Below, piece after piece: positions 1-64,000 of a DNA stretch of 64,000 nt. This DNA is from Lysobacter sp. (GTDB lineage Bacteria > Pseudomonadota > Gammaproteobacteria > Xanthomonadales > Xanthomonadaceae). Numbering within the stretch: the stretch's first letter is position 1; each line of letters starts with the position of its first letter. The notes beneath the pieces are model-generated. The model searched no databases. It saw only the letters and a list, made by a program, of their open reading frames with translations, and was not told the DNA's origin. The DNA is taken from the NCBI GenBank assembly GCA_050737755.1, contig JBOHYC010000155.1, forward strand, positions 1,401 to 65,400. Direction: 5' to 3'. Made by a program: the position numbers and the translations under genes.

Positions 1-243
1 TCCGGATCCGAGGTCGCGATCGTCAGCTGCCGAGTCGACAACGCCGGCTGGGTGTCCCAGGTGAATCGGCACGTCATAAGCGACGCCGCGCGCCCCGCAA
101 TCATCACTCGCCGGCTGGACACCGCCATGAAGTGGGCTGAGCGCTGGGCGGCTGCCAATGCCGAACGTTTGCCCAGCCCACCGCCGTTCCCTACGGCATC
201 GGCAGATCGCTCAGATCCAACTGCTGGCGAGCCATCCTTATAA
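1..243 (+). CDS. Hypothetical protein, 5' partial
   Basis: Frame +1 is open from base 1 to TAA at 241-243 (..GWVSQVNRH..AMKWAERWAAAN..). Confidence 0.5.
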   Translation, partial: SGSEVAIVSCRVDNAGWVSQVNRHVISDAARPAIITRRLDTAMKWAERWAAANAERLPSPPPFPTASADRSDPTAGEPSL

Positions 244-385
244 GAGCGAGTGCGCCCGTTGAAGCGTAGTGGGCGGCGCTGGTGGCCTCGTCAAGCTGCT
301 TCACCACCCATTCGACTTCTTCCGCACTACGGCGGGCGCGAAAGTCCTCCATGGATACCACCGTCTTGCTCCTAGAATCCGTCAT
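191..385 (-). CDS. Small hypothetical protein (64 aa, MTDSRSKTVVSMEDFRARR..)
   Basis: ATG at 385 preceded by a GGGGAAG RBS; helical-looking product. Confidence 0.6.
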   Translation of the reverse strand: MTDSRSKTVVSMEDFRARRSAEEVEWVVKQLDEATSAAHYASTGALALIRMARQQLDLSDLPMP

Positions 386-524
386 TACTTCCCCCTGTAT
401 CAGAAGCGTCGGCGGAATGCCGACCCCCTGACGATCAACGGAAGGAGCAATTTGCAAAGTTAGGCACGCTCGCACCGACGGCTGGGCGCGTAACTTTGGT
501 TTGGAGCGGCATGTGATATGGCGG

Positions 525-3500
525 CTACTCACCCACCAGCTCGTGCACCTTCGACGCCAGGCGGCGGTTGAGGATGATGCCGCCCTCAGCCTTCTCGCTG
601 TACTTGGCGCGCGACAGCAGCGACCGACGGATCGACGCCGTGGTGATGCCGATCTCCGGATGCGTGCTGTTGAACTTCTGGATCGCGGCGATCGTTTCGC
701 GTCGTCCTTCCTCATCGCCGGTGCGGTTGGCCATCGCGAACGCGTCCATCAACCTCGAGCGGCGATCGAGGATGTGCTGCTCGTAGTTCTTCAGCGCGCT
801 GTTGCGGTCGTACTGCCTGGAGACCTCGGCCGGGGTGAAGCCGGTCAGCTGCAGCAGCAACTGGCCCACGTTGAGATCCTCCACCAGCGCGTCGCCGCGG
901 TAGTTGTTCACCCCCTGGGTCGCGTAGCGGCCCGCCTTCAGCACGTCCTTCAGCGACTTTGGCAGCATGGTTTCCACACCGCGCCACAGATGCCCCTCAT
1001 CGACGAGCTGCTTGCCGACCAGCGCGTTCTTCAGCACGCCGCCCATTGGGCCAGCTGCCTGCTCCAGCAGGTGGTAGTAGGCGCCCCGCCCCTCCAGCTC
1101 CTTGTAGGCATCCCGGAACCACAGCTGGTCCAGCCCGACTCGGCCGGCGATATCGGCCCCGGTCACCTCGTTGACCGCGCCTGTCAGCAGCACGGACGCA
1201 GCGGCCGGGCCCAGCATGTCGGTCAGGAACGCCCGGAACTCGACCTCGGCCTCCCAGGGCTCGTCGTCATCGCCGAAGCTGGACGCGATCGAGTTGAGCA
1301 CTCCCATCGCCACGCTCGCCATCGGCAGGCCAAGCACGCCGGAGAACAGCGAGCTCATGCCCAGCAAGCCCGCGAGGTTGCGGCGCGCGATGCGCTTCAC
1401 CTCGGCCGACTCGCCCTTGGTGGCGTTCCAGACCATCCGGCCCAGGTGCCAGGTCATGTTGAGGCTGTACTGCCGGAACATCAGCAGCACCTTGGCCGTG
1501 CCGCTCTGCATGAAGCGCGCGCGGTTGGCATTGGTGTAGTCGAAGTGGGTCTGGTCGATGGCTTCGGCCGCGAACTTCACGGCCTCGTCGAACGACTGCC
1601 CCTCAGCGCGCGCCAACCGGTAAGCGGCAATGCCGGATGCCTCGCGATTCATCACCTCGGTCTTGTGGAACCCCCACCCGATGATCTCCATGGCCTTCGC
1701 CCAGGCCGGGTTGTAGCCCTGCATGCCGCCTTCGGCGATGCCGGCCAGGTTGTGCGCCTGCGTCTTGTCGATCGCGCCCATCCGCACCAGCTCGTTGAAC
1801 GCCTTCAGCTCGTCCGGGTTGCTCAGCGTCTTCTGGATGTTGCCCAGCGTCCGCCCCGCATCTCGGCCCGCTGCCAGCAGGTAGTTCATCGCCTTCACCG
1901 GGCCGAAGCGGGCCGCGAGGAAGGGATAGGTCACCAGCGCCGTCTGGGTCAGGTTCACCAGCGCCGCCGCCGGCGTCAGGCCCAGGTAGTAGACGAAGCC
2001 GAACGACGACACGAGGTTGGTCGCCGCGCTGTCCTGCGGATTGCTGATCCAGTCATGCCGGCGGGTGAGCTCGTCGAGGATGGCGTCGCCGGCGGCGATC
2101 TTGCGGGTGTCGCCGGTGTTCTCGCGCCGCTCGGCGTCCTGCTGCTTCTTCAGGACATCGATCACGTCCTGCAGCTTGTGGCCAAACCGCAGGCGCGCCA
2201 GCTGGTGGGCGCCGTGGTGCATGTTGAATGCGAACGCCCGCACCGCGTCCGGATCGAAGCCAGGTACCGACTGGCGGTGGATCGCATGCTTGCGCATCGA
2301 CAACTCGGGCAAGGCCTGCAGGTAGAGCTGATAGATCTCGTCCTGCGTCTTGTCCGATACCCCCGCCTTGTTCAAGGTCTGCATCACATCGGCCACGAAC
2401 GTCCCACTGGGCGCGTCCTTGGCCTTGCCACCACTCTTCAGGCCTTGGGCGGTGATCGTGAAGTTCCGCGCGCGCAGATCCTTCACAGCCCGCTCGAGCT
2501 GGTCCAGGTTCTCGAACATCAGGTAGGTCGACGTGCCAGCGCGCTCGGCGGCGACGAAGTACCGGCCGAAGCGCTGGAGCGGGAAGTACACGCCCTGCAG
2601 GCGCTGGGACTCGAACTGCATCCGGATCACGTTGATGATCTTCCGCTTGTGGTTCTCCGGCGTATCGGTGTCCCGGATGCGCGCGACCAAGGCCTCCTCG
2701 ACCTGCGATGACCGGTCCTTGTACATGTCACGCATCTCGCGGTAGAGCTCCTGCGCCTCCGGCGACAGCTGTTCATAGCGTTCCTTCAGCGCCGGGTGCT
2801 TCTTCTTGCGGTGCTTTTCCCGGGCCGGCATCGCACGGAGGTTTTTCGCCTCCGCCAGCATGTCGGTCTTGTTGTCGCCGCCGCGGCCGCGCATCTGCTC
2901 GCGGATGGCCGCCAGCGCTTCCTTCACGTTGGCTGGCGTCGCCTCGCGGATCTGCCCGCCGTACTTGAACTGCAGCGGCGCGTAGCCCTCCGCTGGGTCC
3001 GAGCCCTGGATGGTCGCGTCGTGCATTAGCTTGAACAGCTGTTGAGACTCCTCGCGGTTCTTGCCCGCCCACTTTCGGGCCTTCTCGGCGAGCGCTTCGC
3101 CCTCGGTGGCCAGCTGGTTGCGGTCGGCTCCCATCTCGGACAGATAGTCGGAGTAGATCCGCATGGTGCTGAAGTAGTCGCTCCCCAGCTCGGTCAGGTG
3201 CTTCGTCGTCAGCGCGGCCAGCCACGTCGGGCGCTGCGCATCCTTCAGCTTCTTCGGTACCGCTCGCGCCAGCGCAGCGCGCGCACGGTCCAGCAGCTTG
3301 CCGTCGGTCCGGGTGGCATCCATCACCGCTTCGATATCGGCGATCGCGCCGGTCGGGTCCGCGGCGGCCTTGGAGAACAGCAGCCTGTCGTCGGTTCGAT
3401 CGAACGTGCCGCGATTGTCGGTCGCCTTGATCTGGGTCGGGTCGAACACCACCCACTGGCCGACGTCGGGCAGCTGGATCCCGTCATGGCCTTCGCGCTC

Positions 3501-6500
3501 GAGCTGCCGGCGCAGCGCGCGCGCCTGTTCCGTGCCCTCGATGCCCATGAACTCGGCTTTCGGCATCACGTAGGGATTCCGGATGGCCAGGTGCGCCTCG
3601 ATGATCCGCTGCTCCGCCGGCACGTCGTTGGTTGCCACCCGCGCGTAGTGCTCTGCCTTGGACTTGCGCGCATCGAAGAAGATGCCGAGCTGGGCGGTCA
3701 GGTGGTTGGTGCTCTTGCCGGCACGATCGCGATCGAATGCCGCGAACTCCTCGCCGGTGCCGTGGTAGACCTTCAGCGGCTGGCCAGCCGCGTCCACCAC
3801 CTTGCTGGCACCGAACCAGTCGCCGAAGAACGGCGATGCGATGCCCATGTCCGCCCACAGCGCGCGAGCCAGAGCCACCATCGGGCCAGAGCGACGTTCC
3901 ACGGGGGTCAGACCCGCGACGAAAGCGCCGTCGACCTCGAGCTCCTCCGCCTGCAGCGGCTCGTCGCCATCGCGGGAGAAGGCATACGACTGCACCAGCC
4001 CGGCACGCTGCTCCGCGGTACGGCCGCGGCGCAGGAACCCTTCCGCCTGGCCAAGCAGCGCGCGCACGTCGCCGTCCGTCCAGTTCATGCCCGGCATCAC
4101 CCGGCGCAGGAACCGCCGCACCGCCGCCACCACGCGGCCGATGAGCCCGTTTCGGGCGCCCTGCTCCGCCATCACCGCGATCACTTCCTTGGCAAACGCC
4201 AAGCGATCGCTTTCGACGTCGGGCTGGGTACGTCGTACGTGCGCGATCGCGCGACGGACGTCGGCCGCACCCGTGCCGTTCTGGGCATGGCGCTCGATCG
4301 CATCGGTGATCTCGCCCCACTGCACCTTCCCGACCACCCGTTCCACGCCGTAGTGGCCAAGGGCCTCGTGGGCCAGCACCTGGGCGAAGCGCTCCTCGGT
4401 GCGGATGGCGCCGGTGTTGATCCAGACAGTCGGCTGCCCGCGGTACAGGCCCTCGGCCCGGTAGAAGTTCGGGTCATCCAGCACGCTCGCCGGCAGACCC
4501 GCTGCGCGCTGCAGGCCCTCGGCCGAATCCACCAAGACCACGCTCGGCGCGTCATCGCCCCACTGGGCGGTCAGTTCCTGCTTGAGGGTCTGGGCGCGGC
4601 CGAGATCGAGACCGGTGCCGACGCGAGCCGCGGCGCGGCTGCTCAGAGATCCTTGATCTTGCCCGTCCGGATCATTTCGGTCGCCCATGCCGCCGACGCC
4701 GCGAACTCGCGCCTCATCGACTCGAGCTCGGAGGGCGTCAGGTCCCGGACTTCCCTTGAGTTTGAGGATGAAGCGGGCTTCGGACTCGGTGAGACCTTCG
4801 AACCCATGCCCGAACGAGTCGCGCCACCATTGCTCGATGTCGGAATACCGCTCACGGACTTGGGCCAGGCTCTCGGGGGACAACGCAATCTTGCGGCTGT
4901 AGTCCTTGCCGGTCAAGGCGCTGGCCAGCAGCACGCGGCCGCCGTTGTCCTCGATGTGGGTCTTCAGCTCGGCCAGCGTTCCGCCCTGAGTGAGGGTGTC
5001 GTCGAGGATCAGGTAATCCTGGCCGGCGACCACCTCGCCCGCGAACGTAGGCGGGTTGGCCAACCGATGCATGCCGTCGCCACCGCCGCGGCTCACCTTG
5101 CGAGCCTGCAGGATGTCGGTGGTGACAGGTACGCCCAGCGCCTCGCCGAGTGTGATCGCTGCTGCCAGCGGGATGCGATTCCGGCCCGCCGCTTCCTCGG
5201 CCAGCACTGGCACGATGGTCGGCACCGCGCCGCTCGGAAGCGCCGCCCGGACCGCGGCGACGTAATCGTCGGTGACGAGGTCGCGGGCGAGCCGCAGCGC
5301 GGCCTTGTCATCCCCTGCCTTCGCGGCTTCGTAGTCGCTGTGCGCGGCTACTACGCCGGGCCGCTGGCCCAGCAAGGCATCAGGGAACGACTCGTCCCAG
5401 CCTCGGCGGCTGAAGAGTCCCACATTGCCAGCGTCATCCTCGCGCGTCTCCACAGTGTCGAAGAAGGCATCGAACGCCGCTCGCACGGCCGGGATCTCCG
5501 CCGCGGTCAGATACGGGTACTCGCCCTCGCGCCCGAACGCACCCTCGCTCACCACATTGACCAGGTAATCGTTGGCCGCGCCCTGATCGGCCAGCTTGGC
5601 CAACATGTAGCTCTCGAACGCCCGGGCCGACATTTCCAGGTCCGTGGACCAGTAGGCCTTCGTGCGGCGCTTGTCGAGCTCGCTCGAGCGTTCGCGCAGG
5701 CCGGTGGTGCTGATCGCATCCATCACCGCGACAAACGCCTGCTGCATCTCGGCACGTAGTCCGCCCGGGTCGGTGCCCGGGTCGTTGGTGACGTAGCCGC
5801 CCGGCGTGCCGCGCTGCCGGGAGAAGTAGTTGTCCATCCCATGCCACAGCTCGTGCGCGAGCGAGCCGGCACCCTGCCCCTTGGTCAGGTTGATCACGAT
5901 GTTGCCGGACTCGAAGTGCGCCGCGGCGGCGCGCTTCCCACCCTTCCCGCGTGCGCCGAACGCGAGCCCGAGCGTGCCGTTGAGCGACAGCGCGCGCGCA
6001 GGTACCCCGAGCACTCCCGCCATGTCCATCAGCGCGTCGTAGGCCTGGTTGAGGTCCGCCTGGCGGCGGTCACCCTCCACGTAGTTGCCGAACTGTACGC
6101 CGCGGAAGCCGAACGCATCGCTGAACTGTTCCGGCGACACATCGGCACCGGCGCGGTGGTCGACGCCGATCCTGGGAGCGTTGGTCTCTCGGCGGTGCGC
6201 AGGGATGTCCTTGAACTTGGCGAGCTTAGCTTCCAGCTCGTCCTGGTTGTTCGCCAGGTACTCGCGCGCCTCGGCCGCGCTGTCGAAGTGCTCCAGGTCG
6301 GTGTAGGCCTTCGCGATGCGCTTGCCGATATAGAAGCCAGGACGCTGCCGGTAGGAGTAGATGGTGAACTTGGTCGGGCCTTTGCCCTTGCTCTTCGCCT
6401 CCAACGTCGGCAGCGCCTTCTTGAAGGCGGCGATGGCGGCTTCTTTCGTCTCGCCTTCACCCAGGATCGTTGGCCAGTTGCTGTACGCGGTCGCCTTGGC

Positions 6501-9500
6501 CTTCTTCTCGACCGACCACATCACCTTGGCTGGCGAGTGCTTCTCGCCCTTGTAGATGCTGTACGCGCCCGAGCGCAGGCGGATGCCCTTCAACGACACC
6601 TCGTGGCCGACCTCGCTGTACAGCTCCATCCGGTCGCGGACGTCGGCGCGCCACTGCTCCCGGCCCACCAGCTTCGCGCGAGCCTCGGCAGCGGTGATCG
6701 TCCCGCCCTGCAACTGGTTGGCGAGGTCGCGCAGCAGTGTGACCTGTTCGACCCAGCCGCGCAGCTTCCAGGCAGACTGCGGTTTCGTTGGCACCTGGTC
6801 GCGCGCCGCATGCACAAACGCGGCGACCTCCGGAGCTACACCGCCTTCCAGCCACTTCGCGTAGTCCGGCGCGGGCCAAACCTTCGACAGCGGTTCCGCC
6901 GCGACGTCGAGCGTCGACGCCTCGGTCATCCGGTCGGTGTAGGCCGCCGCATAGTGCTTGCGTGCCCCGTGCAGGGTGTCACCGAAATCCTCGATCGGGC
7001 CCGTCGGTGGGTCTTCCTTCGCTGCGGCGGCCGCCTTCTTCGCCTTGGAATGCTTGGCGCGGTCGATCGAGCGCTTTGCCAGCCAGTCGGGGGCGTCGTT
7101 CTTGGCCACCGCCATGAGCTGATCCGGCGAGTAGGACTGCAGCATCGAATAGGAGGTGACAAGCGTGGGCTCACCCTCGGCCATTTCGTGGGCCGCGAAT
7201 AGGAAGTCGCCGGCACTCCAGCGGCGCTGAGCATCGACGTCGGATTGCACCTGCTCCCCGATCTCCTGCAGCAGATCGTCGACAGCTTCCTGGTCAAGGT
7301 CAGAAATACCCTCGATTGCCGCGTCTTCTTCATCAGCCGTGCGATTGGCTCGCTCCGCGTCCTGCGGCGTGACCATGTTTCCGAATCGATCCTCGACCAA
7401 GCCTCGTTCCGCCATCAAGGCACGGCGGCCCGTTTCGCGGGCTTGCTCCGCGCGTTGTACGTCCGGGCCAACCCAGCCGCCGGACAGCGCACCCATACCG
7501 CGCTCTGTCGACAGACGGCGCAGCACGAAGCCCGCGTCCCGCTTCGCGACACCGAACGCTTCGCGACTGAACTCGCCGGCCTCGGGAAGGCCCGCAAGTG
7601 CAGCGCGCGCGGCCTTCTCGGTCTTGTACGGCTTTCCTTCCGCGGTGGTGATCTGGCCATTGCTCTCTCGACGGCGCAGGTCAGCGTCGGATTCCGCGCG
7701 ACGCACCTCGGCGTTGTAGTCGGCCGGCACCGCCACCCGGCGACCGCCGGCGGCGACGTGGCGCGCGTATGCCGCCGCCTGGTCCGCCAGCGGCAGGTCG
7801 CCGAAGCGGCCTGTGCTGCGGACACCGGCCTGCTTCTGCACCGACGCCCGCTCCTCGCCGGAAAGCGCGGCCAGTACACGGGCCGGATACAGGCGGAACT
7901 CCATCTCGACATCCGGGCTCGCTGCCGGCTGCGGTACGAGAGCGGGCGTGGATGCCGCCTTGATCTTCTGCCCGCCCACGCGACGCGTGGGAGTAGGCTT
8001 GCTCAAGCGGCGCTTTGTCTTAGCCGGATCCTTCACCCACGCCTTGAACTCGTCCTGCGTCATTTGAGTGATGCCGCTTAGGCCATCCCACCCGTCCTCG
8101 TAGTTGCGCAGGTATGCAGCGCGGGCGGCTGCCTCATCGGCTGCTCCCATCACCACCTTGTGCTCGTCGAAACTGCCGTCCTTGTTCGTCTGGTCTACGA
8201 CGAATACCGGCAGCGACTCGTCCTGCGCGCTCTCAGTCAGGAACACGTCGACGTGATCCTTGTCGGCACCCACGCTGCCCTTGATGTAGCCGTAGTGGTC
8301 CTGCAACGGTGGCCACTCCGGACGTCGGCGCGTGCCGGCCGGGTTCTCGATCGACACGTCCAAGCCTGCAACGCGGGTGTGTCCCTTCTTGTAGTTGCCG
8401 GCCTCCTTCTGTGCCTCGGTCGGCTCCGGGCGGTCGTTGGTCGGGCTGGTAGCAGCGGCAGCCGCCGCGTCACTCACCTTCGTTGTTTCATTGATGCCGG
8501 GCTTGCGATTGGCGGTAGCGCGGGCGAACACTTCGCGAGCATCCGCTTCGGTGAACGTGTCGGTGAGCCGCATGGTGATCGCGTGGATCTGTGGTTCTGT
8601 TTCATAGGTGCCGGCCGACACCGCATCGGCCAGCGCGGTGATCAGCGCCGGCTTGTCGATATCGCCGTTCATGTAGTCCACGACGGCGTTCTTGGCCGCA
8701 ACGTCATCAGCTCGATCATTCGGGCCTACGCTGCTCTTGTTCCAGCGCGCTGCGGGCGTATCCTGCGGAGATGGCAATGAATCCGTATCGACCGCCGCCG
8801 TCTCGAGAGAGCGCTGAGCTCCCGGACGAATTGACGTATCGCCAGCAGCCGATGCTTCCCCAGGTTGATCTGCCGCCGATTCGAACGTCGATGCAGTCGG
8901 AATATTGGACGCCATCACTCGAGGACCAGCTTTTCCCGAAGCTGTCGTCGATGCCGGAGCCGAATTGCTGGATGAAGGTGATGGTGGTTGGTCAAGATCG
9001 CCTGGAGGCTCACTGGATTCGACCGAACGAGCTGACGCTGTTCCCTGAAGAGCAGTCAGCGCAGCTTCCCTAGAGTCGAAGCCAGTGAGCGTTTCCGCAC
9101 CCTCGCGGTGCGGTATCGCGAACCACTGACCGGTGCCGATCTCGCTGTCGACAATGCCGCCCCGCTCCGGATCCGGATTGGTTACCAGCCCGCCGGGCTG
9201 CGACTCGGTCCAGCCTTCAGGCAGCGCCCGATCATCCGCAGCTGGGGCAGCCGGCTCCATCGCCTGATCCAGCTCGTCGCGATCGCGCTCGATCTCCTGT
9301 TGCGGATCCACCTGCTCGGCCGGTTCCACGGCAGCGCTGGTGATGCCCTTCTTCCGGTCAGCCTGCACCTTGGTGATGAGCGGGTTACGTCGCTTCGCCG
9401 GCAACCCCGAAACGGCCAGGGCCTGCCGCACGACTTGCGAGTTGATCCCGCGGCCGCCGCTCATCTGCTGGTTGAACTGGTCGTGGATGAACCCCTCGAT

Positions 9501-11273
9501 CTCCGTGTCGCTCGGGTCGCGGGCTTCGCCAGTCTCCCGGTCGATCCATGGCACCGCCGGCGCCTCCGCAGCGCGCGCTGTGCCCTGGCCCTGAGCGTCG
9601 GCCTGTTCCATGAATGCCGCACGTTCGGCGATCACGCGCTTCATAGCCGTTTGATCGCCGGCCTCCTGCGCTGCCGCCAGCTGCTGCGCGAACATGCGGC
9701 GCCGTTCCTGGTACGCAGCAGGGTCTAGCGTGTTGGTGGGATCGGGAGCTGCCGCGCGCTGACGGAGCATCTCCAGAGCAGGCTGCACCTTCTCCAATGG
9801 GAAGCCGGTCAGCGTCGCCGCCCGCTCCGCGCTCACGGTGTCGAGGTTCTTGCCGAGGAAACCTCGCAGAGTGTTCGCGACGTCTTCCACGCTGGCGTTG
9901 TTGAACTGTTCGTTCTGCCACGCGTGGGCCTGCGCGTCGGCATCCTCCATGCCGGCTGGCGGGGCACGTGTACCCATCTGCTCTCGGCCCGCAGCGTTCG
10001 GCCGCGGGCGCGCTGCCTGCCGTGCCTGCGCCGCCGGCGTCGCGTTGGCTGCATCGCTGAGACTGCCTGGTGCAGCGTCAGGGAACTCCTGCACGGCGGG
10101 CGTGGCCACCGCCTGCACTTCCGGTGCCACGGCCCGGGTCAGATCGCCCGCAGGCTCCACACGCGGCTGCGGACGCGCCGCAGTTCGCACGCCACTGCCA
10201 CCGCCCATGACGCCGCCGCCGAGTGCACCGGCGGCCGCGTTCTCGATGTAGTCGTCGATCGCTTCGGGACTCGTCAGGTCGCGCTGGGCGCCGAAGCGTT
10301 CGATCGCGCCCTGCGTTGCCTCGGTCGCACCTTCCGTCACGGCGCCCTTCGCCACGCCAGCAGCAACGCGCCGCGCCATGCGCGGGCTGTTCGATGCTCC
10401 GGTCAGGAAGCGCCCTGCCCCGACCGCCTCCGCAGCAGTGTCGATTACGCCTGCCACAGCGCCGGCGCCCAGCGCGCGAGCCGCATCGCCTCGGTCGAGC
10501 TGCTCGCCGACGGCCGCAGCGTCCTCGGCACGCCCGGTGTAGCTGATGCCGGCCTCCTGCCCGACGTTGAGCCCGACGTTGGCCACCGCTGCGCCGCCCA
10601 ACTGCTGCAGCTTCTTCTGCATCGCCGACTTGCCCGCGGCTTCGGCGACCTCGCGAGTCACACCGTTCTTCACCTGCGACTCGATCAGGTTCTCCACCTG
10701 GTCGCGGATGAGCTTCTTGACCGCGCCGCGCGCGACCACGCCTCCCACTGCACCTACAGCGGCACCCGCGGCAGCACCCGGGCCGGTCGGGGCGGTGGCT
10801 GCACCGCCGACTGCTGCGCCAGCCAAGCCGGCTGCCACGCTCTGCAGCGCTTGGCCACCGAAGTTGCCGATCACATCGCCCGCCCAGTCGCCCAGGCTGT
10901 CCTCGCCTGTGACCGCGCCCTTGAACGTGTCATCACCCTGCAGCGGCGCTACTTCCTCGCGCTGCACGCGCTGGTAGTTCTCCAGGCCCCAATCGCGCAC
11001 GCCCTCGGCGCCAACGGCACCACCCACCGCCGCACCGGCGCCGTAGAGCAGGCTCTTGGTCTCCGGCAGGCTGCGCTTGAAGCCCTTGACCAGTGACGTC
11101 CCGAACCCATCGGGCTCGGCTTGCGGCTTGGCCGCCATGCGCGGCGCGGGCGTCGACGGGACGCCTGCGAACGGGTCGTGGTCGACGCGCTGCAGTTGGG
11201 GTCGCTTGGCAATGCGATCAGGCGTCGGCGCGGACGCGAACGGGTCGTGGTCGACCTTCTGCAGGGTTGCCAT
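525..11273 (-). CDS. Giant polyvalent virion/ejection protein (3582 aa): InPase-like, LPD5/LPD1-like, PRTase, metallopeptidase, ADP-ribosyltransferase-like and PLxRFG domains
   Basis: Motifs GNYKKGH..DHVDVF..DEHKVV, FRGVQFGNY, AHELWH, LILDDTLTQGGT, LAHEALGH, VYHGT..GIFF, YFPLQRFG; start MATLQK coupled to the upstream stop (TAATG). Confidence 0.9.
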   Translation of the reverse strand: MATLQKVDHDPFASAPTPDRIAKRPQLQRVDHDPFAGVPSTPAPRMAAKPQAEPDGFGTSLVKGFKRSLPETKSLLYGAGAAVGGAVGAEGVRDWGLENYQRVQREEVAPLQGDDTFKGAVTGEDSLGDWAGDVIGNFGGQALQSVAAGLAGAAVGGAATAPTGPGAAAGAAVGAVGGVVARGAVKKLIRDQVENLIESQVKNGVTREVAEAAGKSAMQKKLQQLGGAAVANVGLNVGQEAGISYTGRAEDAAAVGEQLDRGDAARALGAGAVAGVIDTAAEAVGAGRFLTGASNSPRMARRVAAGVAKGAVTEGATEATQGAIERFGAQRDLTSPEAIDDYIENAAAGALGGGVMGGGSGVRTAARPQPRVEPAGDLTRAVAPEVQAVATPAVQEFPDAAPGSLSDAANATPAAQARQAARPRPNAAGREQMGTRAPPAGMEDADAQAHAWQNEQFNNASVEDVANTLRGFLGKNLDTVSAERAATLTGFPLEKVQPALEMLRQRAAAPDPTNTLDPAAYQERRRMFAQQLAAAQEAGDQTAMKRVIAERAAFMEQADAQGQGTARAAEAPAVPWIDRETGEARDPSDTEIEGFIHDQFNQQMSGGRGINSQVVRQALAVSGLPAKRRNPLITKVQADRKKGITSAAVEPAEQVDPQQEIERDRDELDQAMEPAAPAADDRALPEGWTESQPGGLVTNPDPERGGIVDSEIGTGQWFAIPHREGAETLTGFDSREAALTALQGTASARSVESSEPPGDLDQPPSPSSSNSAPASTTASGKAGPRVMASNIPTASTFESAADQPGEASAAGDTSIRPGAQRSLETAAVDTDSLPSPQDTPAARWNKSSVGPNDRADDVAAKNAVVDYMNGDIDKPALITALADAVSAGTYETEPQIHAITMRLTDTFTEADAREVFARATANRKPGINETTKVSDAAAAAATSPTNDRPEPTEAQKEAGNYKKGHTRVAGLDVSIENPAGTRRRPEWPPLQDHYGYIKGSVGADKDHVDVFLTESAQDESLPVFVVDQTNKDGSFDEHKVVMGAADEAAARAAYLRNYEDGWDGLSGITQMTQDEFKAWVKDPAKTKRRLSKPTPTRRVGGQKIKAASTPALVPQPAASPDVEMEFRLYPARVLAALSGEERASVQKQAGVRSTGRFGDLPLADQAAAYARHVAAGGRRVAVPADYNAEVRRAESDADLRRRESNGQITTAEGKPYKTEKAARAALAGLPEAGEFSREAFGVAKRDAGFVLRRLSTERGMGALSGGWVGPDVQRAEQARETGRRALMAERGLVEDRFGNMVTPQDAERANRTADEEDAAIEGISDLDQEAVDDLLQEIGEQVQSDVDAQRRWSAGDFLFAAHEMAEGEPTLVTSYSMLQSYSPDQLMAVAKNDAPDWLAKRSIDRAKHSKAKKAAAAAKEDPPTGPIEDFGDTLHGARKHYAAAYTDRMTEASTLDVAAEPLSKVWPAPDYAKWLEGGVAPEVAAFVHAARDQVPTKPQSAWKLRGWVEQVTLLRDLANQLQGGTITAAEARAKLVGREQWRADVRDRMELYSEVGHEVSLKGIRLRSGAYSIYKGEKHSPAKVMWSVEKKAKATAYSNWPTILGEGETKEAAIAAFKKALPTLEAKSKGKGPTKFTIYSYRQRPGFYIGKRIAKAYTDLEHFDSAAEAREYLANNQDELEAKLAKFKDIPAHRRETNAPRIGVDHRAGADVSPEQFSDAFGFRGVQFGNYVEGDRRQADLNQAYDALMDMAGVLGVPARALSLNGTLGLAFGARGKGGKRAAAAHFESGNIVINLTKGQGAGSLAHELWHGMDNYFSRQRGTPGGYVTNDPGTDPGGLRAEMQQAFVAVMDAISTTGLRERSSELDKRRTKAYWSTDLEMSARAFESYMLAKLADQGAANDYLVNVVSEGAFGREGEYPYLTAAEIPAVRAAFDAFFDTVETREDDAGNVGLFSRRGWDESFPDALLGQRPGVVAAHSDYEAAKAGDDKAALRLARDLVTDDYVAAVRAALPSGAVPTIVPVLAEEAAGRNRIPLAAAITLGEALGVPVTTDILQARKVSRGGGDGMHRLANPPTFAGEVVAGQDYLILDDTLTQGGTLAELKTHIEDNGGRVLLASALTGKDYSRKIALSPESLAQVRERYSDIEQWWRDSFGHGFEGLTESEARFILKLKGSPGPDALRARVDEARVRGVGGMGDRNDPDGQDQGSLSSRAAARVGTGLDLGRAQTLKQELTAQWGDDAPSVVLVDSAEGLQRAAGLPASVLDDPNFYRAEGLYRGQPTVWINTGAIRTEERFAQVLAHEALGHYGVERVVGKVQWGEITDAIERHAQNGTGAADVRRAIAHVRRTQPDVESDRLAFAKEVIAVMAEQGARNGLIGRVVAAVRRFLRRVMPGMNWTDGDVRALLGQAEGFLRRGRTAEQRAGLVQSYAFSRDGDEPLQAEELEVDGAFVAGLTPVERRSGPMVALARALWADMGIASPFFGDWFGASKVVDAAGQPLKVYHGTGEEFAAFDRDRAGKSTNHLTAQLGIFFDARKSKAEHYARVATNDVPAEQRIIEAHLAIRNPYVMPKAEFMGIEGTEQARALRRQLEREGHDGIQLPDVGQWVVFDPTQIKATDNRGTFDRTDDRLLFSKAAADPTGAIADIEAVMDATRTDGKLLDRARAALARAVPKKLKDAQRPTWLAALTTKHLTELGSDYFSTMRIYSDYLSEMGADRNQLATEGEALAEKARKWAGKNREESQQLFKLMHDATIQGSDPAEGYAPLQFKYGGQIREATPANVKEALAAIREQMRGRGGDNKTDMLAEAKNLRAMPAREKHRKKKHPALKERYEQLSPEAQELYREMRDMYKDRSSQVEEALVARIRDTDTPENHKRKIINVIRMQFESQRLQGVYFPLQRFGRYFVAAERAGTSTYLMFENLDQLERAVKDLRARNFTITAQGLKSGGKAKDAPSGTFVADVMQTLNKAGVSDKTQDEIYQLYLQALPELSMRKHAIHRQSVPGFDPDAVRAFAFNMHHGAHQLARLRFGHKLQDVIDVLKKQQDAERRENTGDTRKIAAGDAILDELTRRHDWISNPQDSAATNLVSSFGFVYYLGLTPAAALVNLTQTALVTYPFLAARFGPVKAMNYLLAAGRDAGRTLGNIQKTLSNPDELKAFNELVRMGAIDKTQAHNLAGIAEGGMQGYNPAWAKAMEIIGWGFHKTEVMNREASGIAAYRLARAEGQSFDEAVKFAAEAIDQTHFDYTNANRARFMQSGTAKVLLMFRQYSLNMTWHLGRMVWNATKGESAEVKRIARRNLAGLLGMSSLFSGVLGLPMASVAMGVLNSIASSFGDDDEPWEAEVEFRAFLTDMLGPAAASVLLTGAVNEVTGADIAGRVGLDQLWFRDAYKELEGRGAYYHLLEQAAGPMGGVLKNALVGKQLVDEGHLWRGVETMLPKSLKDVLKAGRYATQGVNNYRGDALVEDLNVGQLLLQLTGFTPAEVSRQYDRNSALKNYEQHILDRRSRLMDAFAMANRTGDEEGRRETIAAIQKFNSTHPEIGITTASIRRSLLSRAKYSEKAEGGIILNRRLASKVHELVGE
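8771..9073 (+). CDS. Putative 100-aa antisense gene nested in the giant gene
   Basis: Own GC3 69/100 while host-frame GC3 drops to 43/100; sigma70-like TTGTTC-16bp-TATCCT at 8737-8764; GGAG before the second ATG (8777). Confidence 0.55.
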   Translation: MAMNPYRPPPSRESAELPDELTYRQQPMLPQVDLPPIRTSMQSEYWTPSLEDQLFPKLSSMPEPNCWMKVMVVGQDRLEAHWIRPNELTLFPEEQSAQLP

Positions 11274-12853
11274 TACGGGGTCACCACCGAGTAGCTGCCG
11301 TCGTCGTTCTGGAGGTACCACTGGCCGTCAGGTGCCTTGCGCGCGCCGGGGACCGGTGGTGCCTCGCCAGCTTGCCCGCCCGGAGTCCCGCCCTGTGCGA
11401 CTCCATTGCGAAGCTGCGCGTACAGCGGATCCGCGTCGAGCTCGGCGAGTTGCGCCGCCTTGTCCTCCGCGTTGCCCATGCCACTGAGGATCGCAGCGCG
11501 CTGTTCGGTGTACGCGCTCAGCAGATCGGTCGCGCCGAGGCGCCCGGTCTCTTCGCCACCCGCCTGCACCTGGTTGCCTGCCGCATCGGTGACCGGCGTA
11601 AAGCTCGCGTCATCTCCGATCAGGCCGATCCCACCGCTGGCCGTCGTCGTGATCTGCGGGCGACGTGCGACGCGCTCGTTGCTCTGCAGCTCCTGCTGCT
11701 GCAGGTCATTCCCTGCCGTGGCCACCCGCGCGGCCTGGCGCCGCTCCGCACTGCGCTCGTTCGCGAGGTTCTCGTCCGCGGCGCCGCCCTGCAGGACATC
11801 GTTGGTCGCGTCCTGCCCGGCGGCCGACGCGGCGTTGAGCGCATCCACCTGACCGGTGATCAGCGCCGCTTCCCGCGCGCGTGCGCTCGGGCTACCGGCG
11901 TTGAAGGCCGAGTTCTGCGAGATCTGCAGCCGACGCATCATTTCCGCCGTGGGGCTGAAGGCGTCCGTGACCAACGCACCGGCGTCGTTCTGTGCACCCA
12001 GCGTCGCGCGCTGCACGCCGGCGACGGTGCTGTCGGTCGAGTCCTGCACCTGCGGCGCGCTCGAGGCCGCCGCGATGATGGGGTCAGGCCGGCTGGCCAC
12101 AAGGCGTTCCAGCGGTGCCGATGTGGTCGGAGCACCGGCCGCGGCCGGTGCAATTGCGCGCGTGACGCCATCACTTCCGGTGAACGTATTGACGTCGCCT
12201 GGCGACAGCTGTGGCGTGGCCGCCGGGCGAGAGGCCGATGCCGGTGGCGTGGCGGAGCTAACCCCGCCCATCGCGGGTGCGGCCTTCCCGTTCGGCGCCG
12301 GAGCACCCCGGGACGCGCCCGAGGCGGTGCTGGACGATGCCGTGCGCACACCGCGGAAGTCGGCGACCGGGCTGGCCGATCCGGAGGCGCCCGCACCGAA
12401 TTCACGCGCCGACTGCGTCAGCGATCCCAGCAGCGGACGCGCAGCCAACCGCGCCACGCTGCTGATCGTGTTGACGGCACCCATCGGAGAGGTAGGCAGC
12501 GGCGAGGAGCCGCCCCGGGTCACAGCGCGCGCTGCCAAACCGGCCTGCTGGGCTCCGCTGGGACTCGGGGCCGCGGAACCGGTGCCAGCGGACGGACGCG
12601 GGCGGCGCGCTGGTGTCCCCGGCGAATAGCTTGGCGCCGGGCCGCTGAGCCACTCGGGCTGCTTGGAACCACCAACCGGCGCGGCACCGCCGCCCGACTG
12701 GATGGATGGCAGCTTGAGGCCGTAGGAGGTCTGGCCGCCTTGGCCACCGGCGGAACCGACGTTGGGGGCCGGACGCGTCCCGCTGAGCTTGGCTTCCTGT
12801 CGCGCCTTGATGGCGGTGTCGACCATGCCTTCATCGTCATCTGCAAATGCCAT
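11273..12853 (-). CDS. Putative internal virion/ejection protein (526 aa, Ala/Gly/Pro/Ser-rich)
   Basis: AAGAGGA RBS before ATG 12853; position next to the giant gene; C-terminal PPVPGARKAPDGQWY motif. Confidence 0.7.
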   Translation of the reverse strand: MAFADDDEGMVDTAIKARQEAKLSGTRPAPNVGSAGGQGGQTSYGLKLPSIQSGGGAAPVGGSKQPEWLSGPAPSYSPGTPARRPRPSAGTGSAAPSPSGAQQAGLAARAVTRGGSSPLPTSPMGAVNTISSVARLAARPLLGSLTQSAREFGAGASGSASPVADFRGVRTASSSTASGASRGAPAPNGKAAPAMGGVSSATPPASASRPAATPQLSPGDVNTFTGSDGVTRAIAPAAAGAPTTSAPLERLVASRPDPIIAAASSAPQVQDSTDSTVAGVQRATLGAQNDAGALVTDAFSPTAEMMRRLQISQNSAFNAGSPSARAREAALITGQVDALNAASAAGQDATNDVLQGGAADENLANERSAERRQAARVATAGNDLQQQELQSNERVARRPQITTTASGGIGLIGDDASFTPVTDAAGNQVQAGGEETGRLGATDLLSAYTEQRAAILSGMGNAEDKAAQLAELDADPLYAQLRNGVAQGGTPGGQAGEAPPVPGARKAPDGQWYLQNDDGSYSVVTP

Positions 12854-12870
12854 GCGTGCGTCCTCTTGGG

Positions 12871-14754
12871 TTATGCGTCGACGATCTCGCCGGAGAAGTT
12901 GAAACTCTGTCCACAGCTCTTGCTCTGGCTCCACCCGCTGGACACGCTGGCGCCGTAGCTGACCGCGCTCATCGTGCTCGCTGCGAGCTGGCTGCTGATC
13001 TGTGCCTGGGCTCGGCGCATCTCCAGCGCCTGGTCAATCAGGCCGCGCGCCTCGGTGATCTTCATTTCCGCCACCTTGAGCTGCGTGTCGACTGCGGCGC
13101 GTTCCTTGCTCAGCCCCAGCTCAAAGCTGCGATCGGTCGCCGCGCTGGCCGCCTGCTCGACGCCGGCGTCGGCCACATACATCCGCGCCTGCGCGTCCGC
13201 ACCCTGGCCCACCGCAGCCAACCGGCCGCGCTCCGTGCTCAGCAACTGCTCAACGCGGGTCAGGCCGGCACGCCAAACGTCCAGGCTCTGCCCGTGCTGA
13301 TCCATGCGCAGGCGCTCGGCGTCGATCTTCATGTTCTGGGACAGCGACCACGCACGCGTGCGTTCCGTGCTCGCCTCTACCAGCGACTTGTAGAGATCCG
13401 CGCGCTTGCCCTCGCCCTCGATACCGGCGCTGTAGCCCTGCCATTCGGCCACGTGAGCGCGCCAGCGTTCGCCATAGGCGTCGACCTCGATCTTGTAGCG
13501 CTCGATGCCCTCGCGGTTGATCTCTGCCTGCACCTTCACCGCATTGATCCGCTCGCGGTAGAAGTCGGCCATCGTCTGCAGGCTGCGCAACTGGCTCTCG
13601 TACACCCGCACCTTCTGGTCGTTGATTTCGCCGCGCGCTCGCTCGCCTTCGATCTGGGCCCGGAACACCTCGACCTTGGCCAGTGCGGCCTGGATCCGGT
13701 CGCGCGCGACTGCCGCCTCGGTCTTGTAGGTCTCCAGCTTCGCGTTGTGCACCGTGATTCGGTAGTTCAGCACCGCCAGCGCGCTCTCGCGTTGGAAGGT
13801 CGCCGCCTGCAGCAGCAACCCCTGCTCCGCGGCATGCAGATTGATCGACACGCCTTCCAGCGCCGCGCCCTGCGTGATCGCGAAGCGCAGGTTGGCCAGC
13901 GCCTCCTCGAACTCCTTGATCGCCACATCGCGGCTGGCTTCGGCGATCGCGTTCTGGCCGGTCTGCCGCGCCCCCATGACCCGGCCGTTGAGCATGCCGT
14001 TGGGCTCGTAGAAGCCACGCTGTGAAAACTCGCTGACCGCCTGCTCCACCGCGCGGCCGGTCTCGATCTCGATGCGGCTGCGGTTGCGCTCGAACAGCGC
14101 GGCGCTGATCGCCGGCGGTAGCGCCTCCTGCCCCATGATCATCGGCTTGAGCTTGGCCGTGAGCTCGTCCATCAACCGGCCGACATAGGCCGTCGGCTCA
14201 AAGCTCCAATCCTCCTGAAATGGCGGCTCCACATAGACCGGCGCCTCGGCCGTGAACGCAGGGATCTGCACGTCCGGCGCATCGGGCAGGTTGAGCTGCA
14301 GCAGCGTCGGCACCTCCGGCAGCACGTAGTCCGGCGGCAGCGGCACGTCGATATCGATCATCGCCGCCGGCGCAGTCGGTACCGCCACGTCCGGCGCGTT
14401 CGGCCTGGGGCCAAAGGTCAGCGTCGGCGGGGCGTGGTCGAACTCCGGAGCGCTGTCGAACTGGAGCGCGGTGGGCGTGAACGCCGGCGCCGCACCCACG
14501 TTGCCGGGGTCGCGGAACTCGAAGGCGTTCCAGTCGATGTTCGGCCTCGCCGGTCGCTGGAACGCAGCGAGCTGCTCCTCGAAGTCGAACGACACGCTGA
14601 AATGCGTCTGGGCAAGGTCGACCTCGGCCAGCCGCCCCAGGTTGCCGATGGCCAGGTTGTAGGTCTGGGTGCCCAGCTCGGTGAAACGCCCGTGGGCGTC
14701 GTTCACCAGAATCTCGGCTTGCGGGATCGTGATGGTGTCGCAGGGCATGCTCAT
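12871..14754 (-). CDS. Putative internal virion/structural protein (627 aa, long coiled-coil C-terminal half)
   Basis: Long ORF in the late operon; helical Ala/Glu/Arg-rich composition. Confidence 0.75.
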   Translation of the reverse strand: MSMPCDTITIPQAEILVNDAHGRFTELGTQTYNLAIGNLGRLAEVDLAQTHFSVSFDFEEQLAAFQRPARPNIDWNAFEFRDPGNVGAAPAFTPTALQFDSAPEFDHAPPTLTFGPRPNAPDVAVPTAPAAMIDIDVPLPPDYVLPEVPTLLQLNLPDAPDVQIPAFTAEAPVYVEPPFQEDWSFEPTAYVGRLMDELTAKLKPMIMGQEALPPAISAALFERNRSRIEIETGRAVEQAVSEFSQRGFYEPNGMLNGRVMGARQTGQNAIAEASRDVAIKEFEEALANLRFAITQGAALEGVSINLHAAEQGLLLQAATFQRESALAVLNYRITVHNAKLETYKTEAAVARDRIQAALAKVEVFRAQIEGERARGEINDQKVRVYESQLRSLQTMADFYRERINAVKVQAEINREGIERYKIEVDAYGERWRAHVAEWQGYSAGIEGEGKRADLYKSLVEASTERTRAWSLSQNMKIDAERLRMDQHGQSLDVWRAGLTRVEQLLSTERGRLAAVGQGADAQARMYVADAGVEQAASAATDRSFELGLSKERAAVDTQLKVAEMKITEARGLIDQALEMRRAQAQISSQLAASTMSAVSYGASVSSGWSQSKSCGQSFNFSGEIVDA

Positions 14755-14764
14755 GGGTTGGGCC

Positions 14765-15088
14765 TCAAGACAGGATTACTGATATTTCGGCGGGGGCGCT
14801 GTTGCTCCCTTGCGACAGCGTTCCGGTGACGGTGTCTCCGCCCAGGCCCGAAAGGTTGTCTCCCTCAAAGCGGTCACTACCGACGTCGTACACGTAGAGG
14901 AACGTCCCGCCGCCATCGATCGTCAGGGTCAGATCCGCGACGGGGTCGAACCAGTCCGGTATCGGATCGATGTCACCTTGATTGACGTAGATATTTCCGT
15001 TGTCCACGCGCACATCGACCGCCTGTGCCGGTGGCGCCGTCCCGCACTCCTGATCCAACCCGACAAGGTCCGTCCAGAAACAGGCCAT
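14765..15088 (-). CDS. Small tail-associated hypothetical protein (107 aa)
   Basis: ATG 15088 just after the upstream stop; beta-rich acidic product MACFWTDLVG.. Confidence 0.65.
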   Translation of the reverse strand: MACFWTDLVGLDQECGTAPPAQAVDVRVDNGNIYVNQGDIDPIPDWFDPVADLTLTIDGGGTFLYVYDVGSDRFEGDNLSGLGGDTVTGTLSQGSNSAPAEISVILS

Positions 15089-15090
15089 GG

Positions 15091-16584
15091 TTAACCCCTC
15101 GTCCTGCGGTCGAGCCGGAGCGGCCGGAACTCGATGCTGTCCAGCGTGAAGTCGGCGCCGTCGACGTTCTCGATCTCGAAGTCCCAGTCCACGCTCTTTA
15201 CGCCCCGGCCCATCTTGAAGCGGTTCTCCCGCGTGGCCGCCGCGCCGCGTGGCGCCAGCTTGTACGTCGCCGCCTGCTTTGCCCCGGTGACCTCCTCGAT
15301 CGAAATCACCCGCAACAGCAAGGTGCCATCGCTGCTGTAGCCCACGTACGCCTCCGGCACCCGCTTCAACACGCGGGTGCCCAGGTCCGACAGTCCCATG
15401 CGCAACCGCGCCGCGATCGGCTCGCCGGCATCGTCGTCGCCATCCAGCCGATGGATGCCGCTGCCGACGGCGCCGTAGTAGCGACCGCCGATCTTCGCGA
15501 AGCTGTTGAACGGGTATTGCGTGTACCGGCTCAGGCCGCGGCTTTCGGTGTTGAGCACCCAAGCGATGTATTCGCCGCTGTCCAGAGACAGGGTCAGGGC
15601 AAACCCAACACTCTCGCGCACCAGCGTGGTCATCTCCGCTGCACTGGATAGGTCGGCGCCGGCCAGCAGTTCCTCCTCCACCAACACCATCGCGGTGTGG
15701 GTGTCGATGACGCCAGCGTCGAAGATCGCCGCTTCGACCAACGCCTCCATCGCCAGGAACTGCTCAGCAACGCCAGCGGTCGTGGTCAGTGCATCGGTTG
15801 CGGTGGCCAACGCCAGCGCCTCGGTCAACTCGCCGAACACCAGTCCGCTGACCACCATGCTCGCCGCGTCGGCCAGGTTCCCGGCGTGGCCGTCGATCAG
15901 CAGTCGCTCGACCACCCGGACGATCGCAAGGTGATCGGTCGCCGGCAGGTCGCTGAAAGTCACCCCCTCCTCAACCAGCAGGTAATAGACCACCGACAGC
16001 GCCGTCTCGAACGACATGACCTCGCTCGACAACGTGGCCAGCTCGGCCGCCGATGCTGGATTGCCCGACAAGCCCATCGCCGCGGTGAGCACCGCAGTGG
16101 CATGGCCCGTGGCCGCGCGGTCGAGGCTCAACCGCTCCTCGAGGCGGTCCCACACCATGCCGCCATATCCTTCCATTGCCGGCGGACGATCGAGGAGGAA
16201 GCCGTAAGCGGTAAGCGGTGCGGCCTCCAGGCCGTAACCGCCGAGCGCGACGCCACCATCGCCGTAACCGTTGACGGTGGCGCTACCGCCGCCGAAGCCA
16301 TCCCCGGCGAGCGTGAGGCGTGCATCGCCCTCGCCGAACACGCGGACGTAGCCGACGCCGCCGGCGCCAAGGTAGAGCTGCCCGTCGCCGGTCGAGGGCA
16401 CCGCCGGCGCCACATCGCCGCTGAACTGCTCCATCAGCCCCTCGCCGGTCAACACGAAGCCGCCGTCGCCGACGCCCGTCAGCATAGTGATCGCCGGTCC
16501 GATGCCGCCCACCTCCAGGAACAGCTCGCCGTCGCCGGTGCCGTCGGTGTGGGTGGTGCTAAGAAGCGTGAAGGAAATGGGCAT
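15091..16584 (-). CDS. Putative tail structural protein (497 aa)
   Basis: Start MPISFTLL coupled to the upstream TAA; late-operon position. Confidence 0.75.
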   Translation of the reverse strand: MPISFTLLSTTHTDGTGDGELFLEVGGIGPAITMLTGVGDGGFVLTGEGLMEQFSGDVAPAVPSTGDGQLYLGAGGVGYVRVFGEGDARLTLAGDGFGGGSATVNGYGDGGVALGGYGLEAAPLTAYGFLLDRPPAMEGYGGMVWDRLEERLSLDRAATGHATAVLTAAMGLSGNPASAAELATLSSEVMSFETALSVVYYLLVEEGVTFSDLPATDHLAIVRVVERLLIDGHAGNLADAASMVVSGLVFGELTEALALATATDALTTTAGVAEQFLAMEALVEAAIFDAGVIDTHTAMVLVEEELLAGADLSSAAEMTTLVRESVGFALTLSLDSGEYIAWVLNTESRGLSRYTQYPFNSFAKIGGRYYGAVGSGIHRLDGDDDAGEPIAARLRMGLSDLGTRVLKRVPEAYVGYSSDGTLLLRVISIEEVTGAKQAATYKLAPRGAAATRENRFKMGRGVKSVDWDFEIENVDGADFTLDSIEFRPLRLDRRTRG

Positions 16585-18542
16585 TACGCGGGCGCTCCGA
16601 AATGGTCGAAGTACGCCACCTCGCCGGTGTCGCTCTCGAGCTTGAGGACATACAAACCGGGCGGCCCGCCACCGGTCAGCACCCACGTACCGGCGTCGTT
16701 GTCCAGCGGAATGGAGTAGCCCTCCACCCACACACCGACGCCGGTGTATGCTCCACCGCAATCGGGGATACCGTCATCGGCGACGGGCGCGTCCGCCACG
16801 AGTGTCAACGTGGTGGCGTCGGCGAAAGTGCCCGGGTTGCACAGCATTTCGAGCCGGTCGCCGTTGAACCAGCCGGAGGTGATGAATTCCCCGCCGCCGC
16901 CCTCCGTGCCTTCCGGAACCGTGTCCCCTGATGCGAACACCGCAGTGCTGGCTAGAACCGCGCCAGCGCTGGGCGTCCGCGAGGTGTAGACCTTCTCTGC
17001 GTTGACCCAGTAGCTGACCGTGCCGCCGGTGCGCCGGATCTCGAATGCCGTCTCCGCCGGCGTGTACGTTGCATCGGCAGTCAACGTCTTGCCGCGCTCC
17101 ATGACGTTGAACAGTGGCGCTCCACCCACGGTCTGGTGAAAGTAGAGGGCGTGCGGCAGACGCTCGTAGTCGGTCACATCGCCGCGCGCGCCAACCAGCC
17201 CGATCACGACGCCGACCACCTTCTGCATGTCGAACTGCAGCGACAAGTCCCCGTCCAGCTCCAGCACGCTGTTGGCGCCGGCGTCCCACGCCCGGGTCAC
17301 GACCTCGTCGAAGCGCGCGGGTACGGCCGGTAGAAACGACACGGCTGGGAACGACAGGCAGTTGGTTTCCACGTCTTGGTACGGCGGCGGCTCCACCGGT
17401 GTGGATTCGACCGGCGCGCCCTCCTCGGCCTCGCCAGTGTCGCCGCCCACACCGCCGGCCCCGTACACCTTCACCGACGCCACGCCGCGGAACGGTGGAT
17501 TGAACAGGCCCCGCACCGTGTCGTTTCCGCACTCGATGACCAAGTCGACCGTGCCGGCCTGCTCGCCACGCATGTAGAACCGGTACCCACCGGTTGCATC
17601 GGTCTTGCAGATTGCGGATGGGCCGAAGGCCAGGCCGTCGGCGGATACCGACAGGAATCGGCCGTCGCAACTCGCAACCACTGTCAGGTTGACGAGTGGG
17701 TCGTCGGCCGCGTCCGGATACCAGGCGCGGCCTTCCACCAGAGTGTTTGCCACCATGGCGACGCCGACTGCCTCGGGGGCCGACGCCGACCAGCTCGGGC
17801 GCGCGCTGACCAGCACGTTGAACGCCGGCAGCCGCAGCTTGTGCGCCGTGCGAATGTCGCGTGCCCCGTAGTTGTCCAGGACCGTGCCCGGCGCAACCTC
17901 CAGCGTGTAGCCGCCCCACACTGCGTTGTTGTCGGTGATATCGGCGAACGCGGCATCCATGTACCCGATCGGGATCGTGGTGTCTGTGTGGCGCGCGTCC
18001 TGTCGCAGCGACCGCTCCGGGTAGTACTCGCCCCCCGCCGCATAGGCGTCGCTGGAGTATCGGATCCAGCCGTCGTCGGCGCCAGGGCCGAACTCGGCCT
18101 CGCGGGTGTCCCACTCCCAGTAGCGTTGCTGAGATGGGACGGCGCCACTCGGCGGGTCCAGCGTGTAGGTGCGGCTGACGCCACCGAAGGCGAGCCCCTC
18201 GGGCGGATACAGGTCCGTGGCCAGCGGCAGATACCCAGAACGCACACCGTTGAGCACGATGCCCATGAACGTAATGCCGCCGACGCCAGCGACCGCGCCG
18301 GCGCTCTGCACATACTCGGCCCGGCACGCCAGGTCCGTGGTCACGCGGTAGCCGCGGATCACCTTGCCGACCAGTTCGGCCATCCGTGACGGGCGGCCGA
18401 CGCGGTACACCAGCGTGCCTTCAAAGTCGGTGTCCGCGTAGCCCGTCAGCGGCTGGAACGCTTCGAAGTCGTAGCTGTCCCCACGACGAATGTTGTAATG
18501 CGGCGCGAGCGAGCTGCCGCCCAAGCTGACCCACGTCGCCAT
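16584..18542 (-). CDS. Putative tail/receptor-binding protein (652 aa)
   Basis: Start MATWVSLGG coupled to the upstream TGA; beta-rich modular sequence. Confidence 0.7.
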   Translation of the reverse strand: MATWVSLGGSSLAPHYNIRRGDSYDFEAFQPLTGYADTDFEGTLVYRVGRPSRMAELVGKVIRGYRVTTDLACRAEYVQSAGAVAGVGGITFMGIVLNGVRSGYLPLATDLYPPEGLAFGGVSRTYTLDPPSGAVPSQQRYWEWDTREAEFGPGADDGWIRYSSDAYAAGGEYYPERSLRQDARHTDTTIPIGYMDAAFADITDNNAVWGGYTLEVAPGTVLDNYGARDIRTAHKLRLPAFNVLVSARPSWSASAPEAVGVAMVANTLVEGRAWYPDAADDPLVNLTVVASCDGRFLSVSADGLAFGPSAICKTDATGGYRFYMRGEQAGTVDLVIECGNDTVRGLFNPPFRGVASVKVYGAGGVGGDTGEAEEGAPVESTPVEPPPYQDVETNCLSFPAVSFLPAVPARFDEVVTRAWDAGANSVLELDGDLSLQFDMQKVVGVVIGLVGARGDVTDYERLPHALYFHQTVGGAPLFNVMERGKTLTADATYTPAETAFEIRRTGGTVSYWVNAEKVYTSRTPSAGAVLASTAVFASGDTVPEGTEGGGGEFITSGWFNGDRLEMLCNPGTFADATTLTLVADAPVADDGIPDCGGAYTGVGVWVEGYSIPLDNDAGTWVLTGGGPPGLYVLKLESDTGEVAYFDHFGAPA

Positions 18543-18808
18543 CAGTATTGCTCCGTGTAGCAGACCTGCTGACAGAAGTAGATCGGTTGGCCTTTGGTGT
18601 TGGTGCCCATGCCGATCGACCCGCTCTCGTAACCAACCAGCGTGCACTGCTGCTCGCAACGGGTGCGCGTACCGCCACCACCGCCGCCTCCACCGCCACC
18701 GCCACCGGGCGGACCGGGGCGCGTGCCGCTGCACTGCTCGTAGGCGTCGCGGGCTTCACGCCCGCTGACACCCGGCACGTACTCGCGGATGACCGGCTTG
18801 GTAAGCAT
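18542..18808 (-). CDS. Small poly-Gly, Cys-containing virion protein (88 aa)
   Basis: Coupled at both ends; Gly12 run; 5 Cys. Confidence 0.65.
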   Translation of the reverse strand: MLTKPVIREYVPGVSGREARDAYEQCSGTRPGPPGGGGGGGGGGGGTRTRCEQQCTLVGYESGSIGMGTNTKGQPIYFCQQVCYTEQY

Positions 18809-19293
18809 CAGGCGAGGGCGCTGAGCCGCACGTTGAACACGCTCAGGCCAGCGGTATTGACGCCGTTGTCGGTGAAGGTGTCAGCGCCCAGCTTGACGTC
18901 AGCCGACGACGCCGGGCCGCCTGCCGTGCCTTGGATCCGCGGCCCGCTACCCAACCCAGTACCGGCGTCGCCGCTGGCACAGAAGCGCCAGAACGTGGGC
19001 GCCAGGGAATCCTCCGTCTCCTCCGTGCCCGAAAAGGCAATCGTCCCTTCCCACGATTCGGCCGCGGCTTTGGCGACCACCGCCTCGACCGCTGCGTCGA
19101 AGGTCAGGCCCGTTGTGCCGTCGTTATCGACCGTAAGCACGGCGAGGATGGTGTGGTCGGCGACCAGGTCCAGGGCCTCCCCGGCGTCGGCCGGCACGGA
19201 GCCCGAGAAGATGGTCAGGGTGCCGCCGTCCAGTGCGGTTTTCACCGCGCCCAGCATCAGTTCGGCCAGTTCGTTTGAGGCTTTGTAGCTCAT
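18808..19293 (-). CDS. Tail structural protein, paralog A (161 aa)
   Basis: MSYKASNELAELML..GGTLTIFSGSVPADA; resembles the upstream neighbour. Confidence 0.75.
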   Translation of the reverse strand: MSYKASNELAELMLGAVKTALDGGTLTIFSGSVPADAGEALDLVADHTILAVLTVDNDGTTGLTFDAAVEAVVAKAAAESWEGTIAFSGTEETEDSLAPTFWRFCASGDAGTGLGSGPRIQGTAGGPASSADVKLGADTFTDNGVNTAGLSVFNVRLSALA

Positions 19294-19295
19294 GG

Positions 19296-19772
19296 TCAGT
19301 CTCCGATGGGTGGCATGGCGTACCACCAGTAGTTGAGGGTGATGACGGTTTCGGGGGTGATTGCGGTATCGGGTAGGTAGATCTGTGCATCGACGGGCTC
19401 GCCGATCACGCCCACAGCGCCGTCGATGCGAGGCGCCGTCAGCGATGCGACGCCGGGGTCTGCGGCATTGGGTAGCAGTCGGAACCACCCGGCCACGCCC
19501 ATTGCCAACCCAGTCAGCTTCCATTCCTGCGCGGCGTCCTTGGCGACATACCGGCCATCGCGGATGAAGCGCAGGCCGCCGGCCGATGCGCCAGCAGTCC
19601 ACGCCGCGCCGTCGCGGGTGATTCGCGCCAGCAGCGTTCCGGTCGGTGCAACATCGGCCGATGCCGGCTGCATGCCGCTGTAGACCTCGATGACGCCGTC
19701 TTGGAACAGCGCGTCGAAGCTCGTAGGCCCGAGGATCGCGGCGCAGTACCCGGTGGAAGTGATGACAGCCAT
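19296..19772 (-). CDS. Tail structural protein, paralog B (158 aa)
   Basis: AGGAG RBS before ATG 19772; MAVITSTG..DGVIEVYSGMQPASAD. Confidence 0.75.
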   Translation of the reverse strand: MAVITSTGYCAAILGPTSFDALFQDGVIEVYSGMQPASADVAPTGTLLARITRDGAAWTAGASAGGLRFIRDGRYVAKDAAQEWKLTGLAMGVAGWFRLLPNAADPGVASLTAPRIDGAVGVIGEPVDAQIYLPDTAITPETVITLNYWWYAMPPIGD

Positions 19773-19780
19773 GCGCGCTC

Positions 19781-21760
19781 CTATGCGGCCTGCAGTTGGG
19801 GGACGGTGCCGAGCAGCCACACCGGGTGGAATCGGTACTCCCCGCCGCCGAGCATCGGGAAGCCCTCGCGGGGCGGCGCCGCAAACAGCGCGACGTGCTC
19901 GTCCTCGACGTAGCCGCCCAGGTTCACCCGCCAGCCCGAGAACACCACGGTGTCCTCATGGGTCGCGCAGCCCAGCACGCTGTAGTGCTCGTGCACGTCC
20001 TGCTGGACATAGTTGAACTGGGCCTGGGTCGCGGCCACGGTCGAGAACTCCACGTACGGATTGGTGCCCGCGTCGCGCGCCTCCACCAGCGAGCCGAAGT
20101 ACTCGGTGTCCGGGTACGCGAGATTCAGATACAGGCCGTGCGCGCCCTGCCAGTACTGGCGGAATGACACGTTCGGCGACCAGTCCAGGATCTCGTACAG
20201 CACGTGCGCTGGCGCCATGGTCGCCGCGCGCATGGGGTTGTTCTCGTCATCCAGCAAAGGGCTTGACGCCGCGTCGAGGCGCGGCAGCCCGGTCCACTCC
20301 GCGTCGTACTCGGTGCGCATTACCAGTTCGTGGGTATGCACCAGCGCGCCGTCGCGGTGCACTTCGATCTGGTGGTAGAGCGTCGGACTGGTCGCATTGA
20401 GCCGCATCCAGCGCCGGGTGTTGTGCACCACCAGCGTTCCCGCGCGCAGGTCCGCCCAGATCAGGTGGCGGCGGTCGAACGTGGATCCCGGCCGCCCATT
20501 GATATCGCGCGGGTCGTAGACGTCGCGCAGCCGGATCTCGGTGTCGCCCAGCACCAGCGCACGGGCGTCATAGCCCGCTTCGCTGATGTAGCGCGTGGCC
20601 AGAAGGTCGACGCGGGTGTCGCCGCGGTAGTCGGCCGCGATCGCCGCACTCCCCGCCGGCGGCAGGGCCAACGCCGCGGTGCCCAGCGTCGCCGTGTCAC
20701 CGTCCAGCACCAGTGTGGCGACCAGCGAGGATGCCGATGGCGCCGGTTCCAGCAGGCCGTAGCCGTCCAGATCCCGGCGGGCGAACACGTTGTCGGGCAG
20801 CGCGAAGCTGACGGCCTCGCTCACGGAAGCATTGAAGAACCACGGGTTGAGGGCATTGCGCACGCTGGTGGTCGCCAGCACTTCCCGGCTGCCGGCCAGC
20901 ACCCGCACAAACGGAGCTTCCGCCGTCGGCGCCAGCGCGTAGCGGCACACCTCGAGCACCGTGTCCTCGACTGGCCACGGCATGCTCATGTGGTGGTCAC
21001 CCTCCGGCGCCGTGCCGGTGGGCCAGACGGGTTCCGGTAGCACCGCATGGACCACCACCAGCTCCGTCGTGCCGCGCAGGGCCGCGCCCATCACCCAGCG
21101 CGCGTCGAACGCGGGGTCCGGGTCCGAGTCGGTGATGTACTGCTCGACGTCCAGCAGCACCTGGCCAAGCATGAACACGTGCTTGCCGTACTGAGTCCGC
21201 GGCTTCACGTAGGGGTCGAAAAAGTACCGGGTGCTCGGGCCGTACCAGCTCACCCGGCGGCCGTCGTCGCTGCACCAGTCGACGTTGCCGGCGTGGTTGA
21301 CCCCATCAGGGAACACCACCACGCCGTTATTGCTCTTGTAGGTGCCCTTCTTGCCTGGGAACCCGACATAGCCGGGCGTGTCGGCGGTGTGGAACAGCGT
21401 GCGCCACGCGCCATCGTCGACGCGCTCCATCGTCTCCGGAGCGTCGGGGTCGATGCCATCCGGCGCAGTGGCCGACCGCATGCGGATGACGAAGTTCTCC
21501 CGCACCCGCGCAACGCGCTCCCCGCCGCCCGGCGGCGGCGGGACGATGGTCATGCGCGGGATGCCACCACGGATCTCCGCGGTGATGACCGCGCCGCTCT
21601 CGTAGCGGCGGGTCATCTGGTGCGTCTGCAGGCCGTTGTAGGCCGCATCGGCCGTGACCATACCCATCAGCTTGCGCGCCTCCGACACGTACGGCGCAGC
21701 CGCGTTGCGGTCGTTACCCGCAACGTGGATGTGCGCCCACTGGTCGTGGCGCTGTGCCAT
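19781..21760 (-). CDS. Putative tail protein (659 aa)
   Basis: Long coupled ORF in the tail module. Confidence 0.75.
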   Translation of the reverse strand: MAQRHDQWAHIHVAGNDRNAAAPYVSEARKLMGMVTADAAYNGLQTHQMTRRYESGAVITAEIRGGIPRMTIVPPPPGGGERVARVRENFVIRMRSATAPDGIDPDAPETMERVDDGAWRTLFHTADTPGYVGFPGKKGTYKSNNGVVVFPDGVNHAGNVDWCSDDGRRVSWYGPSTRYFFDPYVKPRTQYGKHVFMLGQVLLDVEQYITDSDPDPAFDARWVMGAALRGTTELVVVHAVLPEPVWPTGTAPEGDHHMSMPWPVEDTVLEVCRYALAPTAEAPFVRVLAGSREVLATTSVRNALNPWFFNASVSEAVSFALPDNVFARRDLDGYGLLEPAPSASSLVATLVLDGDTATLGTAALALPPAGSAAIAADYRGDTRVDLLATRYISEAGYDARALVLGDTEIRLRDVYDPRDINGRPGSTFDRRHLIWADLRAGTLVVHNTRRWMRLNATSPTLYHQIEVHRDGALVHTHELVMRTEYDAEWTGLPRLDAASSPLLDDENNPMRAATMAPAHVLYEILDWSPNVSFRQYWQGAHGLYLNLAYPDTEYFGSLVEARDAGTNPYVEFSTVAATQAQFNYVQQDVHEHYSVLGCATHEDTVVFSGWRVNLGGYVEDEHVALFAAPPREGFPMLGGGEYRFHPVWLLGTVPQLQAA

Positions 21761-22389
21761 CAGGCGTCGGCCTCGTCCTTGGCGCCGATCACGTACTCGA
21801 GCGCAAGGCGATCGCCCTCCACCATGTTGGTACGCGCGGCGGCGAACCGGGTGGCCGCAATCAATTTGCCCGTGGTCGCGCCCTTGGCCGAAGCCGACAG
21901 CAGGCCCAGTCCGTATACCGTGTGCGGTCCGCCGGCACTGAAGGTCAGGGTCGAGTCGGTGAGCCCTGCGGTATTGCCCAGCGACGCCGTACCGGCAGCG
22001 GCGGCCGTGGTCCAGGGCAACCGCGTACCGGCGCTGTAGGCGCTGAACTCGGTCGCTGACGCGGCAAACGTGGCACCGGTCCAGTCTGCGGCCGGCGTGA
22101 CGTTGCCCGCGAAGGGCGCGAGGTAGAACTGGGTGAGCTGTGCCTGTCCGCCCAGCGCGGAATTCAGGATCTGGATCAGCCCCTCGGTCACCACCCGATT
22201 GTGGTCATGGACCATCGGTCCAAACTGGTGGATGCCTGCCGGGGCGAAGGCGTTGCCGAAGATGCCGCCGATGGTCATGCGCGAACGCTGCAGGTGTACC
22301 CGCCCGTCGTCGCCGAGCTCGTACTGGTGGTTACGGATGGCGCGGGCAGCTTCCGCAGCAAACCGGCCGAGGCTGTTGATGATCTTCAT
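21760..22389 (-). CDS. Phage structural protein (209 aa)
   Basis: CAGGAG RBS before ATG 22389; coupled to the next gene. Confidence 0.75.
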   Translation of the reverse strand: MKIINSLGRFAAEAARAIRNHQYELGDDGRVHLQRSRMTIGGIFGNAFAPAGIHQFGPMVHDHNRVVTEGLIQILNSALGGQAQLTQFYLAPFAGNVTPAADWTGATFAASATEFSAYSAGTRLPWTTAAAAGTASLGNTAGLTDSTLTFSAGGPHTVYGLGLLSASAKGATTGKLIAATRFAAARTNMVEGDRLALEYVIGAKDEADA

Positions 22390-22586
22390 GGAGTACTCCT
22401 GGTGGGTTTGGGTTGCTGGTTCCACTTGCCCGCGGGACACTTCGACCCCGCGATTCGGGTCTTGCCCGCCAGCGCGCAACCACACAGCGCGCACTTAAGC
22501 GCGTTGGTCCGGGCTATTCGGGCGAGGTTCGGACACGCCTTGCAGATCGCCAGGCGGCGTTCGCGTTCGGTGCTGGTGGTGATCAC
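22386..22586 (-). CDS. Small Cys-rich, zinc-binding-like protein (DUF6171-like, 66 aa)
   Basis: CxxC..CxxCGC..K......CPxxKW pattern; GTGA coupling. Confidence 0.6.
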   Translation of the reverse strand: MITTSTERERRLAICKACPNLARIARTNALKCALCGCALAGKTRIAGSKCPAGKWNQQPKPTRSTP

Positions 22587-23884
22587 GGTTGCGCGTAGAT
22601 CACGTGGGCGATGGCGGTATCCGTCACCGCCAAGGACTGGCGCTGCGGCGCGCGCAGGCCCATCACAAGCTGCTGCATGCCGCCTTCAGCACGGAAGAGC
22701 GGCGCGGCGCGGTCGGCGTTATCGATCGCGGCCTCGCCCAGCTTCATCGGCTGCACGCTGCCGGCGGCACCGACGACGATTTGCCCGTCGCGCGCCAGCC
22801 ACACGGCCTTTGGCGACGTGTCGGCGCCGCCGAACGCGGTACCGGGCACCGACAGATGCGACCCGGGCACCCCGCCCGCCGCGTAGGCGATATCGAGCGC
22901 CCAGTTATCCGGGTCGGCCCCGCCCAGCCAGTAGGTGCGGTTGCCGGCGGCGACCATGACCCCGGCCCGGTCGATCGGCGCGACCACGTCGATGGGTCCG
23001 GCAAAGCGCATGCGGCCGCGTGCGGGGTCGAACATGCCGTAGCGCAGCGGCTCCGACCACAGCAGCTCATTGCCACGGGCGACGAGCTGGCGGCCGTTGA
23101 ACAGGCGCGTGATCTGCCCGGCAGGCATCGGCTGCAGGAACTGGGTGTCCAGAACCTTGCCGGTGGCCTTCGAGCCGATGTTGAGGTCAGTGATGCCCGC
23201 AGCCGGCAGCGACGTGTGTCGGCGCAACACCTGGTCGTTGGCATCGGTCAGGTAGACGTTGATCAGCGCCGTCGCGGCGTCGAGCGGCTGCGGAATGTTG
23301 ACCGCGCGGATGCCGTGCCCCGCCGGCACCTCGATCACCGCGGCCAGCGTGCTCCCGGACTCACGACCGAGGTCATCGACGAACGTGATCGCCAGTTGGT
23401 ACTGGCCGGGGTCCAGCCCGAGCCCGGACACCAGCTCCAGACCAGGCTGGCCCGCCGGGTGCTCGGCCGACCAGGCGCGCGACTCCATCGCCGGCGTCAG
23501 CAGCCCGCTGGCGATGGTGTTGCAGTAGTAGACGAACTGGCCGATCAGCTCGTAGCTCAGCGGCAGGTGACCAACAGCCGTGCCGAGCGACTGCACCGAC
23601 TCGTCGGGACCAAAGCTGTGGAGCGTGCCGTCGTCGACGTAGAGCCCAAACGGCAGCAGGTCGTGGCCCCAGAGCGAATGCACCAGCGTTCCGGCGACCA
23701 CGGCCTGGTGACCACGGCGGCGCTTCGGGACGCCGGCCGCGTCCAGGTCGATGTTGTCGGCTTCGCGGAGGGCGACGGGCGCGATGCCCTTGTCATCGCG
23801 CGGCAAGCGCTGCTCATCCGCCAGGTTGTTGACGCCGCGAGGCCATGGGCCCATCCGCGTCAGCTGTCGGTCCTTGATAGCCAT
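22583..23884 (-). CDS. Putative tail tubular/nozzle protein (433 aa)
   Basis: Follows the adaptor gene; beta-propeller-like composition. Confidence 0.6.
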   Translation of the reverse strand: MAIKDRQLTRMGPWPRGVNNLADEQRLPRDDKGIAPVALREADNIDLDAAGVPKRRRGHQAVVAGTLVHSLWGHDLLPFGLYVDDGTLHSFGPDESVQSLGTAVGHLPLSYELIGQFVYYCNTIASGLLTPAMESRAWSAEHPAGQPGLELVSGLGLDPGQYQLAITFVDDLGRESGSTLAAVIEVPAGHGIRAVNIPQPLDAATALINVYLTDANDQVLRRHTSLPAAGITDLNIGSKATGKVLDTQFLQPMPAGQITRLFNGRQLVARGNELLWSEPLRYGMFDPARGRMRFAGPIDVVAPIDRAGVMVAAGNRTYWLGGADPDNWALDIAYAAGGVPGSHLSVPGTAFGGADTSPKAVWLARDGQIVVGAAGSVQPMKLGEAAIDNADRAAPLFRAEGGMQQLVMGLRAPQRQSLAVTDTAIAHVIYAQP

Positions 23885-24567
23885 CAGAACCAGACCGCCT
23901 CGGTACCGACCACCCGATCGATGGCCAACTGCTGCAGCTGCCGTGCAGTCGGCCGCGGTCCGAAGTGCGCCTCGAACAGTGCGAGCTGGTCAGCCGCGTC
24001 GGCCTTGGCCTCCTGTTCGGCGTCGCGCTTGGTCAGCGCGCGGAACGCCGCCCAGTGGATCAGCTTGCCGTGGTGCTGCTCCTCGAACGGCGGCTCGACT
24101 GCGCCATCGCCTTCGGTGAACTCTTCGTCCGGCGTAGGCCAGCGCAAAATCGTGAGGTAGAGCGTCTCGGCTGCGGTCGGGATCGGCGACACGATCAACG
24201 TCTTGCCGGCGCCCTGCTGGTTCACGACCAGGTACTCCGGCCGGCCGGGCTGCGTCCGCCACGTGCTGCAGATACTGTCCAGCCCCGCGGCCGTGGTCCG
24301 GCACAACGGGGTGGACAGGTCCGACTGCAGCGCCGCGCGGCGGATCAAAATCAACGCGGGGTCGAGCGTGTACTGCGCCTGGCCTGGCACCATCGTGATG
24401 TGGCACAGGTCCGCGCGCTCGCTCTCCACCAGTAGGCGAGCGCGAACCGCCGCCTCGCGCGCCGCCTCCCGGAGATGTCGCAGCAACGTCGAGTCGAGCC
24501 ACAGGTACGGCTCGATCTCGTCGTCGATCTCCTCGCGGAGCGCTTCCAGCAGCTCGGCCTGGTCCAT
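23884..24567 (-). CDS. Putative head-tail adaptor protein (227 aa)
   Basis: Position after capsid/cement genes; YLW.D..L...L.EA.REAA.R and LIHWAAFRAL.K.DAE motifs typical of podophage adaptors. Confidence 0.65.
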   Translation of the reverse strand: MDQAELLEALREEIDDEIEPYLWLDSTLLRHLREAAREAAVRARLLVESERADLCHITMVPGQAQYTLDPALILIRRAALQSDLSTPLCRTTAAGLDSICSTWRTQPGRPEYLVVNQQGAGKTLIVSPIPTAAETLYLTILRWPTPDEEFTEGDGAVEPPFEEQHHGKLIHWAAFRALTKRDAEQEAKADAADQLALFEAHFGPRPTARQLQQLAIDRVVGTEAVWF

Positions 24568-25070
24568 CAGCCGGCCTCGATCGCCTGCTTGAGGATCTTG
24601 ATCGTGGTGGCGCGCTGGTCTTCCTCCGGCTTGGCCTCCTCGATACGCAGGGCTTCATGGAGCACCAGCGCAGGGATGCCGCCCTTGCCGATCTCGGCTT
24701 TCAGCTTCTGCCAGCTGAGACCGTTGATGTTCTCTGCGGCTTCGCGCTGGTCATCGTCGAGCGGCGCGATCGCAACCGCGTCGGTCGGCGGAACAGGCGG
24801 TGGCGGAGTCGAGTCGTCGCCCGCAGGCGTGGTTTCCGACGACGGTACCTGCGCAACAGGGCGCGGCGCGGGCGTCGCCGGCGCCGGATCGTCGTCCGGC
24901 AGGTAGTAGCCTTCCGGGATGCCCAGCAGGCGCCCCACGTGGGCCTTGTTGGCCACCTCGCAGACGTGCTCCGACTCGGGGTTGCTCGGGTCGCGCGGCA
25001 GGAAGTGGTAGGTCTCCCCATCGATCGTGATGGGGGCCTTGGGTCGCTTGAAGCGGGTCGCGATCAACAT
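24567..25070 (-). CDS. Hypothetical virion-associated protein (167 aa)
   Basis: Coupled ORF; two small domains joined by a Pro-rich linker. Confidence 0.7.
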   Translation of the reverse strand: MLIATRFKRPKAPITIDGETYHFLPRDPSNPESEHVCEVANKAHVGRLLGIPEGYYLPDDDPAPATPAPRPVAQVPSSETTPAGDDSTPPPPVPPTDAVAIAPLDDDQREAAENINGLSWQKLKAEIGKGGIPALVLHEALRIEEAKPEEDQRATTIKILKQAIEAG

Positions 25071-25087
25071 TTCTGTGTCTCCGGGAC

Positions 25088-25120
25088 AAAAGAAAAGGGC
25101 CGTCCGGGGACGGCCCTTTC
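25088..25120 (-). terminator. Rho-independent terminator after the capsid/cement genes
   Basis: Minus strand AAAGGGCCGTCC/GGACGGCCCTTT stem followed by TTCTTTT. Confidence 0.75.
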
Positions 25121-25144
25121 ATCGGGGTTGCACGCCGGTACCGG

Positions 25145-25561
25145 TCAGCTGACCGGGTACGACGCGATCGACGCGATCACCTTGCCGCCGGCCGCCGCCA
25201 CCGCGGTGCCCAGCTTCAGGTAGATGCTGCGATTCACCGGAGACACGCCCAGGGTGCGGGCCAGCTCGTAGGTGCTGCAGGCCACGCGGGTGAACGCCGA
25301 CCCCAACGTCGCGCTGTCGTTGAAGACCGTGTTGGCATCGGCCTCGACGCACACGTCCAGGGTCATCGCGGCGGCATCGCCGTCGAAGATCAGGCAGCTC
25401 GCTTCCGGCAGCAGTTGGTGATACGCCGGCAGCTCGCCGACCAGGACGGTGTCGCCGCTCGCGGCGACTTCGACGTCCCACTCGTGGTTGTTGACGACAA
25501 CCAGGCCGGCCGCCGGAGACGACGCCACCTTGTTGCGGTTGTTTGCAAGTTTCTCGGCCAT
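25145..25561 (-). CDS. Putative capsid cement/decoration protein (138 aa)
   Basis: Directly downstream of the capsid gene; GGGAG RBS. Confidence 0.65.
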   Translation of the reverse strand: MAEKLANNRNKVASSPAAGLVVVNNHEWDVEVAASGDTVLVGELPAYHQLLPEASCLIFDGDAAAMTLDVCVEADANTVFNDSATLGSAFTRVACSTYELARTLGVSPVNRSIYLKLGTAVAAAGGKVIASIASYPVS

Positions 25562-25597
25562 GAGGGTTCTCCCGTGTATGGCTGTGGATGGGTACTA

Positions 25598-25621
25598 CAC
25601 CGGCGGCCGAAGCCGCCGGTG
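25598..25621 (-). promoter_or_regulatory. Stable UUCG-capped hairpin after the capsid gene
   Basis: CACCGGCGGC-TTCG-GCCGCCGGTG, no U-tract. Confidence 0.6.
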
Positions 25622-25650
25622 CCAGTTCAGTGGTGGAAGGGAGAGCCCGA

Positions 25651-26763
25651 TCAGGTGACCGGGTTCGGGTCCGCAGCAGCGGTGTCCAGGGCGATGGAGC
25701 CGAAGTCCTTGCCGTTGAAGCGGGTCTTCTTGATGCCGAAGATCGCGCCGGCGCAGATCTCGATGTCGTTGCCGTGGTCCAGCGGCACCTCGGACCAGTC
25801 GAAGCGCAAGCCATCGCCCGGCGAGCCGAACGCCAGCACCATCGCCTGCCGGCCCAGGAACAGGGCACGCGCGGCCTCGACGTCGCCACCGGCGCCGAAG
25901 TCGTTGAAGCGCACCACGCTCTTGTGCTTGTGCAGGATGGTCCCGCCGATCATGCCCAGCGCATCCTTGAAGATCGGGTTGCTGGCACCTTCTGCCGCTG
26001 CAGCCGCCTTCTGGATATCCAACCAGTTGCCCTGGTCGGTCGACACCTTCAGGTCATGCGCCTGGAAGCTGTGCATGACCACGACGAAGTGCTCGCCGCC
26101 GGCGATGGTGATCGGCTGGATCTCCGCCACGCCGGTGCTGCCGCCACCCTGCGAGCCGGCCTTGGTGTTGGCGCGCTCGATGAGCGTACGGCTCATCTTG
26201 CCCGCGCTGGTCAGGGTGGCCTTGCTGGTGCCGTCACCGAACAGCAGGTGCGAGGAGTCCGGCGCCTCGAACGCGTTGCTGGCACGGCCGGTGTAGCTCA
26301 GCGGCACGTTGTAGTCCGGGTTGATGCCGCGGGCGCCCGAGCCGTACATGAAGAACAGCTCGTCGTAGAACCGCGCCCAGAACTCGGTCAGGCGTGCCTT
26401 GCCGACCTTGCGCAGGTCGTGGACGGTCCGCTTGCGGCTCATACGGCCGCCGCAGCTGACAGGCTTGCGGGCCTGGTCGATGAACACCTTGTCGGTGAAG
26501 AAGTCGAGCTTCTCGCCCAGGCCCTCGGCCTTGGCGTCGCCCTCGATCACTCCACCCGACAGCTGCACCGAGAGGTCGTAGCTGATGGTGTCACCGGCCT
26601 CGCGCTCGAGGTCGGTCTTCAGCATGACGGGACACGGGGTCTCTTCGCCCTTGCCCATCATCTTGCGGGTCCAGTAGGAATGCTTGGAGACCGACACCAT
26701 CAGGTCGGCGGACCAGAGCTTGCGCGCTTTGGGGTCGTTCAGACCCACGATCGTCTGTGCCAT
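25651..26763 (-). CDS. Major capsid protein, N4-gp56 / DUF4043 family (370 aa)
   Basis: AGDTISYDLSVQL..EG..L.F.TD.V.IDQ.R..V..GGRMSRKRT motifs; AAGGAGA RBS. Confidence 0.9.
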   Translation of the reverse strand: MAQTIVGLNDPKARKLWSADLMVSVSKHSYWTRKMMGKGEETPCPVMLKTDLEREAGDTISYDLSVQLSGGVIEGDAKAEGLGEKLDFFTDKVFIDQARKPVSCGGRMSRKRTVHDLRKVGKARLTEFWARFYDELFFMYGSGARGINPDYNVPLSYTGRASNAFEAPDSSHLLFGDGTSKATLTSAGKMSRTLIERANTKAGSQGGGSTGVAEIQPITIAGGEHFVVVMHSFQAHDLKVSTDQGNWLDIQKAAAAAEGASNPIFKDALGMIGGTILHKHKSVVRFNDFGAGGDVEAARALFLGRQAMVLAFGSPGDGLRFDWSEVPLDHGNDIEICAGAIFGIKKTRFNGKDFGSIALDTAAADPNPVT

Positions 26764-26786
26764 CTTGCTTCTCCTTGGAGAGGGAC

Positions 26787-26829
26787 GGCACTTCTGCGCC
26801 TACTGCGTTGACCCGCACTGCTGCGCGGG
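26787..26829 (-). promoter_or_regulatory. Tandem hairpins (core GCGC-AGNA-GUGC) in the capsid leader
   Basis: CCCGCGC-AGCA-GTGCGGG (26812-26829) and GGCGC-AGAA-GTGCC (26787-26800) just upstream of the capsid RBS. Confidence 0.6.
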
Positions 26830-26844
26830 GATCTGATTCGGTGT

Positions 26845-27063
26845 TCAGTCGGTGCGTGTGGGCACCGGGCGCCGGGCGATGGGATGCCCCGACGCAGGGC
26901 CCACGGTCTGGCCGTGGGCCTTGGTGATCGTTACCGGCGAGTCGCAGGCGATCGCCACGCGGGACCGCCTGCCGGACTTCTCGATGAACTCGATCGACGC
27001 ACCCGCGCCCGCGGGGATCAGCACGACGTCCCCGGCCTCGAGCGTGGTATGCAGCTTTCGCAT
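26845..27063 (-). CDS. CsrA-fold-like small protein (72 aa)
   Basis: Aligns by eye with E. coli CsrA over residues 1-44 with one small gap. Confidence 0.55.
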   Translation of the reverse strand: MRKLHTTLEAGDVVLIPAGAGASIEFIEKSGRRSRVAIACDSPVTITKAHGQTVGPASGHPIARRPVPTRTD

Positions 27064-27066
27064 CGG

Positions 27067-28050
27067 TCAGCCCAGGAACGCGCCAGGCGTGCCGCGCAGG
27101 ATCGCGTCGCGCTCGGCCTCGCTCTTGCCGGCCAGCATCGTTTCGATGTCCTCGATGTCGCTGACCTCGGCCATCGCTTCGGTGGTGGTGCGGGAGCCCG
27201 GCTCAGCCGCCGAAGGCGCCGCCGACAGGCCCTGCGGCACATTGCCCAGGGGCGGTGTGCGATCCGGCTTCGGGGCAGTCGCGGCGGCCGGTGCTGGCGT
27301 GGCAGCGGCACCACCGGGCAACATGCCGGCGGCGACCAGCTTCGCGCGTGCACCCACCATCACATCCCAGTCGGTCACGGCGCGCTTCTCGGCGGCGGCT
27401 TCGTTCACCACCTCCTGCATGCCCGCCTCCCAGGCGGCGAACAGGATGCCGTTGGCGCGGATCGCGGTGTTGGCGGTATCAGCGAAGAACTGCGTCTGCA
27501 GGTACGCCCACGACTGGTCCGCGTTCTGCTGGCTCAGTTCGGCGCGGGTGCGGGCGTTGGCCTGCTCGATGCGCAGGCCGATCTTCGCTTCCTGCAGCTC
27601 CTCGTAGGCGGTCTCGTAGGCCTCGTCCTCGATATCGCCGGCGCCGTGCTTGGTGCGCAGGTCCTTGAGCTTGGTCGACACCTCGCCCAGTTCGGCATCG
27701 AAGTCGCGCTGGTCGCCCGCATAGGTCGGGACGAACACCGCCGGCGGCGGCGAGGCAGCTGGCGCGGATGCTGTAGGCACATCGCCCGCGGGGGTATCGG
27801 CAGTTGCAGTTGCAGCCGCGGCCGCGGCCGCGTCGGCGTCAGCCGCTGGAGCCGCAGGCGCATCTGCAAGAGGGGCGGCCGGCGCGTCGCCGGTCTTGCC
27901 AGCATCCGCGGCACCAGCGGCAGCGTCGCCGGCAGCGGCATCGCCCGCAGGCGCGTCATCAGGCTTCATGGCCGCGGCTTCAGCCTCGGTCAGGTCCAGT
28001 TCGTTGTTGGCCAGCGCGTTGTCCGGCTGTGCGTTGTCAGGCGACGGCAT
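27067..28050 (-). CDS. Capsid scaffolding protein (327 aa)
   Basis: Acidic, Ala-rich, coiled-coil; lies between portal and capsid. Confidence 0.75.
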   Translation of the reverse strand: MPSPDNAQPDNALANNELDLTEAEAAAMKPDDAPAGDAAAGDAAAGAADAGKTGDAPAAPLADAPAAPAADADAAAAAAATATADTPAGDVPTASAPAASPPPAVFVPTYAGDQRDFDAELGEVSTKLKDLRTKHGAGDIEDEAYETAYEELQEAKIGLRIEQANARTRAELSQQNADQSWAYLQTQFFADTANTAIRANGILFAAWEAGMQEVVNEAAAEKRAVTDWDVMVGARAKLVAAGMLPGGAAATPAPAAATAPKPDRTPPLGNVPQGLSAAPSAAEPGSRTTTEAMAEVSDIEDIETMLAGKSEAERDAILRGTPGAFLG

Positions 28051-30211
28051 CAGTTGCTTCCTCTGGTGGTTGGGTGGTGCTCAGCAATCGGTCGGCGGCC
28101 GGTGCCAGCGGCAACAGCACATCCAGCAGCTCCGCCAACTTCAGCGACGCGGCCTTGGTGTTGATTCCGGTGCCCTTCGTTTTGGCGATCAGCTCATCGG
28201 CCTTCGCCTGGTCCAGCCCGACCTTGGCCAAGCGCTCGCGCATGGTCAGGTCGCGGTCGGCCTGCTCGGCTTCTCGCTTGGCGACCATCTCGGGCGTTTC
28301 CTCGCCGTCGTCGCCGGACTGGCCGTTGATCTGGCGGATGCGCTTCACGATCTCGTCCTTGCCCGGCACGTCGGTCATCTCGAACGCCATGTCCAGCAGC
28401 TGGATCGCGTAGTCGGGCGGCAACTTGCCCAGCATCTCGAAGAACTGTTCCGCGTAGGCCTGGCGCATCGACTCGCGGAAGTCCTGCTGGTCGACCACGA
28501 AGTCGGCGTGACTCTTGGTGATGTCGTTCTGGACCTCCCACTGCCCGGTCAGCGAGTCCAGCCGCACCTCGTTGATCAGGCGCCAGTCGACGCCACGGCG
28601 CTCGCCGACGATGCGGAACTGGCGCTGCTGGGTCATGTACTGCTCGACCAGCGAAAGCTGCTTCTCGCAGCTGCACTGGATGCCCAGGCGGTAGTTGTCG
28701 AACAGCTCGGCCGTGGTGACCGCGCCTTCTTGCTGCTTGGCCAGGATCGCCCTGCCGCTGGTCGCGTTGGTCTCGCGTCCCAGCAGCTCGCGGTTCACGC
28801 CGCTGCCGTCGTGGATGTGGGCTGCATCGAGCTCCAGCAGCTGGATCTGCGCGTCGGCCACGTCCATGTTGCGCTCGACCTTCACCCGGCCGCCGGAGAG
28901 CGCGCCGTCGGCGAACTTGAGCACGCCGTTGGGCTTGGCGATCTCGCGCTTGATCTCTTCCAGGTTGTCCTCGTCGATCGCAGAGTCTTCGTAGAACAGC
29001 TGGTTGCAGGACAGCGCCCACAGCAGCTTGCTCATGCGCTTGTTGAGGTCTTCCTGCGAGTCGCGAATGCCGCGCACCACGCCGTACGGCATCCCGTCGC
29101 GGTTGCGGCGGTAGCACCAGTACGGGGTGAACGGCAGCTGCCCGTGCTTGAACGGGCTCTTGCTGAGCTGCAGCAAGCCTTCCTCGGTGAAGATCGCGCA
29201 CCAGATCTGTTCGCTGATCGCGTCCGTCAGGCTGAAGATATTGCCGTTGTTGTCGATCGACGCCTTCGCGTCCTGGTGTTCCTCGTTCTGCGGGTCGTAT
29301 TCCACGCCCGCGAACCCCGGGCCCCACAGCTTCTTCACCGCGACCGGCTTGCGGAACCAGCACTCCAGCATCCGCACTCGCAGGCGCATGCGGCTGTCCA
29401 CCGACACCCGTCCGCCAATCCGCTTGCCGCTGAGCTCGTGGCCGCGGCTGTCGTACTTGCGGAAGACCTGCGGCAGGTCCAGCTCTTCCTCGCCGTAGTC
29501 GTCGGTGTACAGATGGTCGCGGGCGGCCCGGCGGACCAGCTCGACCCGGCCCGGCACCATCGCCTCGGCGTACTCGAGGTCGACGTACTTCTGGCGGATC
29601 ACGAAGCGCGCATCGCTCAGGTCATCGGCGCGGCTGTATGGGTCCCACCACATGTGCCGCCACGGCACGTGCTTCACCATCACCGGCTCTTCGGCGCGGT
29701 CAGTGCGGATGGTCTCCTCGGTCCAGCCGACGCCGCTGATGGCGGCATCCTTGAACGCCTTGCTGCGCTCCCACGGCACCCGATTGGTGTCGCTCAGGTA
29801 CTTCAGCAGTTCGCCCTTGACCTCGGCCAGGTCGACGTCGTCCTCGGTGCGCGGGTGCACGGCGCCATCGATGCGGGTCCGGCGCTCGGTGCCGATGATC
29901 CAGTCGAGCGCCATCTTGATCTTGTTGTAGGTCAGCGGAGCCTGGTGGCGTGCCGCCAGTACCTGCTGGTCCTCGATCGACCACTGGATGTGGTCGTAGA
30001 AGTCGTAGTCCTGCTGCTGCTCCAAGCGGTTGTCGAACTGCGCGTCCATGCCCGTGTACCACCAGTCCAGCAGGCGCGCATGGATGCGCAGCGCCTCGGG
30101 GCTGTCCAGCGGGTGGGTTGGGACCTCGATGCTGGCCGGCTCCCCCAGCTCGGCTGCGTACGCGGGCTGGTGTGCCGCCGCGCCGCGCACGTTCTCGATC
30201 GCTGCTGCCAT
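28037..30211 (-). CDS. Portal protein (724 aa)
   Basis: DYDFYDHIQW..PLTYNKIK..WIIGTE and PFTPYWCYR..GMPYGVVRGIRDSQEDLNKR motifs of podophage portals. Confidence 0.9.
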   Translation of the reverse strand: MAAAIENVRGAAAHQPAYAAELGEPASIEVPTHPLDSPEALRIHARLLDWWYTGMDAQFDNRLEQQQDYDFYDHIQWSIEDQQVLAARHQAPLTYNKIKMALDWIIGTERRTRIDGAVHPRTEDDVDLAEVKGELLKYLSDTNRVPWERSKAFKDAAISGVGWTEETIRTDRAEEPVMVKHVPWRHMWWDPYSRADDLSDARFVIRQKYVDLEYAEAMVPGRVELVRRAARDHLYTDDYGEEELDLPQVFRKYDSRGHELSGKRIGGRVSVDSRMRLRVRMLECWFRKPVAVKKLWGPGFAGVEYDPQNEEHQDAKASIDNNGNIFSLTDAISEQIWCAIFTEEGLLQLSKSPFKHGQLPFTPYWCYRRNRDGMPYGVVRGIRDSQEDLNKRMSKLLWALSCNQLFYEDSAIDEDNLEEIKREIAKPNGVLKFADGALSGGRVKVERNMDVADAQIQLLELDAAHIHDGSGVNRELLGRETNATSGRAILAKQQEGAVTTAELFDNYRLGIQCSCEKQLSLVEQYMTQQRQFRIVGERRGVDWRLINEVRLDSLTGQWEVQNDITKSHADFVVDQQDFRESMRQAYAEQFFEMLGKLPPDYAIQLLDMAFEMTDVPGKDEIVKRIRQINGQSGDDGEETPEMVAKREAEQADRDLTMRERLAKVGLDQAKADELIAKTKGTGINTKAASLKLAELLDVLLPLAPAADRLLSTTQPPEEATDAVA

Positions 30212-30684
30212 CAGATCACCTGCTTGCCGTCGACCTTCAGGGACATACCGGCCGCGGACATCTGCGCCAGCCACTGCTCGCGCGTCAGCTCCGGCGGCGG
30301 AGCTAGATTCTTCACGTCGTCGGCGAATTCGAGGATCGCGTCGTGGATCCGGTGCCGGTACTCGGGGACGTCCAGCCCGTAGAGCGCGACGGACGCGTTG
30401 GCCAGCCGGTTAACCATGTCGCCCAGCCGGTGGTGCCTGCCGCGGTCCGTGTCCTCCGGCCGGAAGATCCAGAAGTCACCGAACGGCACCAAGTACGCAG
30501 GGCAGCCCTTGGTCGGCGCGCCGGTGACCGGGTCCTCGGTGTCGACGGGCCGGTTCTCGTTGCGGATGTAGAGCGCACCGTCCTCCGAGCCCTCGCCGTC
30601 CAGCTTCACGTGCGTCAGGTACAGCGACAGGTCGCCCTTCTTGCCGCACCACACGAAGCCCGCCGGCGCCACCTGCGCGCTCAC
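30211..30684 (-). CDS. Hypothetical phage protein (157 aa)
   Basis: Coupled ORF between terminase and portal. Confidence 0.75.
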   Translation of the reverse strand: MSAQVAPAGFVWCGKKGDLSLYLTHVKLDGEGSEDGALYIRNENRPVDTEDPVTGAPTKGCPAYLVPFGDFWIFRPEDTDRGRHHRLGDMVNRLANASVALYGLDVPEYRHRIHDAILEFADDVKNLAPPPELTREQWLAQMSAAGMSLKVDGKQVI

Positions 30685-30926
30685 GCCAGCTCCCTCACAG
30701 CGGCCAGCGCCGCGTCCAGGTCATCGCGCACTGCCTCGGCCGCATCCTCCGGGCTCAGTACGTGGTCCGAGACGACGGTGTCGTGGTTCTTGCCGCCCGG
30801 CAGGAACTCCGCGTGCAACTTGGCCTGCTGCAGGTAATGGCGCACCAGTTGGGCACCCTCCATGCACAGCTGGCCCTCGTAAGGAACAACAGGGCGAGCC
30901 TCGGCGATATCGGAAGCGGTAGGCAC
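30681..30926 (-). CDS. Hypothetical protein (81 aa)
   Basis: Coupled ORF. Confidence 0.6.
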   Translation of the reverse strand: MPTASDIAEARPVVPYEGQLCMEGAQLVRHYLQQAKLHAEFLPGGKNHDTVVSDHVLSPEDAAEAVRDDLDAALAAVRELA

Positions 30927-30928
30927 GA

Positions 30929-31213
30929 TCAGTTCACCTTGCCGGCCGACAGCACGGTGTTGCTCTCGAGGATCTGCCGGCCCAGCAGCGTCTGCCCACC
31001 CACCGCCTCGCCGATGCGCTGGCGCACCGTCCTGCAGGCGAGCTCAGTCAGCTCCTGGCTGCCACGGTGGTCGACCATCGTGTTCGGGCCGTCCTGCAGC
31101 ATGAAAGTGATGCTGACCAGCTGCCCTTCCTCGTTGGCCGCCAGCAGCATGCCCAGCAGCTCCTCGAGCTCGTTCTGTGTCGGCGCGTTGCGCTCGCGCG
31201 TGGTGATGCTCAT
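30929..31213 (-). CDS. Hypothetical protein (94 aa)
   Basis: ATGA overlap with the TerL stop. Confidence 0.65.
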   Translation of the reverse strand: MSITTRERNAPTQNELEELLGMLLAANEEGQLVSITFMLQDGPNTMVDHRGSQELTELACRTVRQRIGEAVGGQTLLGRQILESNTVLSAGKVN

Positions 31214-32772
31214 GCGGTTCTCCAGCTTTCGTTGTGTGCCGGCTTCGTCGCTACCGCGCGGCCGGTACTGCTCTTGTAGTCCTGGGCAAACGTGCGGAAC
31301 CCGTCCGCCGGGTTGCTGGCCCAGTCGTGCTTCGGGTGGTCGGAGAAGCTCTGGGTCTTCTCGTGCCATTCCTTGTGGTACCGGCGCATCGCCTCCAGGC
31401 CGCCCTTGCCTTTGCCCTGCCCCGCACGCGGCGGGCCGCAGCGCTTCTTGTCGAAGCGGCACCTCGGCAGCACCTGGCGAACCATGTCGATGCCGTGGGT
31501 GATGTCGTCGATGCGTTCGCCGATCTTGATCGGCTTGATCCCCAGCCCTTCAGCAACCTGCTTGCGCGTCTTGCCCTCGCCGGCGGACCAGTCCGTGTTC
31601 TGGCCGTCGTGCGGCCAGTAGTGCTTGCCGTAGACGTACCCGCGCTCGCGCAGCACCTTGGCGAAGTGCGCGACTTGATGGCCGCTCGCCTCGTAGAAAT
31701 CGATGAAGTCGAACCAGGGCCCGTTCTCCTGCATGAACCAGATGGCCGTGGTGTCGCTGCGGCCGATATCCCAGAACGTGTGCACCGGCTTGCTCGGGTC
31801 GATCGGCAAGTCGCAGATCCGACCCTCTTCCGCAGCAGCCGCCATTTCCCGGCCGTAGTACGCACCGTCGGTGCTCGCCTCGAACGCCTCCTCCGGCGTG
31901 CTGGGGTGCTCGCGCAGCATCTTGTCGCGCTGCTCACCGGCCTTCTTGACGTACCAGGCCTTCTGCCCCGGGGAGAGCTTGACGCCCATCTCCCCTTCGA
32001 TCTTCGCGAAGTACTTCGCGTCCTCGTCGGTAATCGTGACCCCGTCGGGCTCCATCCAGTTGATCGGGTCCTGGAACCACCCGAAGAAGTGGAACTTGTA
32101 GTCCATCACCGTCAGCTTCTCGGTGCCGGCGCGGACCAGCTTGTCCAGCTCCATCGCCGTCTCGCTGCGGTCGTAGAAGTCGCCGCTGGCGCCGTACGCC
32201 GTGGATTCGATCACCACGATGTTTCCCGGCGCGATCGCGTTCAACGCGCCCGATGCCACCTCCCCCGCCCGCTCCGGGAACATCGCGCACATCGGTCCGT
32301 ATTCGGAGATGTGCAGGAACTGCAACGTGCCGCCGCGGTGCGACACCGAGACCTCAACGCTGCTGCCGTTGCTCAGCTCCAGGATGCCGGCATTCATGTC
32401 GCGACGTACCGCGCGCCGGTGCTGTTTCAGCCAGTCCGGCAGGTTGTCGTACGCGTACAGGACCTTCTTGCGGAAGAACTTGCCGGCGTCGCCGGCGGTG
32501 TGCGCCACGATGCCGGCCATCGCATTGGGCCGGAACAGGCACAGGTCCAGCGCGCGGATACACGCCCAGGTGGTGATCCCGTGCTGCCGGCTCTTCAGCA
32601 CCAGGTTGAGGTTGTGCAGGTTGTCGTCGAGCTCGGCCTGTACGTCGTTGGGCTTGAACAGCACCTTCCGGCCGTACTTGTCGACGATGTAGTACAGGTT
32701 GTTGAGCCGCCACCAACGGTCGCTCAGCCGATCGAGGATCCGGCTCGCGTCGTGGTCAGTGAGTTCGCCCAC
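31210..32772 (-). CDS. terL: Terminase large subunit (520 aa)
   Basis: VLKSRQHGITT Walker-A-like motif, LHISEYG Walker B, IESTAYG, WDIGRSD nuclease motif. Confidence 0.95.
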   Translation of the reverse strand: MGELTDHDASRILDRLSDRWWRLNNLYYIVDKYGRKVLFKPNDVQAELDDNLHNLNLVLKSRQHGITTWACIRALDLCLFRPNAMAGIVAHTAGDAGKFFRKKVLYAYDNLPDWLKQHRRAVRRDMNAGILELSNGSSVEVSVSHRGGTLQFLHISEYGPMCAMFPERAGEVASGALNAIAPGNIVVIESTAYGASGDFYDRSETAMELDKLVRAGTEKLTVMDYKFHFFGWFQDPINWMEPDGVTITDEDAKYFAKIEGEMGVKLSPGQKAWYVKKAGEQRDKMLREHPSTPEEAFEASTDGAYYGREMAAAAEEGRICDLPIDPSKPVHTFWDIGRSDTTAIWFMQENGPWFDFIDFYEASGHQVAHFAKVLRERGYVYGKHYWPHDGQNTDWSAGEGKTRKQVAEGLGIKPIKIGERIDDITHGIDMVRQVLPRCRFDKKRCGPPRAGQGKGKGGLEAMRRYHKEWHEKTQSFSDHPKHDWASNPADGFRTFAQDYKSSTGRAVATKPAHNESWRTA

Positions 32773-32778
32773 CCCCGG

Positions 32779-33378
32779 TCATCGTCGTGACGCTGCGGCG
32801 CCAGGCCCCGTATCCGACCCATCGACCAGGTCCAGCAGCTCGCCCATCGCCGTGTGCTGTTGCTGGATCGGCCCGCCGCCGGGCCCGCTGTGCTCGAGCT
32901 TCCTGGCAAACATGCCGAAGTGCGTGCCCAGCGTCTTCACCGCATCGAGCCGGCTGACCAGCTTGAGCTTCTTGGTCATGCCAATCGCCTCGCGGTCCTC
33001 GCCGCGACCGGCGTACTCCTCGAACATCTCCACGCCCTGGATCAAGCTGGCCTCTTCCGGCGTCAGCTCGCTCATTGGCTTCAAGTTGCCGTTGCCGTCG
33101 AACAGCGTGCGGATGTCGCCCAGCGCCATGAACGCAAGGCGGCGCAGCACCTCCTCCTGGTTCACCTCCACCTTGGCCAGCAGCTCGCTCTTGCGCTTGG
33201 CTAGGTACGCCTGCACCTCCGGTCGCGCCAGCAAACGCGAAGCCGCCGCCATCGCAGCTGCGCCCTTGGCCTTGTAGCCGGCGCGCTGGTAGGCAGCGGT
33301 CGCGTTGAAATCGATCAGGTACTCATCTGCAAAGCGCTGGTGCGCCGGTTGCAGCACAGCGAGGGCTGCTTTGCTCAT
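32779..33378 (-). CDS. terS: Terminase small subunit (199 aa)
   Basis: FADEYLIDFNATAAYQRAGY..ASRLL.RPEV; KLKL..RLDAVKTLGTHFGMF. Confidence 0.95.
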   Translation of the reverse strand: MSKAALAVLQPAHQRFADEYLIDFNATAAYQRAGYKAKGAAAMAAASRLLARPEVQAYLAKRKSELLAKVEVNQEEVLRRLAFMALGDIRTLFDGNGNLKPMSELTPEEASLIQGVEMFEEYAGRGEDREAIGMTKKLKLVSRLDAVKTLGTHFGMFARKLEHSGPGGGPIQQQHTAMGELLDLVDGSDTGPGAAASRR

Positions 33379-33393
33379 TGGATCTCGGTGATG

Positions 33394-33457
33394 GTCCCAC
33401 CGCTGCCGACTGCTCGATAGCGTCCGTGCTCCTGTTCAGTGGGGGCAGCGGTGGGAC
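33394..33457. repeat. Perfect 14-bp inverted repeat upstream of terS
   Basis: GTCCCACCGCTGCC (33394-33407) and GGCAGCGGTGGGAC (33444-33457). Confidence 0.8.
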
Positions 33458-33526
33458 GTGTCTAGATTTGCTGAAAGGCCGGCCGGAATCTATAGGCCGG
33501 CGCCGCGTCAGCCGGTCAGAAATCCC

Positions 33527-33727
33527 CTACTCAGCAGCAGCCCGATACCGCAGCTCGCGAACTACGCGGTAGTCGCGATTCTCATCGGACCATTGCATCG
33601 CGTGGACGTGCTCATAGCGGCCGGGGAAGTCACCATCGATGAACTGCACGCCATCGACGTAATGGGAGCGCAGGAACTTTCCTTCCATTGGGCCGTCAAC
33701 GAAGTGGGTTTTATCGTTCATGTTCAT
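33527..33727 (-). CDS. Small hypothetical protein (66 aa)
   Basis: ATGA overlap with the upstream gene; FVDGP.EG motif. Confidence 0.6.
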   Translation of the reverse strand: MNMNDKTHFVDGPMEGKFLRSHYVDGVQFIDGDFPGRYEHVHAMQWSDENRDYRVVRELRYRAAAE

Positions 33728-34173
33728 GCGTGCGGTCCTCGGTTGTTGAAGTAGGTAGGCAGGTACAGATCGCGCGGGGTGATGCGCCAGGCATCCACAC
33801 GCACCAGCGGCTCGCCGGCCGCATGGAAGGCGTGGGCGACCAGCTCGCTGCAGAACCACGTGTCTGCGCCCTGCCAGCGGCGGCGGAAGCCGATGCCGAG
33901 TACCCCGAGCCAGTCGTAGCCGGCGCCGATCTGGGCGCGAGCGGCGGCGATGACCTTCGCCGGGTCGCGGGCGGGGAACTCGACAATCTCGTATTCGCTG
34001 GACTCGGCCAGCAGGGCGGCGAGTGGACGGCATTGCACGCCGTGCATCGCTGTCGCCTCGACCACCTCGTCAGCATCCACGATGGCGCAGTGACTCCAAC
34101 GCGACCAGAGGAAGGCGCGCAGGAGCACGGTGCCGATGTGGTGCCGGCGACTGAACACCACGCGGACGGTCAC
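33724..34173 (-). CDS. Permuted papain-like NlpC/P60 (YiiX/YebB-like) enzyme (149 aa)
   Basis: WSHCAIV..EAT..GV, GAGYDW, WFCSELVA: His before Cys as in the permuted family. Confidence 0.85.
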   Translation of the reverse strand: MTVRVVFSRRHHIGTVLLRAFLWSRWSHCAIVDADEVVEATAMHGVQCRPLAALLAESSEYEIVEFPARDPAKVIAAARAQIGAGYDWLGVLGIGFRRRWQGADTWFCSELVAHAFHAAGEPLVRVDAWRITPRDLYLPTYFNNRGPHA

Positions 34174-34628
34174 GACGGCAACTCGTCTGGCTGGACCGGC
34201 GCGTCGAGTATTTCCAGAGCGCGGCCCAGCGCCAGCAGCCCACCTGCCTCCAGTTGCTCCACTCCGCCGCGCGTATCCGGCCGGTCGAGGTCCACGTAGT
34301 TCGCGTTGTCGACCTGCCGCATCATCACGCGGATGGCGGCGGCCTGCTGGCGCTGGTCCATTGACGCGGCAGGGTCATCGAGCGCGGCAATCTCCAGAGT
34401 GACCAGCTCGACCTGCGTGAATCGGTTGCGGAACGCCAGCCGAGTGACGTGGCGCGTCTCGGGGTCAGGCACCGGCGCGGCCGGAGGCGAGAACGTGGTG
34501 CCGTCATAGGACCACCCGATGCCGGGCCGCGGGTCCAGGTGGTCGATACGCACGCCGCCTTCCCATTCGTCGGCCACGACGGTGTTCACCACCACGCCCG
34601 CATCAATGACCGCGAAGATCGTCTCCAT
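34170..34628 (-). CDS. Putative fibre assembly/chaperone protein (152 aa)
   Basis: IGWSYDGTTFSPP then TRLAFRNRFT..E; follows a Gly-rich fibre gene. Confidence 0.65.
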   Translation of the reverse strand: METIFAVIDAGVVVNTVVADEWEGGVRIDHLDPRPGIGWSYDGTTFSPPAAPVPDPETRHVTRLAFRNRFTQVELVTLEIAALDDPAASMDQRQQAAAIRVMMRQVDNANYVDLDRPDTRGGVEQLEAGGLLALGRALEILDAPVQPDELPS

Positions 34629-34630
34629 GC

Positions 34631-35352
34631 TCACTCCCACCACGTCACGATGCAGATGCCGGAGCCGCCGGTTCCGCCGCCAGTTCCGGCAGTGCCGCCG
34701 GCTCCTATGACGACAGCGTGCCCTCCTGCGGTCAACTCAAGTACCCGCCGCGTAACTCCACCTCCGTTGCCGCCAACCGTGCCTGAGTTGGTTGCGGAGT
34801 TGCCGCCCCCGCCCCCGCCTGTGTTCGGGGCCGCGTTAGTACCTGCCGCGGCGCCGCTCCCGGGGTTGCCTCCTCCCCCGCCCCCGCCGGCAAAGCCGTA
34901 CGCGCCGGCGCCAGCACCCGCTCCTAGACTGGAGCTGCTTTGCCTGTATGCGCCGGTCCCTCCTCCTGGGCCTGCAGCCTCTAACGTTCCCCTACGGCCA
35001 GTAGTAGCTGGGTGTCGCCGGGGTCGCGCACATAGGAGTTCCCGCCGGCGCCGGCGTTGTTTCCACCTCCACTACCTCCACCCACCAGCAGCACCTCCAC
35101 CGAGCCACCGGCCGCGATCAGTCCAGCGGGCGGTGTGAAGGTGCCTGAGCTGGTGAATACCTGTTGCTTGATCTGCATTGCGCCTCCGCCTCCGCCGGCC
35201 GGGTCAATCCATGCCGCGTCAAAGTTGGTCGCCGACGCCTTCGCGAGCACCTGTCCCTCGCCGCCGCCCTCGGGCAGAGCACGCGAGAACAGCGCCTTGA
35301 TATCGCCGCCGACGACGGAGACCAGTGCAGTGAGTCGGGTCTGCAAGCTCAC
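34631..35352 (-). pseudogene. Gly-rich fibre/adhesin gene interrupted by a 1-nt frameshift
   Basis: Frame A stops at 34981; frame B continues Gly-rich to GGSGICIVTWWE-stop at 34631; one extra G in the GGGG run (34989-34992) restores a 240-aa ORF. Confidence 0.75.
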
Positions 35353-35355
35353 GGG

Positions 35356-35859
35356 CTACGCCTTCGCGGCGGTGTAGAGCGCAGCCAGGTCGGTTTCCGG
35401 GTCGCCGGACTGCACCAGGCTCAGGCTGCCCAGGTTCGTGTTGCCCTGGGCTTTCTGGGTGGAGTCGAGCGTCTGCGCAGCATCGAACCGGAGCCGGTTG
35501 CCCACGGCTGTGGTCAGTGCCGCGGCGACGCTGTCCTGATCGTTCAGTTCGGTGGCCAGCTCCGCCAGCGTATCCAGCGCGCCCGGCGCGCCGTCGACCA
35601 GGGCTGCGATCGCCGCGGTGATGGACGTGTCGATCTTGGAGCTGGACCATGTCGTTTCGGTACTGGTGGCGGCGTCGTTGATCGCACCGGACCCTTCCGC
35701 CAGCGTGCCAAGTTCGGCCTTCAACTCATTGAGCGCGCCGACCAGGTTCGTCTTTTCGGTCGTGGTTAGCGACGCCATGGTGCCGCGGGTGGTCAGCAAG
35801 TTGCTGATATCGGTTCCGACCGCAGTGATCAGCTCGGCAAGGCGGGTTTGCAGGGACAT
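35356..35859 (-). CDS. Fibre-like protein (167 aa)
   Basis: LVDGAPGALDTLAELA motif typical of phage fibres; N-terminus MSLQTRL shared with the next gene. Confidence 0.75.
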   Translation of the reverse strand: MSLQTRLAELITAVGTDISNLLTTRGTMASLTTTEKTNLVGALNELKAELGTLAEGSGAINDAATSTETTWSSSKIDTSITAAIAALVDGAPGALDTLAELATELNDQDSVAAALTTAVGNRLRFDAAQTLDSTQKAQGNTNLGSLSLVQSGDPETDLAALYTAAKA

Positions 35860-35871
35860 GATGTGCTCCGG

Positions 35872-36138
35872 TCAGGACTTGGCGACGCTGTAAAGCAGCG
35901 CGAGGTTGTCGTTGAACGTCAGGTTGTCTCCGATCGCATCGCCGTTGAGGCCAGGTCGGCCTTGGACGCCAGTCGAGGCGACGCCGATGGTTCGGGAGCG
36001 CTCCGCCACGGTCGCCACGTCCGGATCTCGACTGGGCACCTGCACCGCCGACGCGCGCGCTGTCACCGTGGCGACGTTGCTGCGGCGGTTGACCACGACG
36101 ACCTTCGGCGCCGAGCCGTTGAGCGCGATGGCTGGCAT
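35872..36138 (-). CDS. Small fibre-module protein (88 aa)
   Basis: Coupled ORF; VQGRPGLNGD collagen-like snippet. Confidence 0.65.
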   Translation of the reverse strand: MPAIALNGSAPKVVVVNRRSNVATVTARASAVQVPSRDPDVATVAERSRTIGVASTGVQGRPGLNGDAIGDNLTFNDNLALLYSVAKS

Positions 36139-36551
36139 CAGCGCGTGACCTCGCCGGCGACGCTGATCGACCCCTGCACCAGCGGGATGACGTATTCGGG
36201 TTCCGAGCCCGCCGGCAGGTACAGCTCCAGGCTGTAGGCCAGCTTCACCCGCTTGAGGTTGTCCGGGTTGAGCGCGACGGTGTCCGCCGCCGCTACTCGG
36301 ATCCGCAGTCGACCATCAGCCGCGGTGTCCCAGGCCAGCTTGGGCGCCTCGCCGGTTGTCAGCAGCTCCATCAGCAGCGTGTCGGTGGTCGACAGCCCGT
36401 AGGCGCCGCGCAGCGTCCGCACCTGCATGCGCGCCTCGTAGCCTGTCAGGTCGATGGGCGTGACCTCATCGTCCTCGGTGTAGGTGAACTCGTCCTCCCA
36501 CGTGGCGCCGCGGGTGACCTGCATGCTGTAGCTGGCGGGGGTTCGGCTCAC
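36138..36551 (-). CDS. BppU-N-like / fibre-attachment domain protein (137 aa)
   Basis: RGATW...PIDLTGYEARMQVR motif; GTGA coupling to the o-spanin stop. Confidence 0.65.
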   Translation of the reverse strand: MSRTPASYSMQVTRGATWEDEFTYTEDDEVTPIDLTGYEARMQVRTLRGAYGLSTTDTLLMELLTTGEAPKLAWDTAADGRLRIRVAAADTVALNPDNLKRVKLAYSLELYLPAGSEPEYVIPLVQGSISVAGEVTR

Positions 36552-36934
36552 AGCTTGATCACTCCAGCATCGTCCAGGCGCCGAAGGCACTGGTCGCAGG
36601 CCTTGCGTCGCAGCTCGCAGGTGTTGGCCACGCCGGTCAACGCAGGGATGACCTCCTCGCCCAGGGCATCCCACGCGGCCGGATCGTTAGGGTCCGCTTC
36701 CCACCGGACGCCGGGGTCACCGTCGGACGTGCACGGTAGGAAGCAGATGGGGTTGCACTGCGCCGGCACCGGCTCGGGCCGCTGCAACGGGCAGCCCGCC
36801 AGCAGCAGCGCGATCGCGATGGTCAGCAGCACGCGACAACAATTGCTACTGGAATTCGGCACTGTCGACACCGTAGGCATGACCGACTTGTCGTGCCGAC
36901 GAATCTCAGCGGCAAATGTTGTCGCGCTGCGCAT
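36548..36934 (-). CDS. Outer-membrane spanin-like lipoprotein (Rz1-like); start may be 36880
   Basis: Hydrophobic signal ending in lipobox LLAGC; Pro-rich N-terminus; several Cys; in the lysis region. Confidence 0.7.
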   Translation of the reverse strand: MRSATTFAAEIRRHDKSVMPTVSTVPNSSSNCCRVLLTIAIALLLAGCPLQRPEPVPAQCNPICFLPCTSDGDPGVRWEADPNDPAAWDALGEEVIPALTGVANTCELRRKACDQCLRRLDDAGVIKL

Positions 36935-36936
36935 GG

Positions 36937-37305
36937 TCAGGAGGCGTGGTCGATGCCGAAACGATCGATCCGCTGTTCCAGCGCGCGCAGGTACTTCCGC
37001 ATGGCGGTGAACTGCACGTGCAGAAGATCCCGTTCCGGACCTGGCAACGCCTTGAACACCGGGGTCGACGTGAAGGTCTGCAGCTTGTCGATCTTGTCGA
37101 CCAACGCCGCGGCCTCGCCGATCACGCGCTGCTGGTGCGGCGGCAGGTGCGCAACGTGGCCGATATCGACGTAGGCCGCTTCGAACGCCTCGCGCGGGCT
37201 CCAGCTCGTGTAGCCATCTGCGTACTTCACGGCGTAGCCCGGCTGGCCATCCTTCTCGGCCGGCCAGGCCGTGACGATCTTGGTGCCGATGTACTCGTGC
37301 GTCAT
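36937..37305 (-). CDS. YIGTK-domain + T4 Y16Q/crAss001_48-like (Sequestin-like) fusion protein (122 aa)
   Basis: YIGTK..GY.V.Y.DGY.SWSP...FE.AY followed by PPHQQRV..E...L..K..KL..F....F..L...E..LL..Q...M..Y...LE.RI..F. Confidence 0.75.
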   Translation of the reverse strand: MTHEYIGTKIVTAWPAEKDGQPGYAVKYADGYTSWSPREAFEAAYVDIGHVAHLPPHQQRVIGEAAALVDKIDKLQTFTSTPVFKALPGPERDLLHVQFTAMRKYLRALEQRIDRFGIDHAS

Positions 37306-37565
37306 TGACCCGTCCTCGCTGCCAACCGCTGGTCGGCTGCCCTGAAGTGCACCAACTCGAGCACGCGATCGCGCGCCTGCTCGAACGCGTACGCCTCGCC
37401 GCGGCTCTGGTTGAACTCCGTGCTGGGCGCGCACACCGACTGCCCGGTCACCGTGAAGCCGTTGTCCATCACGAGCTGGCACACCGTGGTGCGTCCGTCG
37501 GGCAGCACCACGTACTTGACGGTCTTGATGGCCGCCAGCGCGTCGTCGATGTTCGGACCGCTCAC
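37302..37565 (-). CDS. N4 Gp49/Sf6 gp66 family protein (Acb4-like sponge candidate, 87 aa)
   Basis: TTVCQLVMDNGFTVTGQSVC....FN...G...A family pattern. Confidence 0.8.
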   Translation of the reverse strand: MSGPNIDDALAAIKTVKYVVLPDGRTTVCQLVMDNGFTVTGQSVCAPSTEFNQSRGEAYAFEQARDRVLELVHFRAADQRLAARTGQ

Positions 37566-37699
37566 AGGAACACCAGCCCCAGCGCTGCCACCCCGAACGC
37601 GACGAACATCGCGGCCTTGGCCAACAGGGCGACGGTGGCGGCGATGGTGCTGTCGATGGTCGCTTCGTCGAAGCGCTCTTGCTGCTCGGAGTTCAGCAT
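37562..37699 (-). CDS. 45-aa membrane peptide
   Basis: Coupled at both ends; C-terminal hydrophobic helix. Confidence 0.55.
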   Translation of the reverse strand: MLNSEQQERFDEATIDSTIAATVALLAKAAMFVAFGVAALGLVFL

Positions 37700-37983
37700 C
37701 AGATGCGTTCCAGCAGGTCCATCAGGCGCTGGTTCAGCCCGATAGCGGCGAGGTGCCGGGACTGGATGCGGTTGCGCAGCTCGGTGCTGTACTCCGGTGC
37801 GGAGGCATCCCCCTTCAGCGTCCCCGTGCCCTGCTGGCTGACCAGCAGCTTCTCCTCCACCTGGTTCAGCAGGTCGAACGAGTGGTTCTGCGCTCGCGCC
37901 AGGTCCTCGAGCTGCGTGACGATGGGGCTCTCGGGGACCGCTGCGGCGTGGGATTGCATGTTGGCTGCGCTGACACTGTTCAC
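37699..37983 (-). CDS. Hypothetical helical protein (86-94 aa)
   Basis: GTGA overlap with the i-spanin stop; alternative ATG at 37959. Confidence 0.6.
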   Translation of the reverse strand: MNSVSAANMQSHAAAVPESPIVTQLEDLARAQNHSFDLLNQVEEKLLVSQQGTGTLKGDASAPEYSTELRNRIQSRHLAAIGLNQRLMDLLERI

Positions 37984-38351
37984 TTGCGTTGCTCCGGGTT
38001 GCGGCCACGAAGGCCCTGGTTGACTGCGTCCATACGGGCCTGACCCGGCGCGCACTGCTGTGGCAGCGGCGCAGCCTTGGCGGCCTCGCGGTAGATGACT
38101 CGGGTAGTGCGTCCGCGCTCGGCGATCGCCTGCAGGTCAGTGATCAGCTCGGCGTCGTCGCGGTTGCGGCCTTCGGCCAGCTCCGCAGCCTGCTCGATCG
38201 CGCGGACCAGCTCGCGGTTCTCGTCTCGCAGCGGCGCGGTGATCGCGCGCTTCCACTGCCAGACGTTGAGCGCGGCAAGCGCGAGGCAGACCAGCAGCAG
38301 GATCACCACCCACTGCCAGGCAGCCCACCATGCGGAGAGCTTCGCGATCAC
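37980..38351 (-). CDS. Inner-membrane spanin (Rz-like, 123 aa)
   Basis: N-terminal TM helix, periplasmic coiled coil, C-terminal Cys; downstream of the endolysin. Confidence 0.75.
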   Translation of the reverse strand: MIAKLSAWWAAWQWVVILLLVCLALAALNVWQWKRAITAPLRDENRELVRAIEQAAELAEGRNRDDAELITDLQAIAERGRTTRVIYREAAKAAPLPQQCAPGQARMDAVNQGLRGRNPEQRK

Positions 38352-38518
38352 AGCTCGCGGCCGTCGTGGTTGCCGCCCAGGCACTCGGTGATCTGCGAGC
38401 ACTCGCGCCGGCGCCGCGCCATCTCGCTGACGCTCGGTACGGCCCCGTGCTGCTCGGCGCTATCCCGCTCCGGTGGGGTGTCTACCTCGGCCTCGACGGC
38501 CTCGAGCAGCTGGTTCAC
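38348..38518 (-). CDS. Small hypothetical protein (56 aa)
   Basis: GTGA overlaps at both ends. Confidence 0.45.
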   Translation of the reverse strand: MNQLLEAVEAEVDTPPERDSAEQHGAVPSVSEMARRRRECSQITECLGGNHDGREL

Positions 38519-38640
38519 AGCAACGCTCCGACCATCGGCGTCACGAAGATCGACCACTGCTCGAACGTCGCGTAGCCCAGCACCACCAGAACGCCGGCAC
38601 CTGCCGCCAGCCCGACGGCGATCTTCTGCTTGGTGGTCAT
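38515..38640 (-). CDS. 41-aa hydrophobic microprotein (pinholin/antiholin candidate)
   Basis: MTTKQKIAVGLAAGAGVLVVLGYATFEQWSIFVTPMVGALL; ATGA overlap with the endolysin stop; below the ORF-track cutoff. Confidence 0.65.
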   Translation of the reverse strand: MTTKQKIAVGLAAGAGVLVVLGYATFEQWSIFVTPMVGALL

Positions 38641-39209
38641 CGCGGGAGCTCCCCTGTGACGCACAGCTGGTATTCGGCCTGCCGGCGATTGGCCAGGCCG
38701 CGCACGAATTTGTATTCCGGGCGGCCGTTGACCGTCCTACCGGTCTTCACGTAGCTCCAGACGGGCTTTCCCCCGTCCGACACGTAGATGCGCCTGCAGC
38801 CCAGTTGCCACTCCCCGCGGTTCCACGCCTTCATCGCCGCGCTGCCGCAGGTGGCACTGACGCCGTTGTTCCAGGCATGCGACGTGGCTGCATCGAACAC
38901 GCGCTGCGGCGGGTTGCGGTCGAAGCAACGCACCAGGTTCGTCTGGACCTTGGTCACTGCGGCGCGCTCTTCGCGCTCGCACTTCTCGGCCGACCAGGTC
39001 TCACCGACCACGATGGGCGTGGTCGTGATGTGGCGGGTCAGCCCTTTGCACACTGTCGGCAGCCCGTGGGCCAGCTTGTCGGCGTAGACGACGAACTCGC
39101 CCTCGCCTTCCCAGCGGCCCAAGAACGCCATCACCATCGCCGATGCCAGTACCAGGCCAGCGGCGACTCCAGTCGCCTTGCTCTTGCCCTTCGACCTCGC
39201 CGCGGTCAT
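38637..39209 (-). CDS. SAR-type endolysin, GH24 lysozyme (190 aa)
   Basis: N-terminal Gly/Ala-rich SAR helix; WEG..VYADKL..GLPTVC.G catalytic E/D/T region; GL.NRR..E. Confidence 0.9.
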   Translation of the reverse strand: MTAARSKGKSKATGVAAGLVLASAMVMAFLGRWEGEGEFVVYADKLAHGLPTVCKGLTRHITTTPIVVGETWSAEKCEREERAAVTKVQTNLVRCFDRNPPQRVFDAATSHAWNNGVSATCGSAAMKAWNRGEWQLGCRRIYVSDGGKPVWSYVKTGRTVNGRPEYKFVRGLANRRQAEYQLCVTGELPR

Positions 39210-39760
39210 GTCACCACCCGCCTGATCACGCCCAGCCATTGCTTCGCCGGCGGGGCTTCGGGGATCGGCGTCGCGATCGCATCGACGGTGAACTCCTCTC
39301 CGTCGGCATCGATCATCCGGTACCGCATGCTGTAGACCCGGTGCTCCTCACGGCACGAGTCCCATTCCCGTCGTACGGCCAGCCGGTCCTCCGGGTGCAG
39401 GAAGTTCACCCAGTTCCACCCCAGCAGCTCCGCCTTGCCCACGCCCAGCCAGCGGGCGTAGGTCAGGTTCGCGTACGTGTTGGCGCCGGTGGCATCGGCT
39501 TCGAACTCCGCCTGCTCGATGTTCACGTCGCCACGAGCGCGCACTTGCATTGCCAACATGCCGATCGACTTGCGGACATCCGCCACGTCAGAGCGCAGCG
39601 CCGGTACCTCAGACATGCCCTCGAACCCGGCGCGGTAAGGGGCCCACCAGCGGCGTAGCTTCTTCCTGAAGAAGAGCCACACCGCGGCGCCGGCGGATGC
39701 CAGGCTTCCGAGCAAGGTCACTGCCCCGATCGCAATGTCGATGAAGGAGGCAAGTTCCAC
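39206..39760 (-). CDS. Single-TM PAS-domain protein in the holin position (184 aa)
   Basis: TM at aa ~8-31 followed by RKKLRR; PAS motif YAN..Y.RWLG....ELLG.NW.NFLHPEDR....REW......Y...YR. Confidence 0.85.
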   Translation of the reverse strand: MELASFIDIAIGAVTLLGSLASAGAAVWLFFRKKLRRWWAPYRAGFEGMSEVPALRSDVADVRKSIGMLAMQVRARGDVNIEQAEFEADATGANTYANLTYARWLGVGKAELLGWNWVNFLHPEDRLAVRREWDSCREEHRVYSMRYRMIDADGEEFTVDAIATPIPEAPPAKQWLGVIRRVVT

Positions 39761-39777
39761 TGGATCCCCTGGGGCAG

Positions 39778-39810
39778 AAACAACGAAGCCCCGGCGCGAG
39801 CCAGGGCTTC
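39778..39810 (-). terminator. Terminator upstream of the lysis cassette (tR'-like)
   Basis: Minus strand GAAGCCCTGG..CCGGGGCTTC followed by GTTGTTT. Confidence 0.65.
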
Positions 39811-39824
39811 AGGTGATTGGTCGG

Positions 39825-39864
39825 GCCGCCCCGCTCGGAACTCCCACGAAACGAGCGGTGCGGC
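39825..39864 (-). promoter_or_regulatory. 12-bp hairpin with GGGAG in its loop (late leader)
   Basis: GCCGC-A-CCGCTCG / CGAGCGG-G-GCGGC on the minus strand. Confidence 0.5.
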
Positions 39865-39979
39865 GCCGGTTGGATCAGTGCCCTCTGCCAGCGCCACCAT
39901 CCCAGACTGATGTTCTACGGGTCACAATCGTTCCCGCGCAACTGTGGTGCTGGTGTGGATCATTTTTTCGCCAGATTCC

Positions 39980-40022
39980 TCCACATGTGGAAGGAAACCA
40001 CCTCCAAATCTCCACATGTGGA
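39980..40022. repeat. Two copies of the palindrome TCCACATGTGGA (operator-like)
   Basis: Copies at 39980-39991 and 40011-40022, 31 bp apart. Confidence 0.8.
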
Positions 40023-40149
40023 AGCGGTCACGTCATCGATTCGTTGCCCACCACGACCTCCTCGCCCGCCAAGCCGGCTTAACAATCCTTACCTCGCCAA
40101 CTCCCGCGTGTAGGGAAACCCCTGACTGCCGCAACTGAATCGTTCACCT

Positions 40150-40256
40150 AAAATCCCGCGGCCAGCAGCGATGCTTCCCCGGCATCGTGCCCCGTGTCTT
40201 CCTAGTGTTTCCCCGACACCTTCCCGGGGCCGCTGGCCTTCGTCCCTTCCGCAAGG
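40150..40256 (-). ncRNA. Candidate GGA-loop hairpin array (Csr/Rsm-site-like)
   Basis: 7 GGA in ~105 nt; two hairpins with the identical loop CGGGGAA. Confidence 0.4.
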
Positions 40257-40274
40257 CTGCAATGCGCACCGGCA

Positions 40275-41177
40275 TCAGGCCGCCTTGCGGTGCTCGTAGT
40301 ACGGGTGCTGCTTGTCGTCGAAGATTGCGTAGAGCGGCTCGAGCTCGCCCGCCTTGGGGTTGAGCCACGCGTCGACGTGTTCGGGCCTGATGTTGATGAT
40401 CGTGCGATCGTGTCCGGCCGCGGCGACTTCCGGCTCGGGCTCGTCGGTGATGGCTGCGAACGACAGCAGCTCGCCGGCGGCGCCGGTCCAACGCGACCAC
40501 AGGCACGCGATCAGCATCGGCTCGCCAGACTTCGGTGCGAACTCCAGCACCGCATTGCCATCCGGCGTCTCGACGTTCTCGTAGAAGCGGTCCGCGATCA
40601 TCAGCGCGTGCGAGTGGCTAAACAGCGGCTTCCAGAAGCCTTCCAAGCTGTCGCGCCGCGCGTTGTACGTGCCAGGGAACTTGCGGTCGTAGAACTCCGG
40701 CTTGCCGGCGGGCCGGCACTGGTAGCGCATCGGCTTGATCACCCTTCGGCCGTCCTCCCAGACCATCACCGGGGCGAACATGCCCGGGTAGATCCGCGAG
40801 TCGCGCGGCTTGTCATCGGTGCGCTTCAGGTTCGCCAGCCGGTCCTTGATCTGCTCGATCTTGTTGCCGGCAATGCGCTGGTCGTTCTCCGCCTTCTTCG
40901 TGACCTTGGTCTGCAGCGCGCGCTCGGCATCGGCGAGGCGCTTCTTCTGCTTGAACAGCTCCTGCTCGAGGCCTGCGATCTCGGCGCCGTGGATCTCCCG
41001 TACCAGGTCCGCGATCGCGCCGCCCTTGAATGCCACGTCCATGGCCTTCGGGGTTTTCAGCTTGTCGCCCTGGCGCTTCTTGACGTACAGCTCATGGAAC
41101 ACCGCGATGTCGATGTCGGCGCCGTAGTGGCGCACATACTTCTCGTAGTCCGCCCAGACCTGAGCCGAATAGCACAT
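40275..41177 (-). CDS. SOS response-associated peptidase (SRAP/YedK/HMCES family, 300 aa)
   Basis: N-terminal MCY (Cys2), TYNARRDSL, FYE, GHDR. Confidence 0.9.
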   Translation of the reverse strand: MCYSAQVWADYEKYVRHYGADIDIAVFHELYVKKRQGDKLKTPKAMDVAFKGGAIADLVREIHGAEIAGLEQELFKQKKRLADAERALQTKVTKKAENDQRIAGNKIEQIKDRLANLKRTDDKPRDSRIYPGMFAPVMVWEDGRRVIKPMRYQCRPAGKPEFYDRKFPGTYNARRDSLEGFWKPLFSHSHALMIADRFYENVETPDGNAVLEFAPKSGEPMLIACLWSRWTGAAGELLSFAAITDEPEPEVAAAGHDRTIINIRPEHVDAWLNPKAGELEPLYAIFDDKQHPYYEHRKAA

Positions 41178-41207
41178 AGGGACCTCCTGCAGGCTGTTGG
41201 CCCGAGT

Positions 41208-41453
41208 CTACGTCTGGCGCTCCGAAGCATCCATGTAGCCCAACTCAATCAGGATTTCGTCGATCAGCATGTGCGCCGAGCCCAGGGCGTCGTCGCTCAG
41301 CTCTGCCGCGTCATCGATGATGCAATCGGCCGCACCGGAGAACTCAGGCATGAACTGCGCCGGGTCCGGGTCCTCGGCCTTCCATTGTTCCGCGCTCAGG
41401 CGAAGCTCCGCGATGCGGGCTTGAATGGCGGTCCATTGGTCGTTGTCTTGCAT
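41208..41453 (-). CDS. Acidic hypothetical protein (81 aa)
   Basis: GGAGG RBS before ATG 41453. Confidence 0.7.
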   Translation of the reverse strand: MQDNDQWTAIQARIAELRLSAEQWKAEDPDPAQFMPEFSGAADCIIDDAAELSDDALGSAHMLIDEILIELGYMDASERQT

Positions 41454-41506
41454 GGTGGCCTCCACTTCGGGAGCGGGATCATAGCGCCGAGCCGGTTCGC
41501 CGGGTG

Positions 41507-42028
41507 TCACCAGCCGCGCATGCGACGCTGGAAGTCGCGGCGGCCATCGTTCAGCGCCTCCTGCAGCACCGCGCTGGCGCACTTGTGCAGGGCGATGTAG
41601 CTGGTCAGGCGCATCTTGCTGTCCTTGGCCAAGTCCTTCATCGGCCGGCGCCGTTCCGGCCACACCAGTTCCGTCGCCGCGTCATACACCGCCATGCGCA
41701 CGCGCCAGCGGTCTGCAGCAACGCCCAGGTCAACCGGCTGCGGCCGCATCTGACGCACGGCCCGGATCACGCGACGGTAGGCCAACAGCGACAGCTTCGC
41801 GATCTCGTGCTTACCCGCGCGTGTGACAACGGCGACCACCGCCTTCTGCTCGAGCGGATCCCGCATGTAGCCGACGGCCGCGGCTACGTCGCTGGCGCGC
41901 AGCGGCTCGCCCTTGCCGCCCTGGGCCGGCACGCGATAGCTGCCGCCCACCAGGAACTTGGCGATCACCTCAAGCGGGTCGCGAGCGTCCTTGGTGTATG
42001 GATCCTTCGCCTCACGCCGTCGTGCCAT
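41507..42028 (-). CDS. Putative Q-like late antiterminator/activator (173 aa)
   Basis: Basic helical protein at the end of the early-right operon, before the late genes; call is positional. Confidence 0.55.
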   Translation of the reverse strand: MARRREAKDPYTKDARDPLEVIAKFLVGGSYRVPAQGGKGEPLRASDVAAAVGYMRDPLEQKAVVAVVTRAGKHEIAKLSLLAYRRVIRAVRQMRPQPVDLGVAADRWRVRMAVYDAATELVWPERRRPMKDLAKDSKMRLTSYIALHKCASAVLQEALNDGRRDFQRRMRGW

Positions 42029-42046
42029 TGGGTCCCCCTCGCCGGC

Positions 42047-42316
42047 TCATACCTTCCATCCTTCCTGCTGCGCGCCGAGGCGGTGCAGTTTTTCGTTGCT
42101 CAGGCCCAAGTGCTTGGCTATCGCGGTCACTTGCCATGGCTGTAGCGCGCGCTTTCCCCGCGACTTGCTCAACCGCGCGCGGATCGTGTTGGGCTTCATG
42201 CCTGCGATGGGAGCGAGCTCGCCCAGGGTGATGTTCAATTCCTCGCAGCGCAGCTTCACCCGCCCGGCGAGCGTGTCGCCGGTCAGTGCAGCGTGCATGG
42301 CCTTCGAGCGGGCCAT
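42047..42316 (-). CDS. XRE-like HTH protein (89 aa)
   Basis: ITLGELAPIAGMKPNTIRARL helix-turn-helix pattern. Confidence 0.7.
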   Translation of the reverse strand: MARSKAMHAALTGDTLAGRVKLRCEELNITLGELAPIAGMKPNTIRARLSKSRGKRALQPWQVTAIAKHLGLSNEKLHRLGAQQEGWKV

Positions 42317-42352
42317 TACCCCGGAAACCTACCCGAGGCTGGGGGCGAGGCC

Positions 42353-44242
42353 TCAGTCGACATCGCCAGCCGCCTTCTGCTTCCCGTCCTTGGCCTTCTT
42401 AACCGTCTTGCGCAGCGGCTTCGGCAGCCACTTCTTGGCCGTCAGCAACGGGCCAGCGCGCGCGATCAGGTCCTTCTTCTTGAGCTTGGCCAGCGGTACC
42501 GCTTCCTTCTTGCCGCACGCTTCGGCGACCGCCTTCAGCACCACCTCACTCGATACCCGGCCCAGGTACTGCTTCGCATCCGGCTTCCAGTGGTCGGCCA
42601 TGTCGAAGTCGATCATGCCGTGCAGGCGATCGACACCGGCGTTGGTACCGCGATTGACAGTGCCGTCGAAGGCCGCGCCCACGCCCAGGGCCAGCAGCTC
42701 CAGCAGGTTCTTCACCGGCAGTGCCACGAGCCACTGCAGCAAATCGGGGCGCTTGATGACCTCCTTGATCCGCTTCTGGTCCTTCCCATGCTGCGCGATC
42801 AGCACTGGATCGAGGTCTGGCGCCAGCGCCACCAGGTCGGGCCCGGCCGTACAGGTGAGTCCGCTGAGCACTTCCGACCCCGACCAGCGCTCGCTGACGT
42901 TCTTGAGCACCCGTTCCACGACCAGGGCGAGCGCCAGGTGCGAGTCTCCTGCAACGTGATAGCGCGCGACCGCACTACGGTGGGCTGACAGCGACCGCAT
43001 CACCGCATCGCTGTGCTCCGGTTTGGCCGGCTTCTTGGCCACGGCCGGTTTCACCACTGCCCCCTTCGCCAATTTCTCGCCCGGCCGCAGTCGGCCGTCG
43101 TGGATCTCGATGCCGTGGTAGCCGAACGTGACAACGGCGCCGGCGACGGCTTTCACCTCTGGTGGGAACACGACCAGCGCGGCCTCGATCGCTTCCTTCT
43201 CCTCCTCGAGGTCGCCGGCCTCGTCGTACAGCGCATTGATCTCCTTTTGCTCCTCCTCGGACGCCTCGTCGCCGGGCGCTTCCAGCGCGCTCAGGCGCTC
43301 CTCGATCTCGGCATCGCGCTTGGCGATCACGTCCAGCCGCGCCGCCTGCTCCGCGGTGGGGTCCAGCTTCACCCGCTCGACCGGCACTGGTCGGTAGGCC
43401 GCCCGGTCCTCGTAGGAGAACTCCGGCTTGATGTCCACCCACCCCCACCCGTCCGCCTGCAGGGCCGCGGCCGTTGTTTCCAGCTTCTCGGTGACCAGGC
43501 GGTCCAGCAGGGCCGAGTCCGCCAGATAGCCCTGATCCCGCTCCGCGAACAGATCCCGCACCACCCGGCCGCCGGCGGCCTCATACACGTCCAGCCCGAC
43601 CAGTTTGACCCGGTCGTCCGAGGGCAACACCAACTCGTTGGTCAGCGCGCGCCGAAGGCTATGGGCTTGGCGCTCGTAGTCGTGCTTGACCCCGAACCAC
43701 GCCTTCTCCTGCGCGGTGTGGTCATCGCTCAGCGCCAGTATCTGCATCTGCTCCAGGTTCGCCTTGCCGGCGCGGTATACCTCGACCAGCTTCGGGCTGA
43801 CGTTGGCCAGCTTCAGCCGCTGCTTCACCACCAGCTCGCTGACGCTGAAGCGAGCGGCGACGTCGGCGATGGTCGCCTGGTCCTGCTCGATCATCGTCTT
43901 GAACGCTTCGCACTGGTCCGCCGGGTGCATCGGCTCGGTGAACGCGTTGGCCGCGGCGCTCAGCTCCGTCGCCGATCCGTGGTCGGGTCGCACCAGGCAC
44001 GGCACGGCGAAGCCGTGTTCGATGGCCTTCTTCTTGGCCAGCTGCTGCAGCGCGGCCAGGCGCCGGCCGCCGTCGATGACCTCGAACGTGCCATCGCTGC
44101 GCGGGAGCACCGTCAGGTTATGCAGCAGGCCGTGCTCGGTGATGCTGGTGGCCAGCGCGCGGATGGCGTGGCCGGCGGCGGTCTTGCGTACGTTGCTGGG
44201 CGATGTGACCAGCTGGTCGAGCGGGATGTTCTGGAGTTGCAT
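42353..44242 (-). CDS. Large ParB/RepB/Spo0J-family protein (629 aa)
   Basis: NVRKT..LA.SI..HGLLHNL.V..VIDGGRRL.AL; N......MHPADQ.EAF; HTH. Confidence 0.9.
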   Translation of the reverse strand: MQLQNIPLDQLVTSPSNVRKTAAGHAIRALATSITEHGLLHNLTVLPRSDGTFEVIDGGRRLAALQQLAKKKAIEHGFAVPCLVRPDHGSATELSAAANAFTEPMHPADQCEAFKTMIEQDQATIADVAARFSVSELVVKQRLKLANVSPKLVEVYRAGKANLEQMQILALSDDHTAQEKAWFGVKHDYERQAHSLRRALTNELVLPSDDRVKLVGLDVYEAAGGRVVRDLFAERDQGYLADSALLDRLVTEKLETTAAALQADGWGWVDIKPEFSYEDRAAYRPVPVERVKLDPTAEQAARLDVIAKRDAEIEERLSALEAPGDEASEEEQKEINALYDEAGDLEEEKEAIEAALVVFPPEVKAVAGAVVTFGYHGIEIHDGRLRPGEKLAKGAVVKPAVAKKPAKPEHSDAVMRSLSAHRSAVARYHVAGDSHLALALVVERVLKNVSERWSGSEVLSGLTCTAGPDLVALAPDLDPVLIAQHGKDQKRIKEVIKRPDLLQWLVALPVKNLLELLALGVGAAFDGTVNRGTNAGVDRLHGMIDFDMADHWKPDAKQYLGRVSSEVVLKAVAEACGKKEAVPLAKLKKKDLIARAGPLLTAKKWLPKPLRKTVKKAKDGKQKAAGDVD

Positions 44243-44291
44243 GGGGGAGTTCTCCTGGGTGGGACTGCTGTTGCTCGCGGTCGCCCGGTCC

Positions 44292-44741
44292 TCAGACCAG
44301 CTCGATCCGGAATGGGTAGTGGTGGTGGACCTCGCGCTGCTTGATCCGGAACGCCGGCGTCTCCCGGCCCTTGGCGTCGACGTAGTGCAGGCTCCCGTCG
44401 GCGTGTACCTCGAGGAAGTCGATCACCAGCTTCGTGCCGCCCGGCAGGTGGATCGGCACCTGCCGCAGGAAGTAGATGACCTCGCCGGCAGCCTTCCGCA
44501 GTTTCAGCTGCTCGTAGTACTTGGCCTCGCGCTTGGAATCGAAGCGGATCCCGTCGACGTGTGTCACTACCGCGCCGTACTTGCTGCGCTTCGGCTCGGT
44601 GGGTTCGGCCGGCGTGGTGGCTAGCGGTACCGGCGCCTTCGGCAACGGGATCCCGGCTTGCGACTCCCGGTACAGCTTCAGCATCCCAGGCGGCATGTCG
44701 CTCTCGGACGAGAACCGCAGCGATCGCTTGCCGCTGCTCAC
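44292..44741 (-). CDS. DUF1064-like PD-(D/E)xK endonuclease / resolvase-like protein (149 aa)
   Basis: SKYGA....VDGIRFDSKREA.YY..L; IDF....YVDAKG. Confidence 0.85.
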   Translation of the reverse strand: MSSGKRSLRFSSESDMPPGMLKLYRESQAGIPLPKAPVPLATTPAEPTEPKRSKYGAVVTHVDGIRFDSKREAKYYEQLKLRKAAGEVIYFLRQVPIHLPGGTKLVIDFLEVHADGSLHYVDAKGRETPAFRIKQREVHHHYPFRIELV

Positions 44742-45268
44742 GCGACCGGAACCTCGACACCGGCCTGACTGAGCTGCCGACGGGCACGCTCGTTGATGTC
44801 CTGCATTTCCCGCAGGAACCGGTAGCACGCGCCGCTGATCTCGTCGTGGACGTTCAACAGCGTGTACAGCTGCGGCCGCGACAGGTTCTCGTACGGGTTG
44901 TCCGGCAGCGGCGCCGGCGGCGTGAGCGCGAAGTCGTCCACGCCCTCCTCGTCCAGCAGCGGTGCCATCGGGATCGGCGCCGTCCGGTTGTACTCGCCCA
45001 CCGGTCGCCACATGGGCTCCGCCCGGCCCGCGCGGACGTTCGCGCGTTCGCCGTCCTTCTGCACCAGTCCCCGGGTTTCCAGCGCGCGCAGGTGGCCGGC
45101 GATCGCCGCGGGGCTCGCGCCGCGCCAGCAATCGTCCGGATGTGCCTCGGCCGGGCCCAGCACCGCAATGTGTTCGGCCACGTCGCCGGCAGTCATCGGC
45201 CGGAAGTTGCGCAGCAACACGGCAAGCGCGAAGTCCTGCCGGTACTCACGGAACACGTCATCGTTCAT
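44738..45268 (-). CDS. Winged-helix hypothetical protein (176 aa)
   Basis: MTAGDVA..AIAGHLRALETRGLV. Confidence 0.7.
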   Translation of the reverse strand: MNDDVFREYRQDFALAVLLRNFRPMTAGDVAEHIAVLGPAEAHPDDCWRGASPAAIAGHLRALETRGLVQKDGERANVRAGRAEPMWRPVGEYNRTAPIPMAPLLDEEGVDDFALTPPAPLPDNPYENLSRPQLYTLLNVHDEISGACYRFLREMQDINERARRQLSQAGVEVPVA

Positions 45269-46074
45269 TGCTGTTTTCCCCTGAGGCTTGGCCAATCGAA
45301 GGTGAGCGTGAAACTGCCGTCGTCGCGGAAGCGGTCGACCACCCGCGGGCCCAGGTACGTCTTCAGCCCCGGGCGCTTCTGCCCGTTGACCTCGTAGTCG
45401 TCCATCGGCAGGTTGCTGGTGAGGAACGTCGGGCGCCGCTCCTGGTAGCGGCCGTTGAGGACCTCGAACAACATCGAGACCTCCGCATCGCTACCCACGC
45501 TGGTACCGACGTCGTCGAGGATCAGCAGGTCCGGCGCCAGCAAGTCATCGAGCGCCTCGCGCTCGGTACGCCCTCGCCTGCCCCACGTGTCCCGCTGGTG
45601 CCGCACCGCGCCGTAGGCCGACATGAACGCCACCGTCGCGCCCTCGCTGCGCATCACCGCATGGGCGACGCACAGCGCTAGGCCGGTCTTGCCGGTGCCG
45701 GCGCCACCCACCAGCAGCCCGCTGATTCCGCGCGGTCGTACCGACTGCCAGCGGTTGGCGTAGCTGCGCAGGATGGTCACAGCGCGCGGCAGCGGGTCCG
45801 TCAGCGGGAACGTGTCGAACGTGTATTCCAGGTACCGCAGCGGGATGCCTGCTGCGCCGACGCGGGCCTCGATCTCCTCCTGCTTGCGCTTCACCTTGTC
45901 CGCCAGGCGCTGGCGTTCGGCTTCCACCTGGTCGGCCTTGGCGAGGGCATCGGTCTCGCAGCGGAAGCAAGTGCCCTGGGCGTTCAACGTGCTCCACGGG
46001 TGCAGCTCGCAGGGGTTGACCGGCGCCTCGGGTGCCGGGGTGTCAGCTGTCTCGGAGTTCTGGGGGGAGTTCAT
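45265..46074 (-). CDS. DnaC/IstB-like helicase loader ATPase (269 aa)
   Basis: GGAGTGKT Walker A; LLILDDVG Walker B; RPTFLTSN. Confidence 0.9.
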   Translation of the reverse strand: MNSPQNSETADTPAPEAPVNPCELHPWSTLNAQGTCFRCETDALAKADQVEAERQRLADKVKRKQEEIEARVGAAGIPLRYLEYTFDTFPLTDPLPRAVTILRSYANRWQSVRPRGISGLLVGGAGTGKTGLALCVAHAVMRSEGATVAFMSAYGAVRHQRDTWGRRGRTEREALDDLLAPDLLILDDVGTSVGSDAEVSMLFEVLNGRYQERRPTFLTSNLPMDDYEVNGQKRPGLKTYLGPRVVDRFRDDGSFTLTFDWPSLRGKQQ

Positions 46075-46927
46075 CGTCTGGCGTGCCTTCGTAGCGGACG
46101 TTGCTGAAGTCGTCGTTGGCTCGCGGTCGGGGCGGACCTTGCCCTCGGCCGCGCCCGGTCTTCTTCGTGTTCACTGGCAACGCCAGGCCGGCCTTGATCG
46201 TCTCGTTGAGCGACTCATCGAGGTCCACCCCGTCGGCAAGCAGCCGGCGGAAGTCCTGCAGCAGCAATTGGTACGCGGCGATCGACAGCGGTCGGCGGAT
46301 CGCCTTGCGGTGTTTGACGAAGCTCGCCCACACCGGCAGCGACAACGTCGCGGGCAAATTCGCCAGGTAGGGGTCCACGCAGTCGGTGCGCTCGAACTGG
46401 CTCAGCGCCTCGTACTCGGCGTAGCGGGCGGTTGTCAGCCCCGGGTCTTCGGCATCGCCGTCGAATCCGAGCTCGCGCCCACGCTCATCATCACCAGTGG
46501 GTGCTTTTAGCTCTTGGTTGCTTTTATAGAGTGCGGCTGCCGCACCCCCCGGTTTGCGGTTTCCCGCATCATGCGGTTCCCGCACCCCTGCGCCTGCCGC
46601 ACCCCTGCGGTTCCCGCACCCTGCGCCAGCCGCACCCTTTTGGGGCTGGGGCTGCAGCAAATCCTGCTGTCGCAAACGGTCGAGATTGAGGGAATACAGC
46701 GTGTGCTTTCCGGGTAGCTGGCTGCGCGTGAGGTAGTCCTCCGCCTCCAGTTCGGCGATAGAGTCGTAAACGGTGCGCAGGCCCATTGAGCACATCCGGC
46801 GTAGCGTCTCGACCCCTGGGTAGCCCTGTCCTTGGTTGTTGACCTGATCGGCCAACGCGAGCAGCAGCATCTTCCGTGTCAACGGCAGATTGAGATCCCA
46901 TATGAGAGCGGTAATCTTGGTGCTCAC
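46043..46927 (-). CDS. Replication initiator with N-terminal wHTH (294 aa)
   Basis: KMLLLALAD..N.QG..YPGVETL; C-terminal W..F.KHRKAIRRPL. Confidence 0.85.
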   Translation of the reverse strand: MSTKITALIWDLNLPLTRKMLLLALADQVNNQGQGYPGVETLRRMCSMGLRTVYDSIAELEAEDYLTRSQLPGKHTLYSLNLDRLRQQDLLQPQPQKGAAGAGCGNRRGAAGAGVREPHDAGNRKPGGAAAALYKSNQELKAPTGDDERGRELGFDGDAEDPGLTTARYAEYEALSQFERTDCVDPYLANLPATLSLPVWASFVKHRKAIRRPLSIAAYQLLLQDFRRLLADGVDLDESLNETIKAGLALPVNTKKTGRGRGQGPPRPRANDDFSNVRYEGTPDDELPPELRDS

Positions 46928-47301
46928 GCCGTCGCCGCTTCCCGCACGGCCACGCTACGGCCATGTCCCTTGGCGTCGTGGCTGACGGCCACGGCCGGAC
47001 ACCCGCACGGATCCACGTTGGCGGGCGGTGACCTCTGCTCGCGCATCAACCGCGCCCAGGTCTCGTGCACCGTCGCCAGTTGCTGCGCCCATCGGAACCC
47101 CGTAGCGCGGCTGACGTTCCAGCGCGCGGCGATCGCCTCGGCCGTGGGCGCCTGCCGGTGCGTGATCGTCCACAGCACCACCTCGATCTCAGGCAGTGGC
47201 ACCGGGCCGCCGAAGCGGGCCCAGTACAGGACGTCGAGTGCTTGGGTGAATTTGCAGCCCTTGGGCTGGCTTTGCGTCCCCTTCCCCCTTGGTGTCGTCA
47301 T
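46924..47301 (-). CDS. HTH-like hypothetical protein (125 aa)
   Basis: IAARWNVSRATGFRW; coupled ORF. Confidence 0.65.
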   Translation of the reverse strand: MTTPRGKGTQSQPKGCKFTQALDVLYWARFGGPVPLPEIEVVLWTITHRQAPTAEAIAARWNVSRATGFRWAQQLATVHETWARLMREQRSPPANVDPCGCPAVAVSHDAKGHGRSVAVREAATA

Positions 47302-47817
47302 CTATGGGCACCCCATTGCAGCCGGGAGGCCTTGCGCAGGGTCGAGTCCGTAGCTGAAGCGCAATGGCTGCCCCGGCACCAACGCGACTGCGCCCTGCTT
47401 GGGTGCCGGCGCCGGCGCCGCCAGGCGCGACAACTCGGCCGCAGCGCCAGCAACGCTGCGCTCGCAGCCCTCGTAGGCCACGGCGATGCGCTCAAGCAGC
47501 TGCTGGCGGCGCTCGTCGGTGGGGATCCGGCGAACTTCGTACCCCAGGTCCGTGGCCATCGCCAGGAACAGCTGGTGCCGGTCGAAGCGCTTCATCAGCG
47601 CCCAGAGCTCGCCGGTCTTGAAGAACTCCGACTTGTTCGGGTTCAGGCATCCGTTGAACCGCGCCACCGCCGCGTCCCAGCTCAGCGTCTTCGCGTCCCA
47701 GAACCCCTCGTCGAAGAGGAACTGGATCATGTCGCGCTTCAGGTGCGGGTCGTTGCCAAACGTATCGCGCATCGCGTCCAGCGCCATGCGCAGCCATTGC
47801 TCATCGATCCATGCCAT
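47302..47817 (-). CDS. CII-like regulatory protein (171 aa)
   Basis: Position downstream of cro; helical; coupled to the next gene. Confidence 0.55.
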   Translation of the reverse strand: MAWIDEQWLRMALDAMRDTFGNDPHLKRDMIQFLFDEGFWDAKTLSWDAAVARFNGCLNPNKSEFFKTGELWALMKRFDRHQLFLAMATDLGYEVRRIPTDERRQQLLERIAVAYEGCERSVAGAAAELSRLAAPAPAPKQGAVALVPGQPLRFSYGLDPAQGLPAAMGCP

Positions 47818-47978
47818 GTGGGTGTTCTCGGCGTCGGGTGAAAAAAGAGCGGCCGTCAGCCATCACCGACGACGGGGGGGCAGTCGGTGCCAGGCGGCTG
47901 GCGGCCGCGGGAAAGAGGTGGCGATCTCCGGGGTAGGCTTGCGATGCCCGTCCCAAGCCAAAACCACAGGAGATCGCC

Positions 47979-48284
47979 GTGAGCGTGAGTCGTGAAGAGT
48001 TCGAACAACTGCGTGGACACGTGCTCAACGAGCTGCGTGCGCAGGCAGAAGCCATCGATGGGCTGCGTGGTGAGCTCGCTGTCACCAACATGGCGGTGCA
48101 GGCGCTCATGCGCGCGGGCTCCGCTCCGGGTGAGGTGCTTCACCGGGTGTTCGAACAGTTCGCTGCCCAGCACCTGGCGCGCGAGTGGTCACCCATCGCT
48201 GCGGAAGCAGCCAACGAAGCGCTCGGCGCCATCCGGAGGCAGGTCGAGGAGATGCGGCAGGAGACTCTCGCGCGTCATACGTGA
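47979..48284 (+). CDS. Hypothetical helical protein (101 aa), opposite to the cro operon
   Basis: ACAGGAG RBS before GTG. Confidence 0.6.
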   Translation: MSVSREEFEQLRGHVLNELRAQAEAIDGLRGELAVTNMAVQALMRAGSAPGEVLHRVFEQFAAQHLAREWSPIAAEAANEALGAIRRQVEEMRQETLARHT

Positions 48285-48486
48285 ACTGCGTGCCGCAGCT
48301 GTTGCGGGACCGCTCGAAAGTCCTCTCGTAGGCTGACCAGTCGAAGGTCACATCGCCGGAGTAGCTGATCTGGTCGCTACCGTGCTGCTCCAGCGCGCGC
48401 ACGCGCCGCTCCAGCTCGCCAAGACGCCGCCCTGCACCTCCGTGCACCGCCACGCGAGGATTGCCGAGGATGCGCCTGCCCATCAC
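48106..48486 (-). CDS. Possible hypothetical protein downstream of cro
   Basis: ATGA overlap with the cro stop, but the 3' half overlaps 47979-48284 antisense. Confidence 0.35.
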   Translation of the reverse strand: MMGRRILGNPRVAVHGGAGRRLGELERRVRALEQHGSDQISYSGDVTFDWSAYERTFERSRNSCGTQFTYDARESPAASPRPASGWRRALRWLLPQRWVTTRAPGAGQRTVRTPGEAPHPERSPRA

Positions 48487-48728
48487 TGTGCCGCCCCAGT
48501 GGTTGGCGGCTGCATTTCGGCTGCAGGCGGTGGTTGAACGCCTTCGAAGGCATCGAGCGCCTCGATCAACCGCTGGAGGCTGGCCACGGTCGGGTTCGTC
48601 TCATGTCCCTGGGCGAACTTCGTCAGGGAGCTGTAGCTGATTCCGGACGCGCGATGGAATTCGGCGTAGCGGCCTTCCAGCTTCCGCAGCCGATCCCGGG
48701 TTTCTTCCAACAATCGCTGTGCATCCAT
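48483..48728 (-). CDS. Cro-like XRE repressor (81 aa)
   Basis: YAEFHRASGISYSSLTKFAQG...NPTVASLQRL; divergent from cI. Confidence 0.8.
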   Translation of the reverse strand: MDAQRLLEETRDRLRKLEGRYAEFHRASGISYSSLTKFAQGHETNPTVASLQRLIEALDAFEGVQPPPAAEMQPPTTGAAQ

Positions 48729-48738
48729 TTCGGGGAAG

Positions 48739-48800
48739 CTATCACTATGCCGATAGGCAATCAACCGCCATGTCGATAACGCCCATCGGTAGCCTGCTAA
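48739..48800. promoter_or_regulatory. OR-like operator cluster
   Basis: 18-bp sites near consensus CTATCRGT-N2-ACYGATAG at 48739 (good), 48762 and 48783 (degenerate). Confidence 0.65.
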
Positions 48801-48802
48801 AG

Positions 48803-49189
48803 ATGGCGACCACCCGTGAAACAGCGTTGGCACTGGCCGGCAACCTCAAACGGTTGATGGATCACCACGAGTTGTCGCAGGCCCAGTTGTCGAAAAAGGC
48901 TGGTGTCGGGCAAAGCACCCTCTCGAATCTCCTCGACTCCAGTTCCCCACTGGAAATCAATCCGCGGGCCGACACCATCGAGCGCCTGGCGGACTATTTC
49001 GGGATCCCAAGTTGGCAGCTCCTGATCCCGGACCTGCCCTTGCAGTTGCTGATGAACCAGCGGCTTTCCAAGCTCATCGAGAACTATCGGGATGCCCCTG
49101 AAAACGGGCGAGAAAACATCAACCGCGTCGCCGAGAGCGAAGTCCGGTACGCGGCAGTGAACGCTGGATTGAAGAAGACCGGTAGCTAA
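48803..49189 (+). CDS. CI-like XRE repressor without S24 peptidase domain (128 aa; alternative start 48770)
   Basis: LSQAQLSKKAGVGQSTLSNLL HTH; divergent from cro. Confidence 0.85.
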   Translation: MATTRETALALAGNLKRLMDHHELSQAQLSKKAGVGQSTLSNLLDSSSPLEINPRADTIERLADYFGIPSWQLLIPDLPLQLLMNQRLSKLIENYRDAPENGRENINRVAESEVRYAAVNAGLKKTGS

Positions 49190-49202
49190 CCAGGGGGAAC
49201 GC

Positions 49203-49820
49203 GTGGCCAACACCGGAAGCGGCATGCAGGGAATTGCGTTGCTCGGTGGACTGCCCACGGGTCTCGGCGCCATGTCGCAGGGCTACGTTGGCGTAGGGCT
49301 TGTCACCCTTCTCCTGTCTGCAGGCCTGTTCTACCTTGGCTCTCAAGCGGAACAGGATGTCGAAGAGGCCCGCGACGACCGGCAATCCATGCAGTCCGCG
49401 CCTTCGGCTGGTCCCGCCAACGTCCTACCGCCGCCAACCGTAGAATCGCGCGTCGACGCCGAGGTGAACCGCATCGAGAACGCGTGGATGGTCGACGAGC
49501 TCAGCGATTCCGAGCGAAATGACGCGTACCGCGCTCTTGGGCACACCTTCGACGCCGTGCGCGGTGGCACCCCTGTCATCCGAGCTGCAGAGCTTCTCGA
49601 CGACGGGTGCGATGTCGGCGGCTTCTTCGATGCGTTGAGCTTCCAGGGCGAATATGAAGCTCTCTGGGACGCTGCCCATGGCGACGAACCCGTACGCTTG
49701 GCCTTCATAGCCGCATTCAACGCGGAAGTGGAGATTGCAGCTGCAGGCAATCAGTCGCGCTCCCTCATCGAGGTCATCGATGACGTGAACCGACTCATGC
49801 AGGCGAAAGGCCTGATCTAA
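49203..49820 (+). CDS. Membrane-anchored accessory protein co-oriented with cI (205 aa)
   Basis: GGGGA RBS; N-terminal hydrophobic helices. Confidence 0.75.
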   Translation: MANTGSGMQGIALLGGLPTGLGAMSQGYVGVGLVTLLLSAGLFYLGSQAEQDVEEARDDRQSMQSAPSAGPANVLPPPTVESRVDAEVNRIENAWMVDELSDSERNDAYRALGHTFDAVRGGTPVIRAAELLDDGCDVGGFFDALSFQGEYEALWDAAHGDEPVRLAFIAAFNAEVEIAAAGNQSRSLIEVIDDVNRLMQAKGLI

Positions 49821-49858
49821 GGCGAACTAGGACGAACTACCGGTTCGCGCGCTACCGC

Positions 49859-49907
49859 CTATCGGTATGCCGCTTGACACACCGCATAACTATCGGTTTA
49901 CTGATAG
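49859..49907 (+). promoter_or_regulatory. pL-like promoter with OL operators
   Basis: TTGACA at 49874, TTTACT at 49897; operator CTATCGGT-TT-ACTGATAG at 49890-49907 and a half-site at 49859. Confidence 0.75.
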
Positions 49908-49931
49908 CCGTCCCTCCCACGGAGACGGTCA

Positions 49932-50057
49932 GTGAAGCAGCTCCCCATCGTTGAACAGCAGCACGAGAACCGCGCCTTGCTCGCCTGCCTGGTGCTGGCC
50001 GCGATCGGTGTCGCCCTCCGGGTCACGGAGCTCGCCGGGCTCTGGAGCGCACCATGA
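49932..50057 (+). CDS. 41-aa membrane peptide, first gene of the early-left operon
   Basis: GGAG RBS, GTG start, ATGA overlap with the next gene. Confidence 0.6.
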   Translation: MKQLPIVEQQHENRALLACLVLAAIGVALRVTELAGLWSAP

Positions 50058-50290
50058 GTCGCTCCACGTTCACGGGCGCCGCGACGGACTACCTGCCCAA
50101 GCCGGACAACGATCCAGCGCCGGTCGCTGAGCCCACCGAGCCCACCGGCTTCCGCGTGCTGGTCCCGCTCACCGAGGCCGAGGCCAGTGCCGCCCGGCTG
50201 GCCCACGCGACTTGGCAGCGCAATCGCCTCCTTGAGGAGCCCGAACCGGTCGCCCCTCCGGTTGCGCCCACCACGGCGGTCAAGCCATGA
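50054..50290 (+). CDS. Hypothetical protein (78 aa)
   Basis: Coupled ORF. Confidence 0.65.
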   Translation: MSRSTFTGAATDYLPKPDNDPAPVAEPTEPTGFRVLVPLTEAEASAARLAHATWQRNRLLEEPEPVAPPVAPTTAVKP

Positions 50291-50619
50291 CCGCGCGCGT
50301 TGTACCGGCACTGCGCCTGTTGGGCGAAGGCCTCGACGCCATCATCCAGTGCACCGCGCGCGCTGGCTTCCTGGGCCCCGTGCACGACTCCAGCTTGCCC
50401 ATCGCGCCGACGCCCGAGCAGCGCCTGGAGCGCTACGAGACGGCCAGCACCCTGTTCCGCGGCGACGGCGCCAAGCAGTACCAGGAGCGCTGCGACCGGG
50501 GCGAGCGCCTCCAGCACCACTGGGCCTGCGTCGGGTTCAAGCCGGCCGGCCGCAGCGTGGTGCTGTTCCCCCGCAAGCCCCGCTCCACCCGCCGCGCGCT
50601 GCGCTCGGTGCCGGCATGA
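50287..50619 (+). CDS. Hypothetical protein (110 aa)
   Basis: Coupled ORF. Confidence 0.65.
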   Translation: MTARVVPALRLLGEGLDAIIQCTARAGFLGPVHDSSLPIAPTPEQRLERYETASTLFRGDGAKQYQERCDRGERLQHHWACVGFKPAGRSVVLFPRKPRSTRRALRSVPA

Positions 50620-50888
50620 GCGACATCACCATCAAGCTCGCACCGCGGGTGGATCTCCAGATCAAACGCAGCGATTCCGGCCGCATCGCCATGTACACCT
50701 GGCTGCGCCCCAGCCGCCGCCAGGGTTCCAAGATCGTGGGCTCTGTCCACCCCAAGGCCAGCGATGTGCGCGTCTACTTGCACGACGGCGCTCATACCCT
50801 GCAAACCGACGAGGCGTTGTTCTACGTTTCGGCCGATGACGTTGCAGCCGTGTGCGAGTTCCTCGGCATCCAGGTGCAGTCGGCATGA
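50616..50888 (+). CDS. Hypothetical protein (90 aa, MSDITIKLAP..)
   Basis: ATGA overlaps at both ends. Confidence 0.65.
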   Translation: MSDITIKLAPRVDLQIKRSDSGRIAMYTWLRPSRRQGSKIVGSVHPKASDVRVYLHDGAHTLQTDEALFYVSADDVAAVCEFLGIQVQSA

Positions 50889-51337
50889 GCGCACCCACTT
50901 CAATCGCCCCCAACGGCGTCGCTCTCAATCTGGGGAAAGACGCGGAGCCGACGTCGTTGGGGGCGTCCCCCTTCCCGCATGACCTGGGCCACTGGATCCA
51001 CGGCAAGCGCCTGCGCGTGTGCCTGACTCCGCGCGAGTACGGCGCGATCAGCGTGTACATCGCGGTACCGGCCCACGCACTTCCGCACCCGGCGCGCTAT
51101 GGCGTGCACGTCAACTCCGATCACCAGGCGGTGGAGCAGTTCCTGCCCGGCGAGCTCGAGGTCGACGTCGCCACCAACACCCTGCGCGGATCGCGCGCGG
51201 GTTGCCCGACCTATTGCCCCGCGTACCGCGTCGGCTTTTCGCTCGAGCTCGAGCCGGACATGACCGCCGACGTCGCCCTGGCCGTCCGCCATTGCAACAC
51301 CCTCGCCCGCCTCATGGCCTCGCAGCAGGAGCCGTAA
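50885..51337 (+). CDS. Hypothetical protein (150 aa)
   Basis: ATGA overlap. Confidence 0.65.
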   Translation: MSAPTSIAPNGVALNLGKDAEPTSLGASPFPHDLGHWIHGKRLRVCLTPREYGAISVYIAVPAHALPHPARYGVHVNSDHQAVEQFLPGELEVDVATNTLRGSRAGCPTYCPAYRVGFSLELEPDMTADVALAVRHCNTLARLMASQQEP

Positions 51338-51339
51338 CC

Positions 51340-52383
51340 GTGTTCTTTCGCAACCTCACGTTCTTCGCCTTCCCCGCCATTCCGCAGCTGCGCGCGGCCG
51401 GACCGCTCGAGGATGGCTTGGACGAGTGCCAACTGCGTCCCGTCGGCCCGTTGGAGCTCTCCAGTCGCGGCTTCGTCTCTCCGCTCGGGCGCGACTCCGA
51501 TGTTCTCGCCCATCGCATCGACGGCGGCCAGGCCATCTGGGTCAGCGTCGGTGGCGAGGACAAGATTCTGCCGCCGGCGGTGATCAACGACCTGCTGGCC
51601 AAGCGCATGCACGAGATCCAGCAGAAGGAAGGCCGGAGCCCCGGCGGGCGCACGCGCAAACGTATCAAGGACGACTTGATCACGGAGCTCCTGCCGCGCG
51701 CGCTGGTCAAACCCTCCCGCACCGATGCCCACATCGACCTCACCCGTGGCGTGATCGTCGTCGACACCGCCTCGCGCAAGGTCGCCGAGAACGTCTGCAG
51801 CGAGGTCCGCAGCGCCCTGGGCAGCTTCCCGGCACTGCCGTTGAATGCCGAGGTCGCCCCGCGCGCGGTGCTGACCGGATGGATCGCTGGCGAGCCCATG
51901 CCCGAAGGCCTGTCCATCGGCGACGAGTGCGAGCTGCGTGACCCGGTCGACCAAGGCGCCGTGGTGAAGATCCAGCGCGACGAGCTGTTCGGCGACGAGG
52001 TCGCCAAGCACCTGGAAGCCGGCAAGCAGTGCACCCGCCTGGCGCTCAACTACAACGACCACCTCAGCTTCGTCTTCGGCGAAGACCTGGTTGTGCGCAA
52101 GTTCAAGCTGCTCGATGGCGCCGTCGACGCCCTATCTTCCCTCGACGCTGACGACCTGCAGGCGGAGCTCGATGCGCGCTTTGCCCTGCAGATCGGCGAG
52201 ATCCGCGAGCTCTACGACGTGCTCGCCCGTGCCTTCAAGTTCTCGGAGCCCGATGCGGAGCGTGTGCCCCCCACGCATGGCGTCCCCTCCCCCGAAGCCA
52301 GTACCGCATCGGGCTCCACCTATTCCTCCCCCAACGCTGACGGAACTCGCGACCTCGCGGGCGCCGCGAAGGAGCCTGCCTGA
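51340..52383 (+). CDS. rdgC: Recombination-associated protein RdgC (347 aa)
   Basis: FFRNLT.F..C.P.E.SSRGFVSP; EDKILP..V; LLPRA; LGSFPALPL; GK.C.RLAL. Confidence 0.9.
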   Translation: MFFRNLTFFAFPAIPQLRAAGPLEDGLDECQLRPVGPLELSSRGFVSPLGRDSDVLAHRIDGGQAIWVSVGGEDKILPPAVINDLLAKRMHEIQQKEGRSPGGRTRKRIKDDLITELLPRALVKPSRTDAHIDLTRGVIVVDTASRKVAENVCSEVRSALGSFPALPLNAEVAPRAVLTGWIAGEPMPEGLSIGDECELRDPVDQGAVVKIQRDELFGDEVAKHLEAGKQCTRLALNYNDHLSFVFGEDLVVRKFKLLDGAVDALSSLDADDLQAELDARFALQIGEIRELYDVLARAFKFSEPDAERVPPTHGVPSPEASTASGSTYSSPNADGTRDLAGAAKEPA

Positions 52384-52754
52384 TGTACAACCGTTCCCGG
52401 CTGATGCTCGCCAGTGCCCTCGCGCTGGTGGCTGGCATCCCCGCCGCTGCTCAACATGCCATCCCGCAGATCGTGACGCGCAAGCCGCGGCGGGTTCGCA
52501 AGCCCTGGTTCAATTGGCGCACGAAGACCCACCGCTACCCGCACGGTGGCCCACGCGAGTGCGCGCGGCGTCAGCGCCAGATCGAAGCCGGGCAGCTTGG
52601 CATCAGCAACGGCCTGCACATCGCGCGACCTGAGTGGATCGGTATAGATCCCGGCGCAGCGTCAGGCGACCGCACCGTTGTGGTTGATTCCAGCTCCCAG
52701 AGCACAACGGACGTCGTTGCGATGGTTCGCGCCTTGGAGGCCGGGCGCGCATGA
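52383..52754 (+). CDS. Hypothetical protein (123 aa)
   Basis: Coupled ORF. Confidence 0.6.
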   Translation: MYNRSRLMLASALALVAGIPAAAQHAIPQIVTRKPRRVRKPWFNWRTKTHRYPHGGPRECARRQRQIEAGQLGISNGLHIARPEWIGIDPGAASGDRTVVVDSSSQSTTDVVAMVRALEAGRA

Positions 52755-52987
52755 ACCGCGCGCTGCCGATGGTCACGTTGCTGCCGACGACGTTCCACGT
52801 GGCGCCGATGCGACGTGAGCCGACGCCGGGCCAGCGCGCGGACTCGACCGCCTTCGCCAGGTCCAAGCGCGCGCGCAGGGCCGAATGGATCGCTCGCCAA
52901 GGGCGCCGCGCCGCTTTCATCGAGTGCGAGCGCCTCAGCCGGCTCGAGGCGTCCTACCTCCCCCTCGACTTCGACCCCGCCGACTGA
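52751..52987 (+). CDS. Hypothetical protein (78 aa)
   Basis: Coupled ORF. Confidence 0.55.
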   Translation: MNRALPMVTLLPTTFHVAPMRREPTPGQRADSTAFARSKRARRAEWIARQGRRAAFIECERLSRLEASYLPLDFDPAD

Positions 52988-53001
52988 TCGGAGCCATCAC
53001 C

Positions 53002-53640
53002 GTGCCCAACTACTTCACCCGCATCGAAGACATTCCCGCCACGTGGCGAGGCCGCTTGTTCGTGACCTTCGGCCGCTGGGTGATCCGCCGCGCCGCGTGG
53101 AAGCCGTACTTCCATCTGCGCAACGTCGACGGCACCGCCTATATGGACCGCTACTGGCTGGTGCGCATCGGGCGCGATGGTGTCGACGAACACGGTCAGC
53201 CGAAGCCGTGGATCAGCCTGCGAGTGCACCACATCCGCAGCAGCGATATCGGTCGGCACTTCCATGACCACCCGTGGACCTTCGTGTCGCTGGTCCTGTT
53301 CGGCGGCTACCACGAGGACAAGCCCTACGACGCGGAGTCCGGTTTCACCGTCAGCCGCCTGCGCAACTGCCCGTCTGGCGTGGTGTACACCCGCGAGACC
53401 TACATCGCCGGCGAGTTCCTGCTGCGCCGTGCCAGCGACTGGCATCGCCTGCGCCTGCCCGACCAGCTGGTCGACGCCGGCACTTGGACGCTGGTGCTCA
53501 CTCTGCCAAAGCGCCCGGAGTCGTGGGGCTTCCTGGTCGACGGCAAGAAGGTCCCGTGGCGCGAGTACTTCAGCGCGCGGAAGTTCGCCGACGCCGTTGC
53601 GCGCGTCCGGATCTACGGCAAGCAGCGGGCGGGCGCATGA
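53002..53640 (+). CDS. Cupin-fold metal-binding protein (212 aa)
   Basis: HH..SD..R.FHDHPW.F.S.VL.GGY.E ... WHRL. Confidence 0.75.
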   Translation: MPNYFTRIEDIPATWRGRLFVTFGRWVIRRAAWKPYFHLRNVDGTAYMDRYWLVRIGRDGVDEHGQPKPWISLRVHHIRSSDIGRHFHDHPWTFVSLVLFGGYHEDKPYDAESGFTVSRLRNCPSGVVYTRETYIAGEFLLRRASDWHRLRLPDQLVDAGTWTLVLTLPKRPESWGFLVDGKKVPWREYFSARKFADAVARVRIYGKQRAGA

Positions 53641-54377
53641 CCATTCCCGCATATCCGCTCCAGTGGCCAGCCGGGTGGAAGCGCATGGAAGCCGTGTATC
53701 GCACGCGGGCCCGGTTCGCCAAGCAGCGGACGGTGCAGAGCAGCTTCACCAACCCCGACGGCAGCCGCGGCTCGTACAACCGCATGAGCGAGATCAGCAT
53801 CGCTGACGCCGTCAGCCGGATCCGCAGCGAACTGGCGCGCATGGGCATCGATGACGATGACCTGGTCATCAGCACCAACCTGCTGCTCCGCCTGGACGGC
53901 CTGCCACGCAGCAGCCAACGCGACCCTGACGATCCGGGCGCGGCCGTCTACTGGACCGATGCTGCAACCCCCGGCAACCCGCCGCGCTGCATGGCGATCG
54001 ATCGTTACGACCGCGTCGCCGACAACCTCGCCGCGGTAGCCGCCACCCTCGAGGCGATGCGTGCCATCGAGCGCCACGGCGGCGCGGCCATCCTCGAGCG
54101 TGCATTCACCGGCTTCACTGCCTTGCCCGCACCCGAGGCGAAGGATCCCTGGTGGGAAGTGCTGGGCTGGCGCACCCGGGCCATGCTGACCGCCGCGGCC
54201 GTTGATCATGGTCTCCAGCAGAGCTGCAACCCGCTGGAATCCGAGCGCCAGTTGGTGGTCGACGCGTACCGCCGCCTGCGCAGCCAGCACCACCCGGACA
54301 AGCCCGGCGGCGACGCCACCGCGTTCCGACGCGTCCAGGCCGCCTACGACCAGTACCAGTTGGAGCAGGGCAAGTGA
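53637..54377 (+). CDS. Phage J-domain (DnaJ-like) protein (246 aa)
   Basis: C-terminal AYRRLRSQHHPDKPGGD..AF.RVQ.AY. Confidence 0.85.
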   Translation: MTIPAYPLQWPAGWKRMEAVYRTRARFAKQRTVQSSFTNPDGSRGSYNRMSEISIADAVSRIRSELARMGIDDDDLVISTNLLLRLDGLPRSSQRDPDDPGAAVYWTDAATPGNPPRCMAIDRYDRVADNLAAVAATLEAMRAIERHGGAAILERAFTGFTALPAPEAKDPWWEVLGWRTRAMLTAAAVDHGLQQSCNPLESERQLVVDAYRRLRSQHHPDKPGGDATAFRRVQAAYDQYQLEQGK

Positions 54378-54691
54378 TCCTCGCTGCCAGTCTGGGCCTG
54401 CGCGCCACGGATGGCGTGGCGGTGTTGGCGGAGCCGATCGCCGGCGGCGTGCAACGCTCGCGCCCACAGGTCCGCGATGACACCAGCCACCTCGAACTGA
54501 TCATGCGGTTCTGCGCCTGGGCCCACCAGTTGCGCCGGTTCCCCACCATCGCGGCCACCAGGGCGCGCTTCGACATCAGTCGTGCAACCGCCTACCGCTG
54601 GCGCGATGCCCTCGCCGCAGCGCATGGCATTCCCACGCCGGCCGACGGCGCCGACGAATATCCCACCGAGCAGGAGAACGATCATGGCTGA
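54374..54691 (+). CDS. HTH-like hypothetical protein (105 aa)
   Basis: RARFDISRATAYRW. Confidence 0.65.
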   Translation: MILAASLGLRATDGVAVLAEPIAGGVQRSRPQVRDDTSHLELIMRFCAWAHQLRRFPTIAATRARFDISRATAYRWRDALAAAHGIPTPADGADEYPTEQENDHG

Positions 54692-55217
54692 CGCCATTTC
54701 GATCGACGAGGCATTCCGCGTCGCCGAGCAGGCGAGTCCACTGCCACAGCGCGCGCACGAGGCTTTGCAGGTGCTCAAGTCCGAGGTCCTGCTGCGCTGG
54801 GAGCAGCGCACCGCGCTCAGCTTCCGCCTGCAGGACTTGCGTGACGCCGCAGCGGCAGCCGGCATCCCCGACGACTCCCCGCTCTACGGCGCCATCCACG
54901 ACGCGACCGCCACCGCCGAGGCCTGGATGCACCCCGGCACTCTCAGCGACGCCGCGCAGACGCACCTGGCCCGGCTGAAGCGTCAACTGGCTGAGCTGGT
55001 CGCATCCCGGGCGGACGACTGGTTGACCATGGAGAGTCACCCGGAGCGGACCACGTGCCTGTTGTGGCATCCCGCGTGGGCAGAGCCATGCGTTGGCGCG
55101 TTCGTGCCGGAGTTCAACGAATGGTGCGACGAGGAGCGCGTCCCGCACCCGCAGCCGATGTTCTGGCAGCCGCTTCCCAGCCTGCCGGGCGCGGAGCAGG
55201 AGCAGGACCATGGCTAA
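54684..55217 (+). CDS. Hypothetical protein (177 aa)
   Basis: CAGGAG RBS before ATG 54684. Confidence 0.7.
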   Translation: MADAISIDEAFRVAEQASPLPQRAHEALQVLKSEVLLRWEQRTALSFRLQDLRDAAAAAGIPDDSPLYGAIHDATATAEAWMHPGTLSDAAQTHLARLKRQLAELVASRADDWLTMESHPERTTCLLWHPAWAEPCVGAFVPEFNEWCDEERVPHPQPMFWQPLPSLPGAEQEQDHG

Positions 55218-56082
55218 CTCCATCCTTCTCGGCCAGGCCGAAGAGATCGACCTGGTGCAGCCGCAGGTCCGCGCCATGCTCGCCGTCGACGGGATCTACA
55301 TCGGTGGCGATACCGATCGCCCGGAACTTACAGTTCCGCTCGCGGTGGTCGACGGACGCGTCTACAGCCTGGAACTCGACGCGGAACTGGCGCCGGAACG
55401 CTTCAACCCCACGCTGACCCTGCACGGACCATACCGCGCAGCCACCCAACCCGCCGACCGCACCGCAATCAGGATGTTGGTCGCCGGCGGGCACGTCACC
55501 GAGGCGAAGGCCAACGAGGCGCTGAACATCGCGCACGGGTTCGACAAGGGGCCGCTCACCCCGCAGGCCCGGCCGGATCGTGACGCCTACGAAGGCGCCC
55601 GCGAGGACTTACTGGACTGGAAAGGTCGCGCCCAGCGAGCAGAAGCCCGGCTCCGCTCTCTCGGTTGGAAAGGCATCGACGCAAGCGAGCCAGCCCCCAC
55701 GGCGGATGGCGGGGCGGTGGTGTATTTCGAATGCCGTCAATGCGACGAATGCGACCACACCGGCATCAATGACGAGCATCCGACCGACTCGGCCTGCCAC
55801 GACTGCGATTGGAGCGGCCCGGCGCCTGTCGAGGACAAGTGTCCAGGCTGCGAGGAAACCGATTGCATGGCGACCGCGTGCCCGAAGTGCGGCGCTCGCT
55901 ACCGCCTGCTCGCCGAGTACACCCACATCGCCCCTGCGCCGGGCGCGGCGCGGACCATCCCGGTCGAGTGGCGCGAGTTCGTGGGGGACTGCGCCAAAAC
56001 AGCGGGTGGAATGGTCTCCGGCAACACCCTCGCCACAGCTGCGCTCGAGCTGCTCAGCGGCGCCCAGCAGGGAGGTGCGTGA
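55210..56082 (+). CDS. Hypothetical protein with a multi-CxxC zinc-finger region (290 aa)
   Basis: CRQC..C, CHDC, CPGC, CPKCG. Confidence 0.7.
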   Translation: MANSILLGQAEEIDLVQPQVRAMLAVDGIYIGGDTDRPELTVPLAVVDGRVYSLELDAELAPERFNPTLTLHGPYRAATQPADRTAIRMLVAGGHVTEAKANEALNIAHGFDKGPLTPQARPDRDAYEGAREDLLDWKGRAQRAEARLRSLGWKGIDASEPAPTADGGAVVYFECRQCDECDHTGINDEHPTDSACHDCDWSGPAPVEDKCPGCEETDCMATACPKCGARYRLLAEYTHIAPAPGAARTIPVEWREFVGDCAKTAGGMVSGNTLATAALELLSGAQQGGA

Positions 56083-56744
56083 TGTCCCAACTCTGCACCC
56101 TCGAGCGATTCCACAAGGACATCGCGACCCACGAGTTGACCATCGTCAAGGACGACGGCGTGCACCGGCACCTGCAGTTCCGCCGGCCGGGCACCTACTG
56201 CTACGGCTTCGACATCGTGACGTGGCCGGGCTACCTGGCCATCAGTGGCGACATGGGCGCCGCGGTGTTCTCGCGCTTGAACGACATGTGCGAGTTCTTT
56301 CGGGAGAAGTCGACGGCGCATGAGCCTCCAGCTCTCTACATCAACCCGGGGTACTGGGCGGAAAAATGCGTCGCCAACAACGGTCCGCACAAGGAGTTCG
56401 ACGAAACCTCGTTCCGGAAGTTCGTGTCGCGGGCGTTCAGCGAATTCGTCGACCAGGCGGAAGTGAGCGGCAGCGAAGCGGCCGCCGAGCTCTGGGAGCA
56501 GCTCGATCGAGAGGTCGTGCCACAGGAGTCGACCCATGACGCGATCGTGGCCCTGGCCGACTTCGAAAGCGACAACGACCTGAAGCTCGAGTTCCCGGAT
56601 GCCTGGGAATGGGCCAGCTCGTTCGAGGTCTACACTTTCCACTTCATCTGGCGCCTCTATGCGATCGCCCACGCGGTGCGCGCCTACGACGCGGCCAAGG
56701 CAGCAGCCGCCCCCTTCACAGGCGTCCAGCCGGAGGCCGAGTGA
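56082..56744 (+). CDS. Conserved phage hypothetical protein (220 aa)
   Basis: GGAGG RBS; FDIVTWPGYLAISGDMG..F.R..DM..FFR; INPGYWAEK. Confidence 0.8.
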   Translation: MSQLCTLERFHKDIATHELTIVKDDGVHRHLQFRRPGTYCYGFDIVTWPGYLAISGDMGAAVFSRLNDMCEFFREKSTAHEPPALYINPGYWAEKCVANNGPHKEFDETSFRKFVSRAFSEFVDQAEVSGSEAAAELWEQLDREVVPQESTHDAIVALADFESDNDLKLEFPDAWEWASSFEVYTFHFIWRLYAIAHAVRAYDAAKAAAAPFTGVQPEAE

Positions 56745-57049
56745 TGAAGCTGTGGAAGGTAGACACCACTCTGTCCACGGTCCGCGAGGTCGAGGGCGAG
56801 CCGTGGCCTGGGAAGGACGCTGAGGGCGATACCTGCTACGACAACACCCACTTTCGTACCGAGTCGGCCGCGTGTGATCGCCTGGCCGCTGACGTTGCAG
56901 CGCGCGTGTCGCTCGCCGGCGCCGACGTACACAACGCCGAGTACCGGCTACGTCAGGCGCATGCCAACGCCGCCGAGGCCGCCAAGGGATTCGAGATAGG
57001 TATGACCCACGTGCGACGCGTGCGCAATCGGGAGATCACTAATGCCTGA
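56744..57049 (+). CDS. Hypothetical protein (101 aa)
   Basis: TGATG coupling. Confidence 0.65.
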   Translation: MKLWKVDTTLSTVREVEGEPWPGKDAEGDTCYDNTHFRTESAACDRLAADVAARVSLAGADVHNAEYRLRQAHANAAEAAKGFEIGMTHVRRVRNREITNA

Positions 57050-57272
57050 TCAACTGGTGCAACCAGCCGCTGGCCAGCTCTGGCGCGATGTCGACGGCCA
57101 CGCACGGATCTGCGGTGTGGTGCCGGTTGAAGGCCAGCCGTACGCGGTAATGCTGCGCACCCGCGGGAGCGGCGGCCGCAAGCGCCGGCCATTCCTGTTC
57201 CCTGTTGCCTCGCTACTTAGCGGTGACGACGGGTGGACCCTGATTGACCAGCCGAGGCCGGCCAATGGATAG
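57042..57272 (+). CDS. Hypothetical protein (76 aa)
   Basis: GGGAG RBS; overlaps the previous stop. Confidence 0.6.
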   Translation: MPDQLVQPAAGQLWRDVDGHARICGVVPVEGQPYAVMLRTRGSGGRKRRPFLFPVASLLSGDDGWTLIDQPRPANG

Positions 57273-57297
57273 CGCGATCGCTCCCCTCAGAATTCAA

Positions 57298-57864
57298 TCA
57301 ACCGCGTTGGACGTCCTGATCATCGTAGCGAGGAAGCGGTCGACCCGATTCTTGCGCGGCGGCCCATTCGCTTTCGGCCACGGCCGCATCCGCCAATGCT
57401 GTGGCGACACCCGCGTCTCGCATCAGTTGGGCGCCAAGCCCTGCGATCAACATCGTCGTCAAGCCGTATCCCCGTTGGTCGGCAATTCGTTGTGCCTGCA
57501 TAGCCACGTAACGCGCCAAAGCCGTAAAGCTGGTCATCCGGGCGCAGTCGGCGCGACGAAGGCGTCCGCACAGAAGTTCGATCCGCTCGATCGCGAGTTG
57601 CAGGTCCTTGCAGTCTTCCCCCAAGTCTCGCTTCATTCCATCGTCCACGTCGCCGCGCAGTCGCATATCAATCCGAAAGAGCGCCCCGCGCGCCGAATGC
57701 AAGTACGGCCACATAGCGATCGATGCAGCACGCGCTTGGGCTCGACGAGCCAGTGTCGTGGAGACGCTCCCAGCAACAGCGATGCCGAGTGCAGCAGCTG
57801 TAGCGGCCAATGTGGCTATCGCGGCGACAGCCTCCCAGCCCCATACCCACGGGTCAGGCGCCAT
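57298..57864 (-). CDS. Membrane-anchored accessory protein (188 aa), inverted within the early operon
   Basis: N-terminal TM helix WEAVAAIATLAATAAALGIAV. Confidence 0.7.
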   Translation of the reverse strand: MAPDPWVWGWEAVAAIATLAATAAALGIAVAGSVSTTLARRAQARAASIAMWPYLHSARGALFRIDMRLRGDVDDGMKRDLGEDCKDLQLAIERIELLCGRLRRADCARMTSFTALARYVAMQAQRIADQRGYGLTTMLIAGLGAQLMRDAGVATALADAAVAESEWAAAQESGRPLPRYDDQDVQRG

Positions 57865-57870
57865 ATAGGG

Positions 57871-58185
57871 TCAGCCGCGACTACGGCGAGCAGCGATTTC
57901 GGCTGCTTCGTCGATCGAGTTAACTCCGGGCTTGAGCACCGTGAAGCCGTTGCTACCGCCATCCACCATGCAGAGGCGTTTGACGTCGGCAAAGTCGAGC
58001 CCCAGATGGCGGGCGATATCGAAGTACAGGTACTGGTGCACGGGTTCCTCGCGCTCGATGCCGACCCCGTTGACGTAATCCGACACCTGCCGGATCAACC
58101 GGTTCTGCTCCGCTGTTTTGGCGCGCTTCTTCGGATCGGCGCCTCGGTAGCCAACGGGCGGGAAATACACGGGGTAACTCAGCAT
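57871..58185 (-). CDS. Accessory hypothetical protein (104 aa), inverted within the early operon
   Basis: ORF MLSYPVYFPP..; ends 6 nt before the next minus-strand gene. Confidence 0.65.
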   Translation of the reverse strand: MLSYPVYFPPVGYRGADPKKRAKTAEQNRLIRQVSDYVNGVGIEREEPVHQYLYFDIARHLGLDFADVKRLCMVDGGSNGFTVLKPGVNSIDEAAEIAARRSRG

Positions 58186-58273
58186 GCGTGAATATCCAAT
58201 CCTGTTCTCCGGACCGATGGTGCGCGCCATCCTCGAGGGCCGCAAGACGCGCCCTCGCACGGTGACCCCATGA
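58184..58273 (+). pseudogene. Truncated remnant of the phage ERPILFSGPMVRAIL.GRKT (ASCH-like) family
   Basis: MREYPILFSGPMVRAILEGRKTRPRTVTP-stop (29 aa), still ATGA-coupled to the next gene. Confidence 0.7.
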
Positions 58274-58716
58274 GGTGCCGCCACTGCGGCTGCACCGACA
58301 CTCAAGCCTGCCCAGGCGGCTGCTGGTGGTCGGCGCCGGAGGTCTGCAGCAGCTGCGCCGCCCGCGCCGATGCGGAACCGCTCCTGCTGAATTCATGCCC
58401 GTTCTGTGACGGCCCGCCGGTGCCGATCGTGCAAAACGACACACCAAACGGCGGCGCTGCTCCTGTGCAGAGCGACTACGGCGACGAGGGCCTCCCCGCG
58501 CGCGCCTTCGTGTTCTGCCACGAGTGCGGCGCCGAAGGCCCTGGCGCCGACGATGTCCTGTTCGACGCGGCGGATTATCAGAGCCTCGAACAGCAAGCAG
58601 TTCGCCTCTGGCAGGAGCGCAACCGCAGGCACCGGCCCCTATACGACGCCGGCAACGAGGAAGGTTTGAACCTCTACCCCCGTGCGCCCGATCCGAGGGT
58701 TGCCGAGGATGCGTAA
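58270..58716 (+). CDS. Lar-like restriction-alleviation protein with an extra N-terminal Zn finger (148 aa)
   Basis: LNSCPFCDG..VFCHECGAEGP..A.RLW..R; N-terminal CRHCGCT...ACPGGC.W....CS.C. Confidence 0.65.
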   Translation: MRCRHCGCTDTQACPGGCWWSAPEVCSSCAARADAEPLLLNSCPFCDGPPVPIVQNDTPNGGAAPVQSDYGDEGLPARAFVFCHECGAEGPGADDVLFDAADYQSLEQQAVRLWQERNRRHRPLYDAGNEEGLNLYPRAPDPRVAEDA

Positions 58717-58745
58717 CCCCATCAACGTCGGAGGTTGCTGCTGAA

Positions 58746-59003
58746 ATGGCGGCACGGTTCGTCACGATCGAGAAGTTCCACCAGGAGACCGGCTACACGC
58801 CGGATGCCGTGCGCTCCAAGATCAAGCGCGTGGACTGGCTGGAAGGCGTTGTCTGGCGAAAGGCGCCTGACGGCCGCATCCTCATGGACCTGGAAGGATA
58901 CGAATGGTGGGTGGAAAACGGTTCAACGGCGTCCGCGCAGCTACAGACACGACAATCGAGATCGACTTCTACTATCGCGGCGTCCGCTGCCGCGAACGAC
59001 TGA
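58746..59003 (+). CDS. xis: Excisionase-like protein (85 aa)
   Basis: FVTIEKF...TGYTPDAVRSKIKR..WLEG.VWRKAPDGRIL; overlaps the integrase start. Confidence 0.8.
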   Translation: MAARFVTIEKFHQETGYTPDAVRSKIKRVDWLEGVVWRKAPDGRILMDLEGYEWWVENGSTASAQLQTRQSRSTSTIAASAAAND

Positions 59004-60064
59004 AGCTCCCCCCCACTCCACGCCACCTCCAGTTCGCCAAGAATCTCCGCGGCCAGGTGCTGGTCGAGATCGAGAAAGGCACCTTCGACTACGCCGAGCA
59101 CTTCCCGGACAGCGCGCGCGCCAAAGTATTCGCCAAGAACCCGGGCGGGCTGACCACCGTCGCGTCGATCCTGTGGACCTGGTACGACGAGAAGGCGCTG
59201 GAGCTCGAGCACAGCACCCTGATCGGCTACAAGCGCATCATCGAGAACGTCCTGGTCCCGCAGGTCGGCGCGCATCAGGTCCGCGCGTTCACTCGCCTCC
59301 ATGCCAAGGACCTGATCACCAGCCTTGGGACCGACGTCAGCGCCAAGCGCATCAACAACGTGCTGGGTCCGCTGCGCGGTGCCTTCGACGAGGCCATCCG
59401 CGATAACCTCATCAAGGACAACCCGATGGCGGGCCTGAAGGTCAAGCGCCGCGCCAAGCCCGACGACAGCGACAAGATCGACCCGTTCACCCCGCAAGAG
59501 GTGCAGCTGATCCTGGCCAAGGCCGAGGGCCAATTCCGCAACTACTGCCAGTTCGACTTCGCGTCGGGTTTGCGGACGTCGGAAATGATCGGGCTGCAGT
59601 GGGCCGACGTCGACCTGGCCAAGGCGACCGCAACCATCCGGCGCGCGCACGTCATGGGCAAGACCAAGGCCACCAAGACCGACGCAGGCAAGCGCGTGGT
59701 CACCCTGCTGCCAGCCGCCATCGCCGCGCTCAAGGCACAGCAGGCCCACACCAGGCTCGCCGGCGGCGCCGTCTTCCACAACCCGGCCACGGGCGAGGCG
59801 TGGGCGAGCGACAAGCAGATCCGCGAATGGAACTGGCGCCCGGTGCTGAAGGCGGCCAGCGTGCGGTACCGCTACCCGTACCAGATGCGCCACACCTTCG
59901 CGTCCCAGGCACTCAGCGCCGGCGAGAACGTCATGTGGGTGGCCAGCCAGATGGGCCACAAGGACTGGACGGTCACCGCGCGCAGGTACTCGCGTTGGAT
60001 TCCGTCTATCGCACCTGAATCCGGCGCCAAGGTCGCTGCGCTCTGGGTTGGCCCGGTCGGATAG
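58904..60064 (+). CDS. int: Tyrosine integrase with Arm-binding N-terminal domain (386 aa)
   Basis: SGLRTSE, YQMRHTFAS, QMGH, RRYSRW catalytic motifs. Confidence 0.95.
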   Translation: MVGGKRFNGVRAATDTTIEIDFYYRGVRCRERLKLPPTPRHLQFAKNLRGQVLVEIEKGTFDYAEHFPDSARAKVFAKNPGGLTTVASILWTWYDEKALELEHSTLIGYKRIIENVLVPQVGAHQVRAFTRLHAKDLITSLGTDVSAKRINNVLGPLRGAFDEAIRDNLIKDNPMAGLKVKRRAKPDDSDKIDPFTPQEVQLILAKAEGQFRNYCQFDFASGLRTSEMIGLQWADVDLAKATATIRRAHVMGKTKATKTDAGKRVVTLLPAAIAALKAQQAHTRLAGGAVFHNPATGEAWASDKQIREWNWRPVLKAASVRYRYPYQMRHTFASQALSAGENVMWVASQMGHKDWTVTARRYSRWIPSIAPESGAKVAALWVGPVG

Positions 60065-60109
60065 TCAGCTTTTGGTCTGTTCGGTGCTGCAGAGCTTGGT
60101 ATGGAAGGC

Positions 60110-60143
60110 TCGGACGGGGGTTCAATTCCCCCCACCTCCACCA
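60110..60143 (+). other. Prophage att site: duplicated 3' end of tmRNA (ssrA)
   Basis: CGGACGGGGGTTCAATTCCCCCCACCTCCACCA: T-arm plus acceptor strand and CCA, with no tRNA/tmRNA 5' half upstream. Confidence 0.85.
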
Positions 60144-60148
60144 TTTGC

Positions 60149-60187
60149 AAACGACGACGGGCCGCCAAAAGCGGCCCGTCGTCGTTT
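60149..60187 (+). terminator. Rho-independent (bidirectional) terminator
   Basis: Perfect 17-bp stem AAACGACGACGGGCCGC / GCGGCCCGTCGTCGTTT. Confidence 0.9.
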
Positions 60188-60271
60188 GGTGCGCGCGGCC
60201 TCGATGCGGTTGCGGACGCTGTCGATCGGCGCCACTATCGCCCGGCAGGGGGTCGTTCAAGAGGCAATCAG

Positions 60272-61574
<1,303 letters not shown>

Positions 61575-61582
<8 letters not shown>

Positions 61583-63314
61583 TGGAGGACTCCGCAGTAC
61601 GCAGTCCGTGCGCCGGGACGCGGCAAAGCTGCTGGATCGCCTCGAGTGCAGGCGGCTTGACGAGGTGCTCGTCGAACCCCGCCGCGTGCGTCCGGCGGCG
61701 GTCCTCGGGTTGGCCCCAGCCGGTCACAGCGACGATCGAGACGTTTCCCATCCCTGGCAGTGCACGCAGCCGGGGAGCGAGCTCGTAGCCACTCAGCCCC
61801 GGCATGCCGACGTCGAGGAAGACGATCTCGGGGCGGAACGCCTCGACATCCGGGAGCACCGCATGCGGGTCGTACAGGCGCCGCACATCGTGGCCGAGCA
61901 TCTCGATCATCATGGCCAAGGTATCGGCTGCGTCGCGGTTGTCGTCGACCACCAGCACGCGGCGGCGGGTCGTCTCGCCGACATCCACCGGAGGCGCCGC
62001 CGCGGGTTCCGGCACGCAACTCGGTTGCTGCAGCGGAAGCGCGACCGTAAACGTAGCCCCATGCCCCATGCCGTCGCTGCTGACCGACACCTGCCCACCG
62101 TGCATTTCCGCCAGCCGGCGCACCAGGGTCAGGCCGATGCCGAGCCCGCCGTGGGTCCGGTCGACCGAGGTTTCCACCTGCGAGAACATCTCGAAGATAC
62201 GGTTGACCTGGTCGGCCTCGAGACCGATGCCGGTATCGCGAACCTGCACCTCGACCCGTCCGTCCCGCACGCGTGCACAAAGTTCGATATGGCCGTGCGG
62301 GTCGGAATACTTGGCTGCGTTGTTGAGCAGGTTGGCGAAGATCTGCGACAGCCGCGCCTGGTCGGCAACCAGCTGCACCGGATGATCCGGCAGATCCACC
62401 ACGAGTTCATGCTCACCCTGCTCGATCGACGGGCGCGCGATCTCGATCGCCGAGTCGACGATCTCCTGCAGCGATGTCGGGTGCTTGCGCAAGGTCAGCT
62501 TGGCCTGGCTGATCCGGGCGATATCCAGCAGGTCGTCGATCAGCCGCACCAGCAAGCCCAGTTGTCGCTCCATCAGCGACTGCAGCCCGTCATCGGCGGG
62601 GCCGGACAGGCGGCGGATGCCCAGCGCGTTCTGCAACGGAGCCAGCGGATTGCGCAGCTCGTGGGCCAGCGTGGCGAGGAACTCGTCCTTGCGCCGGTCC
62701 GCCTCGCGCAACAGCTTCTCGACCCGGTTGCGTTCGGCTATTTCGTCCTGCAGCGCGACGTTCTGGGCACCGAGGGCGGCGTTGGCATCACGCAGCGACT
62801 CGTTCAGGACCGCAAGCTCACGGGCCTGCTCAACGTGCAACGCCTGATTGGCGGCCGCGAGTTTGGCGTTGGTGTCCTCAAGTTCACGGCGCTTGCGATA
62901 CAGCTCGGCCAGCACCACCACCTTGGTCCGCAAGATCTCGGGGATCACCGGAACCATCACATAATCGACCGCGCCGAGCTTGTAGCCACGCAGGCGGTCC
63001 ATGTCGGTGACGTTGACCGCGGTGACGAAGATGATCGGCGTCTTCTCGAATCGCGGGTGCTGGTGGATCATGCTCGCGGTCTCGAACCCGTCCATCTCGG
63101 GCATGTTGACGTCGAGCAGGATCACCGCGTAATCGTCATTCATCAGGCGCCGCAGCGCCTCGATACCGGAGTTGGCCTCGACCAGTTCCTCGCCCAGCGG
63201 TTCGAGGATCGCCCGATAGGTCAGCAACCGGCCCGGCTGGTCATCGACCAGCAGGATCTTGACCGGTGCTTCGACCGCACCGGCCTGGCTGGCAATGTTC
63301 AGCGGTGCAACCAC
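61575..63314 (-). CDS. Hybrid histidine kinase REC-HisKA-HATPase-REC (~579 aa)
   Basis: ILLVDD, LLDVNMP, LAHELRNPL, NLLNNAAKY, GLGIGL, VLVVDDN; likely GTG start with GGAG RBS. Confidence 0.9.
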
Positions 63315-64000
63315 TGGCGCAACACTCCGAGCAATTGGTCGGTGACGACCGGTTTGGCCAGGTAGTCCGATGCCCCCGCCTCCAGGCACTTTTCGCGGTC
63401 GCCCTTCATCGCCTTGGCGGTGACTGCGACGATCGGCAGGGCACGCGATTCCGGCCGTTCACGGATCGCCCGCATGGTCTGGTAGCCATCCATGCCGGGC
63501 ATCATGATGTCCATCAGCACCAGCGCGATCTCCTCGTCAGCGGCGACCTTCTCGATCGCTTCCTGGCCGGTGCCGGCGGTCACCACGTCCATCCCGTGCC
63601 GCTCCAGCACGCTGGACATCGCGAAGATGTTGCGCACGTCGTCATCCACCACCAGCACGCGCTTTGCGCGCAGTGCATCGTCGGATTCGTGCAGGCTCTG
63701 GACCATGCGCTGCTTGGCCGCCGGCAGGTCGGCGATGACCCGGTGCAGGAACAGCGCGGTTTCATCCAGCAAGCGCTCGGGCGACTCCACGCCCTTGATC
63801 ACCACGCTCTTGGCGGCCTTCCGCAGGCGTCGATCGTCCTCGGCAGTGAGGTCCTTGCCGGTGAACACCACCACCGGCACGTCGCACAACGCCGGCTCGG
63901 ACTGGATCCGGTCGAGCAGCTCGAAACCGCTCATGTCAGGGAGGCGCAGGTCGAGGACGACACAGTCGTATGGTTGCGCCTTCATCGACTCCAGCGCCCC
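63299..64000 (-). CDS. C-terminal tandem receiver domains of a large hybrid kinase (5' partial)
   Basis: VVLDLRLPDMSG and VLVVDDD..LMDIMMPGMDG..KP receiver motifs. Confidence 0.9.
   Translation of the reverse strand, partial: GALESMKAQPYDCVVLDLRLPDMSGFELLDRIQSEPALCDVPVVVFTGKDLTAEDDRRLRKAAKSVVIKGVESPERLLDETALFLHRVIADLPAAKQRMVQSLHESDDALRAKRVLVVDDDVRNIFAMSSVLERHGMDVVTAGTGQEAIEKVAADEEIALVLMDIMMPGMDGYQTMRAIRERPESRALPIVAVTAKAMKGDREKCLEAGASDYLAKPVVTDQLLGVLRQWLHR

What the first reader, a model, noticed from the sequence alone, without database searches (positions are those of the whole stretch)
37302..37565. Divergent Gp49/gp66-family (Acb4-like) sponge coupled to the Sequestin-like gene
The family core TTVCQLVMDNGFTVTGQSVC is clear. 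I recall this family includes the anti-CBASS sponge Acb4 (needs verification). The C-terminus (RVLELVHFR) departs from the usual KIWxLEGY, so ligand specificity may differ. With its neighbour it forms a translationally coupled, late-expressed two-gene anti-signalling cassette inside the lysis module.
Basis: partly seen in the sequence, partly recalled or inferred. Interest (0 to 1): 0.65.

Follow-up and report, generated by a model that had tools for sequence, protein, structure and literature searches.

The report
Prophage Acb4-type immune-signal sponge gene
This small prophage gene is a genuine but diverged member of the known Acb4 family, phage proteins that soak up bacterial CBASS alarm nucleotides. 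It is translationally coupled to a Sequestin-type (anti-Thoeris) sponge gene, so it is a new example of a known counter-defence kit rather than a new kind of system.

Summary
Window 37302-37565(-) is an 87-aa gene with the quoted core and C-terminus.

**Family.** It scores 53 bits on Pfam PF13876 (cut-off 27). Its only PDB sequence hit is SPO1 Acb4. Its AlphaFold2 model (pLDDT 89) superposes on the Acb4 crystal structure 9E4W (TM up to 0.79). The literature confirms PF13876 is the Acb4 family and PF21825 is Sequestin.

**Neighbour.** The stop codon overlaps (ATGA) the start of a 122-aa protein made of an unnamed N-terminal domain plus a Sequestin domain. That domain keeps all four ligand residues.

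**Recurrence.**
- The pair, with both overlaps, recurs in a related metagenomic phage.
- The same domain order occurs as single Acb4-X-Sequestin proteins.
- Thirteen other phages join Acb4 to an X-Tad2 gene by the same ATGA overlap.

**Position.** The genes sit between the two spanin-like genes of a P22-like prophage's lysis cassette. The family's name-giver, Sf6 gene 66, also lies just after the lysis genes.

**Divergence.** The C-terminal helix really is unusual: W to L (W in 137/154 relatives) and G to H (H in 0/154). It is conserved in three lineage members, with dN/dS about 0.25.

**Not tested.** Ligand, oligomer and expression timing remain inferred.

**Verdict.** New member of a known kind, of modest interest.

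The parts
37302..37565 (-). Acb4-family (PF13876) gene, 87 aa, GTG start. Predicted fold is alpha-beta-beta-beta-alpha.
36937..37305 (-). 122-aa gene. Residues 1-54 form an unnamed beta-rich 'X' (YIGTK...GYxVxYxDGYxSWSP) domain. Residues 55-115 form a Sequestin (PF21825) helical hairpin with R60, E64, Q98 and R112.
   Evidence: Residue roles come from Tal et al. 2025.
37302..37305 (-). ATGA stop/start overlap between the Acb4-like gene and the X-Sequestin gene.
   Evidence: The same overlap is found in L013 and in 13 of 17 Acb4 | X-Tad2 pairs in other phages.
37313..37317 (-). GAGGA Shine-Dalgarno for the X-Sequestin gene, inside the 3' end of the Acb4-like gene.
   Evidence: conserved in L013.
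37562..37565 (-). GTGA overlap: stop of the 45-aa ORF and GTG start of the Acb4-like gene.
   Evidence: The junction and the 'MSG' start are identical in L013.
37562..37699 (-). 45-aa ORF with a C-terminal transmembrane segment. Function unknown. Conserved directly upstream of the Acb4-like gene in L013.
37699..37983 (-). ORF of about 94 aa with unknown function. Its likely start lies just after the i-spanin stop. Conserved in L013.
   Evidence: It has no homology to the 96-aa ORF of L005.
37980..38402 (-). i-spanin-like gene with an N-terminal TM segment and a coiled coil.
   Evidence: (phrog_89 Rz-like, E = 0.0015, weak), plus synteny in L005 and L013.
36548..36934 (-). o-spanin-like lipoprotein with an LLAGC lipobox. 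The probable start is M19, at 36880.
   Evidence: It is homologous (E = 1e-13) to the lipoprotein that directly follows the i-spanin in L005.
38637..39239 (-). Endolysin (Phage_lysozyme), the upstream gene of the same strand block.
39206..39760 (-). Membrane-anchored PAS-domain protein, the first gene of the block.
39784..39811 (-). Terminator-like hairpin in the 514-nt non-coding leader upstream of the block. It is a possible late-leader terminator.
   Evidence: No promoter-like or terminator-like site was found between the PAS gene and the o-spanin-like gene.

Best explanation
The 87-aa protein is a functional member of the Acb4 family of phage 'sponge' proteins.

Inferred mechanism: four copies assemble into a pinwheel tetramer. 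Pockets between the protomers bind and sequester cyclic-dinucleotide immune signals made by CBASS cyclases. The likely ligands are 3'3'-cGAMP and, as in relatives from Gram-negative hosts, c-di-AMP isomers. With the signal sequestered, the CBASS effector is not activated.

The protein is translated in tandem (ATGA termination-reinitiation plus its own GAGGA site) with an X-Sequestin protein. The Sequestin domain of that protein sequesters the Thoeris signal 3'cADPR. The two genes therefore form a dual anti-CBASS/anti-Thoeris module. This module is the split-gene form of the Acb4-X-Sequestin and Acb4-Sequestin fusion proteins of other phages.

Both genes ride in the long lysis-to-packaging transcription unit of a P22-like prophage integrated next to ssrA. 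They are therefore probably made together with the late proteins.

Shown: gene, family, fold, junctions, synteny, purifying selection.
Inferred: tetramer, ligand, anti-defence effect, timing.
For: **Family and fold**
- PF13876 at 53.2 bits against a cut-off of 27.
- The sole PDB sequence hit is 9e4w Acb4.
- AF2 model pLDDT 89.2 with an a-b-b-b-a topology.
- Foldseek ranks 1-13 are all 9e4w chains: TM 0.68-0.79, rmsd 0.9-2.3 A over 63-74 columns. The next hit has E = 0.03.

**Published function of the family**
- PF13876 is the Acb4 family, and 8 of 8 purified homologues bound 3'3'-cGAMP.
- N4 gp49 binds c-di-AMP at 111 nM. It is 56% identical to the query over the 46-residue core.
- The Ab09 Acb4-Sequestin fusion binds gcADPR, cGAMP and 2'3'-cAA.

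**Ligand positions**
- K36 to R25, F48 to F37, F62 to F51 and N63 to N52 are kept.
- T38, C45 and Y59 equal the proteobacterial consensus.

**Selection**
- dN/dS is 0.25-0.26 in three pairs.

**Partner**
- PF21825 at 66 bits.
- R60, E64, Q98 and R112 are invariant in 87 relatives, with SequestinB spacing.

**Module**
- The same pair and overlaps occur in L013.
- Acb4-X-Sequestin occurs as a single protein.
- 22 of 150 nearest representatives are fused to Sequestin, 3 to Tad2, 1 to Tad3 and 1 to RyR.
- 13 of 17 Acb4 | X-Tad2 pairs share the ATGA overlap.
Against: - No binding, oligomer or phenotype data exist for this protein or its lineage.
- The Pfam score is about half that of typical members (88-121 bits), and the match stops at profile position 77 of 82.
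- The segment that in SPO1 Acb4 forms the tetramer 'joint' and the third-protomer wall of the pocket (K81, L89) is the most diverged part. Here it carries L69, E70, H73 and A76.
- The adenine-pocket position I66 is R55 here. R occurs in only 2 of 154 relatives.
- The host MAG has no CD-NTase (SMODS) and no ThsB_TIR hit. SMODS is rare in its relatives, at 2 of 41.
- A late-operon position is not the early expression seen for SPO1 Acb4.
Confidence: 0.72

Rival explanations
1. The protein is still a sponge of the Acb4 fold, but this lineage (window, L013, L005 copy 2) has shifted ligand specificity or oligomeric packing. The cause would be its remodelled C-terminal helix (W to L, G to H, L to A) and, in the window and L013, an Arg in the adenine pocket. 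It would then sequester a signal other than the canonical 3'3'-cGAMP/c-di-AMP set.
For: - The lineage-specific residues are conserved in all three members under purifying selection.
- They map onto the SPO1 segment that builds the joint interface and the K81/L89 phosphate contacts.
- L005 carries a canonical PF13876 gene (108 bits) and the divergent type (51.8 bits) in the same lysis module, which suggests non-redundant roles.
- No lineage member is in the published list of 1,331 homologues.
Against: - SPO1 Acb4, the crystallised cGAMP binder, itself has I80 and A84 rather than W and G, so these residues are not required for cGAMP binding.
- R55 is not shared by L005, which has I.
- All tested homologues across the family bound cGAMP.
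Confidence: 0.17
2. The protein has no sponge role. Instead it uses its dsRBD-like fold for another late function, for example RNA binding or a lysis-associated role, as its position between the spanin genes might suggest.
For: - The Acb4 fold resembles dsRNA-binding domains and hibernation factors. The next Foldseek hit after Acb4 is Rv1738.
- The gene lies between the i-spanin-like and o-spanin-like genes and is GTGA-coupled to a small membrane ORF.
Against: - Every experimentally tested family member is a nucleotide sponge.
- The nearest relatives are fused to other verified sponge domains, not to lysis or RNA-handling domains.
- The post-lysis slot is a known accessory-gene position, as for Sf6 gene 66.
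- In L005 the spanin genes are adjacent and the gene lies outside them.
Confidence: 0.07
3. The gene is a decaying remnant left after an Acb4-X-Sequestin fusion gene was broken by a stop codon.
For: - Pfam score is low.
- Compared with L013, the window copy lacks an N-terminal stretch of about 70 aa and a 14-aa C-terminal stretch.
Against: - dN/dS is about 0.25.
- The frame is intact in three phages, and the start and stop junctions and the SD are conserved.
- The AF2 model is confident.
- The same split architecture with an ATGA overlap is the common state in Acb4 | X-Tad2 pairs.
Confidence: 0.04

Closest known systems
Acb4 (anti-CBASS 4) of Bacillus phage SPO1, PDB 9E4W; Pfam PF13876 Phage_gp49_66 (Chang et al. 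2024, doi 10.1101/2024.12.30.630793)
   Same: Same Pfam family and the same alpha-beta-beta-beta-alpha fold (TM up to 0.79). It is a small phage-encoded protein. The basic residue at K36, the stacking aromatic at F48 and the F62/N63 pair are conserved.
   Different: Only about 30% identical over 50 residues. E49 to T, V56 to C, Y57 to A, I66 to R, T70 to Y, K81 to E. The host is Gram-negative. Tetramer and ligand were not tested.
Escherichia phage N4 gp49 (Acb4 homologue, binds 3'3'-c-di-AMP at 111 nM, triggers PanDA; doi 10.64898/2026.08.10.743972)
   Same: Closest experimentally characterised stand-alone relative, at 56% identity over the 46-residue core. It shares the proteobacterial T38/C45/Y59-type pocket residues.
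   Different: N4 gp49 has the canonical KVWELEGY helix, a beta-hairpin insertion and a Cys-rich tail. It lies in an early or middle hotspot of a lytic N4-like phage, not in a prophage lysis block.
Acb4-Sequestin fusion proteins (Pseudomonas phages YH6/YH30 and Ab09 gp59; Stenotrophomonas phages Piffle/Pokken)
   Same: Same two sponge domains in the same order. Piffle is the best phage match (51% identity). Ab09 gp59 is shown to bind gcADPR, cGAMP and 2'3'-cAA.
   Different: Here the domains are on two polypeptides joined only by an ATGA overlap. An extra X domain precedes Sequestin. The Acb4 C-terminal helix is remodelled.
Shigella phage Sf6 gene 66 (name-giving PF13876 member)
   Same: Same genomic slot: downstream of the holin/endolysin/Rz genes and upstream of the terminase in the late operon of a P22-like phage.
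   Different: Sf6 gp66 is a 126-aa canonical member (121 bits) with an insertion. It lies after both spanin genes and has no adjacent Sequestin.

Membership tests
Acb4 / PF13876 | Sequence match to the family profile above Pfam's gathering score | tested here: met
   53.2 bits against 27, E = 4e-14, profile positions 8-77 of 82. 150 of 150 nearest representatives are also PF13876.
Acb4 / PF13876 | alpha-beta-beta-beta-alpha (dsRBD-like) protomer fold as in 9E4W | tested here: met
   AF2 pLDDT 89.2 with H6-12, E13-20, E26-33, E38-44, H53-85. The top 13 Foldseek hits are all 9e4w chains, TM 0.68-0.79.
Acb4 / PF13876 | Homotetrameric pinwheel with inter-protomer pockets | not testable with these tools
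   Only monomer prediction was available. The helix segment that forms the 'joint' is the most diverged part.
Acb4 / PF13876 | Ligand-contact residues of SPO1 Acb4 (K36, F48, E49, V56, Y57, F62, N63, I66, T70, K81) | tested here: inconclusive
   Four positions are kept or conservative (R25, F37, F51, N52). Three equal the proteobacterial consensus but differ from SPO1 (T38, C45, Y59). A46 is a minor variant, R55 is rare (2/154), and E70 sits at a variable position.
Acb4 / PF13876 | Binds and sequesters cyclic-dinucleotide immune signals and relieves CBASS | not testable with these tools
   Known only for relatives.
Acb4 / PF13876 | Small phage or prophage protein, often fused or adjacent to other sponge domains | tested here: met
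   87 aa in a prophage integrated next to tmRNA. ATGA-coupled to a Sequestin gene. For fusion statistics.
Sequestin / PF21825 (neighbour gene) | Profile match above the gathering score | tested here: met
   66 bits against 24.8, residues 55-115.
Sequestin / PF21825 (neighbour gene) | Conserved 3'cADPR-contact residues (SequestinA R8/E12/Q47/R61; SequestinB R7/E11/Q45/R59) | tested here: met
   R60, E64, Q98 and R112 have the SequestinB spacing (4, 38, 14) and the QQRV motif. All four are invariant in 87 relatives. The mapping is by motif and spacing, not by an alignment to SequestinA/B.
Sequestin / PF21825 (neighbour gene) | Helical hairpin forming an antiparallel dimer that binds 3'cADPR | tested here: inconclusive
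   The AF2 model (pLDDT 95.2) shows helices 56-78 and 89-114. There is no solved Sequestin in the PDB copy to compare with. Dimer and binding were not testable.

The most novel reading that the evidence does not exclude
The window/L013/L005 lineage would be a functionally distinct Acb4 subtype. Its remodelled joint/pocket helix (L69, H73, A76, with R55 in two members) would retune the sponge to a different nucleotide signal or a different oligomer. That would explain why one phage (L005) keeps it alongside a canonical Acb4. The Acb4 | X-partner gene pair with a fixed ATGA junction would be a conserved co-translated unit, in which the unnamed X domain has a role of its own.
Probability: 0.18. 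Interest if true: 0.5.

Novelty: new member of a known kind. Interest (0 to 1): 0.3.

Why it matters
- It extends the Acb4 family with a lineage absent from the published catalogue of 1,331 homologues. That lineage has natural substitutions exactly in the helix that builds the tetramer joint and the third wall of the ligand pocket. This makes it a ready-made test of which residues set specificity.
- It shows that the published Acb4-Sequestin fusions also exist as two co-translated genes. The Acb4 | X-(Tad2 or Sequestin) junction is repeatedly an ATGA overlap across unrelated phages, which points to selection for co-production.
- It adds one more case of sponge genes lodged in the lysis-to-terminase slot of P22-like prophages, here even between the two spanin genes.
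- None of this changes the current picture of phage counter-defence.

Tried and rejected
- **Word-index homologue search**. It found only 3 proteins and missed the close L013 copy. The exhaustive search and the neighbour-led look-up were needed.
- **The search for related loci with the 61-sequence alignment.** A 9-sequence alignment worked.
- **118-aa ORF versus the 96-aa ORF of L005.** No homology, so that gene is not a fixed partner of the lineage.
- **P0072, a 1419-aa hit with '12 stretches'.** It is a low-complexity repeat, and my family HMM does not match it.
- **Second PF13876, X or Sequestin copy in the window.** None found.
- **Host CBASS/Thoeris.** No SMODS or ThsB_TIR in the host MAG. 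This is uninformative about function.
- **PDB sequence and fold search for X-Sequestin.** Nothing significant.
- **Programmed frameshift to make a fusion.** Considered and rejected. The junction GGGTCAATGA has no slippery heptamer, and the downstream gene has its own SD.

Full report
**1. Observation**

The minus-strand ORF 37302-37565 encodes 87 residues. They contain the quoted core (residues 26-45) and C-terminus (residues 67-75).

The GTG start overlaps the TGA of a 45-aa membrane ORF (GTGA). The TGA stop overlaps the ATG of the next gene (ATGA). A GAGGA Shine-Dalgarno sits 8 nt upstream of that ATG, inside the Acb4-like gene.

The ORF is a real gene:
- Pfam PF13876 scores 53.2 bits against a cut-off of 27.
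- An exhaustive HMMER search finds 1107 cluster representatives at E <= 1e-3.
- dN/dS against two lineage relatives is 0.25-0.26.

**2. Family**

- Chang et al. (2024) identify PF13876 as the Acb4 family. SPO1 Acb4 is a tetrameric sponge for 3'3'-cGAMP, and 8 of 8 purified homologues bound cGAMP.
- The only PDB sequence hit of the query is 9e4w Acb4 (E = 0.1).
- An AlphaFold2 model built on 61 homologues (pLDDT 89.2) has the alpha-beta-beta-beta-alpha topology.
- The 13 best Foldseek matches of that model are all chains of 9e4w (TM 0.68-0.79). The next hit is three orders of magnitude weaker.

The protein is nevertheless diverged.
- The best phage matches are 51% identical or less.
- The next cluster representative is 57% identical.
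- The Pfam score is about half that of typical members (88-121 bits).
- No protein with its signature peptides is in the published table of 1,331 homologues.

**3. Where it differs**

I aligned the 154 nearest representatives together with SPO1 Acb4. The query follows the consensus through the beta-sheet core.

Mapping of the ten SPO1 ligand contacts:

| SPO1 residue | Query residue | Note |
|---|---|---|
| K36 | R25 | conservative |
| F48 | F37 | kept |
| E49 | T38 | family consensus is T |
| V56 | C45 | family consensus is C |
| Y57 | A46 | family is V; A in 15 |
| F62 | F51 | kept |
| N63 | N52 | kept |
| I66 | R55 | family is L or I; R in only 2 |
| T70 | Y59 | family consensus is Y |
| K81 | E70 | variable column |

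The C-terminal helix carries the lineage hallmark. L69 replaces W (W in 137/154). H73 replaces G (G in 128; H in 0). A76 replaces L (L in 132).

In SPO1 this segment forms the inter-dimer 'joint' and supplies K81 and L89 to the pocket, so the change is in a functionally loaded place. However, SPO1 Acb4 itself has I80 and A84 at the W and G columns. These residues are therefore not prerequisites for cGAMP binding.

Two metagenomic relatives share the hallmark (RVLELVHFRAAD and RVLELLHFRAAD): L013 at 86% identity and L005 at 73%. R55 is shared only with L013.

**4. Neighbour and module**

The 122-aa downstream protein has PF21825 at residues 55-115 (66 bits). Tal et al. (2025) named PF21825 Sequestin, a 3'cADPR sponge. 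They found it through its frequent fusion to Acb4 and Tad2.

Its residues R60, E64, Q98 and R112 have the spacing of SequestinB R7, E11, Q45 and R59 and follow the same QQRV motif. They are among only 11 invariant columns in 87 relatives.

Residues 1-54 form a beta-rich domain with no Pfam, PDB or significant fold match. I call it X.

X recurs in several arrangements:
- X-Acb4, Acb4-X and Acb4-X-Sequestin single proteins.
- X-Tad2 genes placed directly after Acb4 genes.

Among 96 related loci from IMG/VR and GTDB genomes:

| Arrangement | Loci |
|---|---|
| Acb4 alone | 65 |
| Adjacent X-domain gene (X-Tad2 in all those inspected) | 19 |
| Acb4-Sequestin fusion | 7 |
| Acb4-X-Sequestin fusion | 2 |
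| Adjacent Sequestin gene | 2 |
| X-Acb4 fusion | 1 |

In 13 of the 17 downstream X-gene cases the junction is the same 4-nt ATGA overlap. The other 4 have 2-5 nt spacers.

L013 reproduces the window's gene order: i-spanin, 95-aa ORF, 44-aa TM ORF, Acb4-like, X-Sequestin, lipoprotein. It has identical GTGA and ATGA junctions. The window's pair is thus the split-gene form of a recurrent, and partly published, multi-sponge module.

**5. Genomic setting**

The contig carries tmRNA at one end and a host hybrid histidine kinase at the other, so the element is an integrated prophage. It has a P22-like portal (526 bits) and a small terminase.

Gene order on the minus strand is:
1. Replication genes.
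2. SRAP.
3. A 514-nt leader with a terminator-like hairpin.
4. PAS membrane protein.
5. Endolysin.
6. i-spanin-like gene.
7. 94-aa ORF.
8. 45-aa TM ORF.
9. Acb4-like gene.
10. X-Sequestin gene.
11. o-spanin-like lipoprotein.
12. Small genes.
13. Terminase, portal and capsid genes.

No promoter-like or terminator-like site lies within the block.

The lipoprotein is homologous (E = 1e-13) to the one that directly follows the i-spanin in L005. In the window and in L013 the sponge genes therefore sit between the two presumed spanin genes.

Sf6 gene 66, the family's name-giver, occupies the equivalent post-lysis, pre-terminase slot. The location is therefore typical for the family.

**6. Mechanism and alternatives**

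The most likely reading (about 0.7) is a working Acb4-type tetrameric sponge for cyclic-dinucleotide CBASS signals, co-translated with a Sequestin sponge for the Thoeris signal.

Published data on the nearest characterised relatives support this:
- N4 gp49 binds c-di-AMP at 111 nM.
- The Ab09 Acb4-Sequestin fusion binds gcADPR, cGAMP and 2'3'-cAA and triggers Panoptes.

A shifted specificity for this lineage is possible (about 0.17). It is hinted at by L005 carrying both a canonical and a divergent copy. A non-sponge role or a decaying remnant is unlikely.

The host MAG has no CD-NTase or ThsB-TIR hit, and relatives have few. This neither supports nor refutes the reading.

**7. Verdict**

This is a new, diverged member of a known family in a known type of arrangement. 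Interest is modest. The most useful leads are the natural helix variant, the conserved ATGA-coupled Acb4 | X-partner unit, and the unnamed X domain.

Noticed in passing
window 37144-37305 (-), residues 1-54 of the 122-aa protein: An unnamed beta-rich 'X' domain (YIGTK...GYxVxYxDGYxSWSP...FE..Y) with no Pfam or PDB match. It recurs N-terminal to Sequestin, Tad2 and Acb4 domains, and between Acb4 and Sequestin in triple fusions. G7, K9, W14, G23, P37 and F41 are invariant in 87 relatives.
   Followed up: partly
window 37980-38402 and 36548-36934 (-): The presumed i-spanin and o-spanin genes are separated by four genes (94-aa ORF, 45-aa TM ORF, Acb4-like, X-Sequestin), here and in L013. In the related L005 the two are adjacent. 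A spanin pair split by accessory genes is unusual.
   Followed up: partly
window 37562-37699 and 37699-37983 (-): A 45-aa tail-anchored membrane ORF and a ~94-aa ORF, both without family matches, are conserved upstream of the Acb4-like gene in L013. The 45-aa ORF is GTGA-coupled to the Acb4-like gene in both.
   Followed up: no
L013:2154-2378: In L013 the Acb4-like frame is open for 75 extra codons, from the same GTGA/'MSG' start as in the window. This gives a 171-aa protein with an extra N-terminal segment of unknown fold. The gene caller started it at an internal GTG (96 aa).
   Followed up: no
L005:938-1288 and L005:2284-2586: One related phage contig carries two PF13876 genes in its lysis module. 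One is a canonical copy (108 bits, with a hairpin insertion) right after the endolysin. The other is the divergent-lineage copy (51.8 bits) after the spanins.
   Followed up: partly
L121:22-375 (contig start, upstream of the window) and L122:700-3759: A tmRNA gene (tag ANDDNYALAA) lies at one contig end and a host hybrid histidine kinase at the other. The element is a prophage, probably integrated at ssrA.
   Followed up: partly
L017/L018:4001-4351: A stand-alone X-Sequestin gene (67% identical) sits immediately before the tape-measure gene of an unrelated siphovirus-type tail module. This is another late-operon location for a sponge gene.
   Followed up: no

What the first reader, a model, noticed from the sequence alone, without database searches (positions are those of the whole stretch)
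39206..39760. PAS-domain membrane protein in the holin slot: a possible sensor-gated lysis timer
Seen: the first late gene after the terminator, ATGA-coupled to the endolysin, encodes one TM helix, a basic stop-transfer patch (PAS predicted cytoplasmic) and a clear PAS domain with no kinase or other output domain. No canonical holin is present upstream of the endolysin. Established: PAS domains sense ligands, redox or light, and the T4 holin T is a single-TM holin with a soluble GAF-like regulatory domain. Inference: lysis timing here may be tied directly to a cytoplasmic signal.
Basis: partly seen in the sequence, partly recalled or inferred. Interest (0 to 1): 0.8.

Follow-up and report, generated by a model that had tools for sequence, protein, structure and literature searches.

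The report
Membrane-anchored PAS protein partnering SAR endolysins
A prophage gene for a membrane-tethered, cytoplasm-facing PAS (sensor-type) domain sits directly in front of, and overlaps, the gene for a membrane-tethered lysozyme. Its relatives hold that place in about 30 otherwise unrelated uncultured phages, so it is probably an undescribed part of the machinery that decides when the host cell bursts.

Summary
ORF 39206-39760 (-) encodes 184 aa: an 8-residue acidic N-tail, one TMD, an RKKLRR junction and a PAS_3 domain (E 1.7e-14; AF2 pLDDT 90), with no output domain. It follows a terminator-like hairpin and overlaps the next gene by ATGA.

Of 36 loci from different phage backbones, 32 place a family member directly in front of a SAR-type lysozyme. 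These lysozymes have unusually basic N-tails (median 4 K/R), and the only other membrane proteins found nearby in my scan were spanins. In three divergent loci the protein sits beside a separate holin-like protein and a non-SAR endolysin.

So it is almost certainly a lysis-cassette protein, but not a canonical large-hole holin. Its topology is the reverse of T4 holin T and the same as the Mu releasin gp25. My reading:
- Releasin-like activator or regulator acting from the cytoplasmic side: about 0.4.
- Single-TMD pinholin: about 0.3.

Signal sensing by the PAS domain is untested. The family has no PHROG match, no match in 50,697 GenBank phage records, and no paper that I could find.

The parts
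39784..39811 (-). Terminator-like hairpin with a T-rich tail, 24 nt upstream of the TM-PAS start. It marks the head of the late (lysis plus structural) operon.
   Evidence: 12 pairs, 8 of them G-C, tail TTGTTTCTGC. A consensus match only; function not shown.
39206..39760 (-). TM-PAS gene, 184 aa, GTG start with an AGGGGA Shine-Dalgarno. The stop overlaps the endolysin ATG (ATGA).
39668..39736 (-). Single transmembrane helix (aa 9-31, IAIGAVTLLGSLASAGAAVWLFF). It carries a conserved stripe of small residues on one face.
   Evidence: positions 12, 15, 18, 21-22 and 25-26 are 85-100% Gly/Ala/Ser/Thr in 49 subfamily members.
39629..39667 (-). Basic, aromatic juxtamembrane junction (aa 32-44, RKKLRRWWAPYRA). 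It sets the N-out/C-in topology.
   Evidence: junction charge +6 here, family mean +4.4. (R32, W38 nearly invariant).
39218..39514 (-). PAS core (aa 83-181), predicted cytoplasmic. No domain follows it.
38637..39209 (-). SAR-type endolysin, 190 aa. N-tail MTAARSKGKSK (4 basic residues), then a 20-aa uncharged Gly/Ala-rich segment, then the catalytic WEG.
   Evidence: PF00959, E 5.6e-13; phrog_7 endolysin, E 9e-28.
38515..38640 (-). 41-aa membrane ORF (MTTKQKIAVGLAAGAGVLVVLGYATFEQWSIFVTPMVGALL). Its ATG overlaps the endolysin stop (ATGA). Possible extra lysis peptide; not found in relatives.
   Evidence: (GC3 0.84, coding-like). (start context). (no family hit).
37980..38402 (-). i-spanin (Rz-like). 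N-terminal TMD; the C-terminal part is conserved in L060 and L028.
   Evidence: (phrog_89, weak).
37562..37699 (-). 45-aa tail-anchored membrane ORF, conserved in L060. In the last 25 codons there are 7 synonymous and 2 non-synonymous differences.
36548..36934 (-). Lipoprotein (lipobox LLAGC), the probable o-spanin. Its homologue in L028 lies directly after the i-spanin. Here about 1 kb of inserted genes separates it from the i-spanin. The true start is probably internal to this ORF.
   Evidence: (the L028 homologue hits phrog_11951, Rz-like spanin).

Best explanation
The gene encodes a lysis-cassette protein that fills the holin slot of a SAR-endolysin cassette, but it is not a hole-forming holin of the classical kind.

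The protein inserts N-out/C-in. Only about 8 acidic residues face the periplasm. It has one TMD with a face of small residues suited to helix-helix packing, a strongly basic junction, and a folded, probably dimeric, PAS domain in the cytoplasm.

Proposed mechanism (inferred, not shown): like the Mu releasin gp25, it acts from the cytoplasmic side on the membrane-embedded SAR segment and the unusually basic cytoplasmic N-tail of the endolysin. It lets the segment leave the bilayer so that the lysozyme refolds and becomes active. The spanins then finish lysis.

The PAS domain would either read a cytoplasmic cue, such as redox state, energy state or a metabolite, and pass it through the two long helices to the TMD. 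Or it would simply provide dimerisation and a binding surface.

What is shown: the anatomy, the predicted topology, the PAS fold, the translational overlap and the conserved pairing with SAR endolysins. What is inferred: a role in lysis (about 0.85), the releasin-like mode of action (about 0.4, which is the confidence given for this explanation), and signal sensing (about 0.3).
For: - Pairing. 32 of 36 loci with enough downstream sequence have a PF00959 lysozyme. In the 30 I measured, its start lies from 34 nt before to 3 nt after the TM-PAS stop (most overlap it). The backbones include HK97-like, lambda-like (GpA/portal_2) and P22-portal/SU10-adaptor types, plus a giant-protein prophage of Lysobacter olei and integrase prophages.
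- Partner type. In 30 partner lysozymes the N-terminus is a basic tail (median 4 K/R, at least 3 in 25 of 30) followed by an 18-22-residue uncharged segment (Gly/Ala/Ser/Thr fraction 0.43) that abuts the catalytic Glu. In Mu, basic residues K6 and K7 are what make the SAR endolysin depend on the releasin.
- Module shuffling. The lysozyme catalytic domains are swapped between close TM-PAS relatives. The window and L060 share 82% TM-PAS identity but their lysozymes have no nucleotide match. The SAR architecture is nevertheless kept.
- No other holin candidate. In my hydropathy/GC3 ORF scan the only other membrane proteins found in most cassettes were spanins.
- Architecture. It matches Mu gp25 as described: N-out/C-in, a few periplasmic residues, an RR/RK junction and a mildly acidic cytoplasmic domain.
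- The TMD is not a mere anchor. It has a periodic small-residue stripe that is 85-100% conserved.
- Family distribution. The family is restricted to phages and prophages: 19 IMG/VR loci, one true member among 185,579 species genomes, and 3 of 401 genomes of the host family.
- Not a known defence protein. It matches no PADLOC defence family.
Against: - It has no sequence relationship to DUF2730, the releasin family (no Pfam hit at E<0.1).
- The gene lies upstream of the endolysin, whereas the Mu releasin lies downstream.
- Mu gp22, despite its basic tail, can still be released by a pinholin. So a basic tail does not exclude a pinholin partner.
- Three divergent members sit beside non-SAR endolysins, where there is no SAR segment to release (L028, L074, L150).
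- This window has two extra small membrane ORFs that could themselves be the trigger.
- The releasin mechanism is itself unresolved.
- Nothing here is experimental.
Confidence: 0.4

Rival explanations
1. It is a single-TMD pinholin. Oligomers of the TMD form small channels that collapse the proton motive force. That collapse releases the SAR endolysin, and it would also trigger any co-resident holin. The cytoplasmic PAS domain controls when oligomerisation happens.
For: - It holds the holin slot and is translationally coupled to a SAR endolysin, as in phage 21 S21-R21.
- Most phages with SAR endolysins encode a pinholin (statement in PMC9239132).
- It has a conserved small-residue, glycine-zipper-like stripe with Thr/Ser on one TMD face.
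- N4 gp63 is a reported single-TMD pinholin with a cytoplasmic domain.
- Depolarisation is a universal trigger, which would also explain the three loci where the protein co-occurs with another holin-like protein.
Against: - It has only one TMD with few polar residues.
- A 150-residue folded cytoplasmic domain is unlike known pinholins.
- It matches no holin family in Pfam or PHROGs.
- No dual-start motif is conserved across the family.
Confidence: 0.3
2. It is a negative regulator of antiholin type. Its TMD holds the SAR segment, or a holin TMD, in the bilayer and delays lysis until the PAS domain receives a cytoplasmic signal.
For: - It has a conserved TMD packing face.
- It occurs beside different kinds of membrane lysis effectors: SAR endolysins, 3-TMD proteins and a 1-TMD peptide.
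- PAS domains commonly act as switches (established knowledge).
Against: - The partner SAR endolysins already carry strongly basic N-tails. In Mu such tails lock the segment in the membrane, so an activator is needed more than a brake.
- Most cassettes would then have no positive trigger at all.
Confidence: 0.12
3. It is a canonical large-hole holin of the T4 T kind, with a soluble regulatory domain.
For: - It has a single TMD, and at 184-219 aa the family is close in length to T4 T, which I recall as about 218 aa (not checked here).
- It sits directly upstream of the endolysin.
- One member (L074) lies near a soluble M15-type endolysin.
Against: - 32 of 36 partners are self-exporting SAR endolysins.
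- In L074 a separate small TMD ORF sits between it and the soluble endolysin.
- Its topology is opposite to that of T4 T.
- No Phage_holin family matches it.
Confidence: 0.03
4. It is not a lysis protein. It is a passenger (moron) or signalling gene, for example a host-interference or superinfection-related sensor, that merely travels with endolysin genes.
For: - It has no family annotation.
- The PAS domain resembles PAS repeats of bacterial multi-PAS kinases.
- One locus (L022) has it without an adjacent endolysin.
Against: - The start/stop overlap with the endolysin is maintained across backbones even though the lysozyme catalytic domains differ between loci.
- The exceptions L028, L074 and L150 are still inside lysis cassettes.
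- It matches no PADLOC family.
Confidence: 0.1

Closest known systems
Phage Mu releasin gp25 (DUF2730; Chamblee et al. 2022, PMC9239132)
   Same: - It is a membrane-tethered cytoplasmic protein with N-out/C-in topology and only a few periplasmic residues.
- It has an Arg/Lys motif at the TMD-cytoplasm junction and a mildly acidic cytoplasmic domain.
- It works with a SAR endolysin whose cytoplasmic N-tail is unusually basic, in a cassette without a recognisable holin.
- Relatives of both families also occur beside non-SAR endolysins.
   Different: - There is no detectable sequence similarity.
- The cytoplasmic domain here is a 100-residue PAS fold plus two long helices, about 150 aa in all, against 73 aa in gp25.
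- The gene lies upstream of the endolysin and overlaps it, rather than a few genes downstream.
- It is found in non-Mu backbones.
- Function is untested.
Pinholins: phage 21 S21 68, and N4 gp63 (bioRxiv 10.1101/2025.11.12.688109)
   Same: - It sits in front of a SAR endolysin.
- Its TMD is rich in small residues.
- N4 gp63 shows that one TMD plus a cytoplasmic domain can make a pinholin.
   Different: - S21 68 has two TMDs and is 68 aa.
- N4 gp63 is anchored at its C-terminus.
- Neither has a folded sensor-type domain.
- There is no homology to either.
T4 holin T (with antiholin RI)
   Same: It has a single TMD plus a large folded soluble domain that, in T4, receives a regulatory input. The length is similar.
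   Different: - T has the opposite topology: N-in, with the soluble domain in the periplasm.
- T serves a soluble endolysin through large holes.
- There is no homology.
- The PAS fold here is cytoplasmic.
Membrane-anchored cytoplasmic PAS sensors of bacteria (for example the Aer energy-taxis receptor, and PAS-only modules of sensor kinases)
   Same: It has a cytoplasmic PAS fold held at the inner membrane, and the PAS_3 HPDD-type motif is present.
   Different: - It has no HAMP, kinase, GGDEF or other output domain.
- No cofactor signature was identified.
- It is encoded in phage lysis cassettes.

Membership tests
PAS domain (Pfam PF08447 PAS_3 / TIGR00229) | Profile match above the curated cut-off | tested here: met
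   PF08447: 54.3 bits against a cut-off of 25.6, E 1.7e-14. TIGR00229: 41.5 bits against 22.9.
PAS domain (Pfam PF08447 PAS_3 / TIGR00229) | Five-stranded antiparallel sheet flanked by short helices (the PAS fold) | tested here: met
   The AF2 model has pLDDT 90, with strands at 83-89, 94-97, 143-150, 156-166 and 174-181 and helices between them. Foldseek top hits are all PAS/LOV/ARNT domains, with target-normalised TM-scores up to 0.86.
PAS domain (Pfam PF08447 PAS_3 / TIGR00229) | Bound cofactor or ligand (not required for membership, but needed for the 'sensor' claim) | not testable with these tools
   No LOV GxNCRFLQ motif is present. His140 in the F-alpha helix is not invariant, while Cys136 is at least 90% conserved. 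The nearest solved sequences give no clue to a ligand.
Canonical holin | Small membrane protein with at least one TMD, encoded next to the endolysin | tested here: met
Canonical holin | Serves a soluble cytoplasmic endolysin that needs a large hole | tested here: not met
   32 of 36 partners are SAR-type and export themselves.
Canonical holin | Lethal hole formation that can be triggered early by depolarisation | not testable with these tools
   This needs expression with DNP/CCCP assays.
Pinholin (S21 type) | Two TMDs, the first being a SAR-like segment that leaves the membrane; homology to S21 | tested here: not met
   It has one TMD only. No holin family is hit in Pfam or PHROGs.
Pinholin (S21 type) | Genetic pairing with a SAR endolysin | tested here: met
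Mu releasin (DUF2730) | Match to the DUF2730 profile | tested here: not met
   The Pfam scan at E up to 0.1 lists only PAS families.
Mu releasin (DUF2730) | N-out/C-in single TMD, minimal periplasmic part, basic junction, cytoplasmic domain | tested here: met
   By the positive-inside rule on 70 members: the N-tail has net charge about -1 to -2, the junction has mean charge +4.4, and the rest has mean charge -2.5. Topology is predicted, not measured.
Mu releasin (DUF2730) | Partner SAR endolysin with several basic residues in its cytoplasmic N-tail; no holin in the cassette | tested here: met
   The median is 4 K/R, with at least 3 in 25 of 30 partners. In my ORF scan the only other membrane ORFs found in most cassettes were spanins.
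Mu releasin (DUF2730) | Required for release of the SAR endolysin without depolarising the membrane | not testable with these tools
   An experiment is needed.
T4 holin T | N-in/C-out topology with a periplasmic regulatory domain; homology to T | tested here: not met
   The predicted topology is opposite, and no Phage_holin_T hit was found.

The most novel reading that the evidence does not exclude
Phages of Lysobacteraceae-type hosts and many uncultured phages time lysis with a sensor. A PAS domain tethered to the inner face of the membrane would read a cytoplasmic cue, such as redox or energy state or a small molecule. Through its own transmembrane helix it would then directly trigger release of the SAR endolysin. 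This would be the first lysis trigger with a bona fide signal-sensing domain. It would make the infected cell's physiological state, rather than holin concentration alone, the lysis clock.
Probability: 0.3. Interest if true: 0.88.

Novelty: new variant of a known kind. Interest (0 to 1): 0.72.

Why it matters
Lysis timing sets burst size and phage fitness. In the known systems it is set by holin accumulation, in T4 by a periplasmic antiholin, or in Mu by a releasin of unknown mechanism. A conserved lysis-cassette protein built around a PAS domain would offer three things:
- A possible route by which cytoplasmic physiology feeds into the lysis decision.
- A second, structurally tractable family for studying how SAR endolysins are freed from the membrane without a classical holin.
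- A compact, potentially ligand-controllable lysis switch for synthetic biology.

The family is unannotated. It has no PHROG match and no match in 50,697 GenBank phage records, so today's annotation pipelines would report these cassettes as holin-less.

Tried and rejected
- GenBank phages. tblastn of three divergent family members against 50,697 phage records found nothing. blastn of the 6-kb region gave only short hits to neighbouring genes.
- Family libraries. PHROGs, PADLOC and NCBIfam give no family beyond 'PAS'.
- Literature. Searches for PAS with holin, endolysin or lysis cassette found nothing relevant.
- Collection scans. The genome and metagenome scans mostly returned unrelated PAS domains of sensor kinases. 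Only 1 of 31 genome loci and about 9 of 80 metagenome loci are true family members.
- N4-like phage. I first suspected this because of the 3598-aa ORF and a gp49-family gene. I rejected it because the structural module is of the P22-portal/SU10-adaptor/Phage_capsid_3 type.
- Complete free phage. Rejected: the contig's right end carries a host HAMP-repeat gene and there is no terminal overlap, so this is a prophage.
- LOV or heme sensor. Rejected as unsupported. The flavin Cys motif is absent and the F-alpha His is not invariant.
- The 3-TMD protein and lipobox protein of L028 as a known holin and endolysin. There are no family hits, but there is a weak PF00959 match to the lipobox protein.
- Complex prediction. 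A TM-PAS/endolysin complex model could not be made, because only single chains can be folded here.

Full report
**1. The observation**

ORF 39206-39760 on the minus strand is real and matches the description. It is 184 aa long, with a GTG start 6 nt after AGGGGA.

- Pfam gives PAS_3 at E 1.7e-14 (54.3 bits, cut-off 25.6) over residues 95-177, with weaker PAS, PAS_4 and PAS_9 matches. NCBIfam gives only the generic sensory_box domain.
- An AlphaFold2 model built on 42 homologues has mean pLDDT 90. It shows one long helix at 3-49 (TMD plus junction), a second helix at 52-79, and a canonical PAS core at 83-181. The protein ends three residues later, so it has no output domain.
- Foldseek finds only PAS, LOV and ARNT-type domains in the PDB.
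- The hydrophobic segment (aa 9-31) is preceded by the acidic tail MELASFID and followed by RKKLRRWWAPYR. By the positive-inside rule the PAS domain is cytoplasmic.
- The stop codon overlaps the ATG of a PF00959 lysozyme gene (ATGA).
- A terminator-like hairpin lies 24 nt upstream of the start.
- Downstream on the same strand lie the terminase, a P22-type portal, the capsid, an SU10-type adaptor and a 3598-aa virion protein. The gene therefore heads the late operon.
- The contig is 67.8 kb, in a 3.2-Mb MAG, and ends in a host HAMP-repeat gene. The element is therefore a prophage.

**2.

The endolysin is of the signal-anchor-release (SAR) kind. Its N-tail is MTAARSKGKSK with four basic residues. 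A 20-residue uncharged segment follows (55% Gly/Ala/Ser/Thr) and runs straight into the catalytic WEG.

The cassette also holds:
- A 41-aa membrane ORF, ATGA-coupled to the endolysin stop (38515-38640).
- An Rz-like i-spanin (37980-38402).
- A 45-aa tail-anchored ORF (37562-37699). It is conserved in the related contig L060, with mostly synonymous changes in its membrane segment.
- About 1 kb further on, a lipoprotein (36548-36934). Its homologue in L028 directly follows the i-spanin, so it is the probable o-spanin.

**3. The family and its neighbours**

A word-index search found 77 clusters at 35-82% identity and 180-219 aa, all with the same architecture. An exhaustive profile search found 95 representatives at E<1e-30. 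About half are short full-length relatives; the rest are multi-PAS kinases that match only in the PAS domain.

The family is rare and tied to phages:
- 19 loci in IMG/VR.
- One true member among 185,579 species genomes.
- 3 of 401 genomes of the host family.
- No hit in 50,697 GenBank phage records for three divergent members.
- No PHROG match.
- BFVD holds two or three similar 'PAS domain [uncultured Caudovirales phage]' models.

I collected 36 loci with at least about 450 nt downstream of the gene.

- In 32 of them the next gene is a PF00959 lysozyme. In the 30 I measured, its start lies from 34 nt before to 3 nt after the TM-PAS stop, and most overlap it.
- The backbones differ widely: HK97-like, lambda-like and P22-portal/SU10-adaptor podophage types, a giant-protein prophage in Lysobacter olei, and integrase prophages.
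- The lysozyme catalytic domains also differ. They are swapped even between TM-PAS proteins that are 82% identical.
- All 30 partners examined keep the SAR layout. The N-tail has a median of 4 basic residues, with at least 3 in 25 of 30.
- My hydropathy/GC3 ORF scan of these loci found no membrane ORFs in most cassettes other than TM-PAS, the endolysin and the spanins.

There are four exceptions:
- L022 is a 57%-complete fragment with no adjacent endolysin.
- L028 has the order 3-TMD protein, lipobox lysozyme-like protein, i-spanin, o-spanin, TM-PAS.
- L150 has TM-PAS, then a 3-TMD protein, then a lipobox protein.
- L074 has TM-PAS, then a roughly 44-aa single-TMD ORF, then a soluble M15-type peptidase.

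**4. Interpretation**

The pairing makes a role in lysis very likely (about 0.85). A canonical large-hole holin is unlikely for two reasons. The usual partners export themselves, and where the partner is not SAR-type a separate holin-like protein is present.

The T4 T analogy fails on topology. I also could not confirm that T is 'GAF-like'.

Two mechanisms remain: a pinholin, or a Mu-releasin-like activator or regulator.

The architecture is that of Mu gp25 as published. That protein is N-out/C-in, has four periplasmic residues and an RR/RK junction, and carries a cytoplasmic domain. It is needed by a SAR endolysin whose basic residues K6 and K7 lock it in the membrane, and relatives of its family are also found with cytoplasmic endolysins.

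Several points favour a pinholin instead:
- Most SAR-endolysin phages use pinholins.
- Mu gp22 can also be released by a pinholin.
- N4 gp63 shows that a single TMD with a cytoplasmic domain can be a pinholin.

The TMD carries a strictly periodic stripe of small residues at positions 12, 15, 18, 21-22 and 25-26, which are 85-100% Gly/Ala/Ser/Thr. This indicates specific helix-helix packing, which fits either model.

I weigh the options as follows:
- Releasin-like action: about 0.4.
- Pinholin: about 0.3.
- Negative regulator: about 0.12.
- No lysis role: about 0.1.
- Canonical holin: about 0.03.

Whether the PAS domain senses anything is open. No cofactor motif was found. However, the C-alpha to E-alpha region (YARWLGVGKAELLGW) is far more conserved than a bare scaffold would need to be.

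**5. Novelty**

I found no paper linking PAS domains with holins, endolysins or lysis cassettes. I did not test it. It is a lead suggesting a broader class, not independent evidence.

I rate the finding a new variant of a known kind, namely lysis-control membrane proteins. The features that are new are the sensor-type domain and the undescribed family.

Noticed in passing
window 38515-38640 (-): A 41-aa membrane ORF whose ATG overlaps the SAR endolysin stop (ATGA), with GC3 of 0.84. It lies between the endolysin and the i-spanin. It is absent from the close relative L060 and has no family hit. Earlier notes from this scan describe a similarly placed 34-36-aa peptide in Mu-like releasin cassettes.
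   Followed up: partly
window 37562-37699 (-); L060 2431-2556: A 45-aa tail-anchored membrane ORF after the i-spanin. It is conserved in L060 (41 aa), with 7 synonymous and 2 non-synonymous differences in the last 25 codons. It is probably a real small membrane protein of the cassette and an alternative trigger candidate.
   Followed up: partly
window 36548-37565 (-): The probable o-spanin (lipobox LLAGC, 36548-36934) is separated from the i-spanin by inserted genes, including a Gp49/gp66-family gene (37302-37565) and a crAss001_48-related gene (36937-37482). In L028 the homologous lipoprotein directly follows the i-spanin.
   Followed up: partly
L028 1977-4384; L150 1405-3186: An alternative cassette type: a 117-121-aa protein with about 3 TMDs, then a 262-297-aa protein with a lipoprotein signal (weak PF00959 match in L028), with the TM-PAS gene either last (L028) or first (L150). 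Neither the 3-TMD nor the lipobox protein of L028 has a Pfam or PHROG family; those of L150 were not scanned.
   Followed up: partly
L074 3477-4629: A divergent TM-PAS is followed by a roughly 44-aa single-TMD ORF with a charged C-terminus, then a soluble M15-type peptidase lacking any N-terminal membrane segment. This is the only case seen with a non-exported endolysin.
   Followed up: partly
window 40275-41177 (-): A 300-aa protein starting with MC and carrying a SRAP (SOS-response-associated peptidase) domain at residues 107-285. It is the last gene before the 515-nt spacer and hairpin that precede the lysis genes. The roughly 100-aa N-terminal extension is unexplained.
   Followed up: no
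window 39761-40274: A 515-nt non-coding spacer with a terminator-like hairpin immediately before the lysis genes. This recalls the lambdoid pR'-tR' arrangement read through by a Q-type antiterminator. No sigma-70-like promoter was found by the simple scan.
   Followed up: no
G000 contig C155, 65300-67791 (beyond the window): The contig's right end encodes a long HAMP-repeat protein typical of bacterial chromosomes, and there is no overlap between the contig ends. The element is therefore an integrated prophage rather than a free phage genome.
   Followed up: yes
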